Shown: positions 1-64,000 of the stretch, in pieces
Layout: each line of letters begins with the position of its first letter
Numbering within the stretch: position 1 is the first letter of the stretch
NCBI GenBank assembly: GCA_017435465.1
Contig: JAFSEX010000005.1
Coordinates: 70,793-134,792 of the forward strand
Direction: 5' to 3'
DNA length: 64,000 nucleotides
Source: Bacilli bacterium
GTDB taxonomy: Bacteria > Bacillota_I > Bacilli_A > RF39 > UBA660
Notes under the pieces: generated by a model
Database searches by the model: none
Seen by the model: only the letters and a program-made list of their open reading frames with translations
Told to the model about the DNA's origin: nothing
Translations under genes and position numbers: made by a program

Positions 1-1632
1 AATAGAACAGTATATGATTATGCCATATTACTAGACGATTATATTGATCTAGAAAAAGGTATGATGTTACCAAATTTAAATAATAAAAACAGTGTTGGAT
101 GGATATCAAATGAACTTGTTCCTAGAGATTTAGATGGAACAACTAGAAACAACTATTTAGAAGTTACATTAAATTCAGCAGTTACATGTAATGGATTAAC
201 AATATATTTTGAAAAAGGAATTGCTACTGATTTCAAATTAGTTTTAACATATTCTGATGGAAGTGAAAAAACAAAAGACATAAAAAATACAGACAAAGTA
301 TTTTATTTACTTGAAAAACAAACTAACTTAAAAAAAGTATATATTCAAGTAAATACATGGGAATCTGATAGTGGTTCTGAAAGAGCTTATCCTATTATAA
401 GTGAAATAGATTTTGATATTTCATTTGTATTTGAGAATGATGAATTAATTGAATTTGAAGTTGTTGAACAAGTATCAAAATTATGTTTTGAAATTCCTAC
501 TAATACAACAACAGTAAAGATTCCCAATTACGATAAAAAATTTGATTATATAAATAAAAGCGGATTATCATCATATTTAAAAGAAAATATGTTAATAAAA
601 CCTTTTATAGGAATAGTAACAGAAGATTCTGGAATTGAGTATACAGATATGGGAATATTTTATTTAACATCGTGGTATAACAATGATGATTCTACTACTA
701 ATTTTAATGGAGAAAATATCATTAGTACTTTAAGTAAAGAAAAATCACATTATAGAAAATGGAGATATGATAGTTATAATCCAAATGCAAGTTTTATAGG
801 AAGTGAAAAAACATATGACTATTTTAAAAACATGTGTAATGAATGGGGAATACCATATGAATCACCAGATGAAACATTAAATACTTGTTCTGATAAAGCT
901 TTGCCACTTGGAACAAGATTAGAACAATTACAACAATTGGCAGTAGTTGGTTGTGCATTAACATATGGGAATAGGAATAATAAACTATTATGGAAAAACC
1001 TGCCTACTAATATTCTAGACACTATTCCGTTAGACATAATGCAAGAAAAACCAAAAATAAATGTTAAAACTCCAATAGGGAAAATAACAATTATTAGTCA
1101 AATATCATATAGTTCTGAAGATGAATCTGCAATTAATATATATGGACAATCTATATCAATCGAGGGAACAAAAGATATTGTGGTACCATTTGATACTCCA
1201 GTTGCTTCACCATATTATAGTGTAACATTGGATAATGGAACTTTAAATAGAAGAATAGAAGCAGATAGATTTGGGAAATTTAACATAAGCGCAAATGGGA
1301 TAGTTACATTAAATATATCAGCAAAAAAAGAAGAATTAAATGTATCAGAATATCAAGAAATAATAAATGAAAGTAGTAATCTAAATATTGAAGTAAGTAG
1401 TTATATGCTACATACCAATCCATCTTTAAGAATTCCTAATATTATAAATAATATCAAAAACAACTACGGACAATATGATATTGAATTTAATTGGAAACAA
1501 GACCCTAGAATTACTGCTGGTTCATTAATTCAAATTGAAACTGATTTTGGATATAAAACAATGTTTGTAGAACAACAAATATTTAAATTTGATGGTAGTT
1601 TAAGTGGAAGTACTAAAGGAGTGAGTAATTAA
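1..1632 (+). CDS. Phage tail/baseplate structural protein (5'-partial)
   Basis: Frame 1 is open from base 1 with no stop before the first ATG at 61, so the gene probably starts upstream of the window. It is the first gene of the co-oriented structural block. No catalytic motif recognised. Confidence 0.6.
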   Translation, partial: NRTVYDYAILLDDYIDLEKGMMLPNLNNKNSVGWISNELVPRDLDGTTRNNYLEVTLNSAVTCNGLTIYFEKGIATDFKLVLTYSDGSEKTKDIKNTDKVFYLLEKQTNLKKVYIQVNTWESDSGSERAYPIISEIDFDISFVFENDELIEFEVVEQVSKLCFEIPTNTTTVKIPNYDKKFDYINKSGLSSYLKENMLIKPFIGIVTEDSGIEYTDMGIFYLTSWYNNDDSTTNFNGENIISTLSKEKSHYRKWRYDSYNPNASFIGSEKTYDYFKNMCNEWGIPYESPDETLNTCSDKALPLGTRLEQLQQLAVVGCALTYGNRNNKLLWKNLPTNILDTIPLDIMQEKPKINVKTPIGKITIISQISYSSEDESAINIYGQSISIEGTKDIVVPFDTPVASPYYSVTLDNGTLNRRIEADRFGKFNISANGIVTLNISAKKEELNVSEYQEIINESSNLNIEVSSYMLHTNPSLRIPNIINNIKNNYGQYDIEFNWKQDPRITAGSLIQIETDFGYKTMFVEQQIFKFDGSLSGSTKGVSN

Positions 1633-2399
1633 TGAAATATATAGATAAGCCTCATGACTTTTTTAATTCAATTGAACAAAAAATCTTATCATTAACTAAT
1701 CAAGTAAAAAAAATTGATTATGGATATAGTAAAGAACCCATACCAACCAATAATGATTTTAGCAATAAAAAATTAATTTTAAACTTTTCTGAAAATTTAT
1801 GGGAAAGTATATTAGAAGAAGCTGAATATGAAGATTATGTATCTATAATATCATCTGAAAATTACATTATAAAAGAATATATTGAATATCTAACAAATTA
1901 TAATGTTTATCATATTGAATTACAAAAAAAGGATGGAACAAGAATTGCAACATTATATATGCATGCAAGTGAAGAAGGATGGGTACAAGATATTAATTTA
2001 ACTGAATATACTTTACCTAATGATTTTGGAACTGTTAATTATGTTAATACTTATTGCACTGCTTATAATTCTATAAAATATGAAAAAAAAATCACTATGC
2101 CAGATTATATTAATAAAGTTTGGGTATATGGTGATTTTCTTTATATTCAAGAAGTAGATAGAATTGAACAAGGAATTGAAAACCTAGGATTATGGTTTAC
2201 AAAACCAAGTGGATGGATTAATTCTAAAACATGGATTGTTGAAGGAACAGAATTAAAAACATTTTCAAAAGTGGATTATAAACGCTGGCTAAACAATTTA
2301 AATTTAATTGAATATTATTTACAATCTGGAACCACTTTATGGAATTCTAAAACTACTTACATAAATTGGAATGAAAAATCAAATGAAGAATGGATGTGA
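1632..2399 (+). CDS. Phage structural protein, function unknown
   Basis: The start overlaps the upstream stop (TAATG), suggesting translational coupling. It lies between baseplate and fibre genes. No recognisable motif. Confidence 0.5.
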   Translation: MKYIDKPHDFFNSIEQKILSLTNQVKKIDYGYSKEPIPTNNDFSNKKLILNFSENLWESILEEAEYEDYVSIISSENYIIKEYIEYLTNYNVYHIELQKKDGTRIATLYMHASEEGWVQDINLTEYTLPNDFGTVNYVNTYCTAYNSIKYEKKITMPDYINKVWVYGDFLYIQEVDRIEQGIENLGLWFTKPSGWINSKTWIVEGTELKTFSKVDYKRWLNNLNLIEYYLQSGTTLWNSKTTYINWNEKSNEEWM

Positions 2400-4651
2400 T
2401 AAATATGAGTAAATTTTATCCAAAAAGAAAATCAACTGATGAAATAAGAGAGTTATCTATAGAAGATGGCTCTTTTATTGTAAATCATGAAACAGGAGAA
2501 ATGTATATAGATTATGAGGAAAAAAGAATACTTGTAGGTAAAGGAGCACCAGGTTATACACCAGTAAAAGGAAAAGATTATTATACTCAAGAAGAGAAAG
2601 AAGAATTCATAGAAGATATAAATAGTTCAATTGATATTGTAACATCAAAAAATGATGTATCTGGAGAAACAATAACAATAGAAGATGCATTAGAAAGTAG
2701 ATTATTAGATTTAAAAATAGAAGGTAAAAGCGAGCAAGAAACTAGAAGTGGTAAGAATTTATTAAATATAGACGGTTTAAGAACAAGTGAAGGTCTAACT
2801 AATGAAACAAGTGACACAATAATAAATATTAGTGGAACATCAACAAATAATTATTCAAGTTTAACAAAAACAATAACACAAAACATTCCAATAGGAACTT
2901 ATACTTTTTCTATTAAAGAAGCAATATCAGTTGATATAGCTTTAGCCTTAATTTATAGTGATGAAACTCAAGATGATATTATCATTAATGTTGGTAATAC
3001 ATCTAAAACTTTTACTACTACAAAAGAAATTATAAACTATAGATTATACATAAGAACAAAAAGCGGAACAATATATAATTTTAAAGTATACCCTATGTTA
3101 GAAAGTGGAAGTGTTTCAACGGAATACGAACCATACGGTGTAATGCCTAGTCCTGATTATCCAAGTGAAATAAAAAGTGTAGGATATACTAATTTATTTG
3201 ATAAAGATAATGCACCTATTATTGATGCTTTTACACAAGGCTCAAGTGGAACAATAGTAACAAGTGGTACTTCAAAATTAAGTTATATAGAATGTAAACC
3301 AAATACAACATATATAGCTCAAAAAATAAGTGGAAATAAATTTTGTTTAAGTTATTCTAATCAAAAACCTGCAATAGGAACATCTTTTAGTGGGAGAGTA
3401 ATTGATAATACTGGAACTATAATTACTATAACAACAGATAATAATGCTAAATATTTAATAATTGAATACTATGACAGAGATAATGATGAACAAGCAATAT
3501 TAAATAGTATTCAAATAAAAGAAAGCTCAATAGCACACAATTATATTCCATATAACAAATATGGAATAGATGTTAATGTTACTGGTAAGAATTTGTATAA
3601 TTATAAGGACACTAATACAGTAACTGATGGAATTATTGTTGATGAAGACGGTTGGATAACAATAAGTTTTGATAACACAGAAGGGACTTCAGACAAATAT
3701 TTGAACTATTACACAAATAGCTTAAATTTAAAATCATCAACAAAATACAATATAATAACTGAAGTAAAAAATGTAAGTGGTTCAGGAACATTATTTTCAA
3801 CATCTGCTTATGCAGGACAAAGTCAAATGTTAAACTCGATTGAAAAATCTTTTGAAAATTTAAAAGGTATTAGTATTTTTAATGGGATTATTTCAACAGT
3901 TAAAAATCCTAGCAATGCAATAAGAGGATTGAGGACTTTGGTGCGATTTAGTGCAGGAGAAAGTGGCTCTATAACATTTAGAATTTCAGTATTAGAAGAT
4001 ACTTCTATTACATCTGTTAATTTTAAATATGAACATTATAAATCAAATAAAACTCAATTAATATTAAATGAACCACCAAGAAGTTTACCAAATGAAGTAA
4101 AAGATGAAACATATATAGAAAATGGTAAATTATATATTAAACGAAAAGTAGGTAGAGTTGTTTTAGATGGTAGTGAGGATTGGAATAAAAGTTCAAACAC
4201 ATCATCAGATCGATTTTATTTAGATAATTCTTCATTTAATATGGTGACAAGAAGTGGTGGTTATTCAAATTATTTTATAAATTCAACTACAGTAGTAGCC
4301 GATATAGGAAAATATTATACAAATGTAAATCAAATAGTTATTAATTTTTCAACATATAATACTACAACTTTACAGCAATTTAAAACATGGTTATCTCAAA
4401 ACAATGTAGAAGTAATATATGAATTAGCAGAACCTACAATAGAAGAAATAGGAATAGTATCTCCATATACTTATGACGGTGTAAACCATATAAGTGTAGA
4501 TGGAGGATTCCCAACTGTTTTTGATATTAAGTATGCACAAGATGTTAAAGTACTACTTTCAGATTATTATACAAAAGAAGAAGTAGATAAACTTATTGCT
4601 GATGTCAAATCTCTATTAGAAACAAATACAACAAATGAGGAATCAACATAG
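2390..4651 (+). CDS. Phage tail fibre / receptor-binding protein (modular)
   Basis: 753 aa, overlapping the upstream stop. It shares module-boundary motifs with the 5644-7296 product: PDYPSEIKSVG vs TPETPIEIKSVG, GKNLYNYK vs GKNLINYK, LNEPPRSLP vs LNEPLRKAG. It sits upstream of the lysis cassette. Confidence 0.6.
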   Translation: MDVINMSKFYPKRKSTDEIRELSIEDGSFIVNHETGEMYIDYEEKRILVGKGAPGYTPVKGKDYYTQEEKEEFIEDINSSIDIVTSKNDVSGETITIEDALESRLLDLKIEGKSEQETRSGKNLLNIDGLRTSEGLTNETSDTIINISGTSTNNYSSLTKTITQNIPIGTYTFSIKEAISVDIALALIYSDETQDDIIINVGNTSKTFTTTKEIINYRLYIRTKSGTIYNFKVYPMLESGSVSTEYEPYGVMPSPDYPSEIKSVGYTNLFDKDNAPIIDAFTQGSSGTIVTSGTSKLSYIECKPNTTYIAQKISGNKFCLSYSNQKPAIGTSFSGRVIDNTGTIITITTDNNAKYLIIEYYDRDNDEQAILNSIQIKESSIAHNYIPYNKYGIDVNVTGKNLYNYKDTNTVTDGIIVDEDGWITISFDNTEGTSDKYLNYYTNSLNLKSSTKYNIITEVKNVSGSGTLFSTSAYAGQSQMLNSIEKSFENLKGISIFNGIISTVKNPSNAIRGLRTLVRFSAGESGSITFRISVLEDTSITSVNFKYEHYKSNKTQLILNEPPRSLPNEVKDETYIENGKLYIKRKVGRVVLDGSEDWNKSSNTSSDRFYLDNSSFNMVTRSGGYSNYFINSTTVVADIGKYYTNVNQIVINFSTYNTTTLQQFKTWLSQNNVEVIYELAEPTIEEIGIVSPYTYDGVNHISVDGGFPTVFDIKYAQDVKVLLSDYYTKEEVDKLIADVKSLLETNTTNEEST

Positions 4652-4670
4652 ATAGTAAGGGAGGTATAAA

Positions 4671-5642
4671 ATGAAAGAATATACATTAAAAATAGATTTT
4701 AATAATCAAAGAATAATTCCAAATCAAGAAATAGAATTAGTACAAAATGATTATAATTCAACTAAATTTAATTTTATATTTGACGATGAATATTCTAATT
4801 ATACAAAAGTATTTGAATTAAAATATCCCAGTAGTAAAAAATGGATTAAGGAAATTATAAATGATGAATTAATATTAGCTAATTATGATGAAGATGGCAA
4901 TATTATTCCTATTTTAATAGAAGTAAGGGATTATGAATTTGAAGTAGTTTTATATGATGAAAATTCTAAACTTACCAATTTTGCAACTGGTAAGTTTTTT
5001 GTTCGCCCAGAATTAGTAAATCCAACTGATGAAGAAATAGAACTAGAAACTGAATATCCGATTTTAGACCAATTAATTCAAGAAACAACTGCTTTAAAAG
5101 AGGGATATGAAAAAGTAGTTGAACAAGGAAATTATGCGGAAGAACAAGGAAATTATGCCAAAAAAGAAGCTACAAAAGTAGATGGAGTAGTAGATTATGT
5201 TGTTACAACATCTGAAGAGGCAAAAGAAAATTCTGAAACTGCTATAAGTATATCAAAAGGAGCTAATCAATCGAAAGGATATAAGAGCTATCGGGATTTG
5301 GTAACTGCATTTAATGTTTTACCAAGTGATACATATAGAGTAGGACAAAACCTCTATGTAAAAACAAAATTAGTGCCTGATTTATGGGTTTATGAAGTGT
5401 TTGAAGAAAGTATACCTTACACATACACTAATGATGAAGATTTTGTAGCATTAGTTGATTCCGAAGATGGAATTAGAATAGGGCATTATTCTTTAGGACC
5501 ACTTGAAACACAAAAAGTAGATTTAACTGATTATGTCCAATTCACAGATGTTGCGACAAGTACAAAAGCAGGTGTTGTGAAAATGTGGACTTCAACGAAT
5601 GAGGATGGAGAAATAGGGTTAAACATCTCAACGGAGGTGTAA
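4671..5642 (+). CDS. Phage baseplate/fibre-associated protein (BppU-like N-terminus, tentative)
   Basis: RBS AAGGGAGG lies 6 nt upstream. The N-terminal segment (VQNDYNSTKFNFIFDD...) resembles baseplate upper protein Ig-like domains as I recall them. It contains an in-frame tandem EQGNYAE/EQGNYAK. Confidence 0.45.
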   Translation: MKEYTLKIDFNNQRIIPNQEIELVQNDYNSTKFNFIFDDEYSNYTKVFELKYPSSKKWIKEIINDELILANYDEDGNIIPILIEVRDYEFEVVLYDENSKLTNFATGKFFVRPELVNPTDEEIELETEYPILDQLIQETTALKEGYEKVVEQGNYAEEQGNYAKKEATKVDGVVDYVVTTSEEAKENSETAISISKGANQSKGYKSYRDLVTAFNVLPSDTYRVGQNLYVKTKLVPDLWVYEVFEESIPYTYTNDEDFVALVDSEDGIRIGHYSLGPLETQKVDLTDYVQFTDVATSTKAGVVKMWTSTNEDGEIGLNISTEV

Positions 5643-5643
5643 C

Positions 5644-7296
5644 ATGGAGACATTTACACGAGATTTAGGATTTGTAAATTATAATGAATTAAAAGATTTA
5701 GCATTCGTTAACTTTAATGGAGTTACTGTATATGAATCATGGAAGAAATTAGTTGCTAGTGGAGTTCCACCAATTACATTACAAAAATGTAAAGGTGTAG
5801 ATTTAGTAGATTATAAGATATATGGAAATAGTGTACAAAATGGTACACCTACACCAGAAACTCCTATTGAAATCAAAAGTGTTGGAGATAAAACAAGCAA
5901 TGAATTAAAACCTAGTGTTGTTAGAGCTAGAATGGAAGAATTAGGTGCAAATCAAAGTAGCATTAAATTTCATGATGATGGTGGTATACAGTTTTGGGGG
6001 AGTCCTATCAATGGACAAAGTATAATCGAAGGTGATTTTGAAGAAAATACTGCTTATACATTTATATTGTATGGTAGGAATATTAATTCAAGTGCTGGGA
6101 TTAATACTAATTTAACATTTGAATATACTGATGGAACAAAACTAGTTATGGCTAACTTTTCAACTAAAAACGAAATGACTGGTACTACAAATAGTTATGC
6201 AATACGTACTACAGATGCTAACAAAACATTAAAAAGAATATATGCATACCCAAGTGCTGGTTATACAATATTTTATCCAGAAAAGAGTGGAATATTTAAA
6301 GGTGCAGTTACACTAGATGATTACAAACAATATGGTTATGAGATATCTGTTAAAGTAAGAGGGAAAAATCTAATTAATTATAAAAATGCTAGGCTTAGAG
6401 ATAACTATACAGCTGGTACTATTGATATTTCAGATGATGGAGTAGTTACTTATAATGGTAATTATTGGTATAGCATAGATGTTAATTTAAAAGGTGGTAA
6501 AGCATATGTATTCGATTGTGAATACGAAAACACTTCTGATAATAACCCATCTTGGTATTTTTGTTATTCTGATGGTACGAGATATGGAGTTGGGTTTGGA
6601 AAAAGTATAAATGTGCCTGATGATAAAGAAATTGTAAGAGTAGATATATATACTGTTGTTGGAACAAATGGAGCAAATAAAGACACTTTGAAAATGTGGA
6701 ATCTTCAATTAGAAGAAAACAGTACTCCAACTGTTTACGAACATTATGTAGAACCAATTACAACAAACATTTATCTAAATGAACCATTAAGAAAAGCTGG
6801 TGAATACAAAGATTATATAGACTTTGAACAGCAAAAAGTAATTAGAGAATTAGCAGTATATTCTTTTAAAGGAACTGAATCCTTAACATTACGTGGTTCA
6901 CAACCAAATAATGGTACAGCGTTTATGGTTTCTTCAGCAATAGTCGCAAAGATTGGTACTTCTGATAATAGCTTGTGTTCAAGATTTGAAGTAGATAGGG
7001 CATACTCACGTAATATGACACCAAATACTTGTGGATTTATTGATACGTCAGTTAGTAGTAGATTCCATTTTTGTTTAGAAGGTGTTGGTAAAACAACTAC
7101 TGAAGCAAAAGAAATAATTGCAAATTGGTATTCTGAAGGAAAACCTATGTTAGTATATTATCCATTAGAAAATCCAGATGATACAGAAACAATAGAACTT
7201 TCAATCCTACCAACACATAAAGGAATAAGTATTATAGAAGTTGATACAACAATAAAACCATCAAATATGGAAGTAGAATATTATGGAAAGGAATAG
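5644..7296 (+). CDS. Second phage tail fibre / receptor-binding protein paralogue
   Basis: 550 aa, starting 2 nt after the upstream stop. It shares the IKSVG / GKNLxNYK / LNEP motifs with the 2390-4651 product but has different intervening modules. Confidence 0.55.
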   Translation: METFTRDLGFVNYNELKDLAFVNFNGVTVYESWKKLVASGVPPITLQKCKGVDLVDYKIYGNSVQNGTPTPETPIEIKSVGDKTSNELKPSVVRARMEELGANQSSIKFHDDGGIQFWGSPINGQSIIEGDFEENTAYTFILYGRNINSSAGINTNLTFEYTDGTKLVMANFSTKNEMTGTTNSYAIRTTDANKTLKRIYAYPSAGYTIFYPEKSGIFKGAVTLDDYKQYGYEISVKVRGKNLINYKNARLRDNYTAGTIDISDDGVVTYNGNYWYSIDVNLKGGKAYVFDCEYENTSDNNPSWYFCYSDGTRYGVGFGKSINVPDDKEIVRVDIYTVVGTNGANKDTLKMWNLQLEENSTPTVYEHYVEPITTNIYLNEPLRKAGEYKDYIDFEQQKVIRELAVYSFKGTESLTLRGSQPNNGTAFMVSSAIVAKIGTSDNSLCSRFEVDRAYSRNMTPNTCGFIDTSVSSRFHFCLEGVGKTTTEAKEIIANWYSEGKPMLVYYPLENPDDTETIELSILPTHKGISIIEVDTTIKPSNMEVEYYGKE

Positions 7297-7303
7297 AGTA
7301 TAA

Positions 7304-7627
7304 ATGCTAGATTTTATAATCAAATATTGGTTAGAAATAGGATTTGCAAGTATCATTGGAATATTTTCATTCTTGTTTAAGCATTTAATAAGTAAGCAAA
7401 AGGCAACTAATGAGAAACAAAAAGCAATTGAAAATGGTGTACAAGCATTACTAAGAAATGAATTAGTACGTAGATATAGAGAATATGAAACTAAAGGTGA
7501 AATAACTATATTAGATAAAGAAAATATAGAACACATGTTTAAAGAATATAAAAATTTAGGTGGTAATGGAACAGTAGCAAAGATGTATGAAGAGATACTG
7601 TCTTTACCAATAAAAATTGTAAGATAA
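7304..7627 (+). CDS. Phage membrane protein preceding the holin (holin-associated, function unknown)
   Basis: 107 aa with one N-terminal hydrophobic helix (EIGFASIIGIFSFLF) and a charged helical tail. It lies immediately upstream of the holin and endolysin. Confidence 0.5.
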   Translation: MLDFIIKYWLEIGFASIIGIFSFLFKHLISKQKATNEKQKAIENGVQALLRNELVRRYREYETKGEITILDKENIEHMFKEYKNLGGNGTVAKMYEEILSLPIKIVR

Positions 7628-7641
7628 GAAAGGTGATATTT

Positions 7642-7911
7642 ATGAAAATAAATTGGTTAGTAAGAATTAAAAACCCACTATTTTGGGTACAAATAGGCAT
7701 AGCTATATTAATGCCTATTTTAGCTTATTTAGGGCTATCAGTAGAAGATTTAACTACTTGGGGTAAAGTAGGACAAGTTTTATTAGAAGCAGTAGCAAAT
7801 CCTTACGTATTAGGTCTAGTAATAGTATCAGTATTTAATGCTATACAAGACCCAACTACAAAAGGATTATCAGATAGTGTAAATGCACTAACTTATACAG
7901 AACCAAAATAG
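7642..7911 (+). CDS. Phage holin (phiLC3/LL-H-like family)
   Basis: The sequence MKINWLVRIKNPLFWVQIG...DPTTKGLSDSVNALTYTEPK matches the conserved ends of phiLC3-type holins as I recall them. It has two hydrophobic segments. RBS AGAAAGG precedes the ATG at 7642; the ORF track's 7633 start is a GTG inside the RBS. It is directly upstream of the endolysin. Confidence 0.75.
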   Translation: MKINWLVRIKNPLFWVQIGIAILMPILAYLGLSVEDLTTWGKVGQVLLEAVANPYVLGLVIVSVFNAIQDPTTKGLSDSVNALTYTEPK

Positions 7912-7927
7912 AAAGAAGGAATTAAAT

Positions 7928-8848
7928 ATGGTTAAAATAAGACAAAATTTATTACCAGAAAGTTTATATAGTTGGAAGAGTCCTTATTCTATGACTCCAA
8001 CAAGAATAGTAGTACATAACACAGCAAATGATGCTTCAGCAGAAAATGAAATAAAATATATGCATAGAGATAAATCAAACGGTGTTCAAACATCATTTCA
8101 CTATGCAGTTGATGATATTGAGGCAGTTCAAGGATTACCTGAAAATAGAAATGGATGGCATGCAGGTGATGGTTCTAAAGGAAAAGGTAATCGTGAAGGA
8201 ATAGGAATTGAAATTTGTTATTCTAAATCAGGTGGAGATAAATTTATTAAAGCCGAACAAAATGCTGTTGAATTAATTGTAGATATTCTAAAAAGATATG
8301 GCTGGGGGATAGACAAAGTAACTAAACATCAAGATTATGCAAAAAAATATTGTCCACACAGAACTTTAGACATGGGTTGGAATAGATTTCTAGACATGAT
8401 TAGAACTAAATTAAATGAGAATACAGAAATAATTGCCCCTAAGAAAGTAATTGGAATAGTTGCTGATATTCAACGTGGATATAATGCAAAATGGGGTGGA
8501 TTTTTAGGAACTATCGAAGTTGATAACATTGCAGGAAATGATACTAAAAAACATTTGATAAAAGCATTGCAATATGAAATGAATTTGCAATATGGTTGTA
8601 AGTTAGATGTAGATGGTTCATTTGGTCCAAAAACAAAAGCACAATTCTTAAGTCTTAAACAAGGTGTTAAAGGTAATATTACATGGTTATGCCAAGCAAG
8701 ATTATACATAAAAGGTTATAATCCTAATGGATTAGACCACATTTATGGAAGTGGTATGAAAGCATGTGTTAAACAATATCAAAAAGATAAAAAATTAGAA
8801 GTAGATGGTATTTTAGGAAAAAATACTGCATATAGTTTATTTAATTAA
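7928..8848 (+). CDS. Endolysin: N-acetylmuramoyl-L-alanine amidase (Amidase_2/PGRP type) with two C-terminal peptidoglycan-binding repeats
   Basis: IVVHNTANDASAENEIKYM...FHYAVDD...GWHAGDG is typical of amidase_2. The C-terminus has two PG_binding_1-like repeats (LDVDGSFGPKTKAQ, LEVDGILGKNTAYSL). Confidence 0.9.
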   Translation: MVKIRQNLLPESLYSWKSPYSMTPTRIVVHNTANDASAENEIKYMHRDKSNGVQTSFHYAVDDIEAVQGLPENRNGWHAGDGSKGKGNREGIGIEICYSKSGGDKFIKAEQNAVELIVDILKRYGWGIDKVTKHQDYAKKYCPHRTLDMGWNRFLDMIRTKLNENTEIIAPKKVIGIVADIQRGYNAKWGGFLGTIEVDNIAGNDTKKHLIKALQYEMNLQYGCKLDVDGSFGPKTKAQFLSLKQGVKGNITWLCQARLYIKGYNPNGLDHIYGSGMKACVKQYQKDKKLEVDGILGKNTAYSLFN

Positions 8849-8851
8849 TAA

Positions 8852-8880
8852 AGGCTAGTCTTCGGACTAGCTCTTTTTTG
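8852..8880 (+). terminator. Intrinsic terminator after the endolysin gene
   Basis: GCTAGTC-ttcg-GACTAGC stem followed by TCTTTTTT. Confidence 0.8.
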
Positions 8881-8942
8881 TTGCTTTTTTATTAAAAAAA
8901 GAAGTAATTTATACTTTAATGTGTTTATTATATATTAAGGAT

Positions 8943-8970
8943 TTGACAAAATAAAAAAACATGCTATAAT
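8943..8970 (+). promoter_or_regulatory. Sigma-A-type promoter for the prophage cargo transcript
   Basis: TTGACA (8943-8948), a 16-nt spacer ending in TGC (extended -10), then TATAAT (8965-8970). Confidence 0.6.
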
Positions 8971-9130
8971 ATACCCTACATTAAAAGAAAAACACAAAAA
9001 AATGTAAATAATTGTAAAATTATTATAAAAATTATTGTATTTTTCACATTTTAATGTTAAATTTAAATTGTCAGTACTAACTGACAAAAAGAAACAAAAT
9101 AATTAAAAACATCATGTTTTAATTGTTGTA

Positions 9131-9271
9131 GAGCAGTTTGTAGGGTGTAAATTTTCTTCTTGCACCAACGCTCATTTATGAGTTTGAGTAGGTTTAACCG
9201 AAAGTATACATGTAGGACTGGGAGACTACCAAATTGCTCAAATTAAGCCTATATCATTGATATAGGCTTTA
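9131..9271 (+). ncRNA. Structured leader / candidate cis-regulatory RNA upstream of the 9289 ORF
   Basis: A long-range helix pairs GAGCAGTTTGTAG (9131-9143) with CTACCAAATTGCTC (9226-9239). It encloses hairpins GGTGT..GCACC and CTCA-ttta-TGAG and three GTAGG motifs. A 10-bp hairpin AAGCCTATAT/ATATAGGCTT (9244-9269) follows, just before the RBS. There is no ORF and no match to a riboswitch class I recognise. Confidence 0.35.
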
Positions 9272-9288
9272 AATTTGAAGGTGATATT

Positions 9289-9705
9289 ATGGCAAAGAAA
9301 AAAGGAAAAATAATAAAAATCGTAGGTCGTATAGATAAAAAGATTTGCGATGATTATGGGATTACAAATTATAAAAATACAGTAATAGTTCAATCGTTAG
9401 ATTTTTATGCACATGTAACTAAACATATTAAGGATTTTCAAAGTGTTGATAGTTATAATAATACTATTACTAATATTGATTATATTATTAAAAAGCCCCT
9501 TTTTGTATATCACGACGCATCTAAAAATTCTTTGTTATATTATTCTGAAATTGGAGATGAATACGTTTGTTTAGTAGTTAAATTATTTGAAAAAAAAGAT
9601 AACTATGTAGCAACCGTTTATCCTGTTAGTCAATCAAAAATAGAAAAAATGAGAGGAAAAAGTTTGATACAAAAATATTCTAAAAAAGAAAAAGTAACTG
9701 AGTAA
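9289..9705 (+). CDS. Prophage cargo protein, PBECR-type (Barnase/EndoU/ColicinE5-D/RelE-like) nuclease candidate
   Basis: 138 aa with RBS GAAGGTGA. The layout matches my recollection of PBECR-family phage and plasmid proteins: GRIDKKICDDYG..., then VIVQSLDFYAHVTKHIKDF, then IIKKPLFVY, then a YVCLVVKL..YVATVYPV beta-core. Not verified by HMM. Confidence 0.4.
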   Translation: MAKKKGKIIKIVGRIDKKICDDYGITNYKNTVIVQSLDFYAHVTKHIKDFQSVDSYNNTITNIDYIIKKPLFVYHDASKNSLLYYSEIGDEYVCLVVKLFEKKDNYVATVYPVSQSKIEKMRGKSLIQKYSKKEKVTE

Positions 9706-9740
9706 AATCAGTTTAATTTTTTTTATTAAATGCTATTATT

Positions 9741-9770
9741 TCGACATATTCCGACAAAATACGACAAAAC
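9741..9770 (+). repeat. Three helically phased 10-bp direct repeats (tCGACAtatt cCGACAaaat aCGACAaaac)
   Basis: CGACA occurs at 9742, 9752 and 9762, an exact 10-bp period. The repeats sit just upstream of a TAGAAT -10-like box and the 9808 ORF, about 300 bp from the tRNA/att junction. Confidence 0.6.
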
Positions 9771-9807
9771 AACATGATAGAATATCTAACCCGTAAGGGG
9801 GAATATA

Positions 9808-9981
9808 ATGAAATCAAGAATATTAAAAGACTATCAATTAGAGTGTTTCCAAAGAGATTTGCAAATAAAGAACGATAGTGTAATACTTACTGTTAATGAT
9901 GAAAAAAAGAACGCTTATTACGTTCTAGATGGTTTAGAAAAACACGAAATTGATTATTGGTATGCTATATTTTATTTTTAA
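9808..9981 (+). CDS. Small prophage cargo ORF (57 aa), unknown function
   Basis: Not in the ORF track because it is under 60 aa. Strong RBS AAGGGGG lies 7 nt before the ATG. Translation: MKSRILKDYQLECFQRDLQIKNDSVILTVNDEKKNAYYVLDGLEKHEIDYWYAIFYF. Confidence 0.4.
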   Translation: MKSRILKDYQLECFQRDLQIKNDSVILTVNDEKKNAYYVLDGLEKHEIDYWYAIFYF

Positions 9982-10023
9982 AGTATATAAAATTAGTGCC
10001 TAAATAGTACCTAAAATAGTTTT

Positions 10024-10060
10024 CAAAAATAAAAACCCTTATAAAATAAGGGTTTGTTTT
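10024..10060. terminator. Bidirectional hairpin terminator downstream of tRNA-Gly(UCC)
   Basis: AAACCCTTA-taaaa-TAAGGGTTT is flanked by T-runs on both strands. Confidence 0.7.
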
Positions 10061-10064
10061 CAAA

Positions 10065-10138
10065 TGGAGCAGATGATGGGAATCGAACCCACGCAGTCAG
10101 CTTGGAAGGCTGAGGTTCTACCATTAAACTACATCTGC
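10065..10138 (-). tRNA. tRNA-Gly (anticodon UCC)
   Basis: The reverse complement reads GCAGATGTAGTTTAATGGTAGAACCTCAGCCTTCCAAGCTGACTGCGTGGGTTCGATTCCCATCATCTGCTCCA. It has a cloverleaf, a GGTTCGATTCC T-arm, the anticodon loop CTTCCAA and an encoded CCA. Confidence 0.9.
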
Positions 10139-10252
10139 AAATCAGTAGGCAATATAAATTATACCATAATCGAATATAATGTCAACACTATTTTTAAAAT
10201 TTTTCGATTTTTTTAATGCAAGTAAAAACTCAGGAATTTCCTGAGTTTTTAC

Positions 10253-10483
10253 TTAGCAAGGATGATAATCATTGTTATAACAAGTTCTATTTATTACTAC
10301 AATTACTATTGCATGTGCTATTAAGGCAAGAGCTAAACCAACAAACAAACCAATTATGATTGCAGTTGTTAGGGATGCTGGAATAAATAAACCCACAATA
10401 ACTCCAATTAATCCTCCTAATAATATAAATCCGATATATAACAAAAATATAGGTGCAAAAAATCTACTAACACAATTATTCAT
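10253..10483 (-). CDS. Small integral membrane protein (76 aa)
   Basis: Almost entirely hydrophobic with two or three predicted TM helices. It is followed by the hairpin terminator AAAAACTCAGGAA/TTCCTGAGTTTTT at about 10226-10252. Confidence 0.5.
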   Translation of the reverse strand: MNNCVSRFFAPIFLLYIGFILLGGLIGVIVGLFIPASLTTAIIIGLFVGLALALIAHAIVIVVINRTCYNNDYHPC

Positions 10484-10578
10484 ATTAACACCTCCTACAT
10501 TGTAATATATTATTAATTGAAAAAATTAAATAATAAAAAATACTATATTTATATAAAAAAAAGATAGTATACACTATC

Positions 10579-11385
10579 TTAAAAAATAAATTTAATTAAT
10601 ACTATTATTGATATAATAACTCTATAATAAGCAAAAATTGCAAAATCTTTTTTCTTAATATAATTTAATAAGAATTTAATACTTAATATCCCAAATATAG
10701 AAGCAGTAACAATTCCGATTACTAGACTAAGACTAAATTCATTTATTAAACTACTAAATTTTAAAATTGTTGCTCCAAAAATTATTGGAGTAGATAACAT
10801 AAATGAGAATTTAGCGCATGCTTCTTTTGATACACCTAATAATCTACCAGCTAAAATTGTTGTTCCAGATCTTGAGAATCCTGGAAAAACAGCTAAAGCT
10901 TGACTAAGCCCTATTAAAAATGTTTGTTTTAAAGTTAATTTTTCATATGATGTTTGTTTTTTATAATGTTTATCAGCCCATTTATCTCCAATATAAATTA
11001 ATACACCCATAATGGCTAGGGCAATTGCTATACCAGGAATTAGTCCTCTAAAAATATTTTCTATAAATTCTTCAAGTGCCATACCAATTAATGCTCCAGG
11101 TATTGTTGCAATAACCAAATACCAAAACATCTTATTCTCAAAAGAATCTTTTTTGTGAACAACTTTATCAAATACACCTTTGGCTAATATTAGCCAATCT
11201 TTAAAGAATACTGATAATACTGCAACCAAAGTCCCAAAATGAAGTGCAACATCAAATGCTAAAGAATTAGCTTCAAATTCAAATAAATATGGTACCAAAA
11301 TTAAATGGGCTGAACTTGATATTGGTAAAAATTCTCCAACCCCTTGAACAATTCCTAATAAAATACTTTGTAAAATTTCTATCAT
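10579..11385 (-). CDS. uppP: Undecaprenyl-diphosphate phosphatase
   Basis: The N-terminus ILLGIVQGVGEFLPISSSAHLIL and the later FSRSGTTI motif are UppP/BacA hallmarks. It is a 268-aa polytopic membrane protein. Confidence 0.9.
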   Translation of the reverse strand: MIEILQSILLGIVQGVGEFLPISSSAHLILVPYLFEFEANSLAFDVALHFGTLVAVLSVFFKDWLILAKGVFDKVVHKKDSFENKMFWYLVIATIPGALIGMALEEFIENIFRGLIPGIAIALAIMGVLIYIGDKWADKHYKKQTSYEKLTLKQTFLIGLSQALAVFPGFSRSGTTILAGRLLGVSKEACAKFSFMLSTPIIFGATILKFSSLINEFSLSLVIGIVTASIFGILSIKFLLNYIKKKDFAIFAYYRVIISIIVLIKFIF

Positions 11386-11479
11386 TCTAACAGCTCCTTA
11401 TGTTATATTATATTTAATTCAATATATTTTTTTAAATAATATTGACAAATACCATAAACTAAAATAAAATAATGTATAT

Positions 11480-11554
11480 GCAGATGTAGTACAATGGTTA
11501 GTATACGGCCTTGCCAAGGCTGAGATGCGGGTTCGATTCCCGTCATCTGCTCCA
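11480..11554 (+). tRNA. tRNA-Gly (anticodon GCC)
   Basis: GCAGATGTAGTACAATGGTTAGTATACGGCCTTGCCAAGGCTGAGATGCGGGTTCGATTCCCGTCATCTGCTCCA. The anticodon loop is CTTGCCAA and CCA is encoded. A hairpin terminator follows at 11565-11594. Confidence 0.9.
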
Positions 11555-11778
11555 TGTTAATTCTAAAGAACTTAATATTATATTAAGTTCTTTTAATATT
11601 AATAATTGTTAACACATACAATTACAATATTTTAAATCACATATCAATTATATTATATTTAGTTCAAATAATCAATTTATTCTATTTCAAAAACAAAAAA
11701 ATAAATTATAAAAGATTATTAAAAAATAATAAGTATAATTATCCTAAAACTATACATATTAGTAATGGAGGAATAATT

Positions 11779-12207
11779 ATGAAAGAAGATATAAATGCAT
11801 TAGATGAAATACACAAAGGTGCTTGCATGGGAATGGATGCTATACATTTTATACATGACAAAGTAGAAGATAAAAAACTAAAAAAAGTGTTAGATAAACA
11901 ATATAAAGATTATCAAGATATCGCTTTAAGAGTAGAAAGTATATATCCAAAATATAATAATGATGAACCTCATAAAACAAATATTATGAACAAAACAATG
12001 ACATGGTATGGAATTGAAATGAAAACTTTCAACGACAAAAGTAATTCAAAAATTGCCGAATTACTATTACAAGGTGTAAATATGGGCATAATCGAAGGTA
12101 AGAAAATCTTAAATAATAAGAATTTAAATAAAGAGGTTACAGATATTATTTCGGAATATGTTACTATGCAAGAAAAAAGTGTAGAAGTCTTAAAAGAATA
12201 TTTATAG
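11779..12207 (+). CDS. Hypothetical helical protein (possibly ferritin-like four-helix bundle)
   Basis: 142 aa with RBS GGAGG. Charged helical composition; family assignment is uncertain. Confidence 0.45.
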   Translation: MKEDINALDEIHKGACMGMDAIHFIHDKVEDKKLKKVLDKQYKDYQDIALRVESIYPKYNNDEPHKTNIMNKTMTWYGIEMKTFNDKSNSKIAELLLQGVNMGIIEGKKILNNKNLNKEVTDIISEYVTMQEKSVEVLKEYL

Positions 12208-12209
12208 TA

Positions 12210-12247
12210 AAAAGATACGTTTAGATTAATTTCAAACGTATCTTTTA
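12210..12247 (+). terminator. Intrinsic terminator
   Basis: AAAGATACGTTT...AAACGTATCTTT stem followed by T-rich sequence. Confidence 0.75.
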
Positions 12248-12301
12248 ATATTTATAATATAATTAACATATATATTAATGAGTAGAGTCAGGAGGATATA
12301 T

Positions 12302-13660
12302 ATGAATAAACAAATGATGACTTATATAACTAGTTTAGTTTTGATAATTACTTTTTTTGGAGTGCTATTCATTAGTAAAAATAATAAAGAATTAGAAAGT
12401 TATGAAAAATTAGAAGGTACTGTATTAGCTGTATCAGATGAATGTTTATATATTAAAGATAAAAATGAAGAAATACATTATATTAGTCATGAAGAATTAA
12501 AAGATATTAAAGTTGGTCAAAAATTATTAATGAAATATACAGGAATTATAAATAAAAATTCCTGTAAACAAAGTATATCAATTATAGATTATTCAGTTGA
12601 GAATTTCCAAACAACAATATCATTAGATAATAATAGTATGTTTAGTAATTATAATAAACAAGCATATGAAGTTTTAGAAAAGATGTCTTTAAAAGAAAAA
12701 ATAGCCCAACTATTATTAGTTAGAGTACCAGAAACTAATCAAGTTGATACAGTTAAAAATTTTCAATTTGGAGGTTATTTATTATTTGAAAGAGATTTTA
12801 AAGATAAAACCAAAGAACAAGTAATAAATATGATAAATAGTTATCAAAAAGAATCAAAAATTCCTATGTTAATGGCAGTTGATGAAGAAGGCGGAAAAGT
12901 AGTAAGGGTTAGTAGTAACATAAATCTATCAGAATACACTTTTTTATCACCACGTGAATTATATATAGAAGGTGGTATGGAATTAATTGGTGATGATACA
13001 GTAAAAAAAAGTAAAATGTTAGGTGACTTAGGAATCAATCTAAATTTAGCACCTGTGGTAGATGTATCAACTATATCATCTGACTACATATATGAAAGAA
13101 CCATTGGTGAACACACTGATATAGTAATGGACTATGCTAAAAATGTTATTGAAGCAAGTAAGGGGCATGAAGTAAGTTATACATTAAAACACTTTCCTGG
13201 ATATGGAAACAATTTAGATACACACTTAGGGATTTCATTTGATAATAGAACACTTTATGAAATAAATGAGATTAATATTCCACCATTTAAAACAGGAATA
13301 GAAGCAGGGGCAGAAGCAGTATTAGTAAATCACAATGTGGTATCAAGCATAGATGATACTACTTCTGCATCCTTATCACCTAAAATACATAATATACTTA
13401 AAAATGATTTGGAATTTAGAGGAATAACAATAACTGATGATTTATCAATGGCAGGTGTTTACAATAATGATTCAATATCTAAATATGTAAAAGCAATTAC
13501 TGCAGGAAATGATTTATTAATTGTTACTGACTATGAAAAAGCAATGACAGATATTATGAATGCAGTGACAAATAATCAAGTAAGTGAAAATTTAATAGAT
13601 GAAGCAGTTCTTAAAATACTTTCTTGGAAATATTATAAAGGCATGATAATTGGAAAATAA
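12302..13660 (+). CDS. Glycoside hydrolase family 3 beta-N-acetylhexosaminidase (NagZ-like), membrane-anchored
   Basis: GH3 N-terminal domain motifs are present: KIAQLLLV, VDEEGGKVVRV, NLAPVVDV, KHFPGYG. There is an N-terminal TM helix. The start is set at 12302, after RBS AGGAGG. Confidence 0.8.
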   Translation: MNKQMMTYITSLVLIITFFGVLFISKNNKELESYEKLEGTVLAVSDECLYIKDKNEEIHYISHEELKDIKVGQKLLMKYTGIINKNSCKQSISIIDYSVENFQTTISLDNNSMFSNYNKQAYEVLEKMSLKEKIAQLLLVRVPETNQVDTVKNFQFGGYLLFERDFKDKTKEQVINMINSYQKESKIPMLMAVDEEGGKVVRVSSNINLSEYTFLSPRELYIEGGMELIGDDTVKKSKMLGDLGINLNLAPVVDVSTISSDYIYERTIGEHTDIVMDYAKNVIEASKGHEVSYTLKHFPGYGNNLDTHLGISFDNRTLYEINEINIPPFKTGIEAGAEAVLVNHNVVSSIDDTTSASLSPKIHNILKNDLEFRGITITDDLSMAGVYNNDSISKYVKAITAGNDLLIVTDYEKAMTDIMNAVTNNQVSENLIDEAVLKILSWKYYKGMIIGK

Positions 13661-13684
13661 GCATATAATATACCGGTGGTGTAT

Positions 13685-13954
13685 ATGTATAATATAAATG
13701 ACGTTTTAAATATTGCGAAACTTCTAAATATAAAGTTTGACAAATTTACAAAAGATGATTTTTTAAGAGGAATAAATATAGAGTTGGAACATGGTAATAT
13801 TAGACCAGAAACTAATGTTACAAATGACAATTTAATGATGACTACTAAAATTGCTTTGGCTCATCTAAATGAATTTCCGAATTATTATAATTTAGAATAC
13901 GGACTTCCAATGTTTGAAAAATTTTTAAAATATAAACAAAATAAAGTCAAATAG
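13685..13954 (+). CDS. Conserved hypothetical protein (ELEHG motif)
   Basis: 89 aa from the ATG at 13685, after RBS GGTGGTG. It carries INIELEHG...TNVTNDN...KIALAHLNEFPNYY. Function unknown. Confidence 0.5.
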   Translation: MYNINDVLNIAKLLNIKFDKFTKDDFLRGINIELEHGNIRPETNVTNDNLMMTTKIALAHLNEFPNYYNLEYGLPMFEKFLKYKQNKVK

Positions 13955-14017
13955 ATGCTTTTGACTTTATTTTGTTTATAGATATTTGATATACTATTAA
14001 TAGAATAGAGGTGTTAC

Positions 14018-14716
14018 ATGAAAAAAATATTAGTTTCAGATTTTGATAATACACTATATAAAAATACAAAGGATTTAATTTTAAATATTAACGCTATCAA
14101 CAGTTTTGTGGAAAAAGGAAATATATTTATAATTGCGACAGGAAGATGTTATAAAGATATAAGTAAATTTACTATAAAATATAATATTCCATTTAATTAT
14201 TTAATATGTAATGATGGCGCAACTATATTTGATAGTAATGGAAATTTAATTTATAAAAAAAATATTCCCTATGAAACTGGTGTAAAAATAATCGAATATT
14301 TAAAATTAAATAAGCTAATGAATAAATCATATATAGATACTGGATTTGATTATACTAAAGATATTAATTATGATTTTAATGGAATTATTATACGTGCATT
14401 CGATAAAGAAGAATCGCAAATTTTATTAAATAACATAATTAATAATTTTGAAGGTATACATGGATATATGAGCGATAATTGGATAAATATTATTGAACAA
14501 AGTGTAAATAAAGCTTCTGGAATAGAAGTGTTGTGTAAAATGAATAATTATGATAAAAATAGTATATACACTATTGGAGATACAGTTAATGATATACCAA
14601 TGATTAAAAATTATAATAGTGCATGTATGATAAATTCAACAAATGACTTAAAAGAAAACTGTACAAAAAGTTTCAATAGTGTTAGAGAATATATTGAATA
14701 TATAGAAAAACAATGA
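14018..14716 (+). CDS. HAD-superfamily hydrolase, Cof/IIB type
   Basis: N-terminal SDFDNTL (DxD motif), ATGR, and C-terminal GDTVNDIPM (GDxxND). Confidence 0.8.
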   Translation: MKKILVSDFDNTLYKNTKDLILNINAINSFVEKGNIFIIATGRCYKDISKFTIKYNIPFNYLICNDGATIFDSNGNLIYKKNIPYETGVKIIEYLKLNKLMNKSYIDTGFDYTKDINYDFNGIIIRAFDKEESQILLNNIINNFEGIHGYMSDNWINIIEQSVNKASGIEVLCKMNNYDKNSIYTIGDTVNDIPMIKNYNSACMINSTNDLKENCTKSFNSVREYIEYIEKQ

Positions 14717-14729
14717 AAGAGGTAACAAA

Positions 14730-15254
14730 ATGGAATATATAGATATATATAATGAAAATAATGAACCAATGAATATTAAAATGGAAAGAGAAGAAGCACA
14801 TACTAAAGGTATGTGGCATAGAGAAATATTAGTAGTTGTAGTTAATGAGAAAAATGAAGTTTTACTACAAAAACGTAGTTACAAAAGAAGATATCTACCT
14901 GGTAAATGGGCATTATGCGCAGGACACGTACAAGCAGGCGAAACTGAAAAACAAGCTGCAATAAGAGAATTAGTAGAAGAATTAGATATGAAGATTTATC
15001 AAAAAGATTTGGAATTTATTGAAACATACAAAAAGAATGGTCGTGCAAATAGAAAAATAAGTTATGTTTATTTAGCTCGTACAAATATGAAATTAGAAGA
15101 ATATAGAATTCAGGAAGATGAGCTTACTGATTTAAAATACGTTCATATAGATAAATTAATAAAAATTACAGAAGATGATGATGAAACACTAGCTTTTGGT
15201 GGTGATCAATACCATCTAGATTTATTTGAAAAAATTAAGAATAACATAATTTAA
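14730..15254 (+). CDS. NUDIX hydrolase
   Basis: Nudix box GHVQAGETEKQAAIRELVEELDM (GX5EX7REUXEEXGU pattern). Confidence 0.8.
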   Translation: MEYIDIYNENNEPMNIKMEREEAHTKGMWHREILVVVVNEKNEVLLQKRSYKRRYLPGKWALCAGHVQAGETEKQAAIRELVEELDMKIYQKDLEFIETYKKNGRANRKISYVYLARTNMKLEEYRIQEDELTDLKYVHIDKLIKITEDDDETLAFGGDQYHLDLFEKIKNNII

Positions 15255-15426
15255 ATTTATTTTCCCATATTTCTCCCATATTTTTAATATATACTTAAAG
15301 TACAAAGAAGGGAGGATGAATATTAAAGAAATCTGATAGAACATAATATATTTTAGATGTATGAATTCGTAATTTGCATATGTATACTCTCACATATAAA
15401 TAAATTACATATTATAAAATAAATAT

Positions 15427-15442
15427 TACACAATATTGTGTA
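15427..15442. promoter_or_regulatory. Perfect 16-bp palindrome TACACAATATTGTGTA overlapping a TATAAT box (candidate operator)
   Basis: Read directly from the sequence. The right half-site overlaps TATAAT at 15441-15446, inside the 640-bp intergenic region. Confidence 0.35.
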
Positions 15443-15795
15443 TAATTAAATTTTAAAAACCTCACAAAATAACTAATAATATTAATTTGATAATTAATTA
15501 TTGACAAAATTTTATTATGGATTATTATCGGTGTCAATAATTACAATAAATTCTCACTCCAAAACTTTAAGGGCAATATATTATTGTCCTTATTTTCGTG
15601 ATATACTACCATAATAAAATAGGATAAATAATATGAATGAATTTAATTATATAATAACTAAAGATGTTCCTAAAAATGAATCAGAAAAAATATTAGGTAA
15701 GATTTTTGGAATAGAATATGTTAAAACACATAATGTTATGTAAATTAAATTTGAAGTTATTAATTAAATAAATAAAATATTAATAAATTATGTTT

Positions 15796-15823
15796 CATAA
15801 TTTCCCATAATTAAAACATAATT
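15796..15823 (+). promoter_or_regulatory. Three phased CATAATT direct repeats upstream of the two-component operon (candidate response-regulator site)
   Basis: CATAATT occurs at 15796, 15806 and 15817 (10- and 11-bp spacing). A related pair CCCATAT lies at 15264 and 15275 (11-bp spacing). Confidence 0.3.
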
Positions 15824-15895
15824 GTTTGCTAATTAAAATTTATAATTTAATGGTAAAGAAAATTAAAAAATGTTACAATAAAATGGGTGGTATAA

Positions 15896-16549
15896 ATGTA
15901 TAATATATGTTTAGTTGAAGACGAAAAGGATTTAAATAATCTTATAACAACATACCTTAAAAAAGAAGGATACAATGTTATAAGTTTAACAAAAGGAATA
16001 GATGCTTTAAATTTAGATGAACAAATAGATTTATGGGTCTTAGATATAATGTTAGAAGATGATATTAGTGGATATGATATTATTAAAAAAATTCGTGAAA
16101 ATAATGATGTTGTTCCTGTAATATTTACATCAGCTAGGGATCAAGATTTAGATAAAATTATAGGATTAGAACTTGGAAGTGATGATTATATTACCAAACC
16201 ATATTCACCAAAAGAATTAGTGCTTAGAGTAAATAATATAATAAAAAGAGTTTACAAATCAGAATTCAATAAATTGACATATGAACCATATGATATAGAT
16301 TTAAATAAAAGAATTGTTTTATTAGATAATGTAGAAATAAATTTAACAACTTTAGAATTTGATTTATTAATATTATTTTTAAACAACAAAAACAAATCAT
16401 TAGATAGAGAATTAATCTTAAACAAAATATGGGGTAGTGGATATTATGGTAATGATAGAGTAGTGGATGATTTAGTAAGAAGATTAAGAAAGAAAATGCC
16501 AAAGTTAAAAATAAATACCATATATGGATTTGGATATAGATTATCATGA
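15896..16549 (+). CDS. OmpR-family response regulator
   Basis: A receiver domain (DLWVLDIML, TSARD, KPY) plus a winged-helix C-terminus (LTTLEFDLL...YGFGYRL). Confidence 0.9.
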   Translation: MYNICLVEDEKDLNNLITTYLKKEGYNVISLTKGIDALNLDEQIDLWVLDIMLEDDISGYDIIKKIRENNDVVPVIFTSARDQDLDKIIGLELGSDDYITKPYSPKELVLRVNNIIKRVYKSEFNKLTYEPYDIDLNKRIVLLDNVEINLTTLEFDLLILFLNNKNKSLDRELILNKIWGSGYYGNDRVVDDLVRRLRKKMPKLKINTIYGFGYRLS

Positions 16550-17814
16550 AAAAAGAAATTAGTCTATCAAATCAACTAATCTTAATATCGTTAATAGTAT
16601 TTTTAATATTAACTGTGTCTTTAACAATATTTTTACCTAAGGCATTATCTCCATATTTTGAAGAAACTGTTTATACATTTTTAAATCAACCTTTAAAATA
16701 TTTTAGTAATTCAATAACAGAAAACTATTTTAATGAAAATATAGTATATATACAAATTAACAATAGTGGAAATATGATTATAAGTGAAAATGCTAAAAAG
16801 GTTTTTAAAACAGAAGACTATAATAGAATAATTAATAAAATAAAATATAAAAACGGAAAATTTAAAATTAAAACTAGAAATTATTATTATGTAACTACAG
16901 TAAATAAAGATACAACCAAAATAACAATAACAGATGAAAAATTTGTAAATGGAATGAAAAATAGAATATTTGTTTCAATTTTACCAATAATTATTATTAC
17001 ATTTTTACTTATTTTAATTGCCCTATTAATTTGGTGTAATTTCTTAATTCATAAAATATATTTATTAAAAAATAAAGTTAAAAATATAAAAGATGAAAAT
17101 TATGATCATACCCCAAAAATAAGATTAGAAGATGAACTTAAAATGTTAGAAGATACCATTGAAAGTGTTAGACTTGTAATGTTAGAACAAGAAAATTTTA
17201 AAAATGAAATGTATCAAAATATATCACATGATTTCAAAACTCCGATTTCAGTTATTAAATCTTATATTGAAGCAAATCGTGATGGAGTTATTAATAATGA
17301 TGAAACACGTAATGTAGTGTCTGAGCAAATAAATAAATTAGATAACAAAGTAAAAAGTTTATTGGAATTGAATAAATTAGAATACTTAAAAGATCATTAT
17401 TCTAATACTGATGGGGAAATTAATATTGTTGAAATTGTTAATAAAAGTGTTCAAAAATTTAAATTAGAAAATAAAAATATAAGGTGGAAAATAATTTGTA
17501 AAAGAGGAAAAATAATTTACAAAGGAACACAAGATATGTGGGAGTCTATACTAGACAATTTATTTGGGAACTTTATGAGATATGCTAAAAAAAATATTAC
17601 TGTAGAAATTTTACAAAAGAAATTAATATTATTTAATGATGGTGAAAGTATAGATGAAAATATAATAAGCAATATTTTCTCTCCATATAAAAAAGGCATG
17701 AAAGGTCAATTTGGCCTGGGTTTATCAATAGTGCAAAAAACATGTAAAATTTTAGGATATGAAGTAAAAGTAGAAAATGTTAAAAATGGAGTTAAATTTA
17801 TAATCGAAAAATAA
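16546..17814 (+). CDS. Sensor histidine kinase
   Basis: The start overlaps the regulator's stop. It has two TM helices, the H-box ISHDFKTPI, an N-box (NLFGNFMRYA) and a G-box (GLGLSIV). Confidence 0.85.
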   Translation: MKKEISLSNQLILISLIVFLILTVSLTIFLPKALSPYFEETVYTFLNQPLKYFSNSITENYFNENIVYIQINNSGNMIISENAKKVFKTEDYNRIINKIKYKNGKFKIKTRNYYYVTTVNKDTTKITITDEKFVNGMKNRIFVSILPIIIITFLLILIALLIWCNFLIHKIYLLKNKVKNIKDENYDHTPKIRLEDELKMLEDTIESVRLVMLEQENFKNEMYQNISHDFKTPISVIKSYIEANRDGVINNDETRNVVSEQINKLDNKVKSLLELNKLEYLKDHYSNTDGEINIVEIVNKSVQKFKLENKNIRWKIICKRGKIIYKGTQDMWESILDNLFGNFMRYAKKNITVEILQKKLILFNDGESIDENIISNIFSPYKKGMKGQFGLGLSIVQKTCKILGYEVKVENVKNGVKFIIEK

Positions 17815-17882
17815 TCTTTTTCGATTTTTTTGTAACAAATTTACAAAATCATGTTATAATTTAGATGTAAGGTGGTGTAAAT

Positions 17883-17939
17883 ATGTACAAAATTAATTCT
17901 AAAACAACAAAATCACTTTACAAATTCTTTGTACACTAA
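17883..17939 (+). CDS. Candidate 18-aa leader peptide ORF (MYKINSKTTKSLYKFFVH)
   Basis: Strong RBS AAGGTGG lies 5 nt upstream, after an extended -10 promoter (TGTTATAAT). A 10-bp hairpin plus T-run at 17944-17975 follows, ahead of the 18002 gene. Confidence 0.3.
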   Translation: MYKINSKTTKSLYKFFVH

Positions 17940-18001
17940 AACTAAAAGTACATTATTTTAAATGTGCTTTTTATTTAACTTTTTAGAGAGGAATACAATT
18001 T

Positions 18002-19969
18002 ATGAGTACAAAATTAGAAATTATTAAATATATTTTGGAAGAAGATACAATTTCTATTAAAGATTTAAAAGATACAACAGGGATTTCTAAAAATAATGAT
18101 TTATTAAGAAATATTTTTAATATATACCACAAATGTATTAATGAATATAAAAATATAAGTAGTGAACCAAATTATAAACTTCACCATAACATATTATATT
18201 GTATAAATGATTTATTAAATGAAAATCAATATGTTAACTATGATAATTTTTTAGGTAAAATAAGAAAAATAAAAAAAGATGTTGATGAACTGGTAAAACA
18301 TTTTAAAACATTAGATATGTTTAATGAAAATACTAAAATTCTTATTAATGATTTAAACCATATTAATAATTCAATTGAAACATTAATTATTAGTAAAATG
18401 CAAGAATCATTTAAGGACAATAAATATGATTTTTTAGAACATATCATAAATGATATACAAATAAAACAGCCTGTTGAATACATTTTGAATTTATATCCTC
18501 ATTATGTAAATGCAAAGAATGAAAAAAATGAACATATTATAGTAGATATAATTAATAAATATTTAAATGAAGTGGTAGTTGAAAACGATAAAAATATTAG
18601 TAAAATAATATATTATAATAACTTAATAGATTTGTTTATAAAACATAAAAGATTTAAATTGAATGAAAAAGATGATCAAATAATAGGAGATTTGATTAAT
18701 AAATCATTAGTTGAGTGTAAAAGTAAATCACAAGATTATAAAAAATCAGTTTTTAGAATAAATGAATTAGAAAATAAATTACTAAAAGATTATACTTATA
18801 AACAACATGATTTAGAAAATTTAAATTATAAATATAATATCGATATTGGATTTGATAAAGAGGTAATTGAACAAATCCCATATATAATTCTAGAAAATAA
18901 AAATAAAGCTGAATTAAAAGAAAAAATCATAACTATTGATGATGATACTACCCTTGATATGGATGATGCATTTGGAATTAAAAAAGATAAAATGGGAAAT
19001 TATGTTTTAAATGTATATATTTCAGATATTGCCTCTTCTATTGGAGAATCATCACTTCTAGATATTGAAGCATCAAAAAGATTTTCAACGATATATTTAT
19101 CTGATAATACTATTCCAATGTTTCCATTTGAACTATCAAATGATCTATTATCACTAAATTCTAATGGTCCAAAAAAAGTTATTCAATATACATATATAAT
19201 AAATAAAAATGGTGAAATAATAAGTTATGATATTAAAAAAAATAATATTTTACCAACAAATAAATTGAGCTATAAATTTGTAAATAGAATTATTGAAAAT
19301 GGATTTGAAGATTATGAATTATCAAATACAATAAATATGTTATCTGAAGTATCATTTTTATTAAAATCCAAAAATAATAATAAAGAGGGGTATAGAAAAA
19401 TAGAAGATTTAAAATTAAAGGTAACAGGTAAAAATTTAGAAAAAAACGACTATGATAAACGAACTAATTCTGAAATTATTGTAGAAGAACTTATGATTTT
19501 AACAAATCAAATTACCGCTCTAACATTTAAAAATAGAAATATGCCTTTTATTTATAGAGTACATCCTTGTATAAAACAAACAAATTACTATCCTGAATTA
19601 GAAAAATTAAAAAAGATAATTAATGAAGAATACGATAATAATAATCAAGAATATTTAAAACTAATAGATACATTTTTAAAAATGTATCCAACTTCATATT
19701 ATTCTAAATATAATATAGGACATTACGGATTAGATATAAGAGAATACTCTCATGCAACTTCACCAATAAGAAGGTACCCAGATGTTGTTGTTCAAAGATT
19801 ATTAGATGATTTAATATTTAATATTCCAGATGATAAAAAAATACAATATTGGGATGATAATTTAGATATAATTATAAGTAAAGCAAATAATCAAGAAGAA
19901 ATAATTGAAAATTATCAAAGCGAATATGAAAAGAACAAATATAAAGTAAAAGTTAAAGGTAGTGAATAA
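18002..19969 (+). CDS. RNB-family exoribonuclease (RNase II/R-like) lacking an obvious S1 domain
   Basis: RNB motifs DDTTLDMDDAFGI and HYGLDIREYSHATSPIRRYPDVVVQR are present. A long helical N-terminal region of about 300 aa has no recognised domain. Confidence 0.75.
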   Translation: MSTKLEIIKYILEEDTISIKDLKDTTGISKNNDLLRNIFNIYHKCINEYKNISSEPNYKLHHNILYCINDLLNENQYVNYDNFLGKIRKIKKDVDELVKHFKTLDMFNENTKILINDLNHINNSIETLIISKMQESFKDNKYDFLEHIINDIQIKQPVEYILNLYPHYVNAKNEKNEHIIVDIINKYLNEVVVENDKNISKIIYYNNLIDLFIKHKRFKLNEKDDQIIGDLINKSLVECKSKSQDYKKSVFRINELENKLLKDYTYKQHDLENLNYKYNIDIGFDKEVIEQIPYIILENKNKAELKEKIITIDDDTTLDMDDAFGIKKDKMGNYVLNVYISDIASSIGESSLLDIEASKRFSTIYLSDNTIPMFPFELSNDLLSLNSNGPKKVIQYTYIINKNGEIISYDIKKNNILPTNKLSYKFVNRIIENGFEDYELSNTINMLSEVSFLLKSKNNNKEGYRKIEDLKLKVTGKNLEKNDYDKRTNSEIIVEELMILTNQITALTFKNRNMPFIYRVHPCIKQTNYYPELEKLKKIINEEYDNNNQEYLKLIDTFLKMYPTSYYSKYNIGHYGLDIREYSHATSPIRRYPDVVVQRLLDDLIFNIPDDKKIQYWDDNLDIIISKANNQEEIIENYQSEYEKNKYKVKVKGSE

Positions 19970-19970
19970 T

Positions 19971-21365
19971 ATGTATGATGTAGTAATAGTTGGTGGAGGT
20001 CCTGCAGGACTATTTAGTGCTTATGAATTAATAACACATAATAAAAATCTTAAAATAGCAATCCTAGATAAGGGAAAGCTTGCCGAAAATAGAAAATGTC
20101 CGATGAATACTAATAATACAAAATGTTTAAATTGTAATCCATGTGGAATTTTATCAGGATATGGAGGAGCTGGAACATTTTCTGATGGAAAATTAAACTA
20201 TATTCCAAAATTAGGTAAATCCGATTTATTTAAATATATGTCAAAAGAAGAAGCATATAAATTAATTGATGATACTGAAGAAATATTTAATAAATTTGGA
20301 ATGGATAGTAAAGTTTATCCAACAAATATGGATGAAGCCTTAAATTTAAAAAGTAAAATTGCAAAAACGGGAGCAAATCTTCTTGTAATTAAACAAAAGC
20401 ATTTAGGCTCTGATAAATTACCAGAATATATAAAAGTATTTACTGATTATTTGAAAAAACAAGGAATAACTATTATTGAAAGTGCAGATGTTTATGACGT
20501 AAAAAGTGAAAAAGAAGACTTACATATTATATCTTATAAAAAAGGTAAAAAAGAGGAGAAAATAGATTGTAAGAATGTTGTAATCGCACCAGGTAGAACA
20601 GGGGCTAAATGGGTACAAGAACTTGCTGACTACTATAAAATTCCATATGTATCTCAAAGTATTGAAATAGGGGTTAGAGTAGAAGTAAGAAAAGAATTGA
20701 TGGAAGAAATATGTTCAATAATATATGATCCTAGTATATTTATAAAAACTGAAACATATGGTGATGAAATTAGAACTTTTTGTACAAATCCTGGTGGTTA
20801 TGTAGCAAAAGAAAATTATTATGGGTATATATGTGTAAATGGGCATGCTTTGAAAGACAAAAAATCTGACAATAGTAACTTTGCATTTATCTCAAAAGTA
20901 AACTTGACAGAACCAGTCACAAATACTAGACAATATGGTGAGTCAATTGCTAGAATCGCAAATGTACTGGGTGATGGAAAACCAATAATTCAAACACTTA
21001 GTGATTTAAGACACGGAAGACGCTCAACCCTATCTAGAATTGAAAAAAGTTTTATTTCACCAACACTAAAAGATTGTGTTGCAGGTGATTTATCTTTAGT
21101 TTTACCACATAGAATACTTATAAATATTTTAGAAGGACTTAAGAAATTAGATGAAATAATTCCTGGTGTAAATAATGATGAAACACTATTGTATGGACCA
21201 GAAATAAAATTTTTCAGTAATGAAATTATTACTGATAATAATATGAAATTAGATAACTATAACGTATATTTTATTGGTGATGGAGCAGGCAAAGCTGGAA
21301 ATATAGTTACTGCAGCAGCTACTGGTTTAATTGCTGCTCGTGATATTTTAAACAAGAAAAGTTAA
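19971..21365 (+). CDS. FAD-dependent oxidoreductase-like protein (COG2509-type)
   Basis: N-terminal dinucleotide-binding motif YDVVIVGGGPAGLF and C-terminal GDGAGKAGNIVTAAATG. Confidence 0.75.
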   Translation: MYDVVIVGGGPAGLFSAYELITHNKNLKIAILDKGKLAENRKCPMNTNNTKCLNCNPCGILSGYGGAGTFSDGKLNYIPKLGKSDLFKYMSKEEAYKLIDDTEEIFNKFGMDSKVYPTNMDEALNLKSKIAKTGANLLVIKQKHLGSDKLPEYIKVFTDYLKKQGITIIESADVYDVKSEKEDLHIISYKKGKKEEKIDCKNVVIAPGRTGAKWVQELADYYKIPYVSQSIEIGVRVEVRKELMEEICSIIYDPSIFIKTETYGDEIRTFCTNPGGYVAKENYYGYICVNGHALKDKKSDNSNFAFISKVNLTEPVTNTRQYGESIARIANVLGDGKPIIQTLSDLRHGRRSTLSRIEKSFISPTLKDCVAGDLSLVLPHRILINILEGLKKLDEIIPGVNNDETLLYGPEIKFFSNEIITDNNMKLDNYNVYFIGDGAGKAGNIVTAAATGLIAARDILNKKS

Positions 21366-21448
21366 CATCTTTTCTTGTTTTTGTTGATAGATTTAGTAAA
21401 ATTAAGTATAATAATAAATATGAAATACCTATGAAGGAGAGGATAATA

Positions 21449-22810
21449 ATGAACAATAATCAAAATGGATATCCGAATAATAATATGAGTCCAAATAATA
21501 TGTATATACCTAATCAAAATATGGGGCAAAATATGCCAAACCAGAATCCTCAATATCAAAATTACCAATATTATAATCCGAATATGAATTATCAAAATAA
21601 TAGGCCAGTTTATAATAATCAAAATGTTGGAATACAACCACAACAACAAGTTGTACAACCTAATGTTCAACAAAACAACGAAGCAAATGAATTTCATGAA
21701 TTATTAAATAAAGTTGGAATTAAAGAGGAAGATTTTATGCCAAAAGAAGATATTACTCCAAAAGAACCACAACAAACACAAACACAAGAAGAAATTATAG
21801 ATGAAATACAACCTGAAATAACACCAGCAACTAATATGCAACCACCACAACAATCTACACAAACTAATGATAAATCGACTGTAACATTTAGCGTTTTAGA
21901 AAGATACGGGGAAGACATAACAAAAAAAACTTATATTACTAATCCAGCAATTGCACGTGAACAAGAAATTAGTAAATTAATTCTTGTATTATTAACTCCT
22001 GATAAATCAGCATGTTTAGTTGGTAAGCCTGGTATAGGTAAAACTGCAATTGTTGAAGGACTTGCATATAGAATTTTAAATGATAATGTTCCAAATATCC
22101 TAAAAGGATATAGTATCATTAATATAGCAACTTCATCATTACTAGGAGAAAGTGTAAGTGATGGTGAACGTGATTCAAGAATTCAATTATTGGTTAATGA
22201 AGTTATGAAATCAGATAAAATAATACTATTTATAGATGAAATCCATACACTTATGGGAGCAGGTGCAAAAGATGGTTCAGCACTAGATTTTGCAAATATC
22301 CTAAAACCAGCACTAGCACGTGGTAATGTAAAATTAATAGGGGCAACAACATCAGACGAATACGAAAGATATATGATACGAGATAGAGCATTTATCCGAA
22401 GATTCGAAAAAATTGATGTTGCTGAACCAGATATTCCTACAACTGTTAAAATTTTAATGGGAAGTTATCCAAGAATTGAAAAACAAACAGGAGTTAAAAT
22501 GGGATATACTGATTATGTAAAAGAAAGAATTATGACTTTCATAGTAGAAATGACATCAGAATATAAAAGATATTATGAAGTATCATCAAGGTATCCAGAT
22601 ATTTCATTAGCGCTTCTTTCAAAAGCATTCTCTTTTGCAATGTTTGAAAATAGTGATACAGTTAAAATAAAACATGTATGGATGGCAGTTTGTACATGCA
22701 ATAGTATTTATCCAGATTCTCGCACAAAAGAAATAGAAAGATTCAAAACAGTATTTGCTGATTTAATAAGTGAAGAAAATTTAGATGTTAATACACCAAT
22801 AGATGTTTAA
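21449..22810 (+). CDS. Single-module Clp/Hsp100 D1-type AAA+ ATPase with an N-terminal Q/N-rich low-complexity domain
   Basis: Walker A is GKPGIGKTAIVEGLA and Walker B is ILFIDEIHTL. GATTSDEYERYMIRDRAFIRRFEKIDVAEP matches ClpA/B/C NBD1. About 27 N and 16 Q by my count in the first ~80 residues. The start is set at 21449, after RBS GAAGGAGAGG. Confidence 0.8.
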   Translation: MNNNQNGYPNNNMSPNNMYIPNQNMGQNMPNQNPQYQNYQYYNPNMNYQNNRPVYNNQNVGIQPQQQVVQPNVQQNNEANEFHELLNKVGIKEEDFMPKEDITPKEPQQTQTQEEIIDEIQPEITPATNMQPPQQSTQTNDKSTVTFSVLERYGEDITKKTYITNPAIAREQEISKLILVLLTPDKSACLVGKPGIGKTAIVEGLAYRILNDNVPNILKGYSIINIATSSLLGESVSDGERDSRIQLLVNEVMKSDKIILFIDEIHTLMGAGAKDGSALDFANILKPALARGNVKLIGATTSDEYERYMIRDRAFIRRFEKIDVAEPDIPTTVKILMGSYPRIEKQTGVKMGYTDYVKERIMTFIVEMTSEYKRYYEVSSRYPDISLALLSKAFSFAMFENSDTVKIKHVWMAVCTCNSIYPDSRTKEIERFKTVFADLISEENLDVNTPIDV

Positions 22811-22844
22811 AAACAATAGATAAAAAAATCTATTGTTTTTTTTC
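22810..22844 (+). terminator. Intrinsic terminator
   Basis: AACAATAGA...TCTATTGTT stem followed by T7. Confidence 0.8.
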
Positions 22845-22894
22845 TAATTTTATAACAAAATATGATAAAATTATTATAGGATGGATGTGAAAGT

Positions 22895-24847
22895 ATGGAA
22901 AATAAATATAACGGACTTAATGATAAAGAAGTTATAAAAAATCAGCAATTATATGGATTAAATATATTAAACAATGATAAAAATAATAACTTATTAGAAA
23001 TAATTAAAAATCCTATGATAATCATATTAATATTAATAATTATTCTATACATTATGTTAAATCAAAAATTAAATGCATTAATCCTTGGAATATTAACAAT
23101 ATTAATAATTGTTATTGAATTGTTACAAAAAAATAAAATTCAAAAATTATCAAAAATATTAAAAGAAAACTCGGATTCATTATATACAGTAATTAGAAAT
23201 TCTAAACAAATAAAAATTAAAAGTGAAGAAGTAACCATAGATGATATTTTATTACTAAAAGAAGGTGATAAAGTAATAGTAGATGGTATAATTTTGGAAA
23301 GCAATAATTTAAAAGTAATTGAAAAAGTAATAACAAAAAATGATAATTCTATTAAAAAAAGTATTGATTTAATTAATAAAGATGCCAAATATAAAAGTAA
23401 TTATTTATATGCCGGAACAATTATAACTAATGGATATGCAACTATTAAAGTAATAAATATAGGAAATCAAACTGAATATGCGAAAATTAATAAGAAAAAT
23501 AAAAATTTAATTGAACTTAAAATAGCTAAAATGAATAAACTTATTAATATATTTGCACTAATAAGTTTAATATTTGTATCAATATTGTTAGGATTTAAAA
23601 ATAGTAATTTCAAACTAGGAATACTGTTAGGTTTAACTAGTGCAATTTCAATTTTACCACTTAATTTACCACTAACAGTATCTCTATTTGCTACATTTAA
23701 TATATATAATTTTTATAAAAACAATATACTTATAAAGGATTTATCCATTATAAAAAAATTAAATTTAATTACATATTTATGTATTGATAAATCTAAATTT
23801 ATTACTAAAGGTAAATTAGAAATAAAAGATATATACACTTCATTAACAACAATTGATTATGTAGAAAAACTTTTATTTGCAAAAGAAAACAAAAAAAACA
23901 ATCAAATAGAAAAGGCAATTATTGATTATGGAAATATTTTAGGAATTCAAAATATAAATGAAGATTATGAATTAATAAAAACATATCCATTTACTAATGA
24001 AAGTAAATTGAATGCTAATGTGTATAAAAAGGATGATGAATATTATATATTTGTAAAAGGAAGTTTAGAAAGTTTATTTGATATATGTAATTTAGATGTA
24101 GAAGAAAAATACGAATTACATAATTTACAAAAAAAATTATCTAAAAAGGGATTAGAAATTGTTGCTTCGGGTTCAAAAAAAATAAAAAAAATTGAAGATG
24201 ATATTTTTGATTATAGAATTAATTTTGATGGATTAATAATCCTTCATGATAAAATAAATGAAAATATGAAAGTAAATATCGAAACTCTAAAAAATTATGA
24301 TATAAAAACAATAATGTTAAGCAAAGATAATAAAGAGATATCTAGTGTAGTAGGTAAACAAATAAATCTTAATAACTACAATAATATTATAAATGGAAAA
24401 GAATTAGATAAAATTAATGATGATGAATTAAATAGTATAATTAAAAACATAGGTATATTTTCTAATGTAAAACCAAAACACAAATTAAGAATAATTAACT
24501 CATTAAAAATTAATAATGAATTTATTGGAGTTACTGGATATGAAACAAGTGATATAGAAATGCTTAATAGATCAGATATAAGTATATCAATGGGTAATAA
24601 TATTTCAAAAAATATAACAGATATAACTATAATGGATGATAATTTTGAAACATTTGTAAATACTATTAAAGAATCAAAAAAATTATATAATAATATTAAA
24701 AAGATATTAAAGACAATATTACCAACTTATATTATCACAATATTGTTTGTATTAAGTATATTAATAGTTAAACCAATATATTCATTACCAATTTATATTA
24801 TTATTTTAAAAATAATTATCAATACAATATTAAATAACAAAAAATAG
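22895..24847 (+). CDS. P-type ATPase homologue with degenerate catalytic motifs (probable pseudo-enzyme)
   Basis: The N-terminus (GLNDKEVIKNQQLYGLNIL) and overall order of segments match Ca2+/cation P-type ATPases. The signature motifs are altered: TKND for TGES, DKSKFITKG for DKTGTLT, LSKDN for TGDN, GYETSD for GDGxND. Confidence 0.75.
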   Translation: MENKYNGLNDKEVIKNQQLYGLNILNNDKNNNLLEIIKNPMIIILILIIILYIMLNQKLNALILGILTILIIVIELLQKNKIQKLSKILKENSDSLYTVIRNSKQIKIKSEEVTIDDILLLKEGDKVIVDGIILESNNLKVIEKVITKNDNSIKKSIDLINKDAKYKSNYLYAGTIITNGYATIKVINIGNQTEYAKINKKNKNLIELKIAKMNKLINIFALISLIFVSILLGFKNSNFKLGILLGLTSAISILPLNLPLTVSLFATFNIYNFYKNNILIKDLSIIKKLNLITYLCIDKSKFITKGKLEIKDIYTSLTTIDYVEKLLFAKENKKNNQIEKAIIDYGNILGIQNINEDYELIKTYPFTNESKLNANVYKKDDEYYIFVKGSLESLFDICNLDVEEKYELHNLQKKLSKKGLEIVASGSKKIKKIEDDIFDYRINFDGLIILHDKINENMKVNIETLKNYDIKTIMLSKDNKEISSVVGKQINLNNYNNIINGKELDKINDDELNSIIKNIGIFSNVKPKHKLRIINSLKINNEFIGVTGYETSDIEMLNRSDISISMGNNISKNITDITIMDDNFETFVNTIKESKKLYNNIKKILKTILPTYIITILFVLSILIVKPIYSLPIYIIILKIIINTILNNKK

Positions 24848-24924
24848 ATTTACATTTATATTTGTTTACTATATAATATTAATTGATAATAGGAATACAG
24901 TTCTTATATAAGAGGAGGGAAAAA

Positions 24925-25578
24925 ATGAAAGATACTAGAAAAATATTATTTGTATCACTATTAACAGCACTATTAATATTTTCAAATATTGTAGCTATAA
25001 AAATGACAGTGGTTGCTAAATTACCATTACCATGTAGTATATTTATATATCCATTTACATTCTTATGTGTAGCAGTTATATCAGATTTATATGGAACACA
25101 AACAGCAATAAAAAGTGTATGTTTTGCAGTATTGGCTCAAGTACTACTAACAATAGTAGGAACAATAATTGTTAATTTAGATAATCAAGTTTCAACATTA
25201 GTAGAAGCGAATGCATTACAACAAATTTTAGCACCAATTGAACAAAATGGTATATATATGCCAAATGTTAAAGTTTTATTTGCATCTATACTTGGATTTT
25301 CCGTATCACAATTAGTAAATATTGGAATATATACATTTGTTAAAAATTTAACATTTAGACCAATTGCTTGTGCATTATCTATTTTAATAGCTATAATGAT
25401 TGATACAATTATATATGTACCAATTTCAACAATTGGAACTGCAGATGTTAATCTTACTTTAACAATACTTAATAAATTTGTAGTAGGTGTAATTATTACA
25501 TTTATCTCAGTTGTATTATTTAGTATTTTTACAATTGGTAAGAAAGAACCAGAAAAAAAGGTTAAAGCAAAAGCTTAA
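24925..25578 (+). CDS. YhhQ/VUT-family transporter (queuosine-precursor transporter family)
   Basis: Polytopic membrane protein. The N-terminus (LLIFSNIVAIKM...IFIYPFTFLCVAVISDLYG) is typical of the YhhQ/DUF165 family. The start is at 24925, after RBS GAGGAGGG. Confidence 0.75.
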   Translation: MKDTRKILFVSLLTALLIFSNIVAIKMTVVAKLPLPCSIFIYPFTFLCVAVISDLYGTQTAIKSVCFAVLAQVLLTIVGTIIVNLDNQVSTLVEANALQQILAPIEQNGIYMPNVKVLFASILGFSVSQLVNIGIYTFVKNLTFRPIACALSILIAIMIDTIIYVPISTIGTADVNLTLTILNKFVVGVIITFISVVLFSIFTIGKKEPEKKVKAKA

Positions 25579-26138
25579 CCTTTTTTTATGTCCTTAACAG
25601 GATGAACATAGTGTATTATTGTTCCAGCAAAATATATAATTTCTGTACATTTTTTAATTGCAAATTTTTTGCCGATAGCTTTACCACCAACAGTTAAAGA
25701 TGCAATAGCAGCACTTACTACAAGACCAACAATAATAAGATCTAAATTCAAGATATTACTTATATTAAGTGATAACAGTGCTCCAATAGAACCACTAATT
25801 ACCCCACACATATCTCCAATAACATCGTTACAAATATTAGAAACTTGTGGAGCGTTTCTAACTAACATAATTGATTCCTTAGCACCTTTATGTTTTTTAG
25901 CTGCTTTAGCATGGAATGGTGCTTCAGTTGCAGATGCTACTGCCATACCAATAAGGTCAAATAAAACCCCAATAAGAATAATAGCAATTAATACTATTGT
26001 TGCAAAAAACATATTTAATTTAACGACTACAGTATTAGATATACCACCAAATATTAGTGATAATAAAAATGTTATTAGAAAGGCTTGCCACAGCCAATTA
26101 TTTTTTTTCTTTTTATTATTTTTTGATTTTTTTTTCAT
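25575..26138 (-). CDS. Small 4-TM membrane protein with a poly-Lys N-terminus; OapA-like by context
   Basis: 187 aa. MKKKSKNNKKKKNNW is followed by four hydrophobic segments. RBS AAGGAAG. It lies directly downstream of and co-oriented with the large ORF-free RNA candidate. The OapA assignment rests on synteny only. Confidence 0.5.
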   Translation of the reverse strand: MKKKSKNNKKKKNNWLWQAFLITFLLSLIFGGISNTVVVKLNMFFATIVLIAIILIGVLFDLIGMAVASATEAPFHAKAAKKHKGAKESIMLVRNAPQVSNICNDVIGDMCGVISGSIGALLSLNISNILNLDLIIVGLVVSAAIASLTVGGKAIGKKFAIKKCTEIIYFAGTIIHYVHPVKDIKKG

Positions 26139-26164
26139 TCATATCTTCCTTATTAATATATAAA

Positions 26165-26731
26165 AAAAACATGCATGGTAACACAATAAGTAAATTTTGC
26201 GGCTTAGGTCCAGTCGGATTTCCCTATTTCCTACCGTTTGTTACCTCACGGCGATTTCTCTTTAAAGGAAACAACTAAATGTCACCATTTTAGCTACTCG
26301 ATTACCACTTAGTCCACACTTCAATCCTTAACGTGTCTGCAAGAGTTATGCAACATTCTAGAGGTTTTCCCAAACAAAGTCTTCAACTATACTTATTCGT
26401 TTTTGCAAAATTAATTTCAAAACCCATAGCTAAACTCGATGGCCGTCAAATTTAGTATTATAAACCGTTTATTCCTTAATTTCACTCACGACAGGCTACA
26501 TGATATATAGTACTCTCTATATATATGGAATTACTAACTAGTAGTAAAAGGCCAAAAATAAGGCAATTAGCTATATGCCATTATAACGTCACCTTAAATT
26601 TATAAACTTAATAATATCACCCTAACCTGGGCGGAAAAAGCAATACTACCAAGTGCCAATTGTGTGCCCTTTGATGGATTTTTAGGCCCACCTTTGCATA
26701 GTAACTTTGACTAGAATAATGCACCACACAT
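26165..26731 (-). ncRNA. Large (~565 nt) structured ncRNA candidate; OLE-RNA-like by size and synteny
   Basis: No RBS-preceded ORF. Local G+C is well above the surroundings (30/60 at 26201-26260). A consensus promoter sits at the 5' edge. The 3' end has nested helices (GGUAACA/UGUUACC enclosing CGG-UAGG/CCUA-CCG) followed by U8. The class is not confirmed. Confidence 0.5.
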
Positions 26732-26737
26732 GCACTC

Positions 26738-26766
26738 ATTATACCAAATATTAGAAAAAAAGTCAA
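26738..26766 (-). promoter_or_regulatory. Consensus sigma-A promoter driving the large ncRNA
   Basis: On the minus strand: TTGACT (rc of 26761-26766), an exact 17-nt spacer, then TATAAT (rc of 26738-26743). Confidence 0.65.
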
Positions 26767-26879
26767 AAATGAGAAAATTGGGGAAAGTTTTTTCTGAAGT
26801 ACAACACTACAAAATTGAAAAAGACACATGAATAATTTATAATTTTTTTGCTTACAAAGAAAGAAAATTCAATCCTTAG

Positions 26880-27111
26880 TTGAACAAAAAAATGAAAATG
26901 GAAAAAGTATATTTGGTAATACATATAGTTTTAACTATATTAGTGTATATAAATTTACAATAACAAGAGAATTAAAAAGAATTAAATTAAAAAGAAACCT
27001 TGTAATCTAGATAATGTTCAAGCTGATTATGAATTTAAACGTGATATATCTAAAAATAATTTTATTCTTGAAAATTTTCCAAAATTAAAAGAATTTATAT
27101 AAGATAAAATT
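26880..27111 (+). pseudogene. Gene remnant (frameshifted C-terminal fragment of an unknown protein)
   Basis: Two short protein-like reading segments (..GKSIFGNTYSFNYISVYKFTITRELKR.. and ..LDNVQADYEFKRDISKNNFILENFPKLKEFI*) lie in different frames. No start codon or RBS. Confidence 0.3.
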
Positions 27112-27119
27112 AAAAATGA

Positions 27120-27644
27120 CTATTGATCACTATCATACTGCATTAACAACTTCGAAAAAATTTCCACATGTTTTCTTTCATCTAAAATTATTCTTTCGAT
27201 TACTTTTCTTATATTCTCATCATTAATTTCACTTAAAAGTTTATTATACTGTTCAATTGATTCATTCTCGATTTTAATATTATTAACGAGCATCTCCCTA
27301 TAATTTATAGTAAAATTCACATAATCACTATTCCAAGGAATAGGTTTATTATTATCATACGAAATAAAATATGGATTTAATCCCAGCGCTTTAATTAATT
27401 CTCCTAAAATTCTAAGATGCTCCATTTCAGTTATTGAAATTGTTTTTAATATATTACTCAAGTCAACATAATCACATAAATATATACTTTGAAAAGAATA
27501 TTGATTAATATCAGTTAACTCACTTACATTTCCTGCGTATAATTCAAAAAGCTTATATGCAAGATTAGGATCTTTTTTATTAACTATAATTTTAGGATAT
27601 GGAAGATTAACTTTAGGATTTAAATTATTATTCACACTAACCAC
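27120..27644 (-). CDS. Ferritin-like / manganese-catalase-family protein (CotJC-like)
   Basis: Di-iron/Mn-type helices are present: ELYAGNVSELTDINQYSFQS, ITEMEHLRILGELI, and C-terminal ILDERKHVEIF (ExxH pairs). Confidence 0.6.
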   Translation of the reverse strand: MVSVNNNLNPKVNLPYPKIIVNKKDPNLAYKLFELYAGNVSELTDINQYSFQSIYLCDYVDLSNILKTISITEMEHLRILGELIKALGLNPYFISYDNNKPIPWNSDYVNFTINYREMLVNNIKIENESIEQYNKLLSEINDENIRKVIERIILDERKHVEIFSKLLMQYDSDQ

Positions 27645-27746
27645 CCAATAATATATTATGATTTAATACAAATAATAATTCTATAATAGTTGCAAATATT
27701 CTTAAAATATGGTTTAATTTTATTGTAAATAAGGAGAGTGTGATAT

Positions 27747-28244
27747 ATGTTAAAAGATATTCATAAAAGATTAGGTATTCAATTAATTATATATATTATA
27801 GTATTATATTTAATTCCATTTATATCAGTAAATTTTTTACCAGATAATATTAGGGATATTGTAAATGCATTATTTTTAGTTGTGTTCAACTTATTAATCT
27901 TTGTAATAATGGCTTCTATTGATACATATAAATATAAGCTAAATTGGTTTTTATGGATATTGCCAGGATTATTATTTATTCCGTCAATGTATCTATTTCA
28001 TAATAATACCGGTTTATGGGTTTATTCTTTATTATATTCTGTAAGTTATGGAATTGGTATGTTACTTGGGTGGTCTTATAGAACATATGGATATCAATTA
28101 AAACCTGGATACAAAAAAGTATATGTTGAAGAAAAACGTAAAGAATCAGAATTAAGAAAAAAAGAAAAAGAAGAATTAAAAAAACAAAAATCAAATAAAA
28201 TAACTACTAAAAAAACTAGGGATAAGGCAAAAAAAGGTGATTAG
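27747..28244 (+). CDS. Membrane protein with a Lys/Glu-rich C-terminal tail
   Basis: Four hydrophobic segments followed by EEKRKESELRKKEKEELKKQK. No family recognised. Confidence 0.55.
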   Translation: MLKDIHKRLGIQLIIYIIVLYLIPFISVNFLPDNIRDIVNALFLVVFNLLIFVIMASIDTYKYKLNWFLWILPGLLFIPSMYLFHNNTGLWVYSLLYSVSYGIGMLLGWSYRTYGYQLKPGYKKVYVEEKRKESELRKKEKEELKKQKSNKITTKKTRDKAKKGD

Positions 28245-28275
28245 AATTTTTCTAATCACCTTTTTTATCCCCATA
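28229..28275. terminator. Bidirectional terminator built from the last codons of two convergent genes
   Basis: Perfect inverted repeat AAAAAAGGTGATTAGAA-ttt-TTCTAATCACCTTTTTT. Each arm encodes KKGD-stop for one of the convergent ORFs. Confidence 0.7.
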
Positions 28276-28749
28276 ATTTAATGGTACTACTTTTATTAAC
28301 TTTTTATTATTGTTTGCATATATATCATTTTCAATAACTATACCGCGTTCACGAAAAGCTTTATATAGCTCATCAATTTTTCCAGGAACATATTCCCATA
28401 TAAATTTCCCCTCATAAATACTTCTTTCCGGATTATAGATTTTATATCCATTTATATCACACATCGTGTATAATGTTGCCATCCCACTTTTTGTTGATTT
28501 TCTAATTACATTGCTTTCACCAGCCATATCACCCATAAATTCAGTTATATAAAATTTATAAAAATAAATCATATTGGATATAATATATTTTTCTAATTCA
28601 TCTATTGTATCAAAAAAAATACTATCAGATATTCCATCAATTTCATACAATTTCATTTTAGCATTAGGAATTTCTATTAAGGGATTAATATTTTTAGAAT
28701 TAATAACAGATGATTTTTGCGAAAAAATCTTATCATTATCTTCTTGCAC
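28252..28749 (-). CDS. Hypothetical protein
   Basis: 165-aa ORF with coding-like composition. No motif recognised. Confidence 0.5.
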   Translation of the reverse strand: MQEDNDKIFSQKSSVINSKNINPLIEIPNAKMKLYEIDGISDSIFFDTIDELEKYIISNMIYFYKFYITEFMGDMAGESNVIRKSTKSGMATLYTMCDINGYKIYNPERSIYEGKFIWEYVPGKIDELYKAFRERGIVIENDIYANNNKKLIKVVPLNYGDKKGD

Positions 28750-28889
28750 ATAAATCTTCCTTTCATAAATATATTATATAACTTTATATGCTAAATTTCA
28801 AAAAAAATAATAAGTAATAGACAATTATTTGTTTTTTTTATATACTAGTAATAGTTATATTAAAATATAGGAGGGTAGTTAATTTTATT

Positions 28890-29040
28890 ATAATAAGCGC
28901 CTGGACTTTTAAAGTTGACGAGGATAGTAGTTATCGAAATACTCGGCGGATGCTACTACGGGACTAGGATACTCGTAAAATATATATTTAAAATGCAAAA
29001 TATTTTATTGCTACAAAGGTATATATTAAATCCACATTTT
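28890..29040 (+). ncRNA. glmS ribozyme (GlcN6P-responsive self-cleaving riboswitch)
   Basis: The core strings A|GCGCC (cleavage site at about 28896/28897), GTTGACGAGGATAGTAGTTATCGAAATACTCGGCGGATGCTACTACGGG match the conserved glmS core (GACGAGG..UAUCGAA..CGGCGGAUGC). It lies directly upstream of glmS. The 3' extent is approximate. Confidence 0.85.
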
Positions 29041-29075
29041 TTTTATAATACAATAAAACAATAGGAGGATTATAT

Positions 29076-30902
29076 ATGTGTGGCATTGTAGGTTATGTAG
29101 GCAAAAATAAAAATGCACTACATGTTTTAATTGATGGCTTAAAAGCCTTAGAATATAGAGGGTATGATTCAGCTGGAATTGCTGTTATAAATGATGATAA
29201 AATAAAAATAGTAAAATCACATGGAAAGATTAAAAATTTAGAAGAAAAATTAAATGAAGTTGATAATTCTTATATAGGGATTGGTCATACTAGATGGGCA
29301 ACTCATGGAAAACCAACAGAAGTAAATGCCCATCCACATAAAGCTGGTAGTGTAACTTTAGTTCATAATGGAATAATTGAAAATTATGAAGAATTAAAAA
29401 AGGATTTAAGAAAACAGGGATATAAATTTAAATCAGAAACAGATACAGAAATTGCTTGTGCATTAATTGATAGTATTTATAAAACATCAAACAATAAATT
29501 GTTAACTCTTAAAAAAGCTAATGAAATGATTAAAGGATCGTTTGCTTTTGGAATAATATTTGATAATGATATAAATAATATTTATTCAATGAGAAAGGAT
29601 AGTCCACTAATAATAGCTTTAGGAGATAATGAAAATTATATTGCATCAGATGTTCCAGCAATTCTATCGTTTACTAATAAATATATTCTTTTAGATAGTA
29701 ATGAATATGCAGTAATAAGTGAAGATAAAATTGATATATATGATAATAATCTTAATTTAATTAATAAAGATATAAAAGAATATGAAGGTACAAAAGAAGT
29801 GGTTATGAAAAATGGTTATGAGCATTTTATGTTGAAAGAAATACATGATGAACCAAAAGTAATAGAAAATACTTTTAAACAATTTATTAAAAATAATGAT
29901 ATTAATGAATTAATTGATAATATGCCAGATTTAAGTAAGTATGATAACATTGACATAGTTGCGTGTGGAAGTGCATATCATGCTGGATTGATAGGTAAAA
30001 GTTTAATAGAAAAATTTGCAGATATTCCAGTAAATGTAGAATTAGCAAGTGAATATAGATACAAAAAAAACTTTAATAATGAAAAAACTTTAACTATATT
30101 AGTATCACAATCCGGTGAAACTGCAGATACACTTGCAGCACTAAGAAAAGCTAAACAAAATGGAACTTACACACTAGGAATTATAAATGTTGTGGGTTCT
30201 TCGATTGCTCGTGAAGCGGATAGTGTTTTATATATTAAAGCAGGATGTGAAATAGCAGTTGCTACTACTAAAGCATATTTAGCGCAAGTTTTAATATTAT
30301 CACTTATTACAATTAACAAAGCAATATCAAATAATAATATTTCAAAAGAAAAAGCAAAACTAATCTTAGAAGATTTAAAGAAACTTCCAAACATGATTGA
30401 TGATTTAATTAAAGAAAAAGAGAAATTTGAAATTATAGCTAAAAATATTTATAAAGATAATAACATATTTTTTATTGGTAGGGGTGTAGACTATGCGATA
30501 AGTATGGAAGGGTCTTTAAAACTAAAAGAAATATCTTACATTAATTCACAAGCTTATGCAGCTGGTGAATTAAAGCATGGAACAATTTCATTAATAGAAA
30601 ATGGTACTCCAGTTGTCGCAGTTGTTACTGATGAAAATATTGCTGAAAAAACTATAAGTAACATCAAAGAAACAAAAGCACGTGGCGCAAATGTTATTTT
30701 AATAACAACTCAAAAACTAAATGAAAAATATGGTGATTCAGATTTTTATGATCAAAAAATTGTTATTCCAAATATTAGTGAATTTTTTACACCAATATTA
30801 GCAATAGTTCCATTGCAATTAATAGCATATGAAGTTGCTAAATTAAGAGGGGAGAATATCGATCAACCACGTAATTTAGCAAAATCTGTTACAGTGGAAT
30901 AA
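29076..30902 (+). CDS. glmS: Glutamine--fructose-6-phosphate aminotransferase
   Basis: The N-terminus is MCGIVGY. It has two SIS domains and the C-terminal RNLAKSVTVE. 608 aa. Confidence 0.95.
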   Translation: MCGIVGYVGKNKNALHVLIDGLKALEYRGYDSAGIAVINDDKIKIVKSHGKIKNLEEKLNEVDNSYIGIGHTRWATHGKPTEVNAHPHKAGSVTLVHNGIIENYEELKKDLRKQGYKFKSETDTEIACALIDSIYKTSNNKLLTLKKANEMIKGSFAFGIIFDNDINNIYSMRKDSPLIIALGDNENYIASDVPAILSFTNKYILLDSNEYAVISEDKIDIYDNNLNLINKDIKEYEGTKEVVMKNGYEHFMLKEIHDEPKVIENTFKQFIKNNDINELIDNMPDLSKYDNIDIVACGSAYHAGLIGKSLIEKFADIPVNVELASEYRYKKNFNNEKTLTILVSQSGETADTLAALRKAKQNGTYTLGIINVVGSSIAREADSVLYIKAGCEIAVATTKAYLAQVLILSLITINKAISNNNISKEKAKLILEDLKKLPNMIDDLIKEKEKFEIIAKNIYKDNNIFFIGRGVDYAISMEGSLKLKEISYINSQAYAAGELKHGTISLIENGTPVVAVVTDENIAEKTISNIKETKARGANVILITTQKLNEKYGDSDFYDQKIVIPNISEFFTPILAIVPLQLIAYEVAKLRGENIDQPRNLAKSVTVE

Positions 30903-31019
30903 AATACTAAAATCATTCAAAAAACTTTGAATATTAATAAAAATGTTATTAATGCTATTATAAAAAGTGGATTATCAAAAATATTTAGTCTATCATGTGA
31001 AAAAACAATAATGATGTAA

Positions 31020-31409
31020 TTAATTATTATTGTTTTCTTTTAATAATATATAATTTCTAACTACCGAAAAAACTTCTACTAAAGTTGCAATTAATGCTAA
31101 ACTAGATGTAATCAAATTTAGTAATCTACTATTTATTTCATCTTCACTACTTTCAGGATTATTAATTGTATCTAAATAATTTGATAAATTAAAAAGAAAA
31201 AACATTAAAACAATCGCACTAGCAATACTTCTATTAATAAGTGCTTGAATAACAAACTCTTCATCACTAATACTATCAATATCAAGTATTCTTTTTTTCT
31301 CATTAATTAATAAATATATTGAATGGATTAAAAGGGAAATAATAATTATTATTCCAATAATTGACCAATCAATTTGCTTAAGTCTTTTTTCATTTTCCAA
31401 ATTAATCAC
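31020..31409 (-). CDS. Hypothetical membrane protein
   Basis: 129 aa with about three hydrophobic segments. Confidence 0.45.
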   Translation of the reverse strand: MINLENEKRLKQIDWSIIGIIIIISLLIHSIYLLINEKKRILDIDSISDEEFVIQALINRSIASAIVLMFFLFNLSNYLDTINNPESSEDEINSRLLNLITSSLALIATLVEVFSVVRNYILLKENNNN

Positions 31410-31489
31410 ATCTCTTTCTTATAAATTTTATGTAATTAATTGTAGAAATAATTTAATTTTTATGATAATTTTATATAGGTGGTGATTTT

Positions 31490-31951
31490 ATGATAATTGG
31501 ATGTTGTTGTTATATAAAGAAAAATAATCAAACACTATTTTTAAAAAGAACAAAAAAGAAAAATGATGTAAGTCATGATAAATATTTAGGTGTTGGTGGA
31601 AAACAAGAAAAAAATGAATTTATTGATGACTGTCTAATTCGTGAAGTAAAAGAAGAAACAGGGTTGGATCTTATTTCATATAAATTAAAAGGAATTGTTT
31701 TTTATCCAAGTTTTTGTGGAGGAGAAGATGAATTTGTATATTTCTATACATCCGATGAATTTATAGGCGATTTAATAGATTGTAATGAAGGAGATTTAGT
31801 TTGGATTGATGATGATAAAATATTAGATTTATCACTTTGGGAAGGGGATAAATTAATATTTGACTGGTTTAAAAAAGATAAAATATTTAACGCTATATTT
31901 TACTATGATGATAATGGAAACTTCAATGATTACAAGGTTAATTTCTACTGA
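31490..31951 (+). CDS. NUDIX hydrolase (MutT-like)
   Basis: Nudix box GGKQEKNEFIDDCLIREVKEETGL. Confidence 0.75.
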   Translation: MIIGCCCYIKKNNQTLFLKRTKKKNDVSHDKYLGVGGKQEKNEFIDDCLIREVKEETGLDLISYKLKGIVFYPSFCGGEDEFVYFYTSDEFIGDLIDCNEGDLVWIDDDKILDLSLWEGDKLIFDWFKKDKIFNAIFYYDDNGNFNDYKVNFY

Positions 31952-32058
31952 TTTTACATTATTATAAAATTAATCTAAAAAAATATTAAAAAGATTGAAT
32001 AACTACAATTTTATTTGTTATAATATAATTGACAACGAATATGAAAGGTGATTAATAT

Positions 32059-32508
32059 ATGGAATTTAAAATTACAACAAAAAATGAAGAAGAAACAATT
32101 GAATTAGCACAAAACTTTGAATCAGAAAAATTTCCCAATATGGTTATTTGCCTTAGAGGTGATTTAGGTAGTGGAAAAACTATTTTTACTAAGGGGATCG
32201 CAAATGCTTTAGGTATTACTGAAACAATTACATCTCCTACATTTAATATAATTAAAGAATATGAAGGAGAACTACCACTATACCATATGGATGTATATAG
32301 ATTAAATGGAAAAGTAGATGATTTAGGACTTGAAGAATATTATAAAAAAGGTGGAGTAGTAGTTATTGAATGGGCAGACATGATAGAAGACTACTTACCA
32401 GAAGAAAGATTAGATATTAAAATTAAAGCAATAGATGAAGATGTTAGAGTATTTATAATTAGACCTTATGGACAACAATATGAAGAGATGTGTGAGGCTG
32501 TTTTATGA
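32059..32508 (+). CDS. tsaE: tRNA t6A37 biosynthesis ATPase TsaE
   Basis: LRGDLGSGKTIFTKG P-loop, SPTFNI and YHMDVYRL motifs. It is followed by tsaB. Confidence 0.9.
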   Translation: MEFKITTKNEEETIELAQNFESEKFPNMVICLRGDLGSGKTIFTKGIANALGITETITSPTFNIIKEYEGELPLYHMDVYRLNGKVDDLGLEEYYKKGGVVVIEWADMIEDYLPEERLDIKIKAIDEDVRVFIIRPYGQQYEEMCEAVL

Positions 32509-33095
32509 CATATCTCTTTTTAGATACAAGCTCTAATACTTTAATATTATCTTTAATTAAAGAAGATAAAGTAATTGATAAAATAATTATGGAATCATTA
32601 AAAGAACACTCAATATATGCAGTTGAAAAATTAGATGAAATTTTAAAAAACAACAATTTGACTCCAAATGATGTTGACAAAATATTTGTAGTAAATGGTC
32701 CAGGATCATTTACTGGAGTTAGAATTGGGGTAACAATTGCGAAAACTTATGCATATTGCTTAAAAAAAGATATTGTTCCAATTTCAAGTTTAAAAATGAA
32801 AATATTAGAATATAAAGATTATGATAATTATGTTTCAGTTATGAAAGATAAAAGAGATTTAGTTTATTGTGGAGTATACGATAAAGAATATAAAACAATT
32901 TCCGAAGAATTAATAACAACTGAACAACTACAAAACAGATTAGAAAAATTAGATAATTATAAATTAGTAGAATGTGAAAATGATGATACAAATAGAAAAA
33001 ATCTAAACATTATTGAAGTTATTAATTATTATAAAAATGAAAAAAGTGTTAATCCACATGAATTAAATCCAATATATTTAAAAGAAGTGATTTAA
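32505..33095 (+). CDS. tsaB: tRNA t6A37 biosynthesis protein TsaB
   Basis: The start overlaps the tsaE stop. LFLDTSSN and VVNGPGSFTGVRIGV motifs (YeaZ family). Confidence 0.85.
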   Translation: MTYLFLDTSSNTLILSLIKEDKVIDKIIMESLKEHSIYAVEKLDEILKNNNLTPNDVDKIFVVNGPGSFTGVRIGVTIAKTYAYCLKKDIVPISSLKMKILEYKDYDNYVSVMKDKRDLVYCGVYDKEYKTISEELITTEQLQNRLEKLDNYKLVECENDDTNRKNLNIIEVINYYKNEKSVNPHELNPIYLKEVI

Positions 33096-33512
33096 ATGAT
33101 TTGTGAATCTAATGAATATTTAGATGAAATTTTAAAAATTAGCGATAAAAAAGATATTTTAGAAAGTACTAATCCTTTTTCAAAATATTTGGTATATATT
33201 GAAAATAATGAAGTAATTGGATTTTGTTATTATTATGATATATACGAAAAATTAGATATTGCCTATATCTTTGTAAGGGAAGATAAAAGAAATAATAAAA
33301 TTGCTTCTAAGTTATTAGAATATTTAATTAATAACAATCAAGATAAAGAAAATATAACATTAGAAGTTAATGAAAATAATATAAATGCGATTAAATTGTA
33401 TGAAAAATTTGGTTTTAAAAGTGTAGCCAAAAGAGAAGGATACTATAATGGAATTGATGGTATCTTAATGGAAAAGAAATTAGAAGAATTATTCAATTCA
33501 AAAATTGAATAA
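33096..33512 (+). CDS. rimI: GNAT acetyltransferase (RimI-like)
   Basis: GNAT motif A region (RNNKIASKLLEYL) and ...NAIKLYEKFGF. It occupies the conserved tsaB-rimI position. Confidence 0.75.
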   Translation: MICESNEYLDEILKISDKKDILESTNPFSKYLVYIENNEVIGFCYYYDIYEKLDIAYIFVREDKRNNKIASKLLEYLINNNQDKENITLEVNENNINAIKLYEKFGFKSVAKREGYYNGIDGILMEKKLEELFNSKIE

Positions 33513-33588
33513 TTCTTTTTTACATATAAAATTGACATTATTATAAATCTATGTTAACATAACAATTAATTTTTAGGGGGAATTATGT

Positions 33589-34830
33589 ATGAATGAAAAA
33601 TATTTAGTAATTAATGCAGGTAGTTCATCTTTAAAATTTTCTTTATATGAAATGCCTGAAGAAAAAGAAATTGTAAATGGTTATGTTGAAAGAATTGGAA
33701 ATGAAGGAAGTTGTTATTCGTTAAAGTATAATGGGAACAAAATCCAAAAAGAAAAATTAATAATGAGTCATGTTGAAGCAGTTCAAATTATGTTACAAGA
33801 ATTATTACAAAATAATTTTATTTCTGATTTAAGTGATATTAAAGGTGTAGGTCATCGTGTTTTACATGGTGCTGAAAAATACTCTGATTCAGTAATAATT
33901 GATGATAGTGTTTTAAATGATATTGTATCTTTAACTGAACTTGGTCCATTACATCATCCAGGGCAAATTGATGGTATTAAAGCAATGCAAGAATGCTTAC
34001 CTGGTGTTCCACAAGTAGCGGTTTATGATACTGCATTTCATCAAACAATGCCAATAGAAAATTACTTGTATGCTACACCATATGAATGGTATGAAAAAGA
34101 TGGTGTTAGAAAATATGGATTTCATGGAACAAGTCATAAATATATAACTGAAACTATGAAAGAACATTATGGTACAGATAATGTTAATTTAATAATTTGT
34201 CATTTAGGTAGTGGCGCTAGTATGTGTTGTGTTAAAAATGGTAAATCAATTGACACAACTATGGGATTTACACCACTTGCAGGACTAATTATGGGAACAC
34301 GTTCCGGAGATATTGATCCATCAATTATTCCATACATTATGAAAAAACAAAATAAAACAATCAATGAGGTAATTGATGATTTAAATAAAAAAAGTGGATT
34401 ATTAGGAATTGCTTCAAAAAATGATTTTAGAGATATTTGTGCAATGGCTAATAATGGAAATACTAATGCACAATTAGCATTTACAAAGTTTAAAAAAAGC
34501 GTTGTTAAACAAATCGCAGATTATTATTTTCAATTAAATGGAAAAGTAGATGCAATTATCTTTACTGCTGGTATTGGAGAAAATACTCCATCAATTAGAG
34601 AAGCAATTGTAAATGAAATATCTAATCCTATGAATATAAAATTAAATAAAGAATCAAATAATAATATTGCAAGTTTTAAAGAACAAAAAAGTGGAAAGAT
34701 TTCTACTAATGAATCTAGTACTGATGTATTAGTAATACCTACTAATGAAGAACTTATGATAGCACTAGATACATATAGATTATCAAAAGAAAATAATAAA
34801 GATAATAATAAAACAAAAGTATACAAATAA
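33589..34830 (+). CDS. ackA: Acetate kinase
   Basis: LVINAGSSSLKF, GHRVLHG, YGFHGTSH and TAGIGEN motifs. Confidence 0.95.
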   Translation: MNEKYLVINAGSSSLKFSLYEMPEEKEIVNGYVERIGNEGSCYSLKYNGNKIQKEKLIMSHVEAVQIMLQELLQNNFISDLSDIKGVGHRVLHGAEKYSDSVIIDDSVLNDIVSLTELGPLHHPGQIDGIKAMQECLPGVPQVAVYDTAFHQTMPIENYLYATPYEWYEKDGVRKYGFHGTSHKYITETMKEHYGTDNVNLIICHLGSGASMCCVKNGKSIDTTMGFTPLAGLIMGTRSGDIDPSIIPYIMKKQNKTINEVIDDLNKKSGLLGIASKNDFRDICAMANNGNTNAQLAFTKFKKSVVKQIADYYFQLNGKVDAIIFTAGIGENTPSIREAIVNEISNPMNIKLNKESNNNIASFKEQKSGKISTNESSTDVLVIPTNEELMIALDTYRLSKENNKDNNKTKVYK

Positions 34831-34846
34831 TATAGGGGGATAAGAT

Positions 34847-35599
34847 ATGCACATAATTGAGAATGGATATAAAAATCATGATGGAATATATTATGATAAT
34901 ATAAGAAATGTTCATTATGATAAAAAAAATGATACTATTAATAATCTTGGTTTATGTGTAAATCAGACAGAGTATAAAGAAAACGATCCGTTTGCCCCAT
35001 CATTTAGTGATGAATTAGGAGTGTATATTTATAAATCATATTATGACAAAAATAAGGCTTTAAGATTATATAAAGATTATGGAAATTATAAATTTGTTTT
35101 TCATAATGATGAAAAACTTATATCAGAATTACAAAGAAGACAAAAAAATATAAAATTAACCGATTTTCCAACAGGTATAATTAGTATAGAAGATTATACC
35201 GTTGGACAAGAAATAGTTTATTATGAAAATTTTAATACACTCTTAAATGTAATTAAAAATAAAGATATAAAAGATAATATTTTCGATATATATTTGGAAA
35301 TGTTAAAAATATTAAAAGAATTATATATTAATGGTATTGTATATTCTGATATTCATTATAAAAATTTTATGGTTGATTCGAAATTAACAATAAAATTAAT
35401 TGATTTTGAACCAAGATATGTTAAATTTGATGAAAATAGTAAATATTTATATGAAACAATGATTAGAAATTTAAAAAATACAATAAATAGTATTAATTTA
35501 CTTTATAATATAAAATTTAATAATAATTTTAATAATACAACAACACTAGAACAAGTCGAAGAATCTATAATGGAAAAACAATATTTGTTAAAAAAATAA
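34847..35599 (+). CDS. Minimal protein-kinase-fold protein (Bud32/RIO/CotS-like architecture), function unknown
   Basis: Catalytic-loop-like YSDIHYKNFMV (D and N spaced as in HxDxxxxN), metal-binding IKLIDFE (DFG-like) and KALRLYK (VAIK-like). Only about 60 aa follow the DFE. RBS GGGGGA. Confidence 0.5.
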   Translation: MHIIENGYKNHDGIYYDNIRNVHYDKKNDTINNLGLCVNQTEYKENDPFAPSFSDELGVYIYKSYYDKNKALRLYKDYGNYKFVFHNDEKLISELQRRQKNIKLTDFPTGIISIEDYTVGQEIVYYENFNTLLNVIKNKDIKDNIFDIYLEMLKILKELYINGIVYSDIHYKNFMVDSKLTIKLIDFEPRYVKFDENSKYLYETMIRNLKNTINSINLLYNIKFNNNFNNTTTLEQVEESIMEKQYLLKK

Positions 35600-35683
35600 A
35601 AGTTACTTAAAGCTTTTATTTTTTTATGATTGTAAAAACATTAATTTTATAGTAAAATATGATAGTAATTTGTAGGTGATTTT

Positions 35684-36688
35684 ATGAAAGATACATATAT
35701 TTTAGCAATTGAATCTAGTTGTGATGAAACAAGTATGAGTATAGTTAAAAATGGACATGTAGAAATTTCTACTGTAACACTATCACAAATGGATATACAT
35801 AAACAATATGGTGGGGTAGTTCCTGAAATTGCTTCAAGAAATCATATTGAAAATATTACTATGGTTTTAGATGAGTGTTTGGAAAGTGCAAAAATGACGA
35901 TGGATGATATTGACTATATTGGAGTAACATATGGACCAGGTCTAGTGGGTTCATTACTTGTTGGAATACAATGTGCAAAGACATTAGCGTTTCTATATAA
36001 TAAACCATTAATTCCAGTTCATCATATTGCAGGACATATATATGCTAATAGATTAGTAGGAGAATTTAAATTCCCATTAATGGCACTTGTTGTAAGTGGT
36101 GGACATACTGATTTAATTATTATGAAAGAAGATTATAGATTTGAATATATTGGTGGAACATTAGATGATGCAATTGGTGAAGCATATGATAAAGTTGCTA
36201 GAGTAATGGATTTACCATATCCTGGTGGTCCAAGAATAGATAAGTTAGCAAAAATTGGTAAACACACATATAATTTACCAACACCTAAAAATGATAACAG
36301 TTATGACTTTAGTTTCAGTGGTATAAAAAGTGCAGTTATAAATCTTGCACATAATGAAAAACAAAGAGGTAATGAATTAAATAAAGAGGATTTAGCTTGT
36401 TCATTCCAAGAAACTGTTGTAAACATTTTATCTAAAAAAACTATGAAGGCTATTAAAGAATATAATCTAAAACAATTAATCGTAGCAGGTGGTGTTGCTG
36501 CTAATTCAGGACTTAGGGAAAGTTTAACAAAATTATGTGAAGAACAAAATATTGAACTTTTAATACCTCCAATTAATTATTGTACTGATAATGCTACTAT
36601 GATTGGATGTGCTGCTTATTATGCACAAAAAGATGGTAAAATAGCTGATTTAAAATTAAATGCTAAAGCCGTTGAAAAATTAAATTAA
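35684..36688 (+). CDS. tsaD: tRNA N6-adenosine threonylcarbamoyltransferase TsaD
   Basis: LAIESSCDETS, VHHIAGHI, SGGHT and VAGGVAAN motifs (Kae1/TsaD family). Confidence 0.95.
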   Translation: MKDTYILAIESSCDETSMSIVKNGHVEISTVTLSQMDIHKQYGGVVPEIASRNHIENITMVLDECLESAKMTMDDIDYIGVTYGPGLVGSLLVGIQCAKTLAFLYNKPLIPVHHIAGHIYANRLVGEFKFPLMALVVSGGHTDLIIMKEDYRFEYIGGTLDDAIGEAYDKVARVMDLPYPGGPRIDKLAKIGKHTYNLPTPKNDNSYDFSFSGIKSAVINLAHNEKQRGNELNKEDLACSFQETVVNILSKKTMKAIKEYNLKQLIVAGGVAANSGLRESLTKLCEEQNIELLIPPINYCTDNATMIGCAAYYAQKDGKIADLKLNAKAVEKLN

Positions 36689-36722
36689 AAAAAACATCTG
36701 AAAATTAAGATGTTTTTTTTAA
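36687..36722. terminator. Bidirectional terminator between convergent tsaD and the amidohydrolase gene
   Basis: AACATCT...AGATGTT stem flanked by an A-run and a T-run. Confidence 0.75.
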
Positions 36723-36723
36723 T

Positions 36724-38007
36724 TTATATATTTAATCTTTCAACTATTTTTTTTATTTTATTCTTTAAATCATTTTCATCAATGTCTAAAAGCAATTGTT
36801 GATTTTCCATTAAAATATCACCATTTATAATAGTTGTTTCTACATTATTAAATGATATTCCATGAACTATTTGTGAAATAATATCATTAACTGGATAAAT
36901 TTCAATATTATTAAGATTTAAAATTATCATATCAGCTTTTTTACCTACTTCAATACTACCAATCTTATCATCTAAATTAAAAGCTTTTGCGCCATTTATA
37001 GTTGCCATTTTAAGCACATCATAAGAATTTATAACTGTAGGATCTTTAAATAAAGCTTTTTGAAGCATATCAACATATCTTATATGTTCAAACATATTTA
37101 AACTATTTCCAGAACCCTGACCATCAGTTCCAATACATACATTAATATTATTCTTAATATATTTAGATATTGGTGCAAAACCACATCCTAAATTTAAATT
37201 ACTAATTGGATTATGAACAATACTTATATCTTTATCTTTTAATAACTCAATTTCTTCATCATCAATAAATACTCCATGAGCTAAAACAAGTTTATTTTCA
37301 AATAAATTTAATTTATCTAATACATACGCAGGCTTTAAATTATATGTATTTTTTATTGTTTCAATTTCATCTAAATTTTCTGAAAAATGCATATGAATAG
37401 GTAAATTATATTTTAAAGCAAGTTTTTGTATTTTATCTAAATAATCTTTAGAACATGTATATAATGAATGTGGTGAAACTGAAAAAGTAATAAGAGGGGA
37501 TTTATCTTTATTTTCCTCATATAAATTTATAAATTCATTAATTCTCTCATCACCATTACCATCACTATCCATAAGACATCTAGTAAAAATTTCCCTAATT
37601 TTAGTGTTTTTAACTGCATCAATTGTATTCTTTCCAAAATAATGATCTGCACTTGTTGTAGTACCTGTTTTAATCATTTCAATACAAGAAAGTAACGTAG
37701 TATAATAAATATCTTCATCAGTCATATTGTTTTCAATTGGCCATATCTTTTTATTTAACCAATCCATTAAAGATAAAGAATCATTAGTGCATCTAAAAAT
37801 ACTCATTCCTAAATGTGTATGACAATTAATTAATCCAGGCATAATAACTTTATTAGTAGCATCTATTAATTTATCATAATTACCCAAATAATTTTCTTCT
37901 AAAGCTATAATTGTATCATTTTCAATAACAACATCCAATTTTTCTATTTTTTCATTACGTTTATCATCCATTGTAATTACTAAACCTTTTTTTATTACTG
38001 TTATCAT
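36724..38007 (-). CDS. mtaD: Amidohydrolase, MTA/SAH deaminase-like
   Basis: PGLINCHTHLGMSIFR metal-binding motif plus HMHFSE, AHGV and GTDG motifs of the ATZ/TRZ-MtaD group. Confidence 0.65.
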   Translation of the reverse strand: MITVIKKGLVITMDDKRNEKIEKLDVVIENDTIIALEENYLGNYDKLIDATNKVIMPGLINCHTHLGMSIFRCTNDSLSLMDWLNKKIWPIENNMTDEDIYYTTLLSCIEMIKTGTTTSADHYFGKNTIDAVKNTKIREIFTRCLMDSDGNGDERINEFINLYEENKDKSPLITFSVSPHSLYTCSKDYLDKIQKLALKYNLPIHMHFSENLDEIETIKNTYNLKPAYVLDKLNLFENKLVLAHGVFIDDEEIELLKDKDISIVHNPISNLNLGCGFAPISKYIKNNINVCIGTDGQGSGNSLNMFEHIRYVDMLQKALFKDPTVINSYDVLKMATINGAKAFNLDDKIGSIEVGKKADMIILNLNNIEIYPVNDIISQIVHGISFNNVETTIINGDILMENQQLLLDIDENDLKNKIKKIVERLNI

Positions 38008-38063
38008 AATATCACCAATTTAATTGTACAATAAAAAACCACTAAATAAAAGTGGTTTTTAAA

Positions 38064-39029
38064 TTAATTAGATGAATTTATTAATTGATCCATATATTTT
38101 TCATATTTACTTTTTACATCATCATCATGAATTTCTAATCCAGCTTCTTTTCTTATTTCATATAATGCTTTATATCTTAGTTTTGTATCATCATTTAATT
38201 TTTTAGTTACCAAACTATCAATTATTGTATCTTTAACACTCTTTAATTTTGGTTTCTTTTTTTGATCAGTTTTTAAAATAATATGATATCCAAATTCAGA
38301 TTCAACTGGTTCACTAGAATATTTACCAACTTCAAGTTTAACTACAGCATTTTCAAATGCATCAACCATTTGTCCTTTTGGAAAATATCCTAAATCCCCA
38401 CCTTTTTCAGCAGAACCATCATCAGAATATTCTTTAGCTAAATCTTCAAATTTTTCTCCATTATTTAATTTTTCAATGATAGATTTAGCTTCTTTTAATG
38501 CCGCTTCTTTAGCTTTCTTTTGTTCTTCTTCACTAGCATCATCGCTAGTTTCAGGCTTAATCAAAATATGACTTGCTTTAATATCTCCACGAACATCATT
38601 TTCATAGTATTTATTGATATCATCATCAGTAATTTGTTTTGAAACATAATCTTCAACCGCCAAATTTCTTCTATAGTCTAAAGCAATTTGTGCTCTTAAA
38701 TCATCTTCAGTCATATTTGCTTGTGCAAGAGCTTGAACAAATCCTTCCTCACCATATTGTTGGACAAACATAGAAATTTGACTATCAACATAATCTTTTA
38801 ATTCATCATTATCTTCATATTTTTTTTCTAATATTACTTTATCGATTAATTCAATCATTACATCTCTACCATATTTTTCTCTTAATTCAGAATACATATC
38901 ATTTGCACTAATATTTTTCCCATCAATTTGAACAAATACTTCTTCACCATTTTTAAGCACAGGAACTTTCCCACACCCTGTTAATAAAACAAAACTAAAA
39001 CATAACATTAATATTACTTTTTTCTTCAT
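38064..39029 (-). CDS. prsA: Foldase lipoprotein PrsA (parvulin-type PPIase)
   Basis: Lipobox LLTGCG. Parvulin domain ASHILIK...GGDLGYFPKGQMVDAFE...SEFGYHIILK. Confidence 0.85.
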   Translation of the reverse strand: MKKKVILMLCFSFVLLTGCGKVPVLKNGEEVFVQIDGKNISANDMYSELREKYGRDVMIELIDKVILEKKYEDNDELKDYVDSQISMFVQQYGEEGFVQALAQANMTEDDLRAQIALDYRRNLAVEDYVSKQITDDDINKYYENDVRGDIKASHILIKPETSDDASEEEQKKAKEAALKEAKSIIEKLNNGEKFEDLAKEYSDDGSAEKGGDLGYFPKGQMVDAFENAVVKLEVGKYSSEPVESEFGYHIILKTDQKKKPKLKSVKDTIIDSLVTKKLNDDTKLRYKALYEIRKEAGLEIHDDDVKSKYEKYMDQLINSSN

Positions 39030-39188
39030 GTCAATTCTCCCTTCTAAGTAACACCTATATCATATCAAAACTAAAATAAAAAAACAATAAATTATATTAA
39101 TCATAAATAAAAAATATTAAAAATCTATTCACACAAATTAGTATTTTTGTATAAAATACTGTGAATAAGAAAAAAGGAGGTATGAATT

Positions 39189-39272
39189 ATGGGTCAATCA
39201 TGTGTATCAGGAGCTGCTATCGCATTAGTATTATTTATCTTATTAGTAATCATACTTGGAGCATTTTTTTAA
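39189..39272 (+). CDS. YjcZ-like tiny hydrophobic peptide (27 aa)
   Basis: MGQSCVSGAAIALVLFILLVIILGAFF after RBS AGGAGG. It resembles the tiny-TM 'sporulation protein YjcZ' family pattern (G-rich head, then ALIVVLFILLIIVG). Not in the ORF track. Confidence 0.55.
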   Translation: MGQSCVSGAAIALVLFILLVIILGAFF

Positions 39273-39285
39273 GGGGGTGTAAATA

Positions 39286-39411
39286 ATGTCTTGCAATCAA
39301 AATTCTTGTAATACAAATGTAAACAATTGTGGTCACAATAATGGTTTTGTGATAATAATTGCATTATATGTTCTTTTAGCAATCATTCTTGGTTCGGCAT
39401 TCTTTTACTAA
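39286..39411 (+). CDS. YjcZ-like tiny hydrophobic peptide (41 aa) with an Asn/Cys-rich head
   Basis: MSCNQNSCNTNVNNCGHNNGFVIIIALYVLLAIILGSAFFY after RBS GGGGGTG. A hairpin terminator follows at about 39418-39450. Confidence 0.5.
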   Translation: MSCNQNSCNTNVNNCGHNNGFVIIIALYVLLAIILGSAFFY

Positions 39412-39493
39412 AAGATAAAAAAATAATGGGGATTCCTCATTATTTTTTATTTTTTTGCTATATATGATATAATTTTCTTGGTGATGAAGTATC

Positions 39494-40438
39494 ATGAAAC
39501 ATTATAAACTTATTCATAAAAATAAAAATGTAGAATATAAAAATTATAAAAATGGAAACATTTTAAAACTTAAAATAGGATTGGGTATTTTATCTGTTTC
39601 TTTAACTGCATTTTCAATAGCTAATCCTGAGGTATTTATTGATAATACACAAAATGTTATATATACTGTAAATGAATTTTTTAGTGACTCTGGCAATATT
39701 GAAAATTTAGATACTACTAATCAAGAATATTTAAAAGAATTTGAAAATAAATTATATTCAAATATTCCTTCACAATACTTAAAAAATTATAATAATAATA
39801 TTAATAATTTAAAATATTATAATAATAATAATGATTTAAATAAAATTGTTGGTACTAGTGGATATTATGATGTTAAAACTAATAGAATGGTTAATATATT
39901 ATCAAATAGACATGTTATATTTCATGAATTAATGCACATGGCTTCTTCTAATGGTAAATATTGTGGTTTTTCTAATGGAAAAACTGCTATTGGATTAACA
40001 GAGGGATATACTGAATATTTAGTTAAATTCCTATTTCCAGATAAATATATAGGCTATCCAAAAGAAGTACAAATTATTAAAATTCTAAACAGTATAATTG
40101 GAGAAGAAAAAATAATGCAATATTATTTTACTAATAATTTAGAAGGTTTAAAAAAAGATTTAATTAGTATTTATGGGACACAAAAAGATGTTGATAATTT
40201 AATAAAATTGATTGATAATTATAACATAACTAATGATGATAAAATACTTAGCGAAATAGCGCAACTATTATTAAAATATTGTTATTCACATCAACAAAAA
40301 CAAGAATCAAATTTTGAAATAGATACTAATATAAGAATATTTATATATAATATGTATAACAATGATAATTTTAATGAGTTAGAAGAAAATGTTAAAGAAG
40401 AAATTACAAATTCTAATTCACAAAAAAAATTTAATTAA
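39494..40438 (+). CDS. Membrane-anchored putative zinc metallopeptidase (HExxH), paralogue 1
   Basis: N-terminal TM helix. FHELMHMASS is followed about 17 aa later by GLTEGYTEYL, a possible third ligand Glu. It is paralogous to the next ORF. Confidence 0.5.
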   Translation: MKHYKLIHKNKNVEYKNYKNGNILKLKIGLGILSVSLTAFSIANPEVFIDNTQNVIYTVNEFFSDSGNIENLDTTNQEYLKEFENKLYSNIPSQYLKNYNNNINNLKYYNNNNDLNKIVGTSGYYDVKTNRMVNILSNRHVIFHELMHMASSNGKYCGFSNGKTAIGLTEGYTEYLVKFLFPDKYIGYPKEVQIIKILNSIIGEEKIMQYYFTNNLEGLKKDLISIYGTQKDVDNLIKLIDNYNITNDDKILSEIAQLLLKYCYSHQQKQESNFEIDTNIRIFIYNMYNNDNFNELEENVKEEITNSNSQKKFN

Positions 40439-40452
40439 AGAAAGGACGTTTT

Positions 40453-41454
40453 ATGAAAAAATATAGATTAATGCAAAACACTAATCATTTAGAAATAAAA
40501 GAATATAAAAAAAATAAAAGTAAATTTAAAAAAATAAAATTATCTTCTGGAATAGTAGCTGTTTCATTAGCGGTTTTTACAATAACAAAACCACAAACTT
40601 TTGTTAATAATATTCAATATATTACATATGCAGTTAATGAAATTTTTACAGATTCAAATGATATAGAAAATTTAGATTCAAAAACCTTAAAAGAAATACA
40701 AGAATTTGAAAATAAATTATCTGAAAATATTCCATTGGAATATTTGAAAAATTATTACAATAATATAAGAGATTTAAAATATTATAATAATCCAAATGAT
40801 TTGGAAAAATTTTGGGGTACTAAAGGATATTATAGTATTAAAGCTAATAGAATGGTTAATATTTCCCCACAAAAACACATTAAATTTCATGAATTAATGC
40901 ATATGGCCTCATCTAATAATAAATATTCAGGATTTAGTGATGGTAAAACAGCTATTGGTATAACAGAGGGATATACTGAATATTTAGTATTGAAACTTTT
41001 TGAGGATGATATAGAAACCATGTTTGCATATTCTAAAGAAATAGAAGTTATAGAAGTATTAAATAAAATTATTGGTGAAGATAAAATGATGAAATATTAT
41101 TTTACAAATGATTTAGAAAGTTTAAAAAATGATTTATGTAACATTTGGGGAACTGAAAAAGATGTTGATAAATTAATAGAAAATATAGATATATATACAA
41201 CAAAAAAAGAATATAGAAAACTTGATGATATTGGACGTTCATTAATAAAATATTCATATTTATCTGAAATAAAGAAAAATAATAGTTTAACTATTGATAA
41301 AAAATTTAAATATCTTTTAGATGGATTACATTATAAATATGATTTTGAAGAGTTAGAAAATGAAGTTTTGGATGAAATATATAATGAATTAAATATAAAT
41401 AAAAACAAAGTAACAATTGATTTTGTAGAGAAAAATGATAATACAAAAAAATAA
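40453..41454 (+). CDS. Membrane-anchored putative zinc metallopeptidase (HExxH), paralogue 2
   Basis: Same architecture: FHELMHMASS...GITEGYTEYL. Long collinear similarity to the 39494 product. Confidence 0.5.
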   Translation: MKKYRLMQNTNHLEIKEYKKNKSKFKKIKLSSGIVAVSLAVFTITKPQTFVNNIQYITYAVNEIFTDSNDIENLDSKTLKEIQEFENKLSENIPLEYLKNYYNNIRDLKYYNNPNDLEKFWGTKGYYSIKANRMVNISPQKHIKFHELMHMASSNNKYSGFSDGKTAIGITEGYTEYLVLKLFEDDIETMFAYSKEIEVIEVLNKIIGEDKMMKYYFTNDLESLKNDLCNIWGTEKDVDKLIENIDIYTTKKEYRKLDDIGRSLIKYSYLSEIKKNNSLTIDKKFKYLLDGLHYKYDFEELENEVLDEIYNELNINKNKVTIDFVEKNDNTKK

Positions 41455-41468
41455 GAATTTTATGGTTC

Positions 41469-41858
41469 TTATTTTTTTAATATATCAAATATTTCTTCAA
41501 CTTCTTTTAATTGTTCTTTATCGTATAAATTTTTCCAACCATCATTTTCATATCTTGGCATTAAATGCATATGATAATGTTTTACTTCTTGCGCAATACC
41601 ATTATTTTGAGCAAATGTACATCCTTTTGCCCCAAGCTTTTCAACTACTAATTTATACATATCTTTTTGAACTTTAACAATATGTTTCATTACTTCATCA
41701 TCAATATCTGTTATATCAAGATAATGTTCTTTTGGAATAATTAACATATGTCCATTAGTATTTGGTTCGATATCTAAAAAAACTTTTACGATATCATCTT
41801 CATATAAAGTGTAAGAAGGTATTTCACCCTTAATTATTTTACAAAAAATACAATCCAT
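41469..41858 (-). CDS. HIT-family nucleotide hydrolase (Hint-like)
   Basis: CIFCKII N-terminus and histidine triad VKHYHMHLMP. Confidence 0.9.
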   Translation of the reverse strand: MDCIFCKIIKGEIPSYTLYEDDIVKVFLDIEPNTNGHMLIIPKEHYLDITDIDDEVMKHIVKVQKDMYKLVVEKLGAKGCTFAQNNGIAQEVKHYHMHLMPRYENDGWKNLYDKEQLKEVEEIFDILKK

Positions 41859-41965
41859 TTTTATCAGCCTCCATATTTATTTTATAAAAAAAAGAAAATG
41901 CTTTCAAGCATTTTCACGTGAATACTAACAAATATCTATTTTAATTATGGACGATAAAATAAATT

Positions 41966-42760
41966 TTATTCACTAATTATATATTTTTTTATAATATCTG
42001 GATTATTAGTAATAATATCTATTTTATCAAAGTTTTCACCAGATACTTTCTTAAGTTTTTTTAACTGATAATAATTATCTACAGTCCATACATTTATTAT
42101 TTTTTTCTTTTTTAATTTTTTTTCAATGATTTCTTTAGTTAATTTAGAATATTCAATAGAAATAAAGTTTAAATTCATTTTTAATTTATTATCTATATTT
42201 CTATTACCAATAAGGATTCCTAAATTTAGTGTGGGATCTTTTTTATTTAAGTCATTAATTATTTTTCTACTAAAACTTTGAATCATAATATTTTTAGTAT
42301 CATATTTTTTTAATAATTTATAAAAGTTATCAATATCAAAACATTCATCACTTTTATATTTTATTTCAATTAATAAATGTTTATCTTTAACTAAATTTAA
42401 TACGTGTTCTAAAGTAACTATTTTAGAACTTTTATTTTTTATATTCTTTAATCTCTTACGTATAAGTTTTCCATCTCTATGAAAGAATGAATGAAAAAAC
42501 ACCTTTTTAATATCTAATTTATTACTTTTAAAATTAAATTTTCTAAGATCATCTAAAGTTAAATCACAAATTCTACCTTCCCCATTGGAAATATTATTAA
42601 TATAAGAATCATGTACTACTACAAATTTCTTATCTTTAGTCATTCTAATATCTATTTCAATACCATAAATATAATCATATTTAAAAGCCTCTTTAATTGC
42701 TTCAATAGAATTTTCTGGATAAATAGAAGAGAATCCTCTATGAGCATATATTTTTGTCAT
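41966..42760 (-). CDS. Glycerophosphodiester phosphodiesterase
   Basis: IYAHRGFS...ENSIEA...IEIDIRMTKD...VVVHD motifs (GDPD family). The start is set at MTKIYAHRG, after RBS GAGGTG. Confidence 0.85.
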   Translation of the reverse strand: MTKIYAHRGFSSIYPENSIEAIKEAFKYDYIYGIEIDIRMTKDKKFVVVHDSYINNISNGEGRICDLTLDDLRKFNFKSNKLDIKKVFFHSFFHRDGKLIRKRLKNIKNKSSKIVTLEHVLNLVKDKHLLIEIKYKSDECFDIDNFYKLLKKYDTKNIMIQSFSRKIINDLNKKDPTLNLGILIGNRNIDNKLKMNLNFISIEYSKLTKEIIEKKLKKKKIINVWTVDNYYQLKKLKKVSGENFDKIDIITNNPDIIKKYIISE

Positions 42761-42778
42761 AAAACACCTCATTAAATT

Positions 42779-43168
42779 CTATTTCTTTGTGTAAATTTTT
42801 TGAACATTTTTTTCTATACCTAAAGCTTTTAATACTGGTTCTGATAAAATAATAATTAATAATTCAAATGGAAGATATCCTCTAAAATAATATAATTCCT
42901 CTGGATTAATACCATCTTTCAAAACAAAATTTAAATTTTGTTCACCATATACATCAAAATATTTATTAAACATTTTAAAATTATTTGTTTTATCTCTACT
43001 CATTTCAAAAGAAAATTTAATATCTTTTTGTTTCAATTCATTTGAAATAGCGTTCTGATATCTATTTAAGGTTTGTAAATCTATACTTTTTATTCCTTTC
43101 TTTTCATATAATGAACAAACTGCATTTCCGACTAAATCTTCTAGTTCTATTATCATCATCTTAACCAC
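42779..43168 (-). CDS. Hypothetical protein
   Basis: 129-aa ORF. No motif recognised. The start is ambiguous (GTG at 43168 or ATG at 43159). Confidence 0.45.
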   Translation of the reverse strand: MVKMMIIELEDLVGNAVCSLYEKKGIKSIDLQTLNRYQNAISNELKQKDIKFSFEMSRDKTNNFKMFNKYFDVYGEQNLNFVLKDGINPEELYYFRGYLPFELLIIILSEPVLKALGIEKNVQKIYTKK

Positions 43169-43268
43169 TCACTTTCTAAATAATTATAACATATTCTCCA
43201 AGTAATATTACTCAAACAATTGTTAAATAAGGAAAAAAGTGTTAAAATTTATATACGAGGTGGAAATT

Positions 43269-44024
43269 ATGTTAAGAATCGAAAATCTTAATGTTAGTAT
43301 AGATAGTAAGGAAATTTTAAAGAATTTTAACTTATCAGTAGATGAAGGTGAAGTCCACGTAATAATGGGTCCAAATGGAGTAGGTAAATCTACTTTGTCA
43401 AAAGTTTTAATTGGTGATAAAAATTATAAAGTAAATAATGGTAACATTTATTACTATGATGAAAATATAAAAGATTTAACTATTGATGAAAGAAGTAGAA
43501 AAGGAATATTTATTGCGTATCAACATCCACAAGAAATTGAAGGAGTTAACAATATTGATTTTTTAAAAACCGCACTTATGGCACGATTAGATAAACCTAT
43601 TAATTTATATGAATTTGCCAAAAGTATAGAAAAATTAAGTAATGATTTAAAACTTAAAGAAAACATGTTATATAGAAATATAAATGCAGGTTTTTCTGGT
43701 GGAGAAAAAAAGAAAAATGAAATTTTACAAATGCGTTTATTAAAACCTAATTTAGTTATCTTAGATGAAATAGATTCTGGATTAGATGTAGATAGTTTAA
43801 AAATAGTTTGTGAAAACACTTTAGAATATTTAAAAGAAAATCCTAAAACATCTGTGGTAATAATTACACATTATCCAAGAATTTTAGAATATATTAAACC
43901 AGATTATGTACATATTATGAAAAATGGAAAAATAGTTGAGACTGGCGATTACTCATTATCCTTAAAAATTGAAAAAGAAGGTTTTGAAAATATTGGTACA
44001 AATATTATAGAGGATAATAAATAA
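43269..44024 (+). CDS. sufC: Fe-S cluster assembly ATPase SufC
   Basis: GPNGVGKSTL Walker A, SGGEKKKNEILQ signature and ILDEIDSGLD Walker B. The start is at 43269, after RBS GAGGTGG. Confidence 0.9.
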   Translation: MLRIENLNVSIDSKEILKNFNLSVDEGEVHVIMGPNGVGKSTLSKVLIGDKNYKVNNGNIYYYDENIKDLTIDERSRKGIFIAYQHPQEIEGVNNIDFLKTALMARLDKPINLYEFAKSIEKLSNDLKLKENMLYRNINAGFSGGEKKKNEILQMRLLKPNLVILDEIDSGLDVDSLKIVCENTLEYLKENPKTSVVIITHYPRILEYIKPDYVHIMKNGKIVETGDYSLSLKIEKEGFENIGTNIIEDNK

Positions 44025-44025
44025 T

Positions 44026-44790
44026 ATGAATATAATAAATATAGTTAATAATAAAATAAGTAATAGTAAAATAAATAATAAAATAAAATTAAAAGAAAAT
44101 AAAAATATTTGTATAGATATTATTGATAATACTAAATTATATATAGAAATAGATGGTATTAATATTAAAAGTAATATAGATATTAATATAGATGAAAATG
44201 TTAATAGTAGAATATTTGTATTTTCTAATTCAATAGATTCAAAAATAAATATTAATGTTAATCAAAATAAAAATAGTAATTTAATATTAAATAGTTTTTA
44301 TAAAAATGATGATGTAAAAGAAAATACTATAATAAATTTAAATGGTTATAATAGCAATATAGAATATAATTATTCATGTATTGGAAAGACTAATAAAAGT
44401 TTAAGAATTAATCATTATTTTAGTAAAACAAATAGTATTGTTAAAAATCGTTCAGTATCAAATAATGATGAAATTGAATTTGAAATTATAGAATATGTAC
44501 CAAAAGGAAGTATTGATTGTAATTTATCACAATCTAGTAAAATAATTAATTTGAAAGAAAATAAATGTAAAATTAAACCAATACTTTTAATAGATGAAAA
44601 AGAAGTAAATGCTTCGCATTCATCTGTAATTAGTCCAATAAATGATAGTGATTTACTATATTTAATGAGTAGAGGAATTGACGAACACAATTCAATTAAT
44701 TTACTTGTTAATGGATTTTTAGTTAATAATTTAAATTTAAATGAAGAAGAAAAACATATATTATTTGAAAAATATATATTTAGGAGGTGA
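44026..44790 (+). CDS. sufD: Short SufD-like Fe-S assembly protein
   Basis: The C-terminus (NASHSSVISPINDSDLLYLMSRGIDEHNSINLLVNGFL) matches the SufB/SufD C-terminal signature. At 254 aa it is much shorter than typical SufD. Confidence 0.7.
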   Translation: MNIINIVNNKISNSKINNKIKLKENKNICIDIIDNTKLYIEIDGINIKSNIDINIDENVNSRIFVFSNSIDSKININVNQNKNSNLILNSFYKNDDVKENTIINLNGYNSNIEYNYSCIGKTNKSLRINHYFSKTNSIVKNRSVSNNDEIEFEIIEYVPKGSIDCNLSQSSKIINLKENKCKIKPILLIDEKEVNASHSSVISPINDSDLLYLMSRGIDEHNSINLLVNGFLVNNLNLNEEEKHILFEKYIFRR

Positions 44791-44795
44791 AATAA

Positions 44796-45995
44796 ATGAA
44801 TATAAGAGAAGAATTTCCAATGTTAGATAAAAATATAATTTATTTTGATAATGGCGCAACTACATTTAAGCCTAAAATGGTTATAGATAGTATTTGTGAT
44901 TATTATACAAATTATTGTTCAAATGCTCATAGAGGTGATTATAACATTAGTTTAAAAACTGATATGATGTATGAAGGAGCAAGAAAAAAAATTAAAGATT
45001 TGATAAATTCATCTAGAGCAGAAGAAATAATTTTTACTAGTGGAACTACAGAAAGTATAAATATGGTTATTGAATCTTTTTTCAAAAATATACTAAAAGA
45101 AAATGATGAAATATTACTTACAAAAAGTGAACATGCATCTAATTTGCTTCCTTGGTTTGAACTTTGTAAAAAAATAAATTGTAAAGTTAAATATATTGAA
45201 TTAGACAGTGATTATAAAGTTACTATGGGAAATGTAATTAGTGCAATAAATGAAAATACAAAAGTAATATCACTTGCTCATATCACAAATGTAGTAGGAG
45301 ATATAAGACCAATAAAAGAAATATGTGAATATGCACATTCAAAAGGTATTTATGTAATTGTTGATGGTGCACAAAGCGTTCCACATATGAAAGTCGATGT
45401 GACTGATTTGGATGTAGATTTCCTAGCTTTCTCAGCTCATAAAATGTGCGGACCAACAGGAATAGGTGTATTATATGGCAAATATGATTTATTAAATGAA
45501 ATGACCCCATATAAATTAGGTGGAGGAATGAATGCATCATTTTCATCAAATGGAGAAATAGAATATAAAAGTTTACCACATAGATTAGAAGCAGGTACTC
45601 CAAATATTGCTGGGGCAATTGGAATGGGTGCAGCTGCAGATTATTTAAAAGTTTTAGATTTAGACAAAATTCGTGAATATGAATTAAAACTTCGCGAATA
45701 TTTAGTTAGAAAATTAAAAGAAATAGACAATATAGAAGTATATAATGAAAATAGTGAAAGTGGTATAGTTGCTTTCAATATTAAAAATGTATTTAGTCAA
45801 GATACTGCAATTTTCTTAAATGATTATAATATTTGTGTAAGAGCAGGTAATCATTGTGCAAAAATTTTAAAAGAAGAATTAGAAATTAAAAATACTTGTA
45901 GAATAAGTTTATATTTCTATAATACAAAAGAAGAAATTGATAAATTAATTAGTGTTTTAAGAAATAGTGATACCCTTTATCAACAAATATTATAA
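44796..45995 (+). CDS. sufS: Cysteine desulfurase SufS
   Basis: Class V aminotransferase. SAHKMCGPTGIG carries the PLP lysine and RAGNHCA the active-site Cys loop. Confidence 0.9.
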   Translation: MNIREEFPMLDKNIIYFDNGATTFKPKMVIDSICDYYTNYCSNAHRGDYNISLKTDMMYEGARKKIKDLINSSRAEEIIFTSGTTESINMVIESFFKNILKENDEILLTKSEHASNLLPWFELCKKINCKVKYIELDSDYKVTMGNVISAINENTKVISLAHITNVVGDIRPIKEICEYAHSKGIYVIVDGAQSVPHMKVDVTDLDVDFLAFSAHKMCGPTGIGVLYGKYDLLNEMTPYKLGGGMNASFSSNGEIEYKSLPHRLEAGTPNIAGAIGMGAAADYLKVLDLDKIREYELKLREYLVRKLKEIDNIEVYNENSESGIVAFNIKNVFSQDTAIFLNDYNICVRAGNHCAKILKEELEIKNTCRISLYFYNTKEEIDKLISVLRNSDTLYQQIL

Positions 45996-46420
45996 TGGAT
46001 CCTAATTTAAGAAGAACAATTATTTTAGATAATTATCAAAACCCAACAAATAAAGGATTAATAGAAGATGAAGGATATATAAAATTAAACACTAATAATG
46101 AAAGTTGTATAGATGAATTTGACTTTCAAATAAAAATTGAAAATAATATCATTAAAGATATAAGATTTGATGGAGAAGCATGTGCAATTTCTACATCTTC
46201 TGCATCAATTATGATAAAAACATTAATTGGTAAAACTATTGATGAGGCTTTAAACATTATAAATAATTATGAAAATATGATAGATGAAAAAGAATATGAT
46301 AGTAATATTTTAGAAGAAGCAAACGTATATGATGAAATATATAAACAACCAAATAGAAAAAAATGTGCATTATTATCATGGAGCGGACTTAAAAGTGTAT
46401 TGATAAAACATAACGAATAA
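45995..46420 (+). CDS. sufU: Fe-S cluster scaffold / sulfur acceptor SufU
   Basis: IILDNYQNPTNKG, NESCID and GEACAIS motifs (IscU/SufU family). Confidence 0.85.
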   Translation: MDPNLRRTIILDNYQNPTNKGLIEDEGYIKLNTNNESCIDEFDFQIKIENNIIKDIRFDGEACAISTSSASIMIKTLIGKTIDEALNIINNYENMIDEKEYDSNILEEANVYDEIYKQPNRKKCALLSWSGLKSVLIKHNE

Positions 46421-46448
46421 TATAATTAGAATTATAGGATGTGATCAA

Positions 46449-46865
46449 ATGATATTTGAAGAAAAAAGATTTGTGGTTGCAAATATACTAATAAAAACAC
46501 CAACAAATATTATTGGTGGTGGAAATATTATGGCAGTACAACTAAGTAAAGATAAATTATTTGATTTTGTTAATTATAAGGAATATGAAATAATTAATAA
46601 TACCAATAATCTAAAAGAGGGTGTATATGCACAAGTAATAAATAGACCTTTTAAAAATTCTAATAAAGTAATATCAACCAAAATTTTCAAAGAAAAAGAA
46701 TTCAAAAAATATATAAAAGAGATTGAAAAACAACAAAAACAATTCGAGGAATGTTTGAATAATCCTGAATATATTCAAAAAGCAAATGTACATTGTTCAG
46801 AAGACTCTTATTTATACGTTGACAAAACACCTAAGAAAAAAGTTTTTAATAAAAAGTTACCATAA
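46449..46865 (+). CDS. Hypothetical protein
   Basis: ORF only. The start may be the internal MAVQLSK. No motif recognised. Confidence 0.4.
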   Translation: MIFEEKRFVVANILIKTPTNIIGGGNIMAVQLSKDKLFDFVNYKEYEIINNTNNLKEGVYAQVINRPFKNSNKVISTKIFKEKEFKKYIKEIEKQQKQFEECLNNPEYIQKANVHCSEDSYLYVDKTPKKKVFNKKLP

Positions 46866-46884
46866 ATTTTTGTGGTAACTTTCT

Positions 46885-47523
46885 TTATTTTATAAAATCA
46901 TTATCTTTTATATATAGTGCGATTTGTTTAAAAGTATCAATTGATAGTTTTGAAATATCATAATCAATAAACAAATCAGCTAAATTTTTTGAACCATTAG
47001 TTATTAATTTTTTAATTCTATCATCATTTAATAATATTTTGTTTCTTTCATCATAAATATTTGTGTATCCTTCTTGAGAATATATTTTTGCTTGTAAATC
47101 CGCTTCTAATTTATCACAACAAAATGCATAAATAGCTTCATTTGTTTTATGAGAATTAAACTCATTAAGTAAATTTTCATATTCTTCTTTTTTTACTAAT
47201 CCATCTAAGATTTTAGATACTGCTTCTGCACCTATTCTTAATTTTTCTTCATCACTAATTTTATCAAAAGGAGTAAAATCCCCAATTATAACTTCTTCTA
47301 ACTCATGAAGTACTAACATTTTTAATACTTTATTTAAATCTATTTTTTCATCAAATTCTGAATCAATTGCGATTGCTAAAATACATGTACCATAAATATG
47401 TTCTGCAACACTTTCTAATCTTTCCTTGGATATATTCCATTTAAGCCATCCACTTCTAATTTTATCTTTTAAACTAGTTGCTAAAACATAAAAATTTAAT
47501 ACATTTAATATTTTATTATCCAT
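46885..47523 (-). CDS. HD-domain phosphohydrolase (YfbR-like 5'-deoxynucleotidase family)
   Basis: ESVAEHIYG...LVLHELEEVIIGDFTP (H..HD..D pattern). The start is at MDNKILNV, after RBS AAAGGTGG. Confidence 0.7.
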   Translation of the reverse strand: MDNKILNVLNFYVLATSLKDKIRSGWLKWNISKERLESVAEHIYGTCILAIAIDSEFDEKIDLNKVLKMLVLHELEEVIIGDFTPFDKISDEEKLRIGAEAVSKILDGLVKKEEYENLLNEFNSHKTNEAIYAFCCDKLEADLQAKIYSQEGYTNIYDERNKILLNDDRIKKLITNGSKNLADLFIDYDISKLSIDTFKQIALYIKDNDFIK

Positions 47524-48034
47524 TCTTATCCACCTTTCTAATATCAAATCTATATACAGCAAGTAATCCACTTAATAATTCAAATATACTTCCTATAAAT
47601 GCAACATATGCACCTACATAAAAATTAAAAACAATCCATAATATAGCCGCAATTATTGCAATATATCTAAATAGTTTTAAATTATCTGTCCATGTACCAT
47701 ATGTGTATAGTATAGTTGCTAATATAGGTATAATACTAAATAATCCATTATAAGTAAATAAAAGAGTAGATATAATAATTATTATAAATAATATTAAAAT
47801 ATTTTTAGGAATTATCTTATTATTTCTATTATATAAATAATATATAATACATCTAATTAGTGATATAAAGCTCATCATTCCTGCAGATAATGAGTTTAAA
47901 ACAATATATTGTAGTCCATAAAACATATTTGAAACTATTTGAAACAATAATACAATTTTCTTCTTATTATTTTGGATGCTTATTACTAAAAATATTAATC
48001 CTATAATACCAAAAATTTGTGCTAAAACGTTCAT
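47516..48034 (-). CDS. YgjV-family (PnuC/SemiSWEET-like) membrane protein
   Basis: 172 aa with about 5-6 TM helices. The two-half repeat architecture resembles the YgjV inner-membrane family as I recall it. Confidence 0.55.
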   Translation of the reverse strand: MNVLAQIFGIIGLIFLVISIQNNKKKIVLLFQIVSNMFYGLQYIVLNSLSAGMMSFISLIRCIIYYLYNRNNKIIPKNILILFIIIIISTLLFTYNGLFSIIPILATILYTYGTWTDNLKLFRYIAIIAAILWIVFNFYVGAYVAFIGSIFELLSGLLAVYRFDIRKVDKNG

Positions 48035-48045
48035 ATATAAAACTC

Positions 48046-48588
48046 CTAATCTATGAAATATATATTACATATCTCATTGTATCTATCTAATAATTTATTA
48101 TTTGATAATTTTTTATTAAACAATTTTTTCATTTCTAAATAATACCATTTATTATCATCATAACTAGTATTTAAAGTTGCAAGTACATCTTTTCCATTTT
48201 GTTCAAACAAATTATAATCAGATAATAAATTATGTAATTTATCAGCAAGTTCAATTAATATTATATCCTCATTTTCATTGTATAAATTATTAATAAATTT
48301 AATTTTTCTTTCCAACTATTAATATTCATATCTTCAGATAATTTTAATACATTTTGTGCAATTTCAAACCCATAATTAGTTTTTATATATTCATAATCAT
48401 ATTCACTATCTTCAATTATATCGTGTAATAATCCGCTAATAACAAGTGTACTATCACATCCCATATCCTTCAACATAAATCCAACACTAATACTATGAAA
48501 TGCTAAATTGATATCTTCTTTTATTCTTTTTTTTGTTTTCAAATGCCTTAAAAACAAAATTTATGGTTCTTTCCTCATCTGTATACAT
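48046..48588 (-). pseudogene. Frameshifted small HD-domain (p)ppGpp hydrolase (RelA/SpoT hydrolase-only, SAH-like)
   Basis: AGGAGG plus an ATG at 48588 opens MYTDEERTINFVFKAFENKKK. The frame breaks in an A8 run; deleting one A restores ..ENKKRIKEDINLAFHSISVG..LLHDIIED... A second shift near 48300-48315 joins to ..ELADKLHNL... HD and ADKLHN are hydrolase-domain hallmarks. Confidence 0.65.
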
Positions 48589-48759
48589 TTTTAACCTCCT
48601 TTCTAGTCTATAAATCAATTATACATTAAAAAACATTAATTATATAATAATTATTAAATTTTTAATAAAATAATTTAGAATATAAAAAGTCTATTTTTGT
48701 AAATGGACTTTTTTTTAAATACAATTTTTAGTATAATCTATATTGAAGCCGGTGATAAA

Positions 48760-50097
48760 ATGGAAACAGTAAAAAGTAACATATTAAATGAAGATTTAAT
48801 TAAATATATATCAAATAAAAAAATGGAACCAGAATGGATAACTGAATTTAGATTAAAATCATTAAATGCTTTTAACAAAATTGATTTACCAGATTTTGGT
48901 CCTAAATTAGATATAGATTTTAATAAAATAAATTATTATAAAAAAGTTTCAGACGAAATATATGATAACTGGAATGATGTTGATAATGAAATAAAAAATA
49001 CTTTTGATAATATTGGACTTATTAAAGCAGAAAAAGAGTATTTAGGTGGAGTATCAACGCAATATGAAAGTGAAGTAATTTATCATAATATGTTAGATTA
49101 TGTTAAAGAAAAAGGTATTATATTCTTAGATACTGATAGCGCAATTAAAAAGCATCCAGATTTATTCAAAAAATATTTCAATAAGTTAGTTAATTATAAA
49201 GAAAATAAATTTACTGCCTTAAATGGCGCAGTATTTAGTGGGGGAACATTTATATATATACCTAAAAACACAAAATTAGATAGACCACTACAAAGCTATT
49301 TTAGAATTAATTCGGAAAACATGGGACAATTTGAAAGAACTATTATTGTTGTAGATGATGATAGTGAACTACATTATATTGAAGGATGTACCGCACCTAT
49401 AAATAGTAGTGATTCACTTCATGCAGCAGTTGTTGAGATATATGTTGGAAAAAATGCAAAATGTAGATATACAACAATACAAAATTGGAGTGAAAATGTA
49501 TATAATCTTGTTACTAAAAGAGCAATTGTAGATGATGGTGGAATGATGGAATGGATAGATGGAAATATCGGTTCTAAAATAACTATGAAATATCCTTGTT
49601 GTGTATTAAAAGGGGATAATTCAATTGGTAGATGTATAACAATTGGAGTTGCTCATAAAAATCAAATACAAGATACTGGTGCGAAAATGATACACATTGG
49701 AAAAAATAGTAAAAGCGAAATCATTTCAAAAAGTATATCTAATAATGGCGGAGAAGCAGATTATAGAGGTAGTGTAGAAATTAAAAGAAGCGCATCTAAC
49801 TCTAAAGCTAATATAAAATGCGATTCACTAATTATGGATAAATTATCTAAAAGCGATACAATTCCTAAAAACATTAACAATAATGAAACTAGTATATTAG
49901 AACATGAAGCAAGTGTTTCTAAATTAGACGAAAATAAATTATTCTATTTAATGAGTAGAGGACTTAATGAAGAACAAGCAACAGAACTAATGCTTATGGG
50001 ATTTATTGGGGATTTTAGAAATGAGTTGCCTGTAGAATATGCAGTTGAATTAAATAATTTATTAAAAAATAATATAACTGTTGTAAAAGGAGAATAG
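48760..50097 (+). CDS. sufB: Fe-S cluster assembly protein SufB
   Basis: YESEVIYHN, FERTIIVVDD, EGCTAP and LFYLMSRGLNEEQA motifs. The start is at METVKSN. Confidence 0.9.
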   Translation: METVKSNILNEDLIKYISNKKMEPEWITEFRLKSLNAFNKIDLPDFGPKLDIDFNKINYYKKVSDEIYDNWNDVDNEIKNTFDNIGLIKAEKEYLGGVSTQYESEVIYHNMLDYVKEKGIIFLDTDSAIKKHPDLFKKYFNKLVNYKENKFTALNGAVFSGGTFIYIPKNTKLDRPLQSYFRINSENMGQFERTIIVVDDDSELHYIEGCTAPINSSDSLHAAVVEIYVGKNAKCRYTTIQNWSENVYNLVTKRAIVDDGGMMEWIDGNIGSKITMKYPCCVLKGDNSIGRCITIGVAHKNQIQDTGAKMIHIGKNSKSEIISKSISNNGGEADYRGSVEIKRSASNSKANIKCDSLIMDKLSKSDTIPKNINNNETSILEHEASVSKLDENKLFYLMSRGLNEEQATELMLMGFIGDFRNELPVEYAVELNNLLKNNITVVKGE

Positions 50098-50098
50098 C

Positions 50099-51394
50099 AT
50101 GAAAAAAATCTTTACTTTTTTGTTACTACTAGGTATAGGGTTTATAGTGTATGCATATTTCTTTGGAGAACAAGAAAATTTATATAGAGTATTAAGTAAT
50201 ACTGAAAAAACAGAAGTAAGTTTAAATAAATATTATATTTATGGAAGACACTTAAACATGGAAGGTACCTTAGAAACAAATTCAAAAAATGTAGAAGATG
50301 TAAAGTTATTATTTAAAGAAAGTAAAAAAGATGAAATTGAATACGATATTGAATATAGTATTGAATCTGGAATTTTAAATTTTAAAATATCCAATGAAAT
50401 TAATACAGGGATTAATTTAGATAAAATTAAGATTGGAAATTATTATGTATTGTTAAAAGTTGTTTATGATGAAGAAACTACAAAATATTATTCTATCAAT
50501 AATAACTGTGAATATGATGAGATAGAATACTATACAATAAGTAAGAATGATAAAACTAATAAAGTTTTAGTAGAATTTGATAAAAAAGCAATAGTTGATA
50601 ATAATAAAAATTATACGTTTATAAAAGTTAAAGAAATGGATATGCCTGAAAATATATATGATATTGTCATTGATCCAGGGCATGGAGGAAAAGATTCTGG
50701 AGCTATTAAAGATAATTATTATGAAAAAGATATAACTTTAGAATATGGAAAAATGTTAAAAGAATCTTTAGAAAAATTAGGATTAAAAGTTAAATTAACA
50801 CGTGATGGGAAAAATGAAGAAAACTTAGGAATATATGATATATATGGTAATAATGGTAGAGCAGTAATCCCAAATAAAGTTAAAGCAAAATATGCATTAT
50901 CTATACATTTAAATAGTGCGGCATATAAAATGAAAAATGGTGGGGTAGAAGTGTATGCACCAGCAAATGCTAATTTAGATTTTGCAAAATTACTTGCAGA
51001 TAATATTGTAGAAAGTTCAGATACAACATATTCACCAAGTGAAGTATCAAAAGTATATGATGGAGTTTATGTAAGAACATATACAAAAAGTGAGATAAAA
51101 TCTGCAGAATCACATGCGAATAATAATGGTTATGAACCATATAATATAACTACTTCAACACCTTATTATTTTATGATAAGAGAAACTGGTGGTATTATAA
51201 CTAATGCATATGTAGATGGCAGAAATAAAGATTATGAAAAAAATCCATATTATGATTCAAATATAGGAGTTGAAACATATTTGATTGAACTTGGATTTAT
51301 GAATTCTAGTAAAGATTTTGAAAAAATTATAAATAATAAGGAAGAATATGTTAAAGGAATAATGAATGCAATAAAAAAATATCTAAACTTATAA
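50099..51394 (+). CDS. N-acetylmuramoyl-L-alanine amidase (Amidase_3), membrane-anchored
   Basis: N-terminal TM helix. IVIDPGHGGKDSGA and ..SIHLNS.. motifs of the amidase_3/CwlD-type domain. Confidence 0.85.
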   Translation: MKKIFTFLLLLGIGFIVYAYFFGEQENLYRVLSNTEKTEVSLNKYYIYGRHLNMEGTLETNSKNVEDVKLLFKESKKDEIEYDIEYSIESGILNFKISNEINTGINLDKIKIGNYYVLLKVVYDEETTKYYSINNNCEYDEIEYYTISKNDKTNKVLVEFDKKAIVDNNKNYTFIKVKEMDMPENIYDIVIDPGHGGKDSGAIKDNYYEKDITLEYGKMLKESLEKLGLKVKLTRDGKNEENLGIYDIYGNNGRAVIPNKVKAKYALSIHLNSAAYKMKNGGVEVYAPANANLDFAKLLADNIVESSDTTYSPSEVSKVYDGVYVRTYTKSEIKSAESHANNNGYEPYNITTSTPYYFMIRETGGIITNAYVDGRNKDYEKNPYYDSNIGVETYLIELGFMNSSKDFEKIINNKEEYVKGIMNAIKKYLNL

Positions 51395-51545
51395 TTTTAT
51401 ATATTTGATAATGTTTTTTAACAAATATTAAAAATTTAATAATTAAAAATTAAAGAATGATTCAAAAATAATGAAAAGAATCATTCTTTTTTTGATTTGC
51501 ACTTGAAAATTAATTATATTAAAATGCAATTGAAGGAGGGAAAAA

Positions 51546-51884
51546 ATGCTTAATATCACAACTTTAACAGGTCGAATTGTTAAAACACCAGAACTTAGAA
51601 AAACTGAAAGTGGTAAAAATGTTACAAACATAACAATAGCAGTTCCACGACCATTCAAAAATCCAAATGGAGAATATGAAACTGATTATATTGAGTGTAC
51701 ACTATGGGCTGGTTTAGCAGAAACTGCAACTACATATTGTAAACAAGGTGATTTAGTTGGAATTAAGGGTAGATTACAAACTACTCAATTAGAAAAAGAA
51801 AATTGTCCTAAAATTACAATGATTCAATTAATTGTAGAAAAATTATCGTTTTTAGCTAGTAAAAAACAAGAAGAAGCAGAGTAA
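51546..51884 (+). CDS. ssb: Short single-stranded DNA-binding protein lacking the acidic C-terminal tip (SsbB-like)
   Basis: The OB-fold N-terminus (MLNITTLTGRIVKTPELRKTESG) and WAGLAE...GDLVGIKGRLQT are present. It is 112 aa and ends ..KKQEEAE without a DDDLPF-type tail. Confidence 0.8.
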   Translation: MLNITTLTGRIVKTPELRKTESGKNVTNITIAVPRPFKNPNGEYETDYIECTLWAGLAETATTYCKQGDLVGIKGRLQTTQLEKENCPKITMIQLIVEKLSFLASKKQEEAE

Positions 51885-51925
51885 ATTTGCTTCTTCTTAA
51901 TAATAGTGATTGGAGTTGAAAGGGA

Positions 51926-52704
51926 ATGTGTAATTTAAAGATTAATTATGATGTATTTGAAAGTATTAAACATGTTGATGAAAATGAATATGAATATTGG
52001 GAAGCAAGAGAAATACAAAAAATATTAGGATATAAAGAATGGAGAAAATTCGAAAATGTCATAACAAAAGCTAAAAAATCTTGTGAAAATAGTAATCAAT
52101 TTACTTATAACCATTTTGTCAACATTGACAAAATGGTAGAGATAGGTTCTAACACACATAGAAAAATATTAAATTATAAATTATCTAGATATGCTTGTTA
52201 TTTAATTGCACAAAATGGAGATTCAAAAAAGAAAACAATTGCTCTTGCGCAAACTTATTTTGCTATTCAAACAAGAAAAATGGAAATAAGTGAAAAAGAA
52301 TATTCTAAGTTAACTGAAGATGAAAAAAGACTTTATCAAAGAAATTTAACCAAAAAGGGAATTTATCGTTAAATCAAGTGGCAAAGAAGTCTGGAGTTAA
52401 AAATTTTGATAAATTTCATAATTTTGGATATAAAGGATTATATAATGGGATGACTGCTAATGATATTGCAAAAAGAAAAGATTTAAGATATAGAGAAGAT
52501 ATTTTGGATAATATGGGGAGTGATGAATTAATTATTAATTTATTTAGAATTTCTCAAACAGAACAAAAGTTACAAAAAGATAATGTTAAAATGGAAAACA
52601 ATGCTAATATGACTCATTATATGGTTGGTAGTAAAATAAGGAATACAATAAAAGAATTAGGCGGAATTTTACTAGAAGATTTGAAAACTCCTGATAAAAG
52701 TTAA
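51926..52704 (+). pseudogene. dinD: DNA-damage-inducible protein D homologue, split by a frameshift
   Basis: FESIKHVDENEYEYWEAREIQKILGYKEWRKFENVI...YKLSRYACYLIAQNGD matches DinD as I recall it. The frame breaks at ACCAAAAAGGG (about 52350-52365) and continues in another frame as ..NLSLNQVAKKSGVKNFDKFHNFGYKGLY. Confidence 0.7.
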
Positions 52705-53334
52705 AACAGATAGAAAAAAAACTATCTTTTAAATAGGAATAAACTAGATTAATAATTATATTTTAGCGCTAACAAAAAATAAGAAACAAAGTGATTTGCC
52801 TCTTATTGTATAAATCAACAAACAATTGTTTAATTTAATTTTCCACTAATTTTTTAACTCTTTTTTACTTATAAATTTTCTTTTTATATTCTTTTTTAAT
52901 AATAACTTTTCAAAAGAAATTAAATTGTCATCAACCATCACAAAATCTTCATTCATTTTTACATCACTTATATTATCACTGCTTTTAATTTCTTTTTTAT
53001 TATTTTTTATACTTAAATCAACATAAGTATAATCAGTTTTTTTATAAAGTAATGTACGTTTTTAAAATTTATATTATAAATCGTACTAGATAAAGATAAC
53101 GGTGCATAATATGATCCATATATAAATTTTTCTTTATCAAATGTATATATATCACCAATAAATAATTTATTTAAATTCATTTTTTCCATCAATCCTTTTA
53201 TTAAATTAATAATCAAATATATAAGAGTTGTACAAAGTATAATATAATAAGATTTATAAAAAATCAATAATATATAAAATTTATTTTAAACTATTAATTA
53301 CAAACTTCAAACTAAAAATAAAAGAAGATATTAT

Positions 53335-53550
53335 TTAATCTTCTTTTTCTTCATAGTTTTTTAAATCTTCGTAAAATAATTCATCGGGTTTCATGTTAAA
53401 TATTTTAGAAATCTTAATTGCCATAGTATAAGATAATCTTCTACGGCCATTTTCAATTTGCCAATAGAAAGTTTTACTTATACCAAGATTGTTTGCCATT
53501 TGTTGATAAGAATATTTTGCGTTTTTTCTAAGTTCCATTAGTTTACTCAC
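53335..53550 (-). CDS. XRE-family helix-turn-helix regulator (71 aa)
   Basis: YSYQQMANNLGISKTFYWQIENGRR is an HTH_XRE pattern. The gene is divergent from the next XRE gene. Confidence 0.8.
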   Translation of the reverse strand: MSKLMELRKNAKYSYQQMANNLGISKTFYWQIENGRRRLSYTMAIKISKIFNMKPDELFYEDLKNYEEKED

Positions 53551-53695
53551 AATTAACTCACCACCTACAAGTATTATAAAAGAAAATACTACGAAAAATC
53601 AATACTTTTGTTACTTTTTAGTTAATTTTATGCGTGTTACAAATAAAGAACAGTATAATATCATTAACAAATAGATAACTAAAGAGGTGAATAAT

Positions 53696-54052
53696 ATGTT
53701 TAATGGGCGTGTATTAAAAGAGTTAAGGCTTAGTGCTGGATTAACACAACAACAGTTAGGTGATTTAGTAAATGTAACAAAAGTTTCAATCTGTGGATAT
53801 GAAAAAAACAATAGAATTCCAAATTTAGAAACATTAATGGATTTAGCAGAAGTATTAAATACAACACCAAATCATTTATTAGGAGTAGAAGAATTAGTTA
53901 CTATAAATGAAGATAAAGAAGAATATCAAGTTGCTATTTCTAAAAAAGATATAGAAATTATAAAACACCTTAAAAAACATCTTAATTTATATAATATGTT
54001 ATGTGAAAATCCAAGAAAGGTAATAGATAATATAAGTAAAAAATTTAATTAG
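53696..54052 (+). CDS. XRE-family regulator with a C-terminal helical domain, paralogue A
   Basis: LKELRLSAGLTQQQLGDLVNVTKVSICGYEKN is the HTH. The start is at 53696 (MFNGR), after RBS AAAGAGG, matching the paralogue B start MFDGR. Confidence 0.8.
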   Translation: MFNGRVLKELRLSAGLTQQQLGDLVNVTKVSICGYEKNNRIPNLETLMDLAEVLNTTPNHLLGVEELVTINEDKEEYQVAISKKDIEIIKHLKKHLNLYNMLCENPRKVIDNISKKFN

Positions 54053-54135
54053 TTTGCTCTAGGTTAATTTTTGACAAAATAATATACTATTTGTGTACAA
54101 TTAAATTAACAAATGGATAACTAGGAGGAATTTGT

Positions 54136-54492
54136 ATGTTTGATGGTAGAATTGTAAAGGAATTACGAACAAATTTGGGATTGACACAACAACAATTAGG
54201 AGATTTAATTGGTGTAAATAAGGCATCAATCTGTGGATACGAAAAAAATACAAAAAAACCCAAATATGCTAATTTAATTAAATTGTCTGTGGCACTAAAC
54301 ACAACACCAAACCATTTAATGGGTATGGAACAAACTGTTACAATAAACGAAGATACTGAAGAATATCAAGTTGCTATTTCTAAAAAGGATATTGAAATTA
54401 TAAAAGCCATCAAAAAGAATTATGAACTGTATGAAAAATTTTGTGAAAATCCAAAAAGAATAGTTGATAAACTTACTAGAATACTTAAATAG
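54136..54492 (+). CDS. XRE-family regulator with a C-terminal helical domain, paralogue B
   Basis: Roughly two-thirds identical to paralogue A by eye. A ~45-nt stretch is nearly identical at the DNA level (gaagaatatcaagttgctatttctaaaaa...). The two share the 5'-UTR motif ATTAACAAATRGATAACTA. Confidence 0.8.
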   Translation: MFDGRIVKELRTNLGLTQQQLGDLIGVNKASICGYEKNTKKPKYANLIKLSVALNTTPNHLMGMEQTVTINEDTEEYQVAISKKDIEIIKAIKKNYELYEKFCENPKRIVDKLTRILK

Positions 54493-54520
54493 GACTTTAA
54501 AATATTAAAGTCCTATTTTG
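54491..54520 (+). terminator. Intrinsic terminator
   Basis: AGGACTTTA...TAAAGTCCT stem followed by ATTTT. Confidence 0.7.
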
Positions 54521-54590
54521 TTGTATATTAATTAACACAAAAATAAAATTATATGGTATAATTATTTATAATAGATGAGGTGAAAAGGGT

Positions 54591-55868
54591 ATGAATATTG
54601 TTGATATTATATTAAAAAAGAAAAATGGTGAAGCATTATCTAAAGAAGAAATTGAATATGTTATTAATGGTTTTGTAAATGGTGATATTGAAGATTATCA
54701 AATTAGCGCACTATTAATGGCAATTTGTATAAAAGGAATGACTGATACTGAAACGTTTTATTTAACCGAAGCTATGATAAATAGTGGGGAAATTTTAGAT
54801 TTATCTAGTATTGATGGAGTTAAAGTTGATAAACATTCTACTGGTGGAGTTGGTGATAAAACTACACTAATTGTTTTACCATTAGTTGCAGCATGTGGTG
54901 TTAATGTTGCTAAAATGAGTGGTAGAGGTCTTGGAAATACCGGTGGAACTATTGATAAGTTGGAATCTATTAAAGGATTTAATGTTAATTTATCAAATGA
55001 TGAATTCATAAATCAAGTTAAGAATATTGGTATTTCATTATGCTCATCTAATAAAAATCTTGCTATTGCAGATAAAAAGATATATGCAATCAGAGATGTC
55101 ACAGCCACAGTTGATTCAATTCCTTTAATTGCTTCATCAATAATGAGTAAAAAATTAGCTAGCGGATGTAATAAAATAGTTATTGATGTAAAAGTTGGTA
55201 ATGGGGCTTTTATGAAAACAATGGAAGAGGCTACTAAATTATCAAAATTATTAATTAGTATAGGAAATTATTTCAATAGAGAAGTTATGTGTGTTTTATC
55301 TAATATGAATGAACCACTTGGTAATGCAGTTGGTAACTCATTAGAAGTTTTAGAAGCAATTGATACATTAAAAGGTAATGGACCAGATGATCTTACAAAA
55401 CTTTCTTTAGCACTTGCTTCATACATGGTATTCTTAAGTAAAAATATTACTATTGATGAAGCAATGAAAATGGTTTCTGATAAATTAATTGATGGTAGTG
55501 CATATAAAAAATTTGAAGAAATGGTTAATGTACAACAAGGTGATTTAAACTCAATAGAAATATCTAACAATAAAATAGAAGTTTTATCTAAAGAAACTGG
55601 ATTTATAACAAGTATTGATACAAATAGAATAGGTGAACTTTCGAAATTCTTAGGTGCAGGAAGAGAAAAAGTATCTGATACAATTGACCATACTGTTGGT
55701 ATGATTATCCATAAAAAAGTTGGAGATATTGTAAATGTTGATATGCCATTAGTTACTATATATTATAATAAAGAAGTATATGAAATTGAAAAAGAAGTTC
55801 TTAAATGCTTCGAATTTAATACATTTAAGAAAGATAAGGAACCACTGATATATAAAATAATTAAATAA
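54591..55868 (+). CDS. pdp: Pyrimidine-nucleoside (thymidine) phosphorylase
   Basis: DKHSTGGVGDKTTL, SGRGLGNTGGTIDKLE and IMSKKLA motifs. Confidence 0.9.
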   Translation: MNIVDIILKKKNGEALSKEEIEYVINGFVNGDIEDYQISALLMAICIKGMTDTETFYLTEAMINSGEILDLSSIDGVKVDKHSTGGVGDKTTLIVLPLVAACGVNVAKMSGRGLGNTGGTIDKLESIKGFNVNLSNDEFINQVKNIGISLCSSNKNLAIADKKIYAIRDVTATVDSIPLIASSIMSKKLASGCNKIVIDVKVGNGAFMKTMEEATKLSKLLISIGNYFNREVMCVLSNMNEPLGNAVGNSLEVLEAIDTLKGNGPDDLTKLSLALASYMVFLSKNITIDEAMKMVSDKLIDGSAYKKFEEMVNVQQGDLNSIEISNNKIEVLSKETGFITSIDTNRIGELSKFLGAGREKVSDTIDHTVGMIIHKKVGDIVNVDMPLVTIYYNKEVYEIEKEVLKCFEFNTFKKDKEPLIYKIIK

Positions 55869-55904
55869 ATTTAAAAACTATAGAATCAAACTCTATAGTT
55901 TTAA

Positions 55905-56366
55905 TTATATGATATCTGTTTTGTATTTAATTTTATAAACTTTATTTTCTAATCTCTCAGGTTTGTGTAATAATAAATAATCAAATATTGAATTGTTTTT
56001 TTCAAAATAGGCATCATAATAATCATAGCCAAATTCAAAGTTTTTTAAAATTTTATTATATTTATCTATGTTTTCGGGACTTTTTGAAATTAATCGTTTA
56101 ATACATATTTTCATACTATCATGAGTATTATCTTTTATTTTTAATGCAAGTATATTTGTATTTAAAATATTATTTATTTTATTAACAATTTCTTCGATGT
56201 TTGAATTGTCATAAATTTTAAATATATCTCGATCTTTTCTTCTAGCATAATATCCTAAAAGTATAGAATATATTTCTAATTTTATATTGTTGATTTCTGA
56301 ATCATTTTCTAGATTTTTTTTCAATAACTTAATTTGTTCCAATTTTAATTTTAATATTTTTAACAT
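55905..56366 (-). CDS. Hypothetical protein
   Basis: 153-aa ORF with helical composition. No motif recognised. Confidence 0.45.
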   Translation of the reverse strand: MLKILKLKLEQIKLLKKNLENDSEINNIKLEIYSILLGYYARRKDRDIFKIYDNSNIEEIVNKINNILNTNILALKIKDNTHDSMKICIKRLISKSPENIDKYNKILKNFEFGYDYYDAYFEKNNSIFDYLLLHKPERLENKVYKIKYKTDII

Positions 56367-56493
56367 ATATTTCTCTCCTTGGCGAATATTATAATAATTT
56401 TAATAATTGATGTCAATATTAGTAAATAATTTACAAAATACATATTTTTTAGTATAATGTTATACAGTGATAACTAAAAAGAAAGGAGAAAAA

Positions 56494-58143
56494 ATGAGTA
56501 AAATTAGAATATTTAGTTTAGGTGGACTTAATGAAAACGGAAAAAATATGTATGTCATCGAAGTTGATAATGATATTTTTGTTTTTGATGCCGGTCTTAA
56601 ATATGCAGATGACAAACTTTTTGGAATTGATTATATTCTACCAAACTATGATTATATAAAAGAAAATATTAATAGAGTAAAAGGGATATTTTTAACACAC
56701 GGTCATAATGAAAATATGGGAGGAGTTCCAGATATTGTTAGTGAACTTCCTAACATAAAAGTATATGGAGCAAAATTCACTTTAGAAGTTTTAAAAAGGG
56801 AACTAGAAAGTTGTGAAGTGAAATTTAATAACTTTGTAGAAATAAAAGCACATAAAAAAATAAATTTTGGAGAAAACAGTATTTTTCCTGTAAGCGTTAC
56901 ACACTCAATTCCTGATTCACTTGGTTATGTTTTAAATACTAAAGATGGCGCAATTGTGTACACAGGAGATTTTGTGTTTGATCCTACAATGATGGGACCA
57001 TATAAAACTGATATTGGAAAACTTGCATATATTGGAAAACAAGGTGTATTATGTTTACTTACAGAATCAATGTATGCAGAGAAAAAAGGCCACACTTCTC
57101 CATATCATAGAACTGCTAAAAATATACGTGAAATCTTAACTCGTAATGAGAATAGAATAATTTATAATGTATTTTCCGCACATATTTATAATATACAAGA
57201 ATTATTTAATGAAGTAGAAAAAACAAATAGAAAAATAGTTATCATGGGAAAAACTTTACAAAATATTATAAATAATGCGCTAGATATGCATTATCTAGAA
57301 TTTGATAAAAAAAGAATTGGTGATTTATCAAATATAAATGATAGAGATGTTATTATCTTAGTATCAAATGAAAAAGAAAAATCATTTTCAAATATCAACC
57401 GTATGATTAATGGATATGATAAATATATAAAAATTAAAGATACTGATACAATTGTATTTGGTGAACCAATAACTGATAATTTTGAAAAAAGTGCAGTTAA
57501 AGCTGCAGATCAACTAGCAAAAATAGGTGCAAATGTAATAATGTTTTCAACTAATAAACAATTATTACATCATGCATCAAGTGAAGATTTAATGTTAATG
57601 ATTAATTTATTTAATCCAAAATATTATTTTCCCGTTAAAGGTGAATATAGATTTCAAGTAGCAAATGCAAATGTTGCAACTGAAGTAGGAATTAAGCCTG
57701 AAAATATTTTACTAAAGCAAAATGGTGAAGTAGTAGAATTTATAGATGGAAATTTAGTAGAGTGTTTTGATAAAATTAAAACAGAAGATATCTTAATTGA
57801 TGGTAATGTTGTATCTGATGTAGGTGAAGCTGTTTTAAAAGATAGGGAAGTATTAAGTGAAAATGGTATAGTAATTATTAGTACAACTTTAGATAAAAAA
57901 ACTAAGAAAATAATTTCTGGACCAGAAGTAATAACTAGAGGATTTGTATATGTAAAAGATAGTACAGAACTATTAGAAGAAATTAAAAAATTATGTATAA
58001 ATATAATTAATAGTAATATAGATAATCCAAAATATATAGAATATAATAAATTAAAATCTCTTATGAGAGAAAATTTAGGAAAATATCTATATAAAGAAAC
58101 TGAATGTAAACCAATGATTATTACAGTATTCCAAGAAGTATAA
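56494..58143 (+). CDS. rnj: Ribonuclease J family protein with degenerate metal-binding motifs (J2-like)
   Basis: Collinear with RNase J: FSLGGLNENGKN, VTHSIPDS, YTGDFVFD, GVLCLLTES, ISRGFVY-like ITRGFVY. However HGHNEN replaces HGHEDH and PVKGEYR replaces P(I/V)HGEYR. The start is at 56494, after RBS AAAGGAG. Confidence 0.8.
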   Translation: MSKIRIFSLGGLNENGKNMYVIEVDNDIFVFDAGLKYADDKLFGIDYILPNYDYIKENINRVKGIFLTHGHNENMGGVPDIVSELPNIKVYGAKFTLEVLKRELESCEVKFNNFVEIKAHKKINFGENSIFPVSVTHSIPDSLGYVLNTKDGAIVYTGDFVFDPTMMGPYKTDIGKLAYIGKQGVLCLLTESMYAEKKGHTSPYHRTAKNIREILTRNENRIIYNVFSAHIYNIQELFNEVEKTNRKIVIMGKTLQNIINNALDMHYLEFDKKRIGDLSNINDRDVIILVSNEKEKSFSNINRMINGYDKYIKIKDTDTIVFGEPITDNFEKSAVKAADQLAKIGANVIMFSTNKQLLHHASSEDLMLMINLFNPKYYFPVKGEYRFQVANANVATEVGIKPENILLKQNGEVVEFIDGNLVECFDKIKTEDILIDGNVVSDVGEAVLKDREVLSENGIVIISTTLDKKTKKIISGPEVITRGFVYVKDSTELLEEIKKLCINIINSNIDNPKYIEYNKLKSLMRENLGKYLYKETECKPMIITVFQEV

Positions 58144-58161
58144 AACAACGGAGGTTTTATT

Positions 58162-59181
58162 ATGAAAAAAATATCTATAAACATGTTATCAAGCGCTGAT
58201 AAAGTTGATGGTCAAGGTGTTGGAAGCGCATATTTAGAACAAGTGGGATTAGTAAAAGAAAGTGATAAATTTAAAATATTGGTCAATTCGAAAGAAAGAA
58301 CTGATATTATTCATTGTCATACAATTGATATAAAAAGTTATTTTAGAATGAAAAAAAATAAAAACGGAGTAAATGTTTCTTATGTACATTTTTTGCCAAC
58401 AACACTAGATGGTTCAATTAAATTACCTAAAGTTGCTTTTAAAATATTTAAAAAATATGTAATTGAATTTTATAATACTGCTAATCATTTAGTTGTTGTA
58501 AATCCCATTTTTATTAAAGATTTAGAAGAATGTGGAATAAGTTCAAAAAAAATTACATATATTCCAAATTATGTCTCTAAGGAAAAATTTTATAAAATTA
58601 AACCCAAAGAAAAGAAAGAATTAAGAGAAAAATATGGCATAAAAGAAGATGCATTTGTAGTTTTAGGTGCAGGTCAGGTTCAAACAAGAAAGGGTGTTAA
58701 AGATTTTGTTGAATGTGCTAAAAAATTACCCAAAGTTACATTTGTATGGTGTGGTGGATTTTCATTTGGGAAAATCACAGATGGATATGAAGAGTTAAAA
58801 GAGATTATGGAAAATCCTCCTAAAAATGTTAAGTTTTTAGGAATTATACCACGCACTGAAATGAATAATATGTATAATATGGCTGATGTATTATTTATGC
58901 CATCTTATAATGAATTATTCCCAATGGCTATATTAGAAGCAATTAATTCTAAGACACCACTATTATTAAGAGATTTAGATTTATACAAAGATATTTTATT
59001 TGATAAATATTTAAAAGCTAATACTAATAAAGAATTTATTAAAATATTAAAAGAATTAGTGGAAGATAAAAAACTTTATAATAAATATTCTAAACTATCA
59101 AATGAATTATCAGAATTTTATAGCAAAGAACATGTATTGGAATTGTGGGAAGAGTTTTATACAAATATTGTTAAAAAATAA
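58162..59181 (+). CDS. Glycosyltransferase family 4 (diacylglycerol glucosyltransferase-like)
   Basis: GT-B C-terminal pattern ..MPSYNELFPMAILEA.. (E-x7-E region). 339 aa. Confidence 0.75.
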   Translation: MKKISINMLSSADKVDGQGVGSAYLEQVGLVKESDKFKILVNSKERTDIIHCHTIDIKSYFRMKKNKNGVNVSYVHFLPTTLDGSIKLPKVAFKIFKKYVIEFYNTANHLVVVNPIFIKDLEECGISSKKITYIPNYVSKEKFYKIKPKEKKELREKYGIKEDAFVVLGAGQVQTRKGVKDFVECAKKLPKVTFVWCGGFSFGKITDGYEELKEIMENPPKNVKFLGIIPRTEMNNMYNMADVLFMPSYNELFPMAILEAINSKTPLLLRDLDLYKDILFDKYLKANTNKEFIKILKELVEDKKLYNKYSKLSNELSEFYSKEHVLELWEEFYTNIVKK

Positions 59182-59281
59182 TTATTTAATGTTATAAAAA
59201 TCAAGGAGTCATCTTGATTTTTTTTGATATTAATGATATCATAATACAACTGTTAAATGAGTTAATACGAGGTGAAATAAC

Positions 59282-60286
59282 ATGGGATTATTTGATAAGT
59301 TTAAAAATATATTTAAGAAAGAACCAACTATTAAAAATGATATTGAAATCAAAGAAGAAGAAAAAGAACTTCAAAGTTATGATGAGGCTTTAGAAAAAAC
59401 TAGAAAAGTGTTCACATCAAAATTAAGTTTATTAAGTACTAAATATAAAAAAGTTAGTCAAGAATATTTTGATGAATTAGAAGAGTTATTAATCATGGCG
59501 GATATTGGTGTTAATACTGTTATGAACTTTATAGATCAGATTAAAGATAGGGTAAAAAAAGAAAAAATAGAAAATACAGAAGATTTAAAAGAAATAATTG
59601 TTGATGAATTATTTATAATATACGTTAATAATGATGTTATTGTAAATAAAATTAATTACAGTGAAAATGGTCCTACTGTTATTTTATTTGTTGGAGTAAA
59701 TGGTGTTGGTAAAACAACAACTATTGGTAAACTTGCTAATAAACTTATAAATGAAAACAAAAAAGTAATGATGATTGCAGGTGACACCTTTAGAGCAGGT
59801 GCAGTTGAACAAATAATTGAATGGGGTAACAAAGTAGGATGTAAAGTAGTAGGGAAAGAAAACGCAGATCCTGCTAGTGTAATGTATGATGGATTAGAAA
59901 TTGCTAAAAATGAAAACTATGATGTAGTTCTAATTGATACTGCTGGTAGGTTACAAAATAAAGTTAATTTAATGAAAGAATTAGAAAAAATAAATAAAGT
60001 AATTGGAAAAATAATTCCAGATGCACCACATGAAACACTACTTGTAATTGATGCTACTACTGGTCAAAATGGAATTAGCCAAGCAAAAAGTTTTAAAGAA
60101 ATTACTAATATAACAGGAATAGTACTAACAAAACTAGATGGAACAGCAAAAGGTGGAATAGTACTTGCTATTAAAGAAGAAGTAAATATACCTGTTAAAT
60201 ATATTGGTCTTGGAGAAAAAAGCGAAGATTTAAGAGTCTTTGATATTGAAAAATATATTTATGGATTATTTAAAGACTTATTTTAA
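59282..60286 (+). CDS. ftsY: Signal recognition particle receptor FtsY
   Basis: GVNGVGKTTTIGKLA, DTAGRLQN and TKLDGTAKGG motifs. Confidence 0.95.
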   Translation: MGLFDKFKNIFKKEPTIKNDIEIKEEEKELQSYDEALEKTRKVFTSKLSLLSTKYKKVSQEYFDELEELLIMADIGVNTVMNFIDQIKDRVKKEKIENTEDLKEIIVDELFIIYVNNDVIVNKINYSENGPTVILFVGVNGVGKTTTIGKLANKLINENKKVMMIAGDTFRAGAVEQIIEWGNKVGCKVVGKENADPASVMYDGLEIAKNENYDVVLIDTAGRLQNKVNLMKELEKINKVIGKIIPDAPHETLLVIDATTGQNGISQAKSFKEITNITGIVLTKLDGTAKGGIVLAIKEEVNIPVKYIGLGEKSEDLRVFDIEKYIYGLFKDLF

Positions 60287-60299
60287 GGGGGAATCCTAA

Positions 60300-60824
60300 A
60301 TGGATTTTAAAGTTAATGATAAAATTATTTTAGAAAAAGATAATAAAAAATTATATATTTCAGTTCAAGTAAGTGGAAATTTGGATTTTTATATGTACTT
60401 AGGGCCTAGAACTAGTGAATCATCTACTTTTATAATCGATGATGGAAATCCTAATTTATATTTCGCAACTGCTCAATTATTTGATAATTTAATTAATGAA
60501 TATAATGTAAATACAAAATTTTATAAAAAAAGATACGAAGCTCATCCAGTATATAATGAAAAATTAGAAATGTTTAAATTTCATTCGGATGATAGTAATA
60601 TAAATGATAATGATTTTACTAGATTTTTTAAAAAAGATGGAAAATATTATATAGTGTTTAATAAAGATAATAAAACATTAAGATTATCTAATTCGGGTTC
60701 AAGATATCCTACTTTTGTAAAATATTTTAATAAATACTATAGTACTTTAGTTAAATATTATGAAAATAATAATTTTAATGTAGATAATAAAGTTAAGAAA
60801 TATGAGGAACAAAAAAATGGATAA
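60300..60824 (+). CDS. Hypothetical protein inserted between ftsY and ylxM
   Basis: 174-aa ORF after RBS AGGGGGA. Asn/Tyr/Lys-rich. No motif recognised. Confidence 0.45.
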   Translation: MDFKVNDKIILEKDNKKLYISVQVSGNLDFYMYLGPRTSESSTFIIDDGNPNLYFATAQLFDNLINEYNVNTKFYKKRYEAHPVYNEKLEMFKFHSDDSNINDNDFTRFFKKDGKYYIVFNKDNKTLRLSNSGSRYPTFVKYFNKYYSTLVKYYENNNFNVDNKVKKYEEQKNG

Positions 60825-61110
60825 GAATACAAAACTTGTACTGTTATATGATTATTATTCTAGTCTTCTTACAGAAAAACAACAAGAATATTTTGAAGAT
60901 TATTATTTTAATAATTTAAGTTTATCTGAAATTAGTGAAAACAATGATGTAAGTAGAAATGCAGTCCACAAACAAATTAAGGAAGTAGAAGAAAAATTAT
61001 ATTATTATGAAGAAAAATTAAATTTATTTGATAAGAATAAAAAAATATCAGAAATACTTAAAAATTGTTCTGATGAAAATTTGATTAAACAAATAGAAGA
61101 TTTAATATAA
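60817..61110 (+). CDS. ylxM: YlxM/UPF0122 helix-turn-helix protein (SRP operon)
   Basis: LLYDYYSSLLTEKQQEYFEDYY..NLSLSEISE..VSRNAVH pattern, directly upstream of ffh. Confidence 0.8.
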   Translation: MDKNTKLVLLYDYYSSLLTEKQQEYFEDYYFNNLSLSEISENNDVSRNAVHKQIKEVEEKLYYYEEKLNLFDKNKKISEILKNCSDENLIKQIEDLI

Positions 61111-61127
61111 ACTTAGGAGGTTACATA

Positions 61128-62435
61128 ATGTTTGAAAATTTAGGTGATAGACTACAAAATGCCTTAAGTAAAATAAAAGGATATGGAAAAATAACTGAAG
61201 ATAACATTGGTGAAATGATGCGTGAGATTAGACTTGCTCTATTAGAAGCTGATGTTAATTATAAAGTAGTAAAAGAATTTATAAATAATGTAAAAGAAAA
61301 AGCATTAGGTGAAGAAGTTAAAAAGAGTTTGTCACCTGGAGAAATGTTTGTAAAAATTGTTAAAGATGAATTAGTAGAATTACTTGGTGGAGAAAAAGCA
61401 CCACTAACTACTGATAAGAAACCAACAATATTAATGTTAGTTGGGCTTCAAGGTAGTGGAAAAACAACTACTATTGGTAAATTAGGTAATCACTTAAGAA
61501 AGAAATATAATAAAAAACCATTATTTGTTGCTTGTGATGTATATAGACCCGCTGCGATTGACCAATTAAAACAAATAGGAAAAGAACTTAATATCGAAGT
61601 TTATTCAGAAGGTAAAGAAAATCCAGTTACTATTGTAGAGAATGCAATTAAGTATGCTTCTGAAACTGGACACGATTATATTTTAATTGATACTGCTGGT
61701 AGACTTCATATTGATGAGACATTAATGCAAGAATTAGTTAATATTAAAAATACCATAAATCCACATGAAATTTTACTTGTGGTTGATGGAATGGTGGGAC
61801 AAGACATTATTAATGTTATTGAAGGTTTTAATAGTACTTTACCACTTACAGGTGCGATAATTACTAAACTAGATGGTGATACTAGAGGTGGTGCCGCACT
61901 ATCAATTAGACATTTAACAAATGTTCCAATTAAAATGGTAGGGGTATCCGAAAAATTAGATGGATTACAAGAATTTGATCCAGAAAGAATGGCAAGTAGA
62001 ATTCTTGGAATGGGAGATATTTTATCAATTATAGAAAAAGCAGAAGAAGTAATCGATGAAGAAGAAGCAAAAAAAAGTGTTAAAAAAATGCAATCAGGTA
62101 AATTTGATTTAGAAGATTTCTTATCACAATTAAAACAAGTAAAAAAATTAGGACCATTAGAAAATATATTAAAGATGTTACCTGGAGCTAAAAAAATGGG
62201 ACTTAATAATATAAATATAGATCCTAAACAAATGGCTAGAATAGAAGCAATTATTTTATCTATGACACCAAAAGAAAGAAGACATCCAGAAATAATAAAA
62301 GCTAGTAGAAAAATTAGAATCGCTAAAGGATCTGGTATGAAAGTAGAAGATGTAAATAGACTTCTTAACCAATTTGAACAAATGAAAAAAATGATGAAAC
62401 AATTATCAAGTGGAAATATGAAATTACCTTTTTAG
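61128..62435 (+). CDS. ffh: Signal recognition particle protein Ffh
   Basis: GLQGSGKTTT, DTAGRLH and TKLDGDTRGGAALS motifs, plus a Met-rich M domain. Confidence 0.95.
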   Translation: MFENLGDRLQNALSKIKGYGKITEDNIGEMMREIRLALLEADVNYKVVKEFINNVKEKALGEEVKKSLSPGEMFVKIVKDELVELLGGEKAPLTTDKKPTILMLVGLQGSGKTTTIGKLGNHLRKKYNKKPLFVACDVYRPAAIDQLKQIGKELNIEVYSEGKENPVTIVENAIKYASETGHDYILIDTAGRLHIDETLMQELVNIKNTINPHEILLVVDGMVGQDIINVIEGFNSTLPLTGAIITKLDGDTRGGAALSIRHLTNVPIKMVGVSEKLDGLQEFDPERMASRILGMGDILSIIEKAEEVIDEEEAKKSVKKMQSGKFDLEDFLSQLKQVKKLGPLENILKMLPGAKKMGLNNINIDPKQMARIEAIILSMTPKERRHPEIIKASRKIRIAKGSGMKVEDVNRLLNQFEQMKKMMKQLSSGNMKLPF

Positions 62436-62465
62436 AATTACATAAAAGTAATTCTTTTCTTTTAG
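62435..62465 (+). terminator. Intrinsic terminator after ffh
   Basis: GAATTAC-ataaaa-GTAATTC stem followed by TTTTCTTTT. Confidence 0.7.
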
Positions 62466-62529
62466 ACAAATACCATATACAATATAAGCAACATCCTCAT
62501 ATTATAAATTAGAAAAGGGGGATAAATAA

Positions 62530-62931
62530 ATGTTTTCTAAGAAAAACAGATGTTATGATATGAATAACAATATGATGTGGCAAAATGATATGGATAATAC
62601 TAAAAATAAATATTTAGTAAATATGCCAATGGATTCAAATTATGATATGAACAAAGATGGTATGGCAGGAAAATGTGATATGAAAATGCCAAAACAAGAA
62701 ATGATGGGATATGATCAAATGATGGGATGTAAAATGCAACCTGTTTATGAATGTCCGATAGAAAAATGTGTTCACAGAACTATTTGTCATGAAATACCAC
62801 ATGTATGTCCAGTAAATACTAAAATAATTAATCATCATGTTTATAGACATACATATGCACCATGTTATACATGTTCAGAAGAAAATGAAGTATGCCATGT
62901 ACAAGAAGGTTCATGTTGTTGTTTTAGATAA
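62530..62931 (+). CDS. CotD-like spore coat protein with a Met-rich N-terminal half
   Basis: The C-terminal His/Cys/Pro-rich segment (CPIEKCVHRTICHEIPHVCPVNTKIINHHVYRHTYAP) resembles the CotD family repeat pattern. The N-terminal ~70 aa are unusually Met/Asn/Asp-rich. Confidence 0.5.
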   Translation: MFSKKNRCYDMNNNMMWQNDMDNTKNKYLVNMPMDSNYDMNKDGMAGKCDMKMPKQEMMGYDQMMGCKMQPVYECPIEKCVHRTICHEIPHVCPVNTKIINHHVYRHTYAPCYTCSEENEVCHVQEGSCCCFR

Positions 62932-62993
62932 TTTATAAAAATCTCTTATCATTTAAGAGATTTTTTTGTATAATAATTTTGAGGTGATTATTT

Positions 62994-63734
62994 ATGAATA
63001 TAAAAAAAATTAAAAATGAATTAATTAAGCAGAAAGAATCTAAATTTAAAGGTAATATATATCATTTTTCTCAAGTTAATTTTTCTTATAATTCAAATAA
63101 AATTGAAGGAAGTAGATTAACTAGTGACCAAACTGAAGCAATATTTAATACATCTTCATTTATTCCTAAAAGTGATGATTTAATAAAGTTAGATGATTTA
63201 ACTGAATCTAAAAATCATTTCAAATTATTTGATTATATGTTAGATAATGTAGATGAACCTCTAACTAAAGAAATGATTATAGAAATGAATAAAATATTAA
63301 AAAGAAATACTAGTGATGAAGAAAATCCTAGATATAATGTTGGGGGATTTAAAGTTATTCCTAATATGATAGGTATAGTTAATGTAATTAACACAACTGC
63401 ACCTGAAGATGTAGAAATTGAAATAGAAAAACTATTAAGTGAATACAATTCTAAAACAGGTATTACTTTAGAAGATATAATTGATTTCCATTATAAATTT
63501 GAGCGAATTCATCCATTTGGAGATGGAAATGGAAGAATAGGTAGAATTATAATGTTTAAAGAATGTTTAAGAAATGATATTATGCCATTTGTTGTTTTAG
63601 ATGATGATAAACCTTATTATATGAGAGGGTTAAAAGAATATGAAAATGATAAAATGTTCTTAATTGATACAATTAAACATGAACAAGATTTGTACGAACA
63701 AATTTGTGATGAACTTTTAGACTTTGAAATATAG
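62994..63734 (+). CDS. Fic/Fido-domain protein (probable AMP-transferase) with an N-terminal inhibitory motif
   Basis: Fic motif HPFGDGNGRIGR. The N-terminal SNKIEG matches the (S/T)xxxE(G/N) auto-inhibition helix. Confidence 0.85.
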   Translation: MNIKKIKNELIKQKESKFKGNIYHFSQVNFSYNSNKIEGSRLTSDQTEAIFNTSSFIPKSDDLIKLDDLTESKNHFKLFDYMLDNVDEPLTKEMIIEMNKILKRNTSDEENPRYNVGGFKVIPNMIGIVNVINTTAPEDVEIEIEKLLSEYNSKTGITLEDIIDFHYKFERIHPFGDGNGRIGRIIMFKECLRNDIMPFVVLDDDKPYYMRGLKEYENDKMFLIDTIKHEQDLYEQICDELLDFEI

Positions 63735-63790
63735 AAATTTAATAAATATAATTAAAAAATAAGATTTAGATATAAAAGGAGAATGTAATT

Positions 63791-64000
63791 ATGGATTATG
63801 ATAAAAAAATGGAAAAAATAATTAAAACAAACGAAAAATATCTTGATGAATTTGAGAAATGGTTAGAAAACAAAAAATTAAATCCTAAAACAATTAATAG
63901 ACATGTTAGTAATGCTTATTTATATATTAATGACTATCTTAATTATTATGAATTTTGTAAAATGGAAGATGGTTGTAGATGTATAGATGGATTTCTAGGT
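63791..64000 (+). CDS. Hypothetical protein, 3'-partial (possible integrase-type SAM-like N-terminal domain)
   Basis: RBS AAAGGAG. The ORF runs off the window. ..LNPKTINRHVSNAYLYINDYL.. resembles core-binding/SAM-like domains, but weakly. Confidence 0.35.
   Translation, partial: MDYDKKMEKIIKTNEKYLDEFEKWLENKKLNPKTINRHVSNAYLYINDYLNYYEFCKMEDGCRCIDGFLG

Follow-up and report, generated by a model that had tools for sequence, protein, structure and literature searches.

What kind of RNA lies upstream of the small, lysine-rich membrane protein gene in this very AT-rich Bacilli genome? The original prediction, made from the window (the whole 64,000-nucleotide stretch analyzed here), proposed an OLE/OapA locus, with an unclassified large RNA as the alternative. 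Two adjacent features define the locus:

26159 to 26743, minus strand: ole gene, OLE RNA (RF01071), covariance-model match
25575 to 26138, minus strand: oapA, 187 amino acids, starting MKKKSKNNKKKKNNW, directly downstream of ole

The region is almost certainly an ole-oapA cassette, and the proposal of such a locus in an AT-rich lineage was borne out on both sides, by the RNA and by the protein. Scanning the whole window with the Rfam model RF01071 returned a strong OLE match of 309.1 bits (E 4.6e-87), about six times the gathering score of 50 bits, and the covariance-model alignment covers the model from end to end (positions 1-616 of 616). The match spans 585 nt and takes in the -10 box and a few bases of the tail, the predicted RNA itself measuring ~570 nt (about 26732 to 26162). 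Standard pairs occur at 114 of the 129 alignable consensus pairs, and 189 of the 238 highly conserved (upper-case consensus) positions are identical (79%). Conservation in relatives is equally strong. Among 11 members of the clade to which this OLE belongs, 88% of cells are paired, compared with 36-44% when the partners are slid, and 65 of the 150 pairs change on both sides; none of 500 shuffles reached the observed values. Because this covariation in relatives is independent, an artefact of the covariance model is very unlikely.

The composition and coding content of the stretch are those foreseen in the original prediction. Its G+C content is 35.2% against 24.3% for the window, a value reached by only 0.08% of 585-nt segments sampled every 25 nt, whose maximum (35.4%) is the OLE locus; a local count of 30 G+C in 60 nt at 26201-26260 was exact when recounted. 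No minus-strand ORF of at least 30 amino acids starts inside the predicted transcript, in line with the reported lack of an ORF preceded by a ribosome-binding site. The sole overlapping minus-strand ORF (26617-26829, 70 amino acids) starts upstream of the promoter and was rejected as spurious, as were the antisense ORFs, because they overlap the promoter or the structured RNA.

The downstream ORF was confirmed in its coordinates, start, length and four hydrophobic segments. AlphaFold2 places helices at residues 15-39, 43-69, 96-130 and 134-162 (pLDDT 81), and the hydropathy peaks agree in giving four hydrophobic helices, as expected of OapA, a protein of ~20 kDa. The N-terminus is Lys-rich and a basic loop (FHAKAAKKHKGAKE, residues 75-88) is conserved among homologues; the net charge of the N-terminus is +8, that of the 70-96 loop +4 and that of the C-terminus +5, and under the positive-inside rule this positive cluster probably faces the cytoplasm. 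A DxxxD motif is formed by D105-V-I-G-D109, with N104, D105, G108 and D109 invariant in 32 homologues. In Foldseek, the first four ranks for the model (7m1t_B, 7m1t_A, 7m1u_A and 7cff; probability 1.0, TM 0.48-0.54) are all CNNM/CorB/CorC membrane domains, the best PDB match of the protein profile is CorB (7M1T/7M1U, E 0.3), and 22 of the 32 homologues match Pfam CNNM (PF01595) weakly.

Neither Pfam nor NCBIfam contains an OapA model, a point also made in the supplement of PMC11332333, so the 187-aa protein found no direct family match there; what identified it was gene order, sequence motifs and fold. In 37 of 40 scanned loci with a gene for a homologue, an OLE in the same orientation immediately precedes that gene; among them are Paenibacillus species and Chengkuizengella, where OLE is full length at 490-520 bits. 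The metagenome scan with a single OapA protein gave 10 loci, and close relatives came from exact-protein look-ups; an OapA identical to the window's is recorded in an NCBI ‘Bacilli bacterium’ MAG and in ruminant gut metagenome assemblies. OLE hosts are Bacillota, typically anaerobes or extremophiles, and the organism here is an uncultured member of that phylum. Every feature of OapA that can be tested in silico was found, and the 187-aa protein is OapA, a member of a CNNM-like family and not of an unrelated transporter family.

The comparison with known proteins agrees with this assignment. OapA of Halalkalibacterium halodurans (BH2780 family) likewise has ~180-200 residues, four helices, DxxxD and a basic cytoplasmic cluster, its gene follows ole, and both proteins have a CNNM-like fold closest to CorB 7M1U. 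The window's OapA is ~39% identical to Paenibacillus homologues beside full-length OLE and differs in the uncommonly high Lys/Asn content of its N-terminal tail, a part that the model leaves disordered. The CNNM-family Mg2+ transporters MpfA, CorB and CorC share the membrane-domain fold (Foldseek probability 1.0, TM ~0.5), whereas OapA is without their CBS or CorC cytoplasmic domains and is partnered with an RNA. OapA is further distinguished by four membrane helices compared with three in CNNM, and by the DxxxD motif, absent from CNNM domains (PMC11332333). Cooperative binding of OLE RNA (~2:1) and its recruitment to the membrane characterize the OapA family.

Two of these observations could be turned toward a new large structured RNA outside the known classes and served by a dedicated basic membrane protein: the missing direct Pfam or NCBIfam family, and a score of 309 bits, well below the 420-520 bits of full-length OLEs. 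Such an RNA is nevertheless excluded by the end-to-end match at six times the gathering score and by the 79% identity at conserved nucleotides, and a continuous series of relatives connects the window to canonical OLE/OapA loci, so that we grant this alternative practically no probability. What the window encodes is true OLE RNA, a type already known, and the find is not new.

Which parts of OLE does this copy keep? The stem names below follow our own mapping from the text of PMC12265935 and PMC12286853:

26723 to 26732, minus strand: 5' strand of P1, CAUGUGUGGU, pairing with 26179-26170 in 10 standard pairs and closing the whole RNA
26673 to 26692, minus strand: P4 hairpin with the A-rich loop CUAAAAAU (model 54-73; named by mapping from PMC12265935)
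26653 to 26662, minus strand: J4a/5, CAAUUGGCAC in place of the family consensus AUCGAUGAAG; a k-turn strand and OapC site in the family
26607 to 26653, minus strand: P5/P5.1 hairpin, loop CGCCCAG at 26633-26627 (covariance-model alignment)
26554 to 26603, minus strand: P6/P6.1 hairpin, conserved loop AAUGGCAU at 26582-26575 (covariance-model alignment)
26531 to 26547, minus strand: mini-P7, a 6-bp hairpin (UUACUA-CUAGU-UAGUAA) replacing the ~44-nt P7 of the model
26503 to 26524, minus strand: mini-P8, an 8-bp A-U stem with an AGAGUA loop replacing the ~36-nt P8
26397 to 26492, minus strand: P9 long arm, essentially full length, palindromic GGCC loop in the 26446-26439 region (model 286-383)
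26274 to 26294, minus strand: P13 hairpin capped by a GUGA (GNRA) tetraloop, one base bulging on its 5' side, GCUAAAAUG-GUGA-CAUUUAGU
26225 to 26273, minus strand: P14/P14.1 with a GUAA tetraloop (GGUAAC, 26245-26240) (covariance-model alignment)

The closing helix P1 (helix 1) has 91.8% of cells paired across the 11 relatives, with three pairs changing on both sides. P4 (helix 2) is paired in 100% of cells and its loop is invariant in the clade; this hairpin is a dimer contact in OLE cryo-EM models (PMC12265935). P5/P5.1 (helix 3) has 11 pairs with changes on both sides around an invariant GCCCAG, and in P6/P6.1 helix 5 is 98% paired while helix 4 reaches only 63%, the outer P6 pairs being weak in the clade. 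The P9 helices (9-12) covary and GGCC is nearly invariant, this loop being the symmetric kissing loop of the OLE dimer (PMC12286853, PMC12265935). The window's OLE has all four dimer loops (CUAAAAAU, GCCCAG, AAUGGCAU and GGCC), and they vary little or not at all within the clade. P13 (helix 18) is 95.5% paired with five pairs changing on both sides; OapB binding in H. halodurans requires its GNRA tetraloop and single-base bulge, next to P12.2 (PMC7936274), and judging by these elements the OapB site appears intact here. P14/P14.1 (helices 19 and 20) adds seven and five pairs with changes on both sides.

The hand-drawn fold of the 3' end did not survive this comparison. It had paired GGUAACA (26245-26239) with UGUUACC (26183-26177). 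The two are complementary, yet in the family fold each belongs elsewhere: GGUAAC caps P14.1 as its GNRA (GUAA) loop with the closing pair, UGUUACC provides the 3' strand of P12 and P1, and these helices covary. The error leaves the OLE/OapA conclusion unaffected. Likewise, the motif AUCGAGU(UU)AGCUA does occur twice where it had been located, but it is not a conserved repeat; its copies sit in unrelated helices (the 3' strand of P9 and the strand leading into P13), and the recurrence is coincidental since only the second copy is conserved in relatives.

Other parts of the RNA are reduced. The P7 region has 26 nt for 44 model positions (a local end in the alignment), and its site folds a hairpin of 3-11 bp in all 11 clade members, with differing stem sequences. 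The P8 region has 26 nt for 36 model positions; mini-P8 (helix 8) is 95% paired and nearly constant in sequence in 10 of the 11. At the k-turn to which OapC binds in the family, seven of nine highly conserved J4a/5 positions (model 84-92) differ in the window's OLE. The motif AUC(G/A)(A/U)UGAAG is kept in all 13 full-length OLEs aligned and absent from all members of the window's clade, and the J6/7 sequence CCGUGGAG is absent from the window's OLE. These two strands hold 17 of the 49 departures from conserved positions, and in both of them the consensus is gone. A Watson-Crick helix between J4a/5 and J6/7 was considered as a replacement and rejected as evidence, being too short (two constant G-C pairs and one pair covarying in 4 of 11 sequences). 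The k-turn/OapC site is essential in H. halodurans and is reported as dispensable in reduced clades (PMC11332333); its absence is therefore no bar to OLE membership. Since the site is not recognizable here, the composition of the particle must differ from that of H. halodurans. No OapB-like (KOW) or OapC-like (L7Ae/YbxF) genes were found among ~45 ORFs scanned within the 64-kb window.

The shortened P7/P8 and lost k-turn consensus could also mark an OLE that no longer functions and is eroding as its genome shrinks. Real decay does exist, at the Jeotgalibacillus locus L022, where only the 5' third of OLE (43 bits) persists beside a frameshifted oapA. In the window's clade, by contrast, all other helices are intact with compensatory substitutions ongoing, oapA is unbroken and stays conserved, invariant motifs included, at identities as low as 50%, the promoter is kept in all 11 members, and the same architecture recurs in many independent metagenomes. 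We therefore consider decay highly improbable. The clade, which comes from ruminant and other gut metagenomes, carries a streamlined OLE, with P7 and P8 miniaturized and the OapC k-turn lost, and with the P4/P5.1/P6.1/P9 loops and P13 kept.

How the cassette is expressed can be read in part from its borders:

26738 to 26766, minus strand: sigma-70-type promoter, -35 TTGACT at 26766-26761, 17-nt spacer, -10 TATAAT at 26743-26738
26162 to 26179, minus strand: 3' strand of P1, ACCAUGCAUG, at 26179-26170, with U8 at 26169-26162 directly after
26145 to 26151, minus strand: ribosome-binding site AAGGAAG, 6 nt before the oapA ATG, as read from the sequence

Both the promoter and the U8 tract had been predicted and are present at these positions. 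The promoter has 11 of 12 matches, and TG at 26746-26745 ends its spacer, giving an extended -10; transcription would start near 26733-26731. Promoter-like sites are common in AT-rich DNA here (16 found against 13 expected in a 2-kb scan), and the ole promoter is joint best (11/12) in that stretch and, of the two, the only one with TG. A conserved GUGGUGCA follows shortly after TTGAC-N17/18-TATAAT in all 11 clade members, most of which have TGn ahead of the -10. At the other end, U7-8 follows P1 in 8 of the 11, and L047, which is without that tract, has a canonical terminator hairpin of its own in the OLE-oapA gap. P1 and U8 probably form a terminator-like 3' end, one that the terminator scan passed over, the stem being long-range. 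The gap from U8 to the oapA ATG is 23 nt, and AAGGA/GAGG sites similar to the ribosome-binding site of oapA are present in relatives. With such an end, most transcripts would stop as free OLE RNA and read-through would yield the oapA mRNA.

This arrangement raises the question of whether OLE acts in cis only, as a long structured leader controlling translation or transcription of oapA, and not as a stable RNA. No separate oapA promoter is evident in the 23-nt gap, so the oapA mRNA must carry OLE at its 5' end, and a terminator-like element between the two genes would suit a leader. In H. halodurans, however, OLE occurs as a discrete and abundant RNA, binds OapA, OapB, OapC and bS21, and is localized at the membrane (PMC12265935), and the dimer loops and OapB site conserved here would be needless for a simple leader. 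We give a purely cis-acting role very little weight and retain the reading of OLE as an RNA in its own right.

Full-length OLEs (H. halodurans, Clostridium acetobutylicum, Paenibacillus spp.) have in common with the window's copy the P1-P15 architecture, the A-rich P4 loop, the GCCCA and AAUGGCAU loops, the P9 GGCC arm, the P13 GUGA loop and bulge, the P14.1 GNRA loop, the 3' ACCA with U-tract, and oapA immediately downstream. They differ in size and score (~600-675 nt and 420-520 bits, compared with 585 nt and 309 bits), in full-size P7 and P8 where the window has 6-bp and 8-bp hairpins, and in the J4a/5 AUCGAUGAAG and J6/7 CG(Y)GGAG strands, which are replaced here beside weak outer P6 pairs. 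The full-length gene lies inside a long ispA...dxs operon, whereas the window's ole has its own promoter, and the cassette is found outside the classical ispA-ole-oapA-dxs neighborhood. In the clade it always adjoins a ferritin-like gene and two genes of a C-terminally short P2A-type cation ATPase. A Mg2+-type ATPase at this place would have made the connection to Mg2+ stronger, but that assignment was rejected; its closest relatives are Ca2+-ATPases such as LMCA1, and it scores below every equivalog cut-off.

Reduced OLEs from uncultured gut Bacillota with small genomes have been described as variant 1 (TANB77-type) and variant 2 (RF39-type), with P7/P8 shortened in the former and missing in the latter, and these clades are reported to be without OapB and OapC; the full-length class has at least 390 bits on the model of Fernando & Breaker 2024 (PMC11332333). 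The window's OLE has short P7/P8 like variant 1, which however has a shorter P9 and often no OapB site at the P13 end, where the window's P9 is essentially full length and P13 is kept. Variant 2, having no P7/P8, is better matched by the 492-nt RNAs of the L001 type, in which distal P9 is also lost. The 309 bits (Rfam model) lie at the boundary (310) of two published score bands set with the authors' own model; our placement among the variants is by architecture only, the published classes being bit scores of that model. The clade may represent a streamlined architecture of its own, only partly covered by the variants as published (no k-turn, mini-P7/P8, full P9, intact OapB site and an autonomous promoter-ole-terminator-oapA cassette), although we find this rather doubtful. 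If true, it would offer a natural minimal OLE particle, revealing what OLE can do without, and would tie the locus to cation handling by one more genomic association.

A functional picture for this cassette can be drawn by analogy with distant relatives, from which all mechanistic statements for the window's OLE are transferred (PMC12265935, PMC11332333, PMC9723947, PMC7936274, PMC12286853). From its promoter, the cassette would yield a ~570-nt OLE RNA with its ends paired as P1 and followed by U8, and then OapA, a small CNNM-like four-helix membrane protein. By comparison with H. halodurans and two Clostridium OLEs, the RNA would dimerize with itself through the A-rich loops of P4, those of P5.1/P6.1 and the palindromic loop of P9, and OapA dimers would hold it at the membrane through basic cytoplasmic surfaces. 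As in relatives, where deletion of OLE brings stress phenotypes, the particle may help against excess Mg2+, cold, short-chain alcohols and poor carbon sources. The likeliest molecular logic, to which we still lend a little less than even weight, would have OapA transport divalent cations as a relative of MpfA/CorB, for which OLE would supply the cytoplasmic regulatory module, a role filled in MpfA by the CBS and CorC domains.

OLE is among the largest and best-conserved bacterial non-coding RNAs and current proposals have it crossing the membrane as a dimer of RNA. The window's copy adds nothing categorically new, reduced gut-clade OLEs having been described by Fernando & Breaker (2024), and it illustrates that a plain Rfam scan recovers OLE even at 24% genomic G+C. 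The deletions in its clade separate what appears dispensable (the OapC k-turn and most of P7/P8) from what is retained (the dimer loops, P9, P13 and OapA), which helps in the choice of a compact, AT-rich construct for structural or heterologous work.

The RNA gene upstream of oapA is an OLE RNA. When the whole window was scanned with Rfam, the single strong non-coding match at this locus was RF01071 (OLE RNA), at 26159-26743 (-), which covers model positions 1-616 of 616 with 309.1 bits (E 4.6e-87), against a gathering score of 50. The 187-aa reading frame, oapA (25575-26138 (-); N-terminus MKKKSKNNKKKKNNW), is present as described and lies directly downstream, so that the main reading of the original prediction, an OLE/OapA locus in an AT-rich lineage, is right. 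In the parsed Rfam alignment, 114 of 129 alignable consensus pairs are standard, with 12 non-standard and 3 deleted, and 189/238 highly conserved consensus nucleotides are identical.

The composition of the locus is as first described. The count of 30/60 G+C at 26201-26260 is exact, and the RNA stretch has 35.2% G+C in a window of 24.3%, a value reached by only 0.08% of 585-nt windows taken in 25-nt steps; the highest of them (35.4%) falls at the OLE locus. No minus-strand ORF of at least 30 aa starts within the predicted transcript, and a 70-aa ORF (26617-26829 (-)) starts upstream of the ole promoter.

To assess conservation of the fold, the window RNA was aligned with homologous RNAs from 10 relatives (OapA 52-90% identical; genome and metagenome contigs), here called the clade (n=11). 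The consensus structure was projected onto this alignment, and P1 and two small hairpins were added to it. Across the 11 RNAs, 88% of cells are paired, compared with 36-44% when partners were slid by 1-3 columns, and 65/150 pairs have changed on both sides; 0/500 shuffles reached the observed values on any measure. On this evidence, the OLE fold is under active maintenance in this AT-rich lineage. Two finer structural proposals fared less well. Both copies of the AUCGAGU(UU)AGCUA motif exist where reported, yet they belong to two unrelated helices and only one is conserved, so they are not a structural repeat. The suggested GGUAACA/UGUUACC helix is outside the fold: GGUAAC forms the P14.1 loop and UGUUACC falls in P12 and P1 (3' strand of each), and the pairing was rejected because these strands covary with other partners.

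OLE has been a known RNA class since 2006, and a survey from 2024 counted OLE in 2,846 genome assemblies and explicitly described reduced variants from uncultured gut clades whose small genomes lack OapB and OapC (PMC11332333). The window RNA fits this picture; the object is already known, and what is mildly new is limited to clade-specific details. Compared by architecture alone, it shares short P7/P8 with variant 1 of that survey but differs in retaining the OapB site and a long P9. Stem names from here on are inferred from a mapping of the papers' text, not their figures, onto the Rfam structure.

Elements kept in the window OLE RNA (all on the minus strand)
P1, 26732-26723 with 26179-26170: 10 pairs
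P4 hairpin: invariant A-rich loop CUAAAAAU
P5/P5.1: loop GCCCAG
P6.1: loop AAUGGCAU
P9 arm: essentially full-length, palindromic GGCC loop
P10-P12: present
P13: GUGA tetraloop and one-base bulge
P14.1: GUAA tetraloop

In cryo-EM structures the P4, P5.1, P6.1 and P9 loops are dimer contacts (PMC12265935, PMC12286853), and the P13 tetraloop and bulge are the features that OapB requires (PMC7936274). Other elements are reduced or replaced. P7 and P8 (44 and 36 model positions) are represented by 26 + 26 nt, which form two small hairpins, mini-P7 and mini-P8, in 11/11 clade members. The mini-P7 stem varies in sequence, while mini-P8, an A-U stem with an AGAGUA loop, is nearly invariant.

26503-26524 (-): mini-P8, AUAUAUAG-AGAGUA-CUAUAUAU, at the same position in L004, L006, L029 and L039-L048 (loci of OapA homologues)

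Its sequence is nearly constant even where OapA is only ~52% identical and the adjoining mini-P7 varies freely, which points to a sequence-specific contact that mini-P8 would make. Both strands of the k-turn to which OapC binds (PMC12286853), J4a/5 (AUCGAUGAAG) and J6/7 (CG(Y)GGAG), are replaced. These strands are kept in all 13 full-length OLEs aligned and missing from every clade member; in the window RNA they account for 17/49 departures from conserved positions. A Watson-Crick helix replacing the k-turn was looked for in the clade; two constant G-C pairs and one pair that covaries in 4/11 sequences make too short a helix to count as support. The window ORFs scanned, about 45, include none of KOW or L7Ae type.

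Pfam and NCBIfam hold no OapA model, and the 187-aa protein accordingly matches no family in either. Its identity as OapA rests on synteny, motifs, topology and fold. In 37/40 scanned loci encoding a homologue, the gene is directly preceded by a co-oriented OLE match, including full-length OLEs of 488-520 bits in Paenibacillus popilliae, P. alvei, P. dendritiformis and Chengkuizengella marina, among others. The DxxxD motif, a distinctive OapA feature (PMC11332333), is present as D105-VIG-D109; N104, D105, G108 and D109 are invariant in 32 homologues, and the basic loop FHAKAAKKHKGAKE is conserved as well. Four long hydrophobic helices are accompanied by net positive charge at the N-terminus, central loop and C-terminus. 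A weak Pfam CNNM match occurs in 22/32 homologues, and the best PDB match of the family profile is CorB (7M1T/7M1U). The AlphaFold2 model (pLDDT 81, pTM 0.71) returned CorB and CorC membrane domains as the top four Foldseek hits (probability 1.0), the same CorB/CNNM-fold relationship as published for H. halodurans OapA (PMC11332333).

Ruminant gut assemblies and a MAG recorded at NCBI as 'Bacilli bacterium' encode an identical OapA protein. The clade conserves a ferritin-like/Mn-catalase-like gene upstream, ole-oapA, and then two convergent genes, for a Vut_1 (queuosine-precursor transporter-like) protein and a P-type ATPase, an arrangement unlike the classical ispA-ole-oapA-dxs cluster.

22895-24847 (+): P-type ATPase, 650 aa
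24883-25578 (+): Vut_1 family gene, convergent with oapA (-)

The ATPase is closest to Ca2+-ATPases, the nearest being Listeria LMCA1. Because the alignment covers LMCA1 residues 19-715 of 880, the last membrane helices (C-terminal membrane block) are missing. Throughout the clade it is similarly short (647-666 aa) and keeps its place two genes away from oapA, and it provides only a generic link to cation handling. The 3' ends of oapA and the Vut_1 gene overlap by 4 bases (25575-25578), so that no terminator fits between the two. About 2 kb from OLE, a glmS ribozyme/riboswitch (RF00234, 28885-29037 (+), 75.5 bits) directly precedes a GlmS-type ORF with SIS and glutamine amidotransferase domains (29076-30902 (+)), an ordinary known arrangement. 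Two phage-like patches may be prophage remnants: 7633-9705 (+), which adjoins a tRNA gene (10068-10138 (-)) and encodes a holin (PF04531) and a PBECR3 nuclease domain, and 51546-54492, with SSB, a Bro-N domain protein and several Cro/C1-type HTH regulators.

Other loci depart from this arrangement. In Jeotgalibacillus proteolyticus (L022, NZ_JBNILO010000008.1, 2741-3441), within the classical cluster, OLE is a 293-nt remnant scoring 43 bits, under the gathering score, without P9-P15, and the oapA homologue is split across two reading frames; this looks like a locus being lost. In two Clostridia MAGs (L021, L024), the 3 kb flanking each side of an OapA-like gene (36-39% identical) contain no OLE match at E <= 1, and these are either orphan OapA-like proteins or have their ole elsewhere. 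OLE and oapA also occur in 'uncultured Muribaculaceae' MAGs (L001, L002, L003, L005, L007), and their presence in Bacteroidota-labelled genomes suggests mislabelled or mis-binned Bacillota. The aligned L001 OLE (~492 nt) is missing P7, P8, the distal part of P9 with its GGCC dimer loop, and the AAAGGGCACA block; the remaining four, compared by length and score, are similar (492-497 nt, 223-238 bits).

The predicted promoter, TTGACT-17-TATAAT at 26766-26738 (-), was recovered together with a TG extended -10. This AT-rich DNA is in general rich in promoter-like sites; in a 2-kb scan the ole promoter is joint best, the only one of two 11/12 sites with TG. TTGAC-N17/18-TATAAT, mostly with TGn before the -10, occurs just upstream of the conserved GUGGUGCA in 11/11 clade members; the OLE RNA therefore has a conserved promoter of its own. 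At the 3' end, the U8 tract is where it had been placed, and U7-8 directly follows P1 in 8/11 members. In clade locus L047, the P1 + U8 arrangement gives way to a canonical hairpin terminator that stands apart from OLE, ahead of the oapA RBS (AAAGUGCC-UAUA-GGCACUUUUUUU, ~1466-1500), which suggests that termination between the two genes is itself selected. The 23-nt ole-oapA gap contains only the ribosome-binding site AAGGAAG. From these 3' ends we infer that P1 and the U-tract would act as a leaky terminator, yielding free OLE RNA in excess and, by read-through, oapA mRNA.

By homology, the OLE RNA would dimerise, OapA dimers would tether it to the membrane, and the particle would help the cell withstand Mg2+, cold, alcohols and poor carbon sources (PMC12265935); that OLE spans the membrane is a published hypothesis. 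The best, if tentative, molecular explanation at present makes OapA a divalent-cation transporter with kinship to MpfA/CorB, with the RNA replacing the missing CBS and CorC regulatory domains. In this clade, the particle is predicted to operate without OapC.
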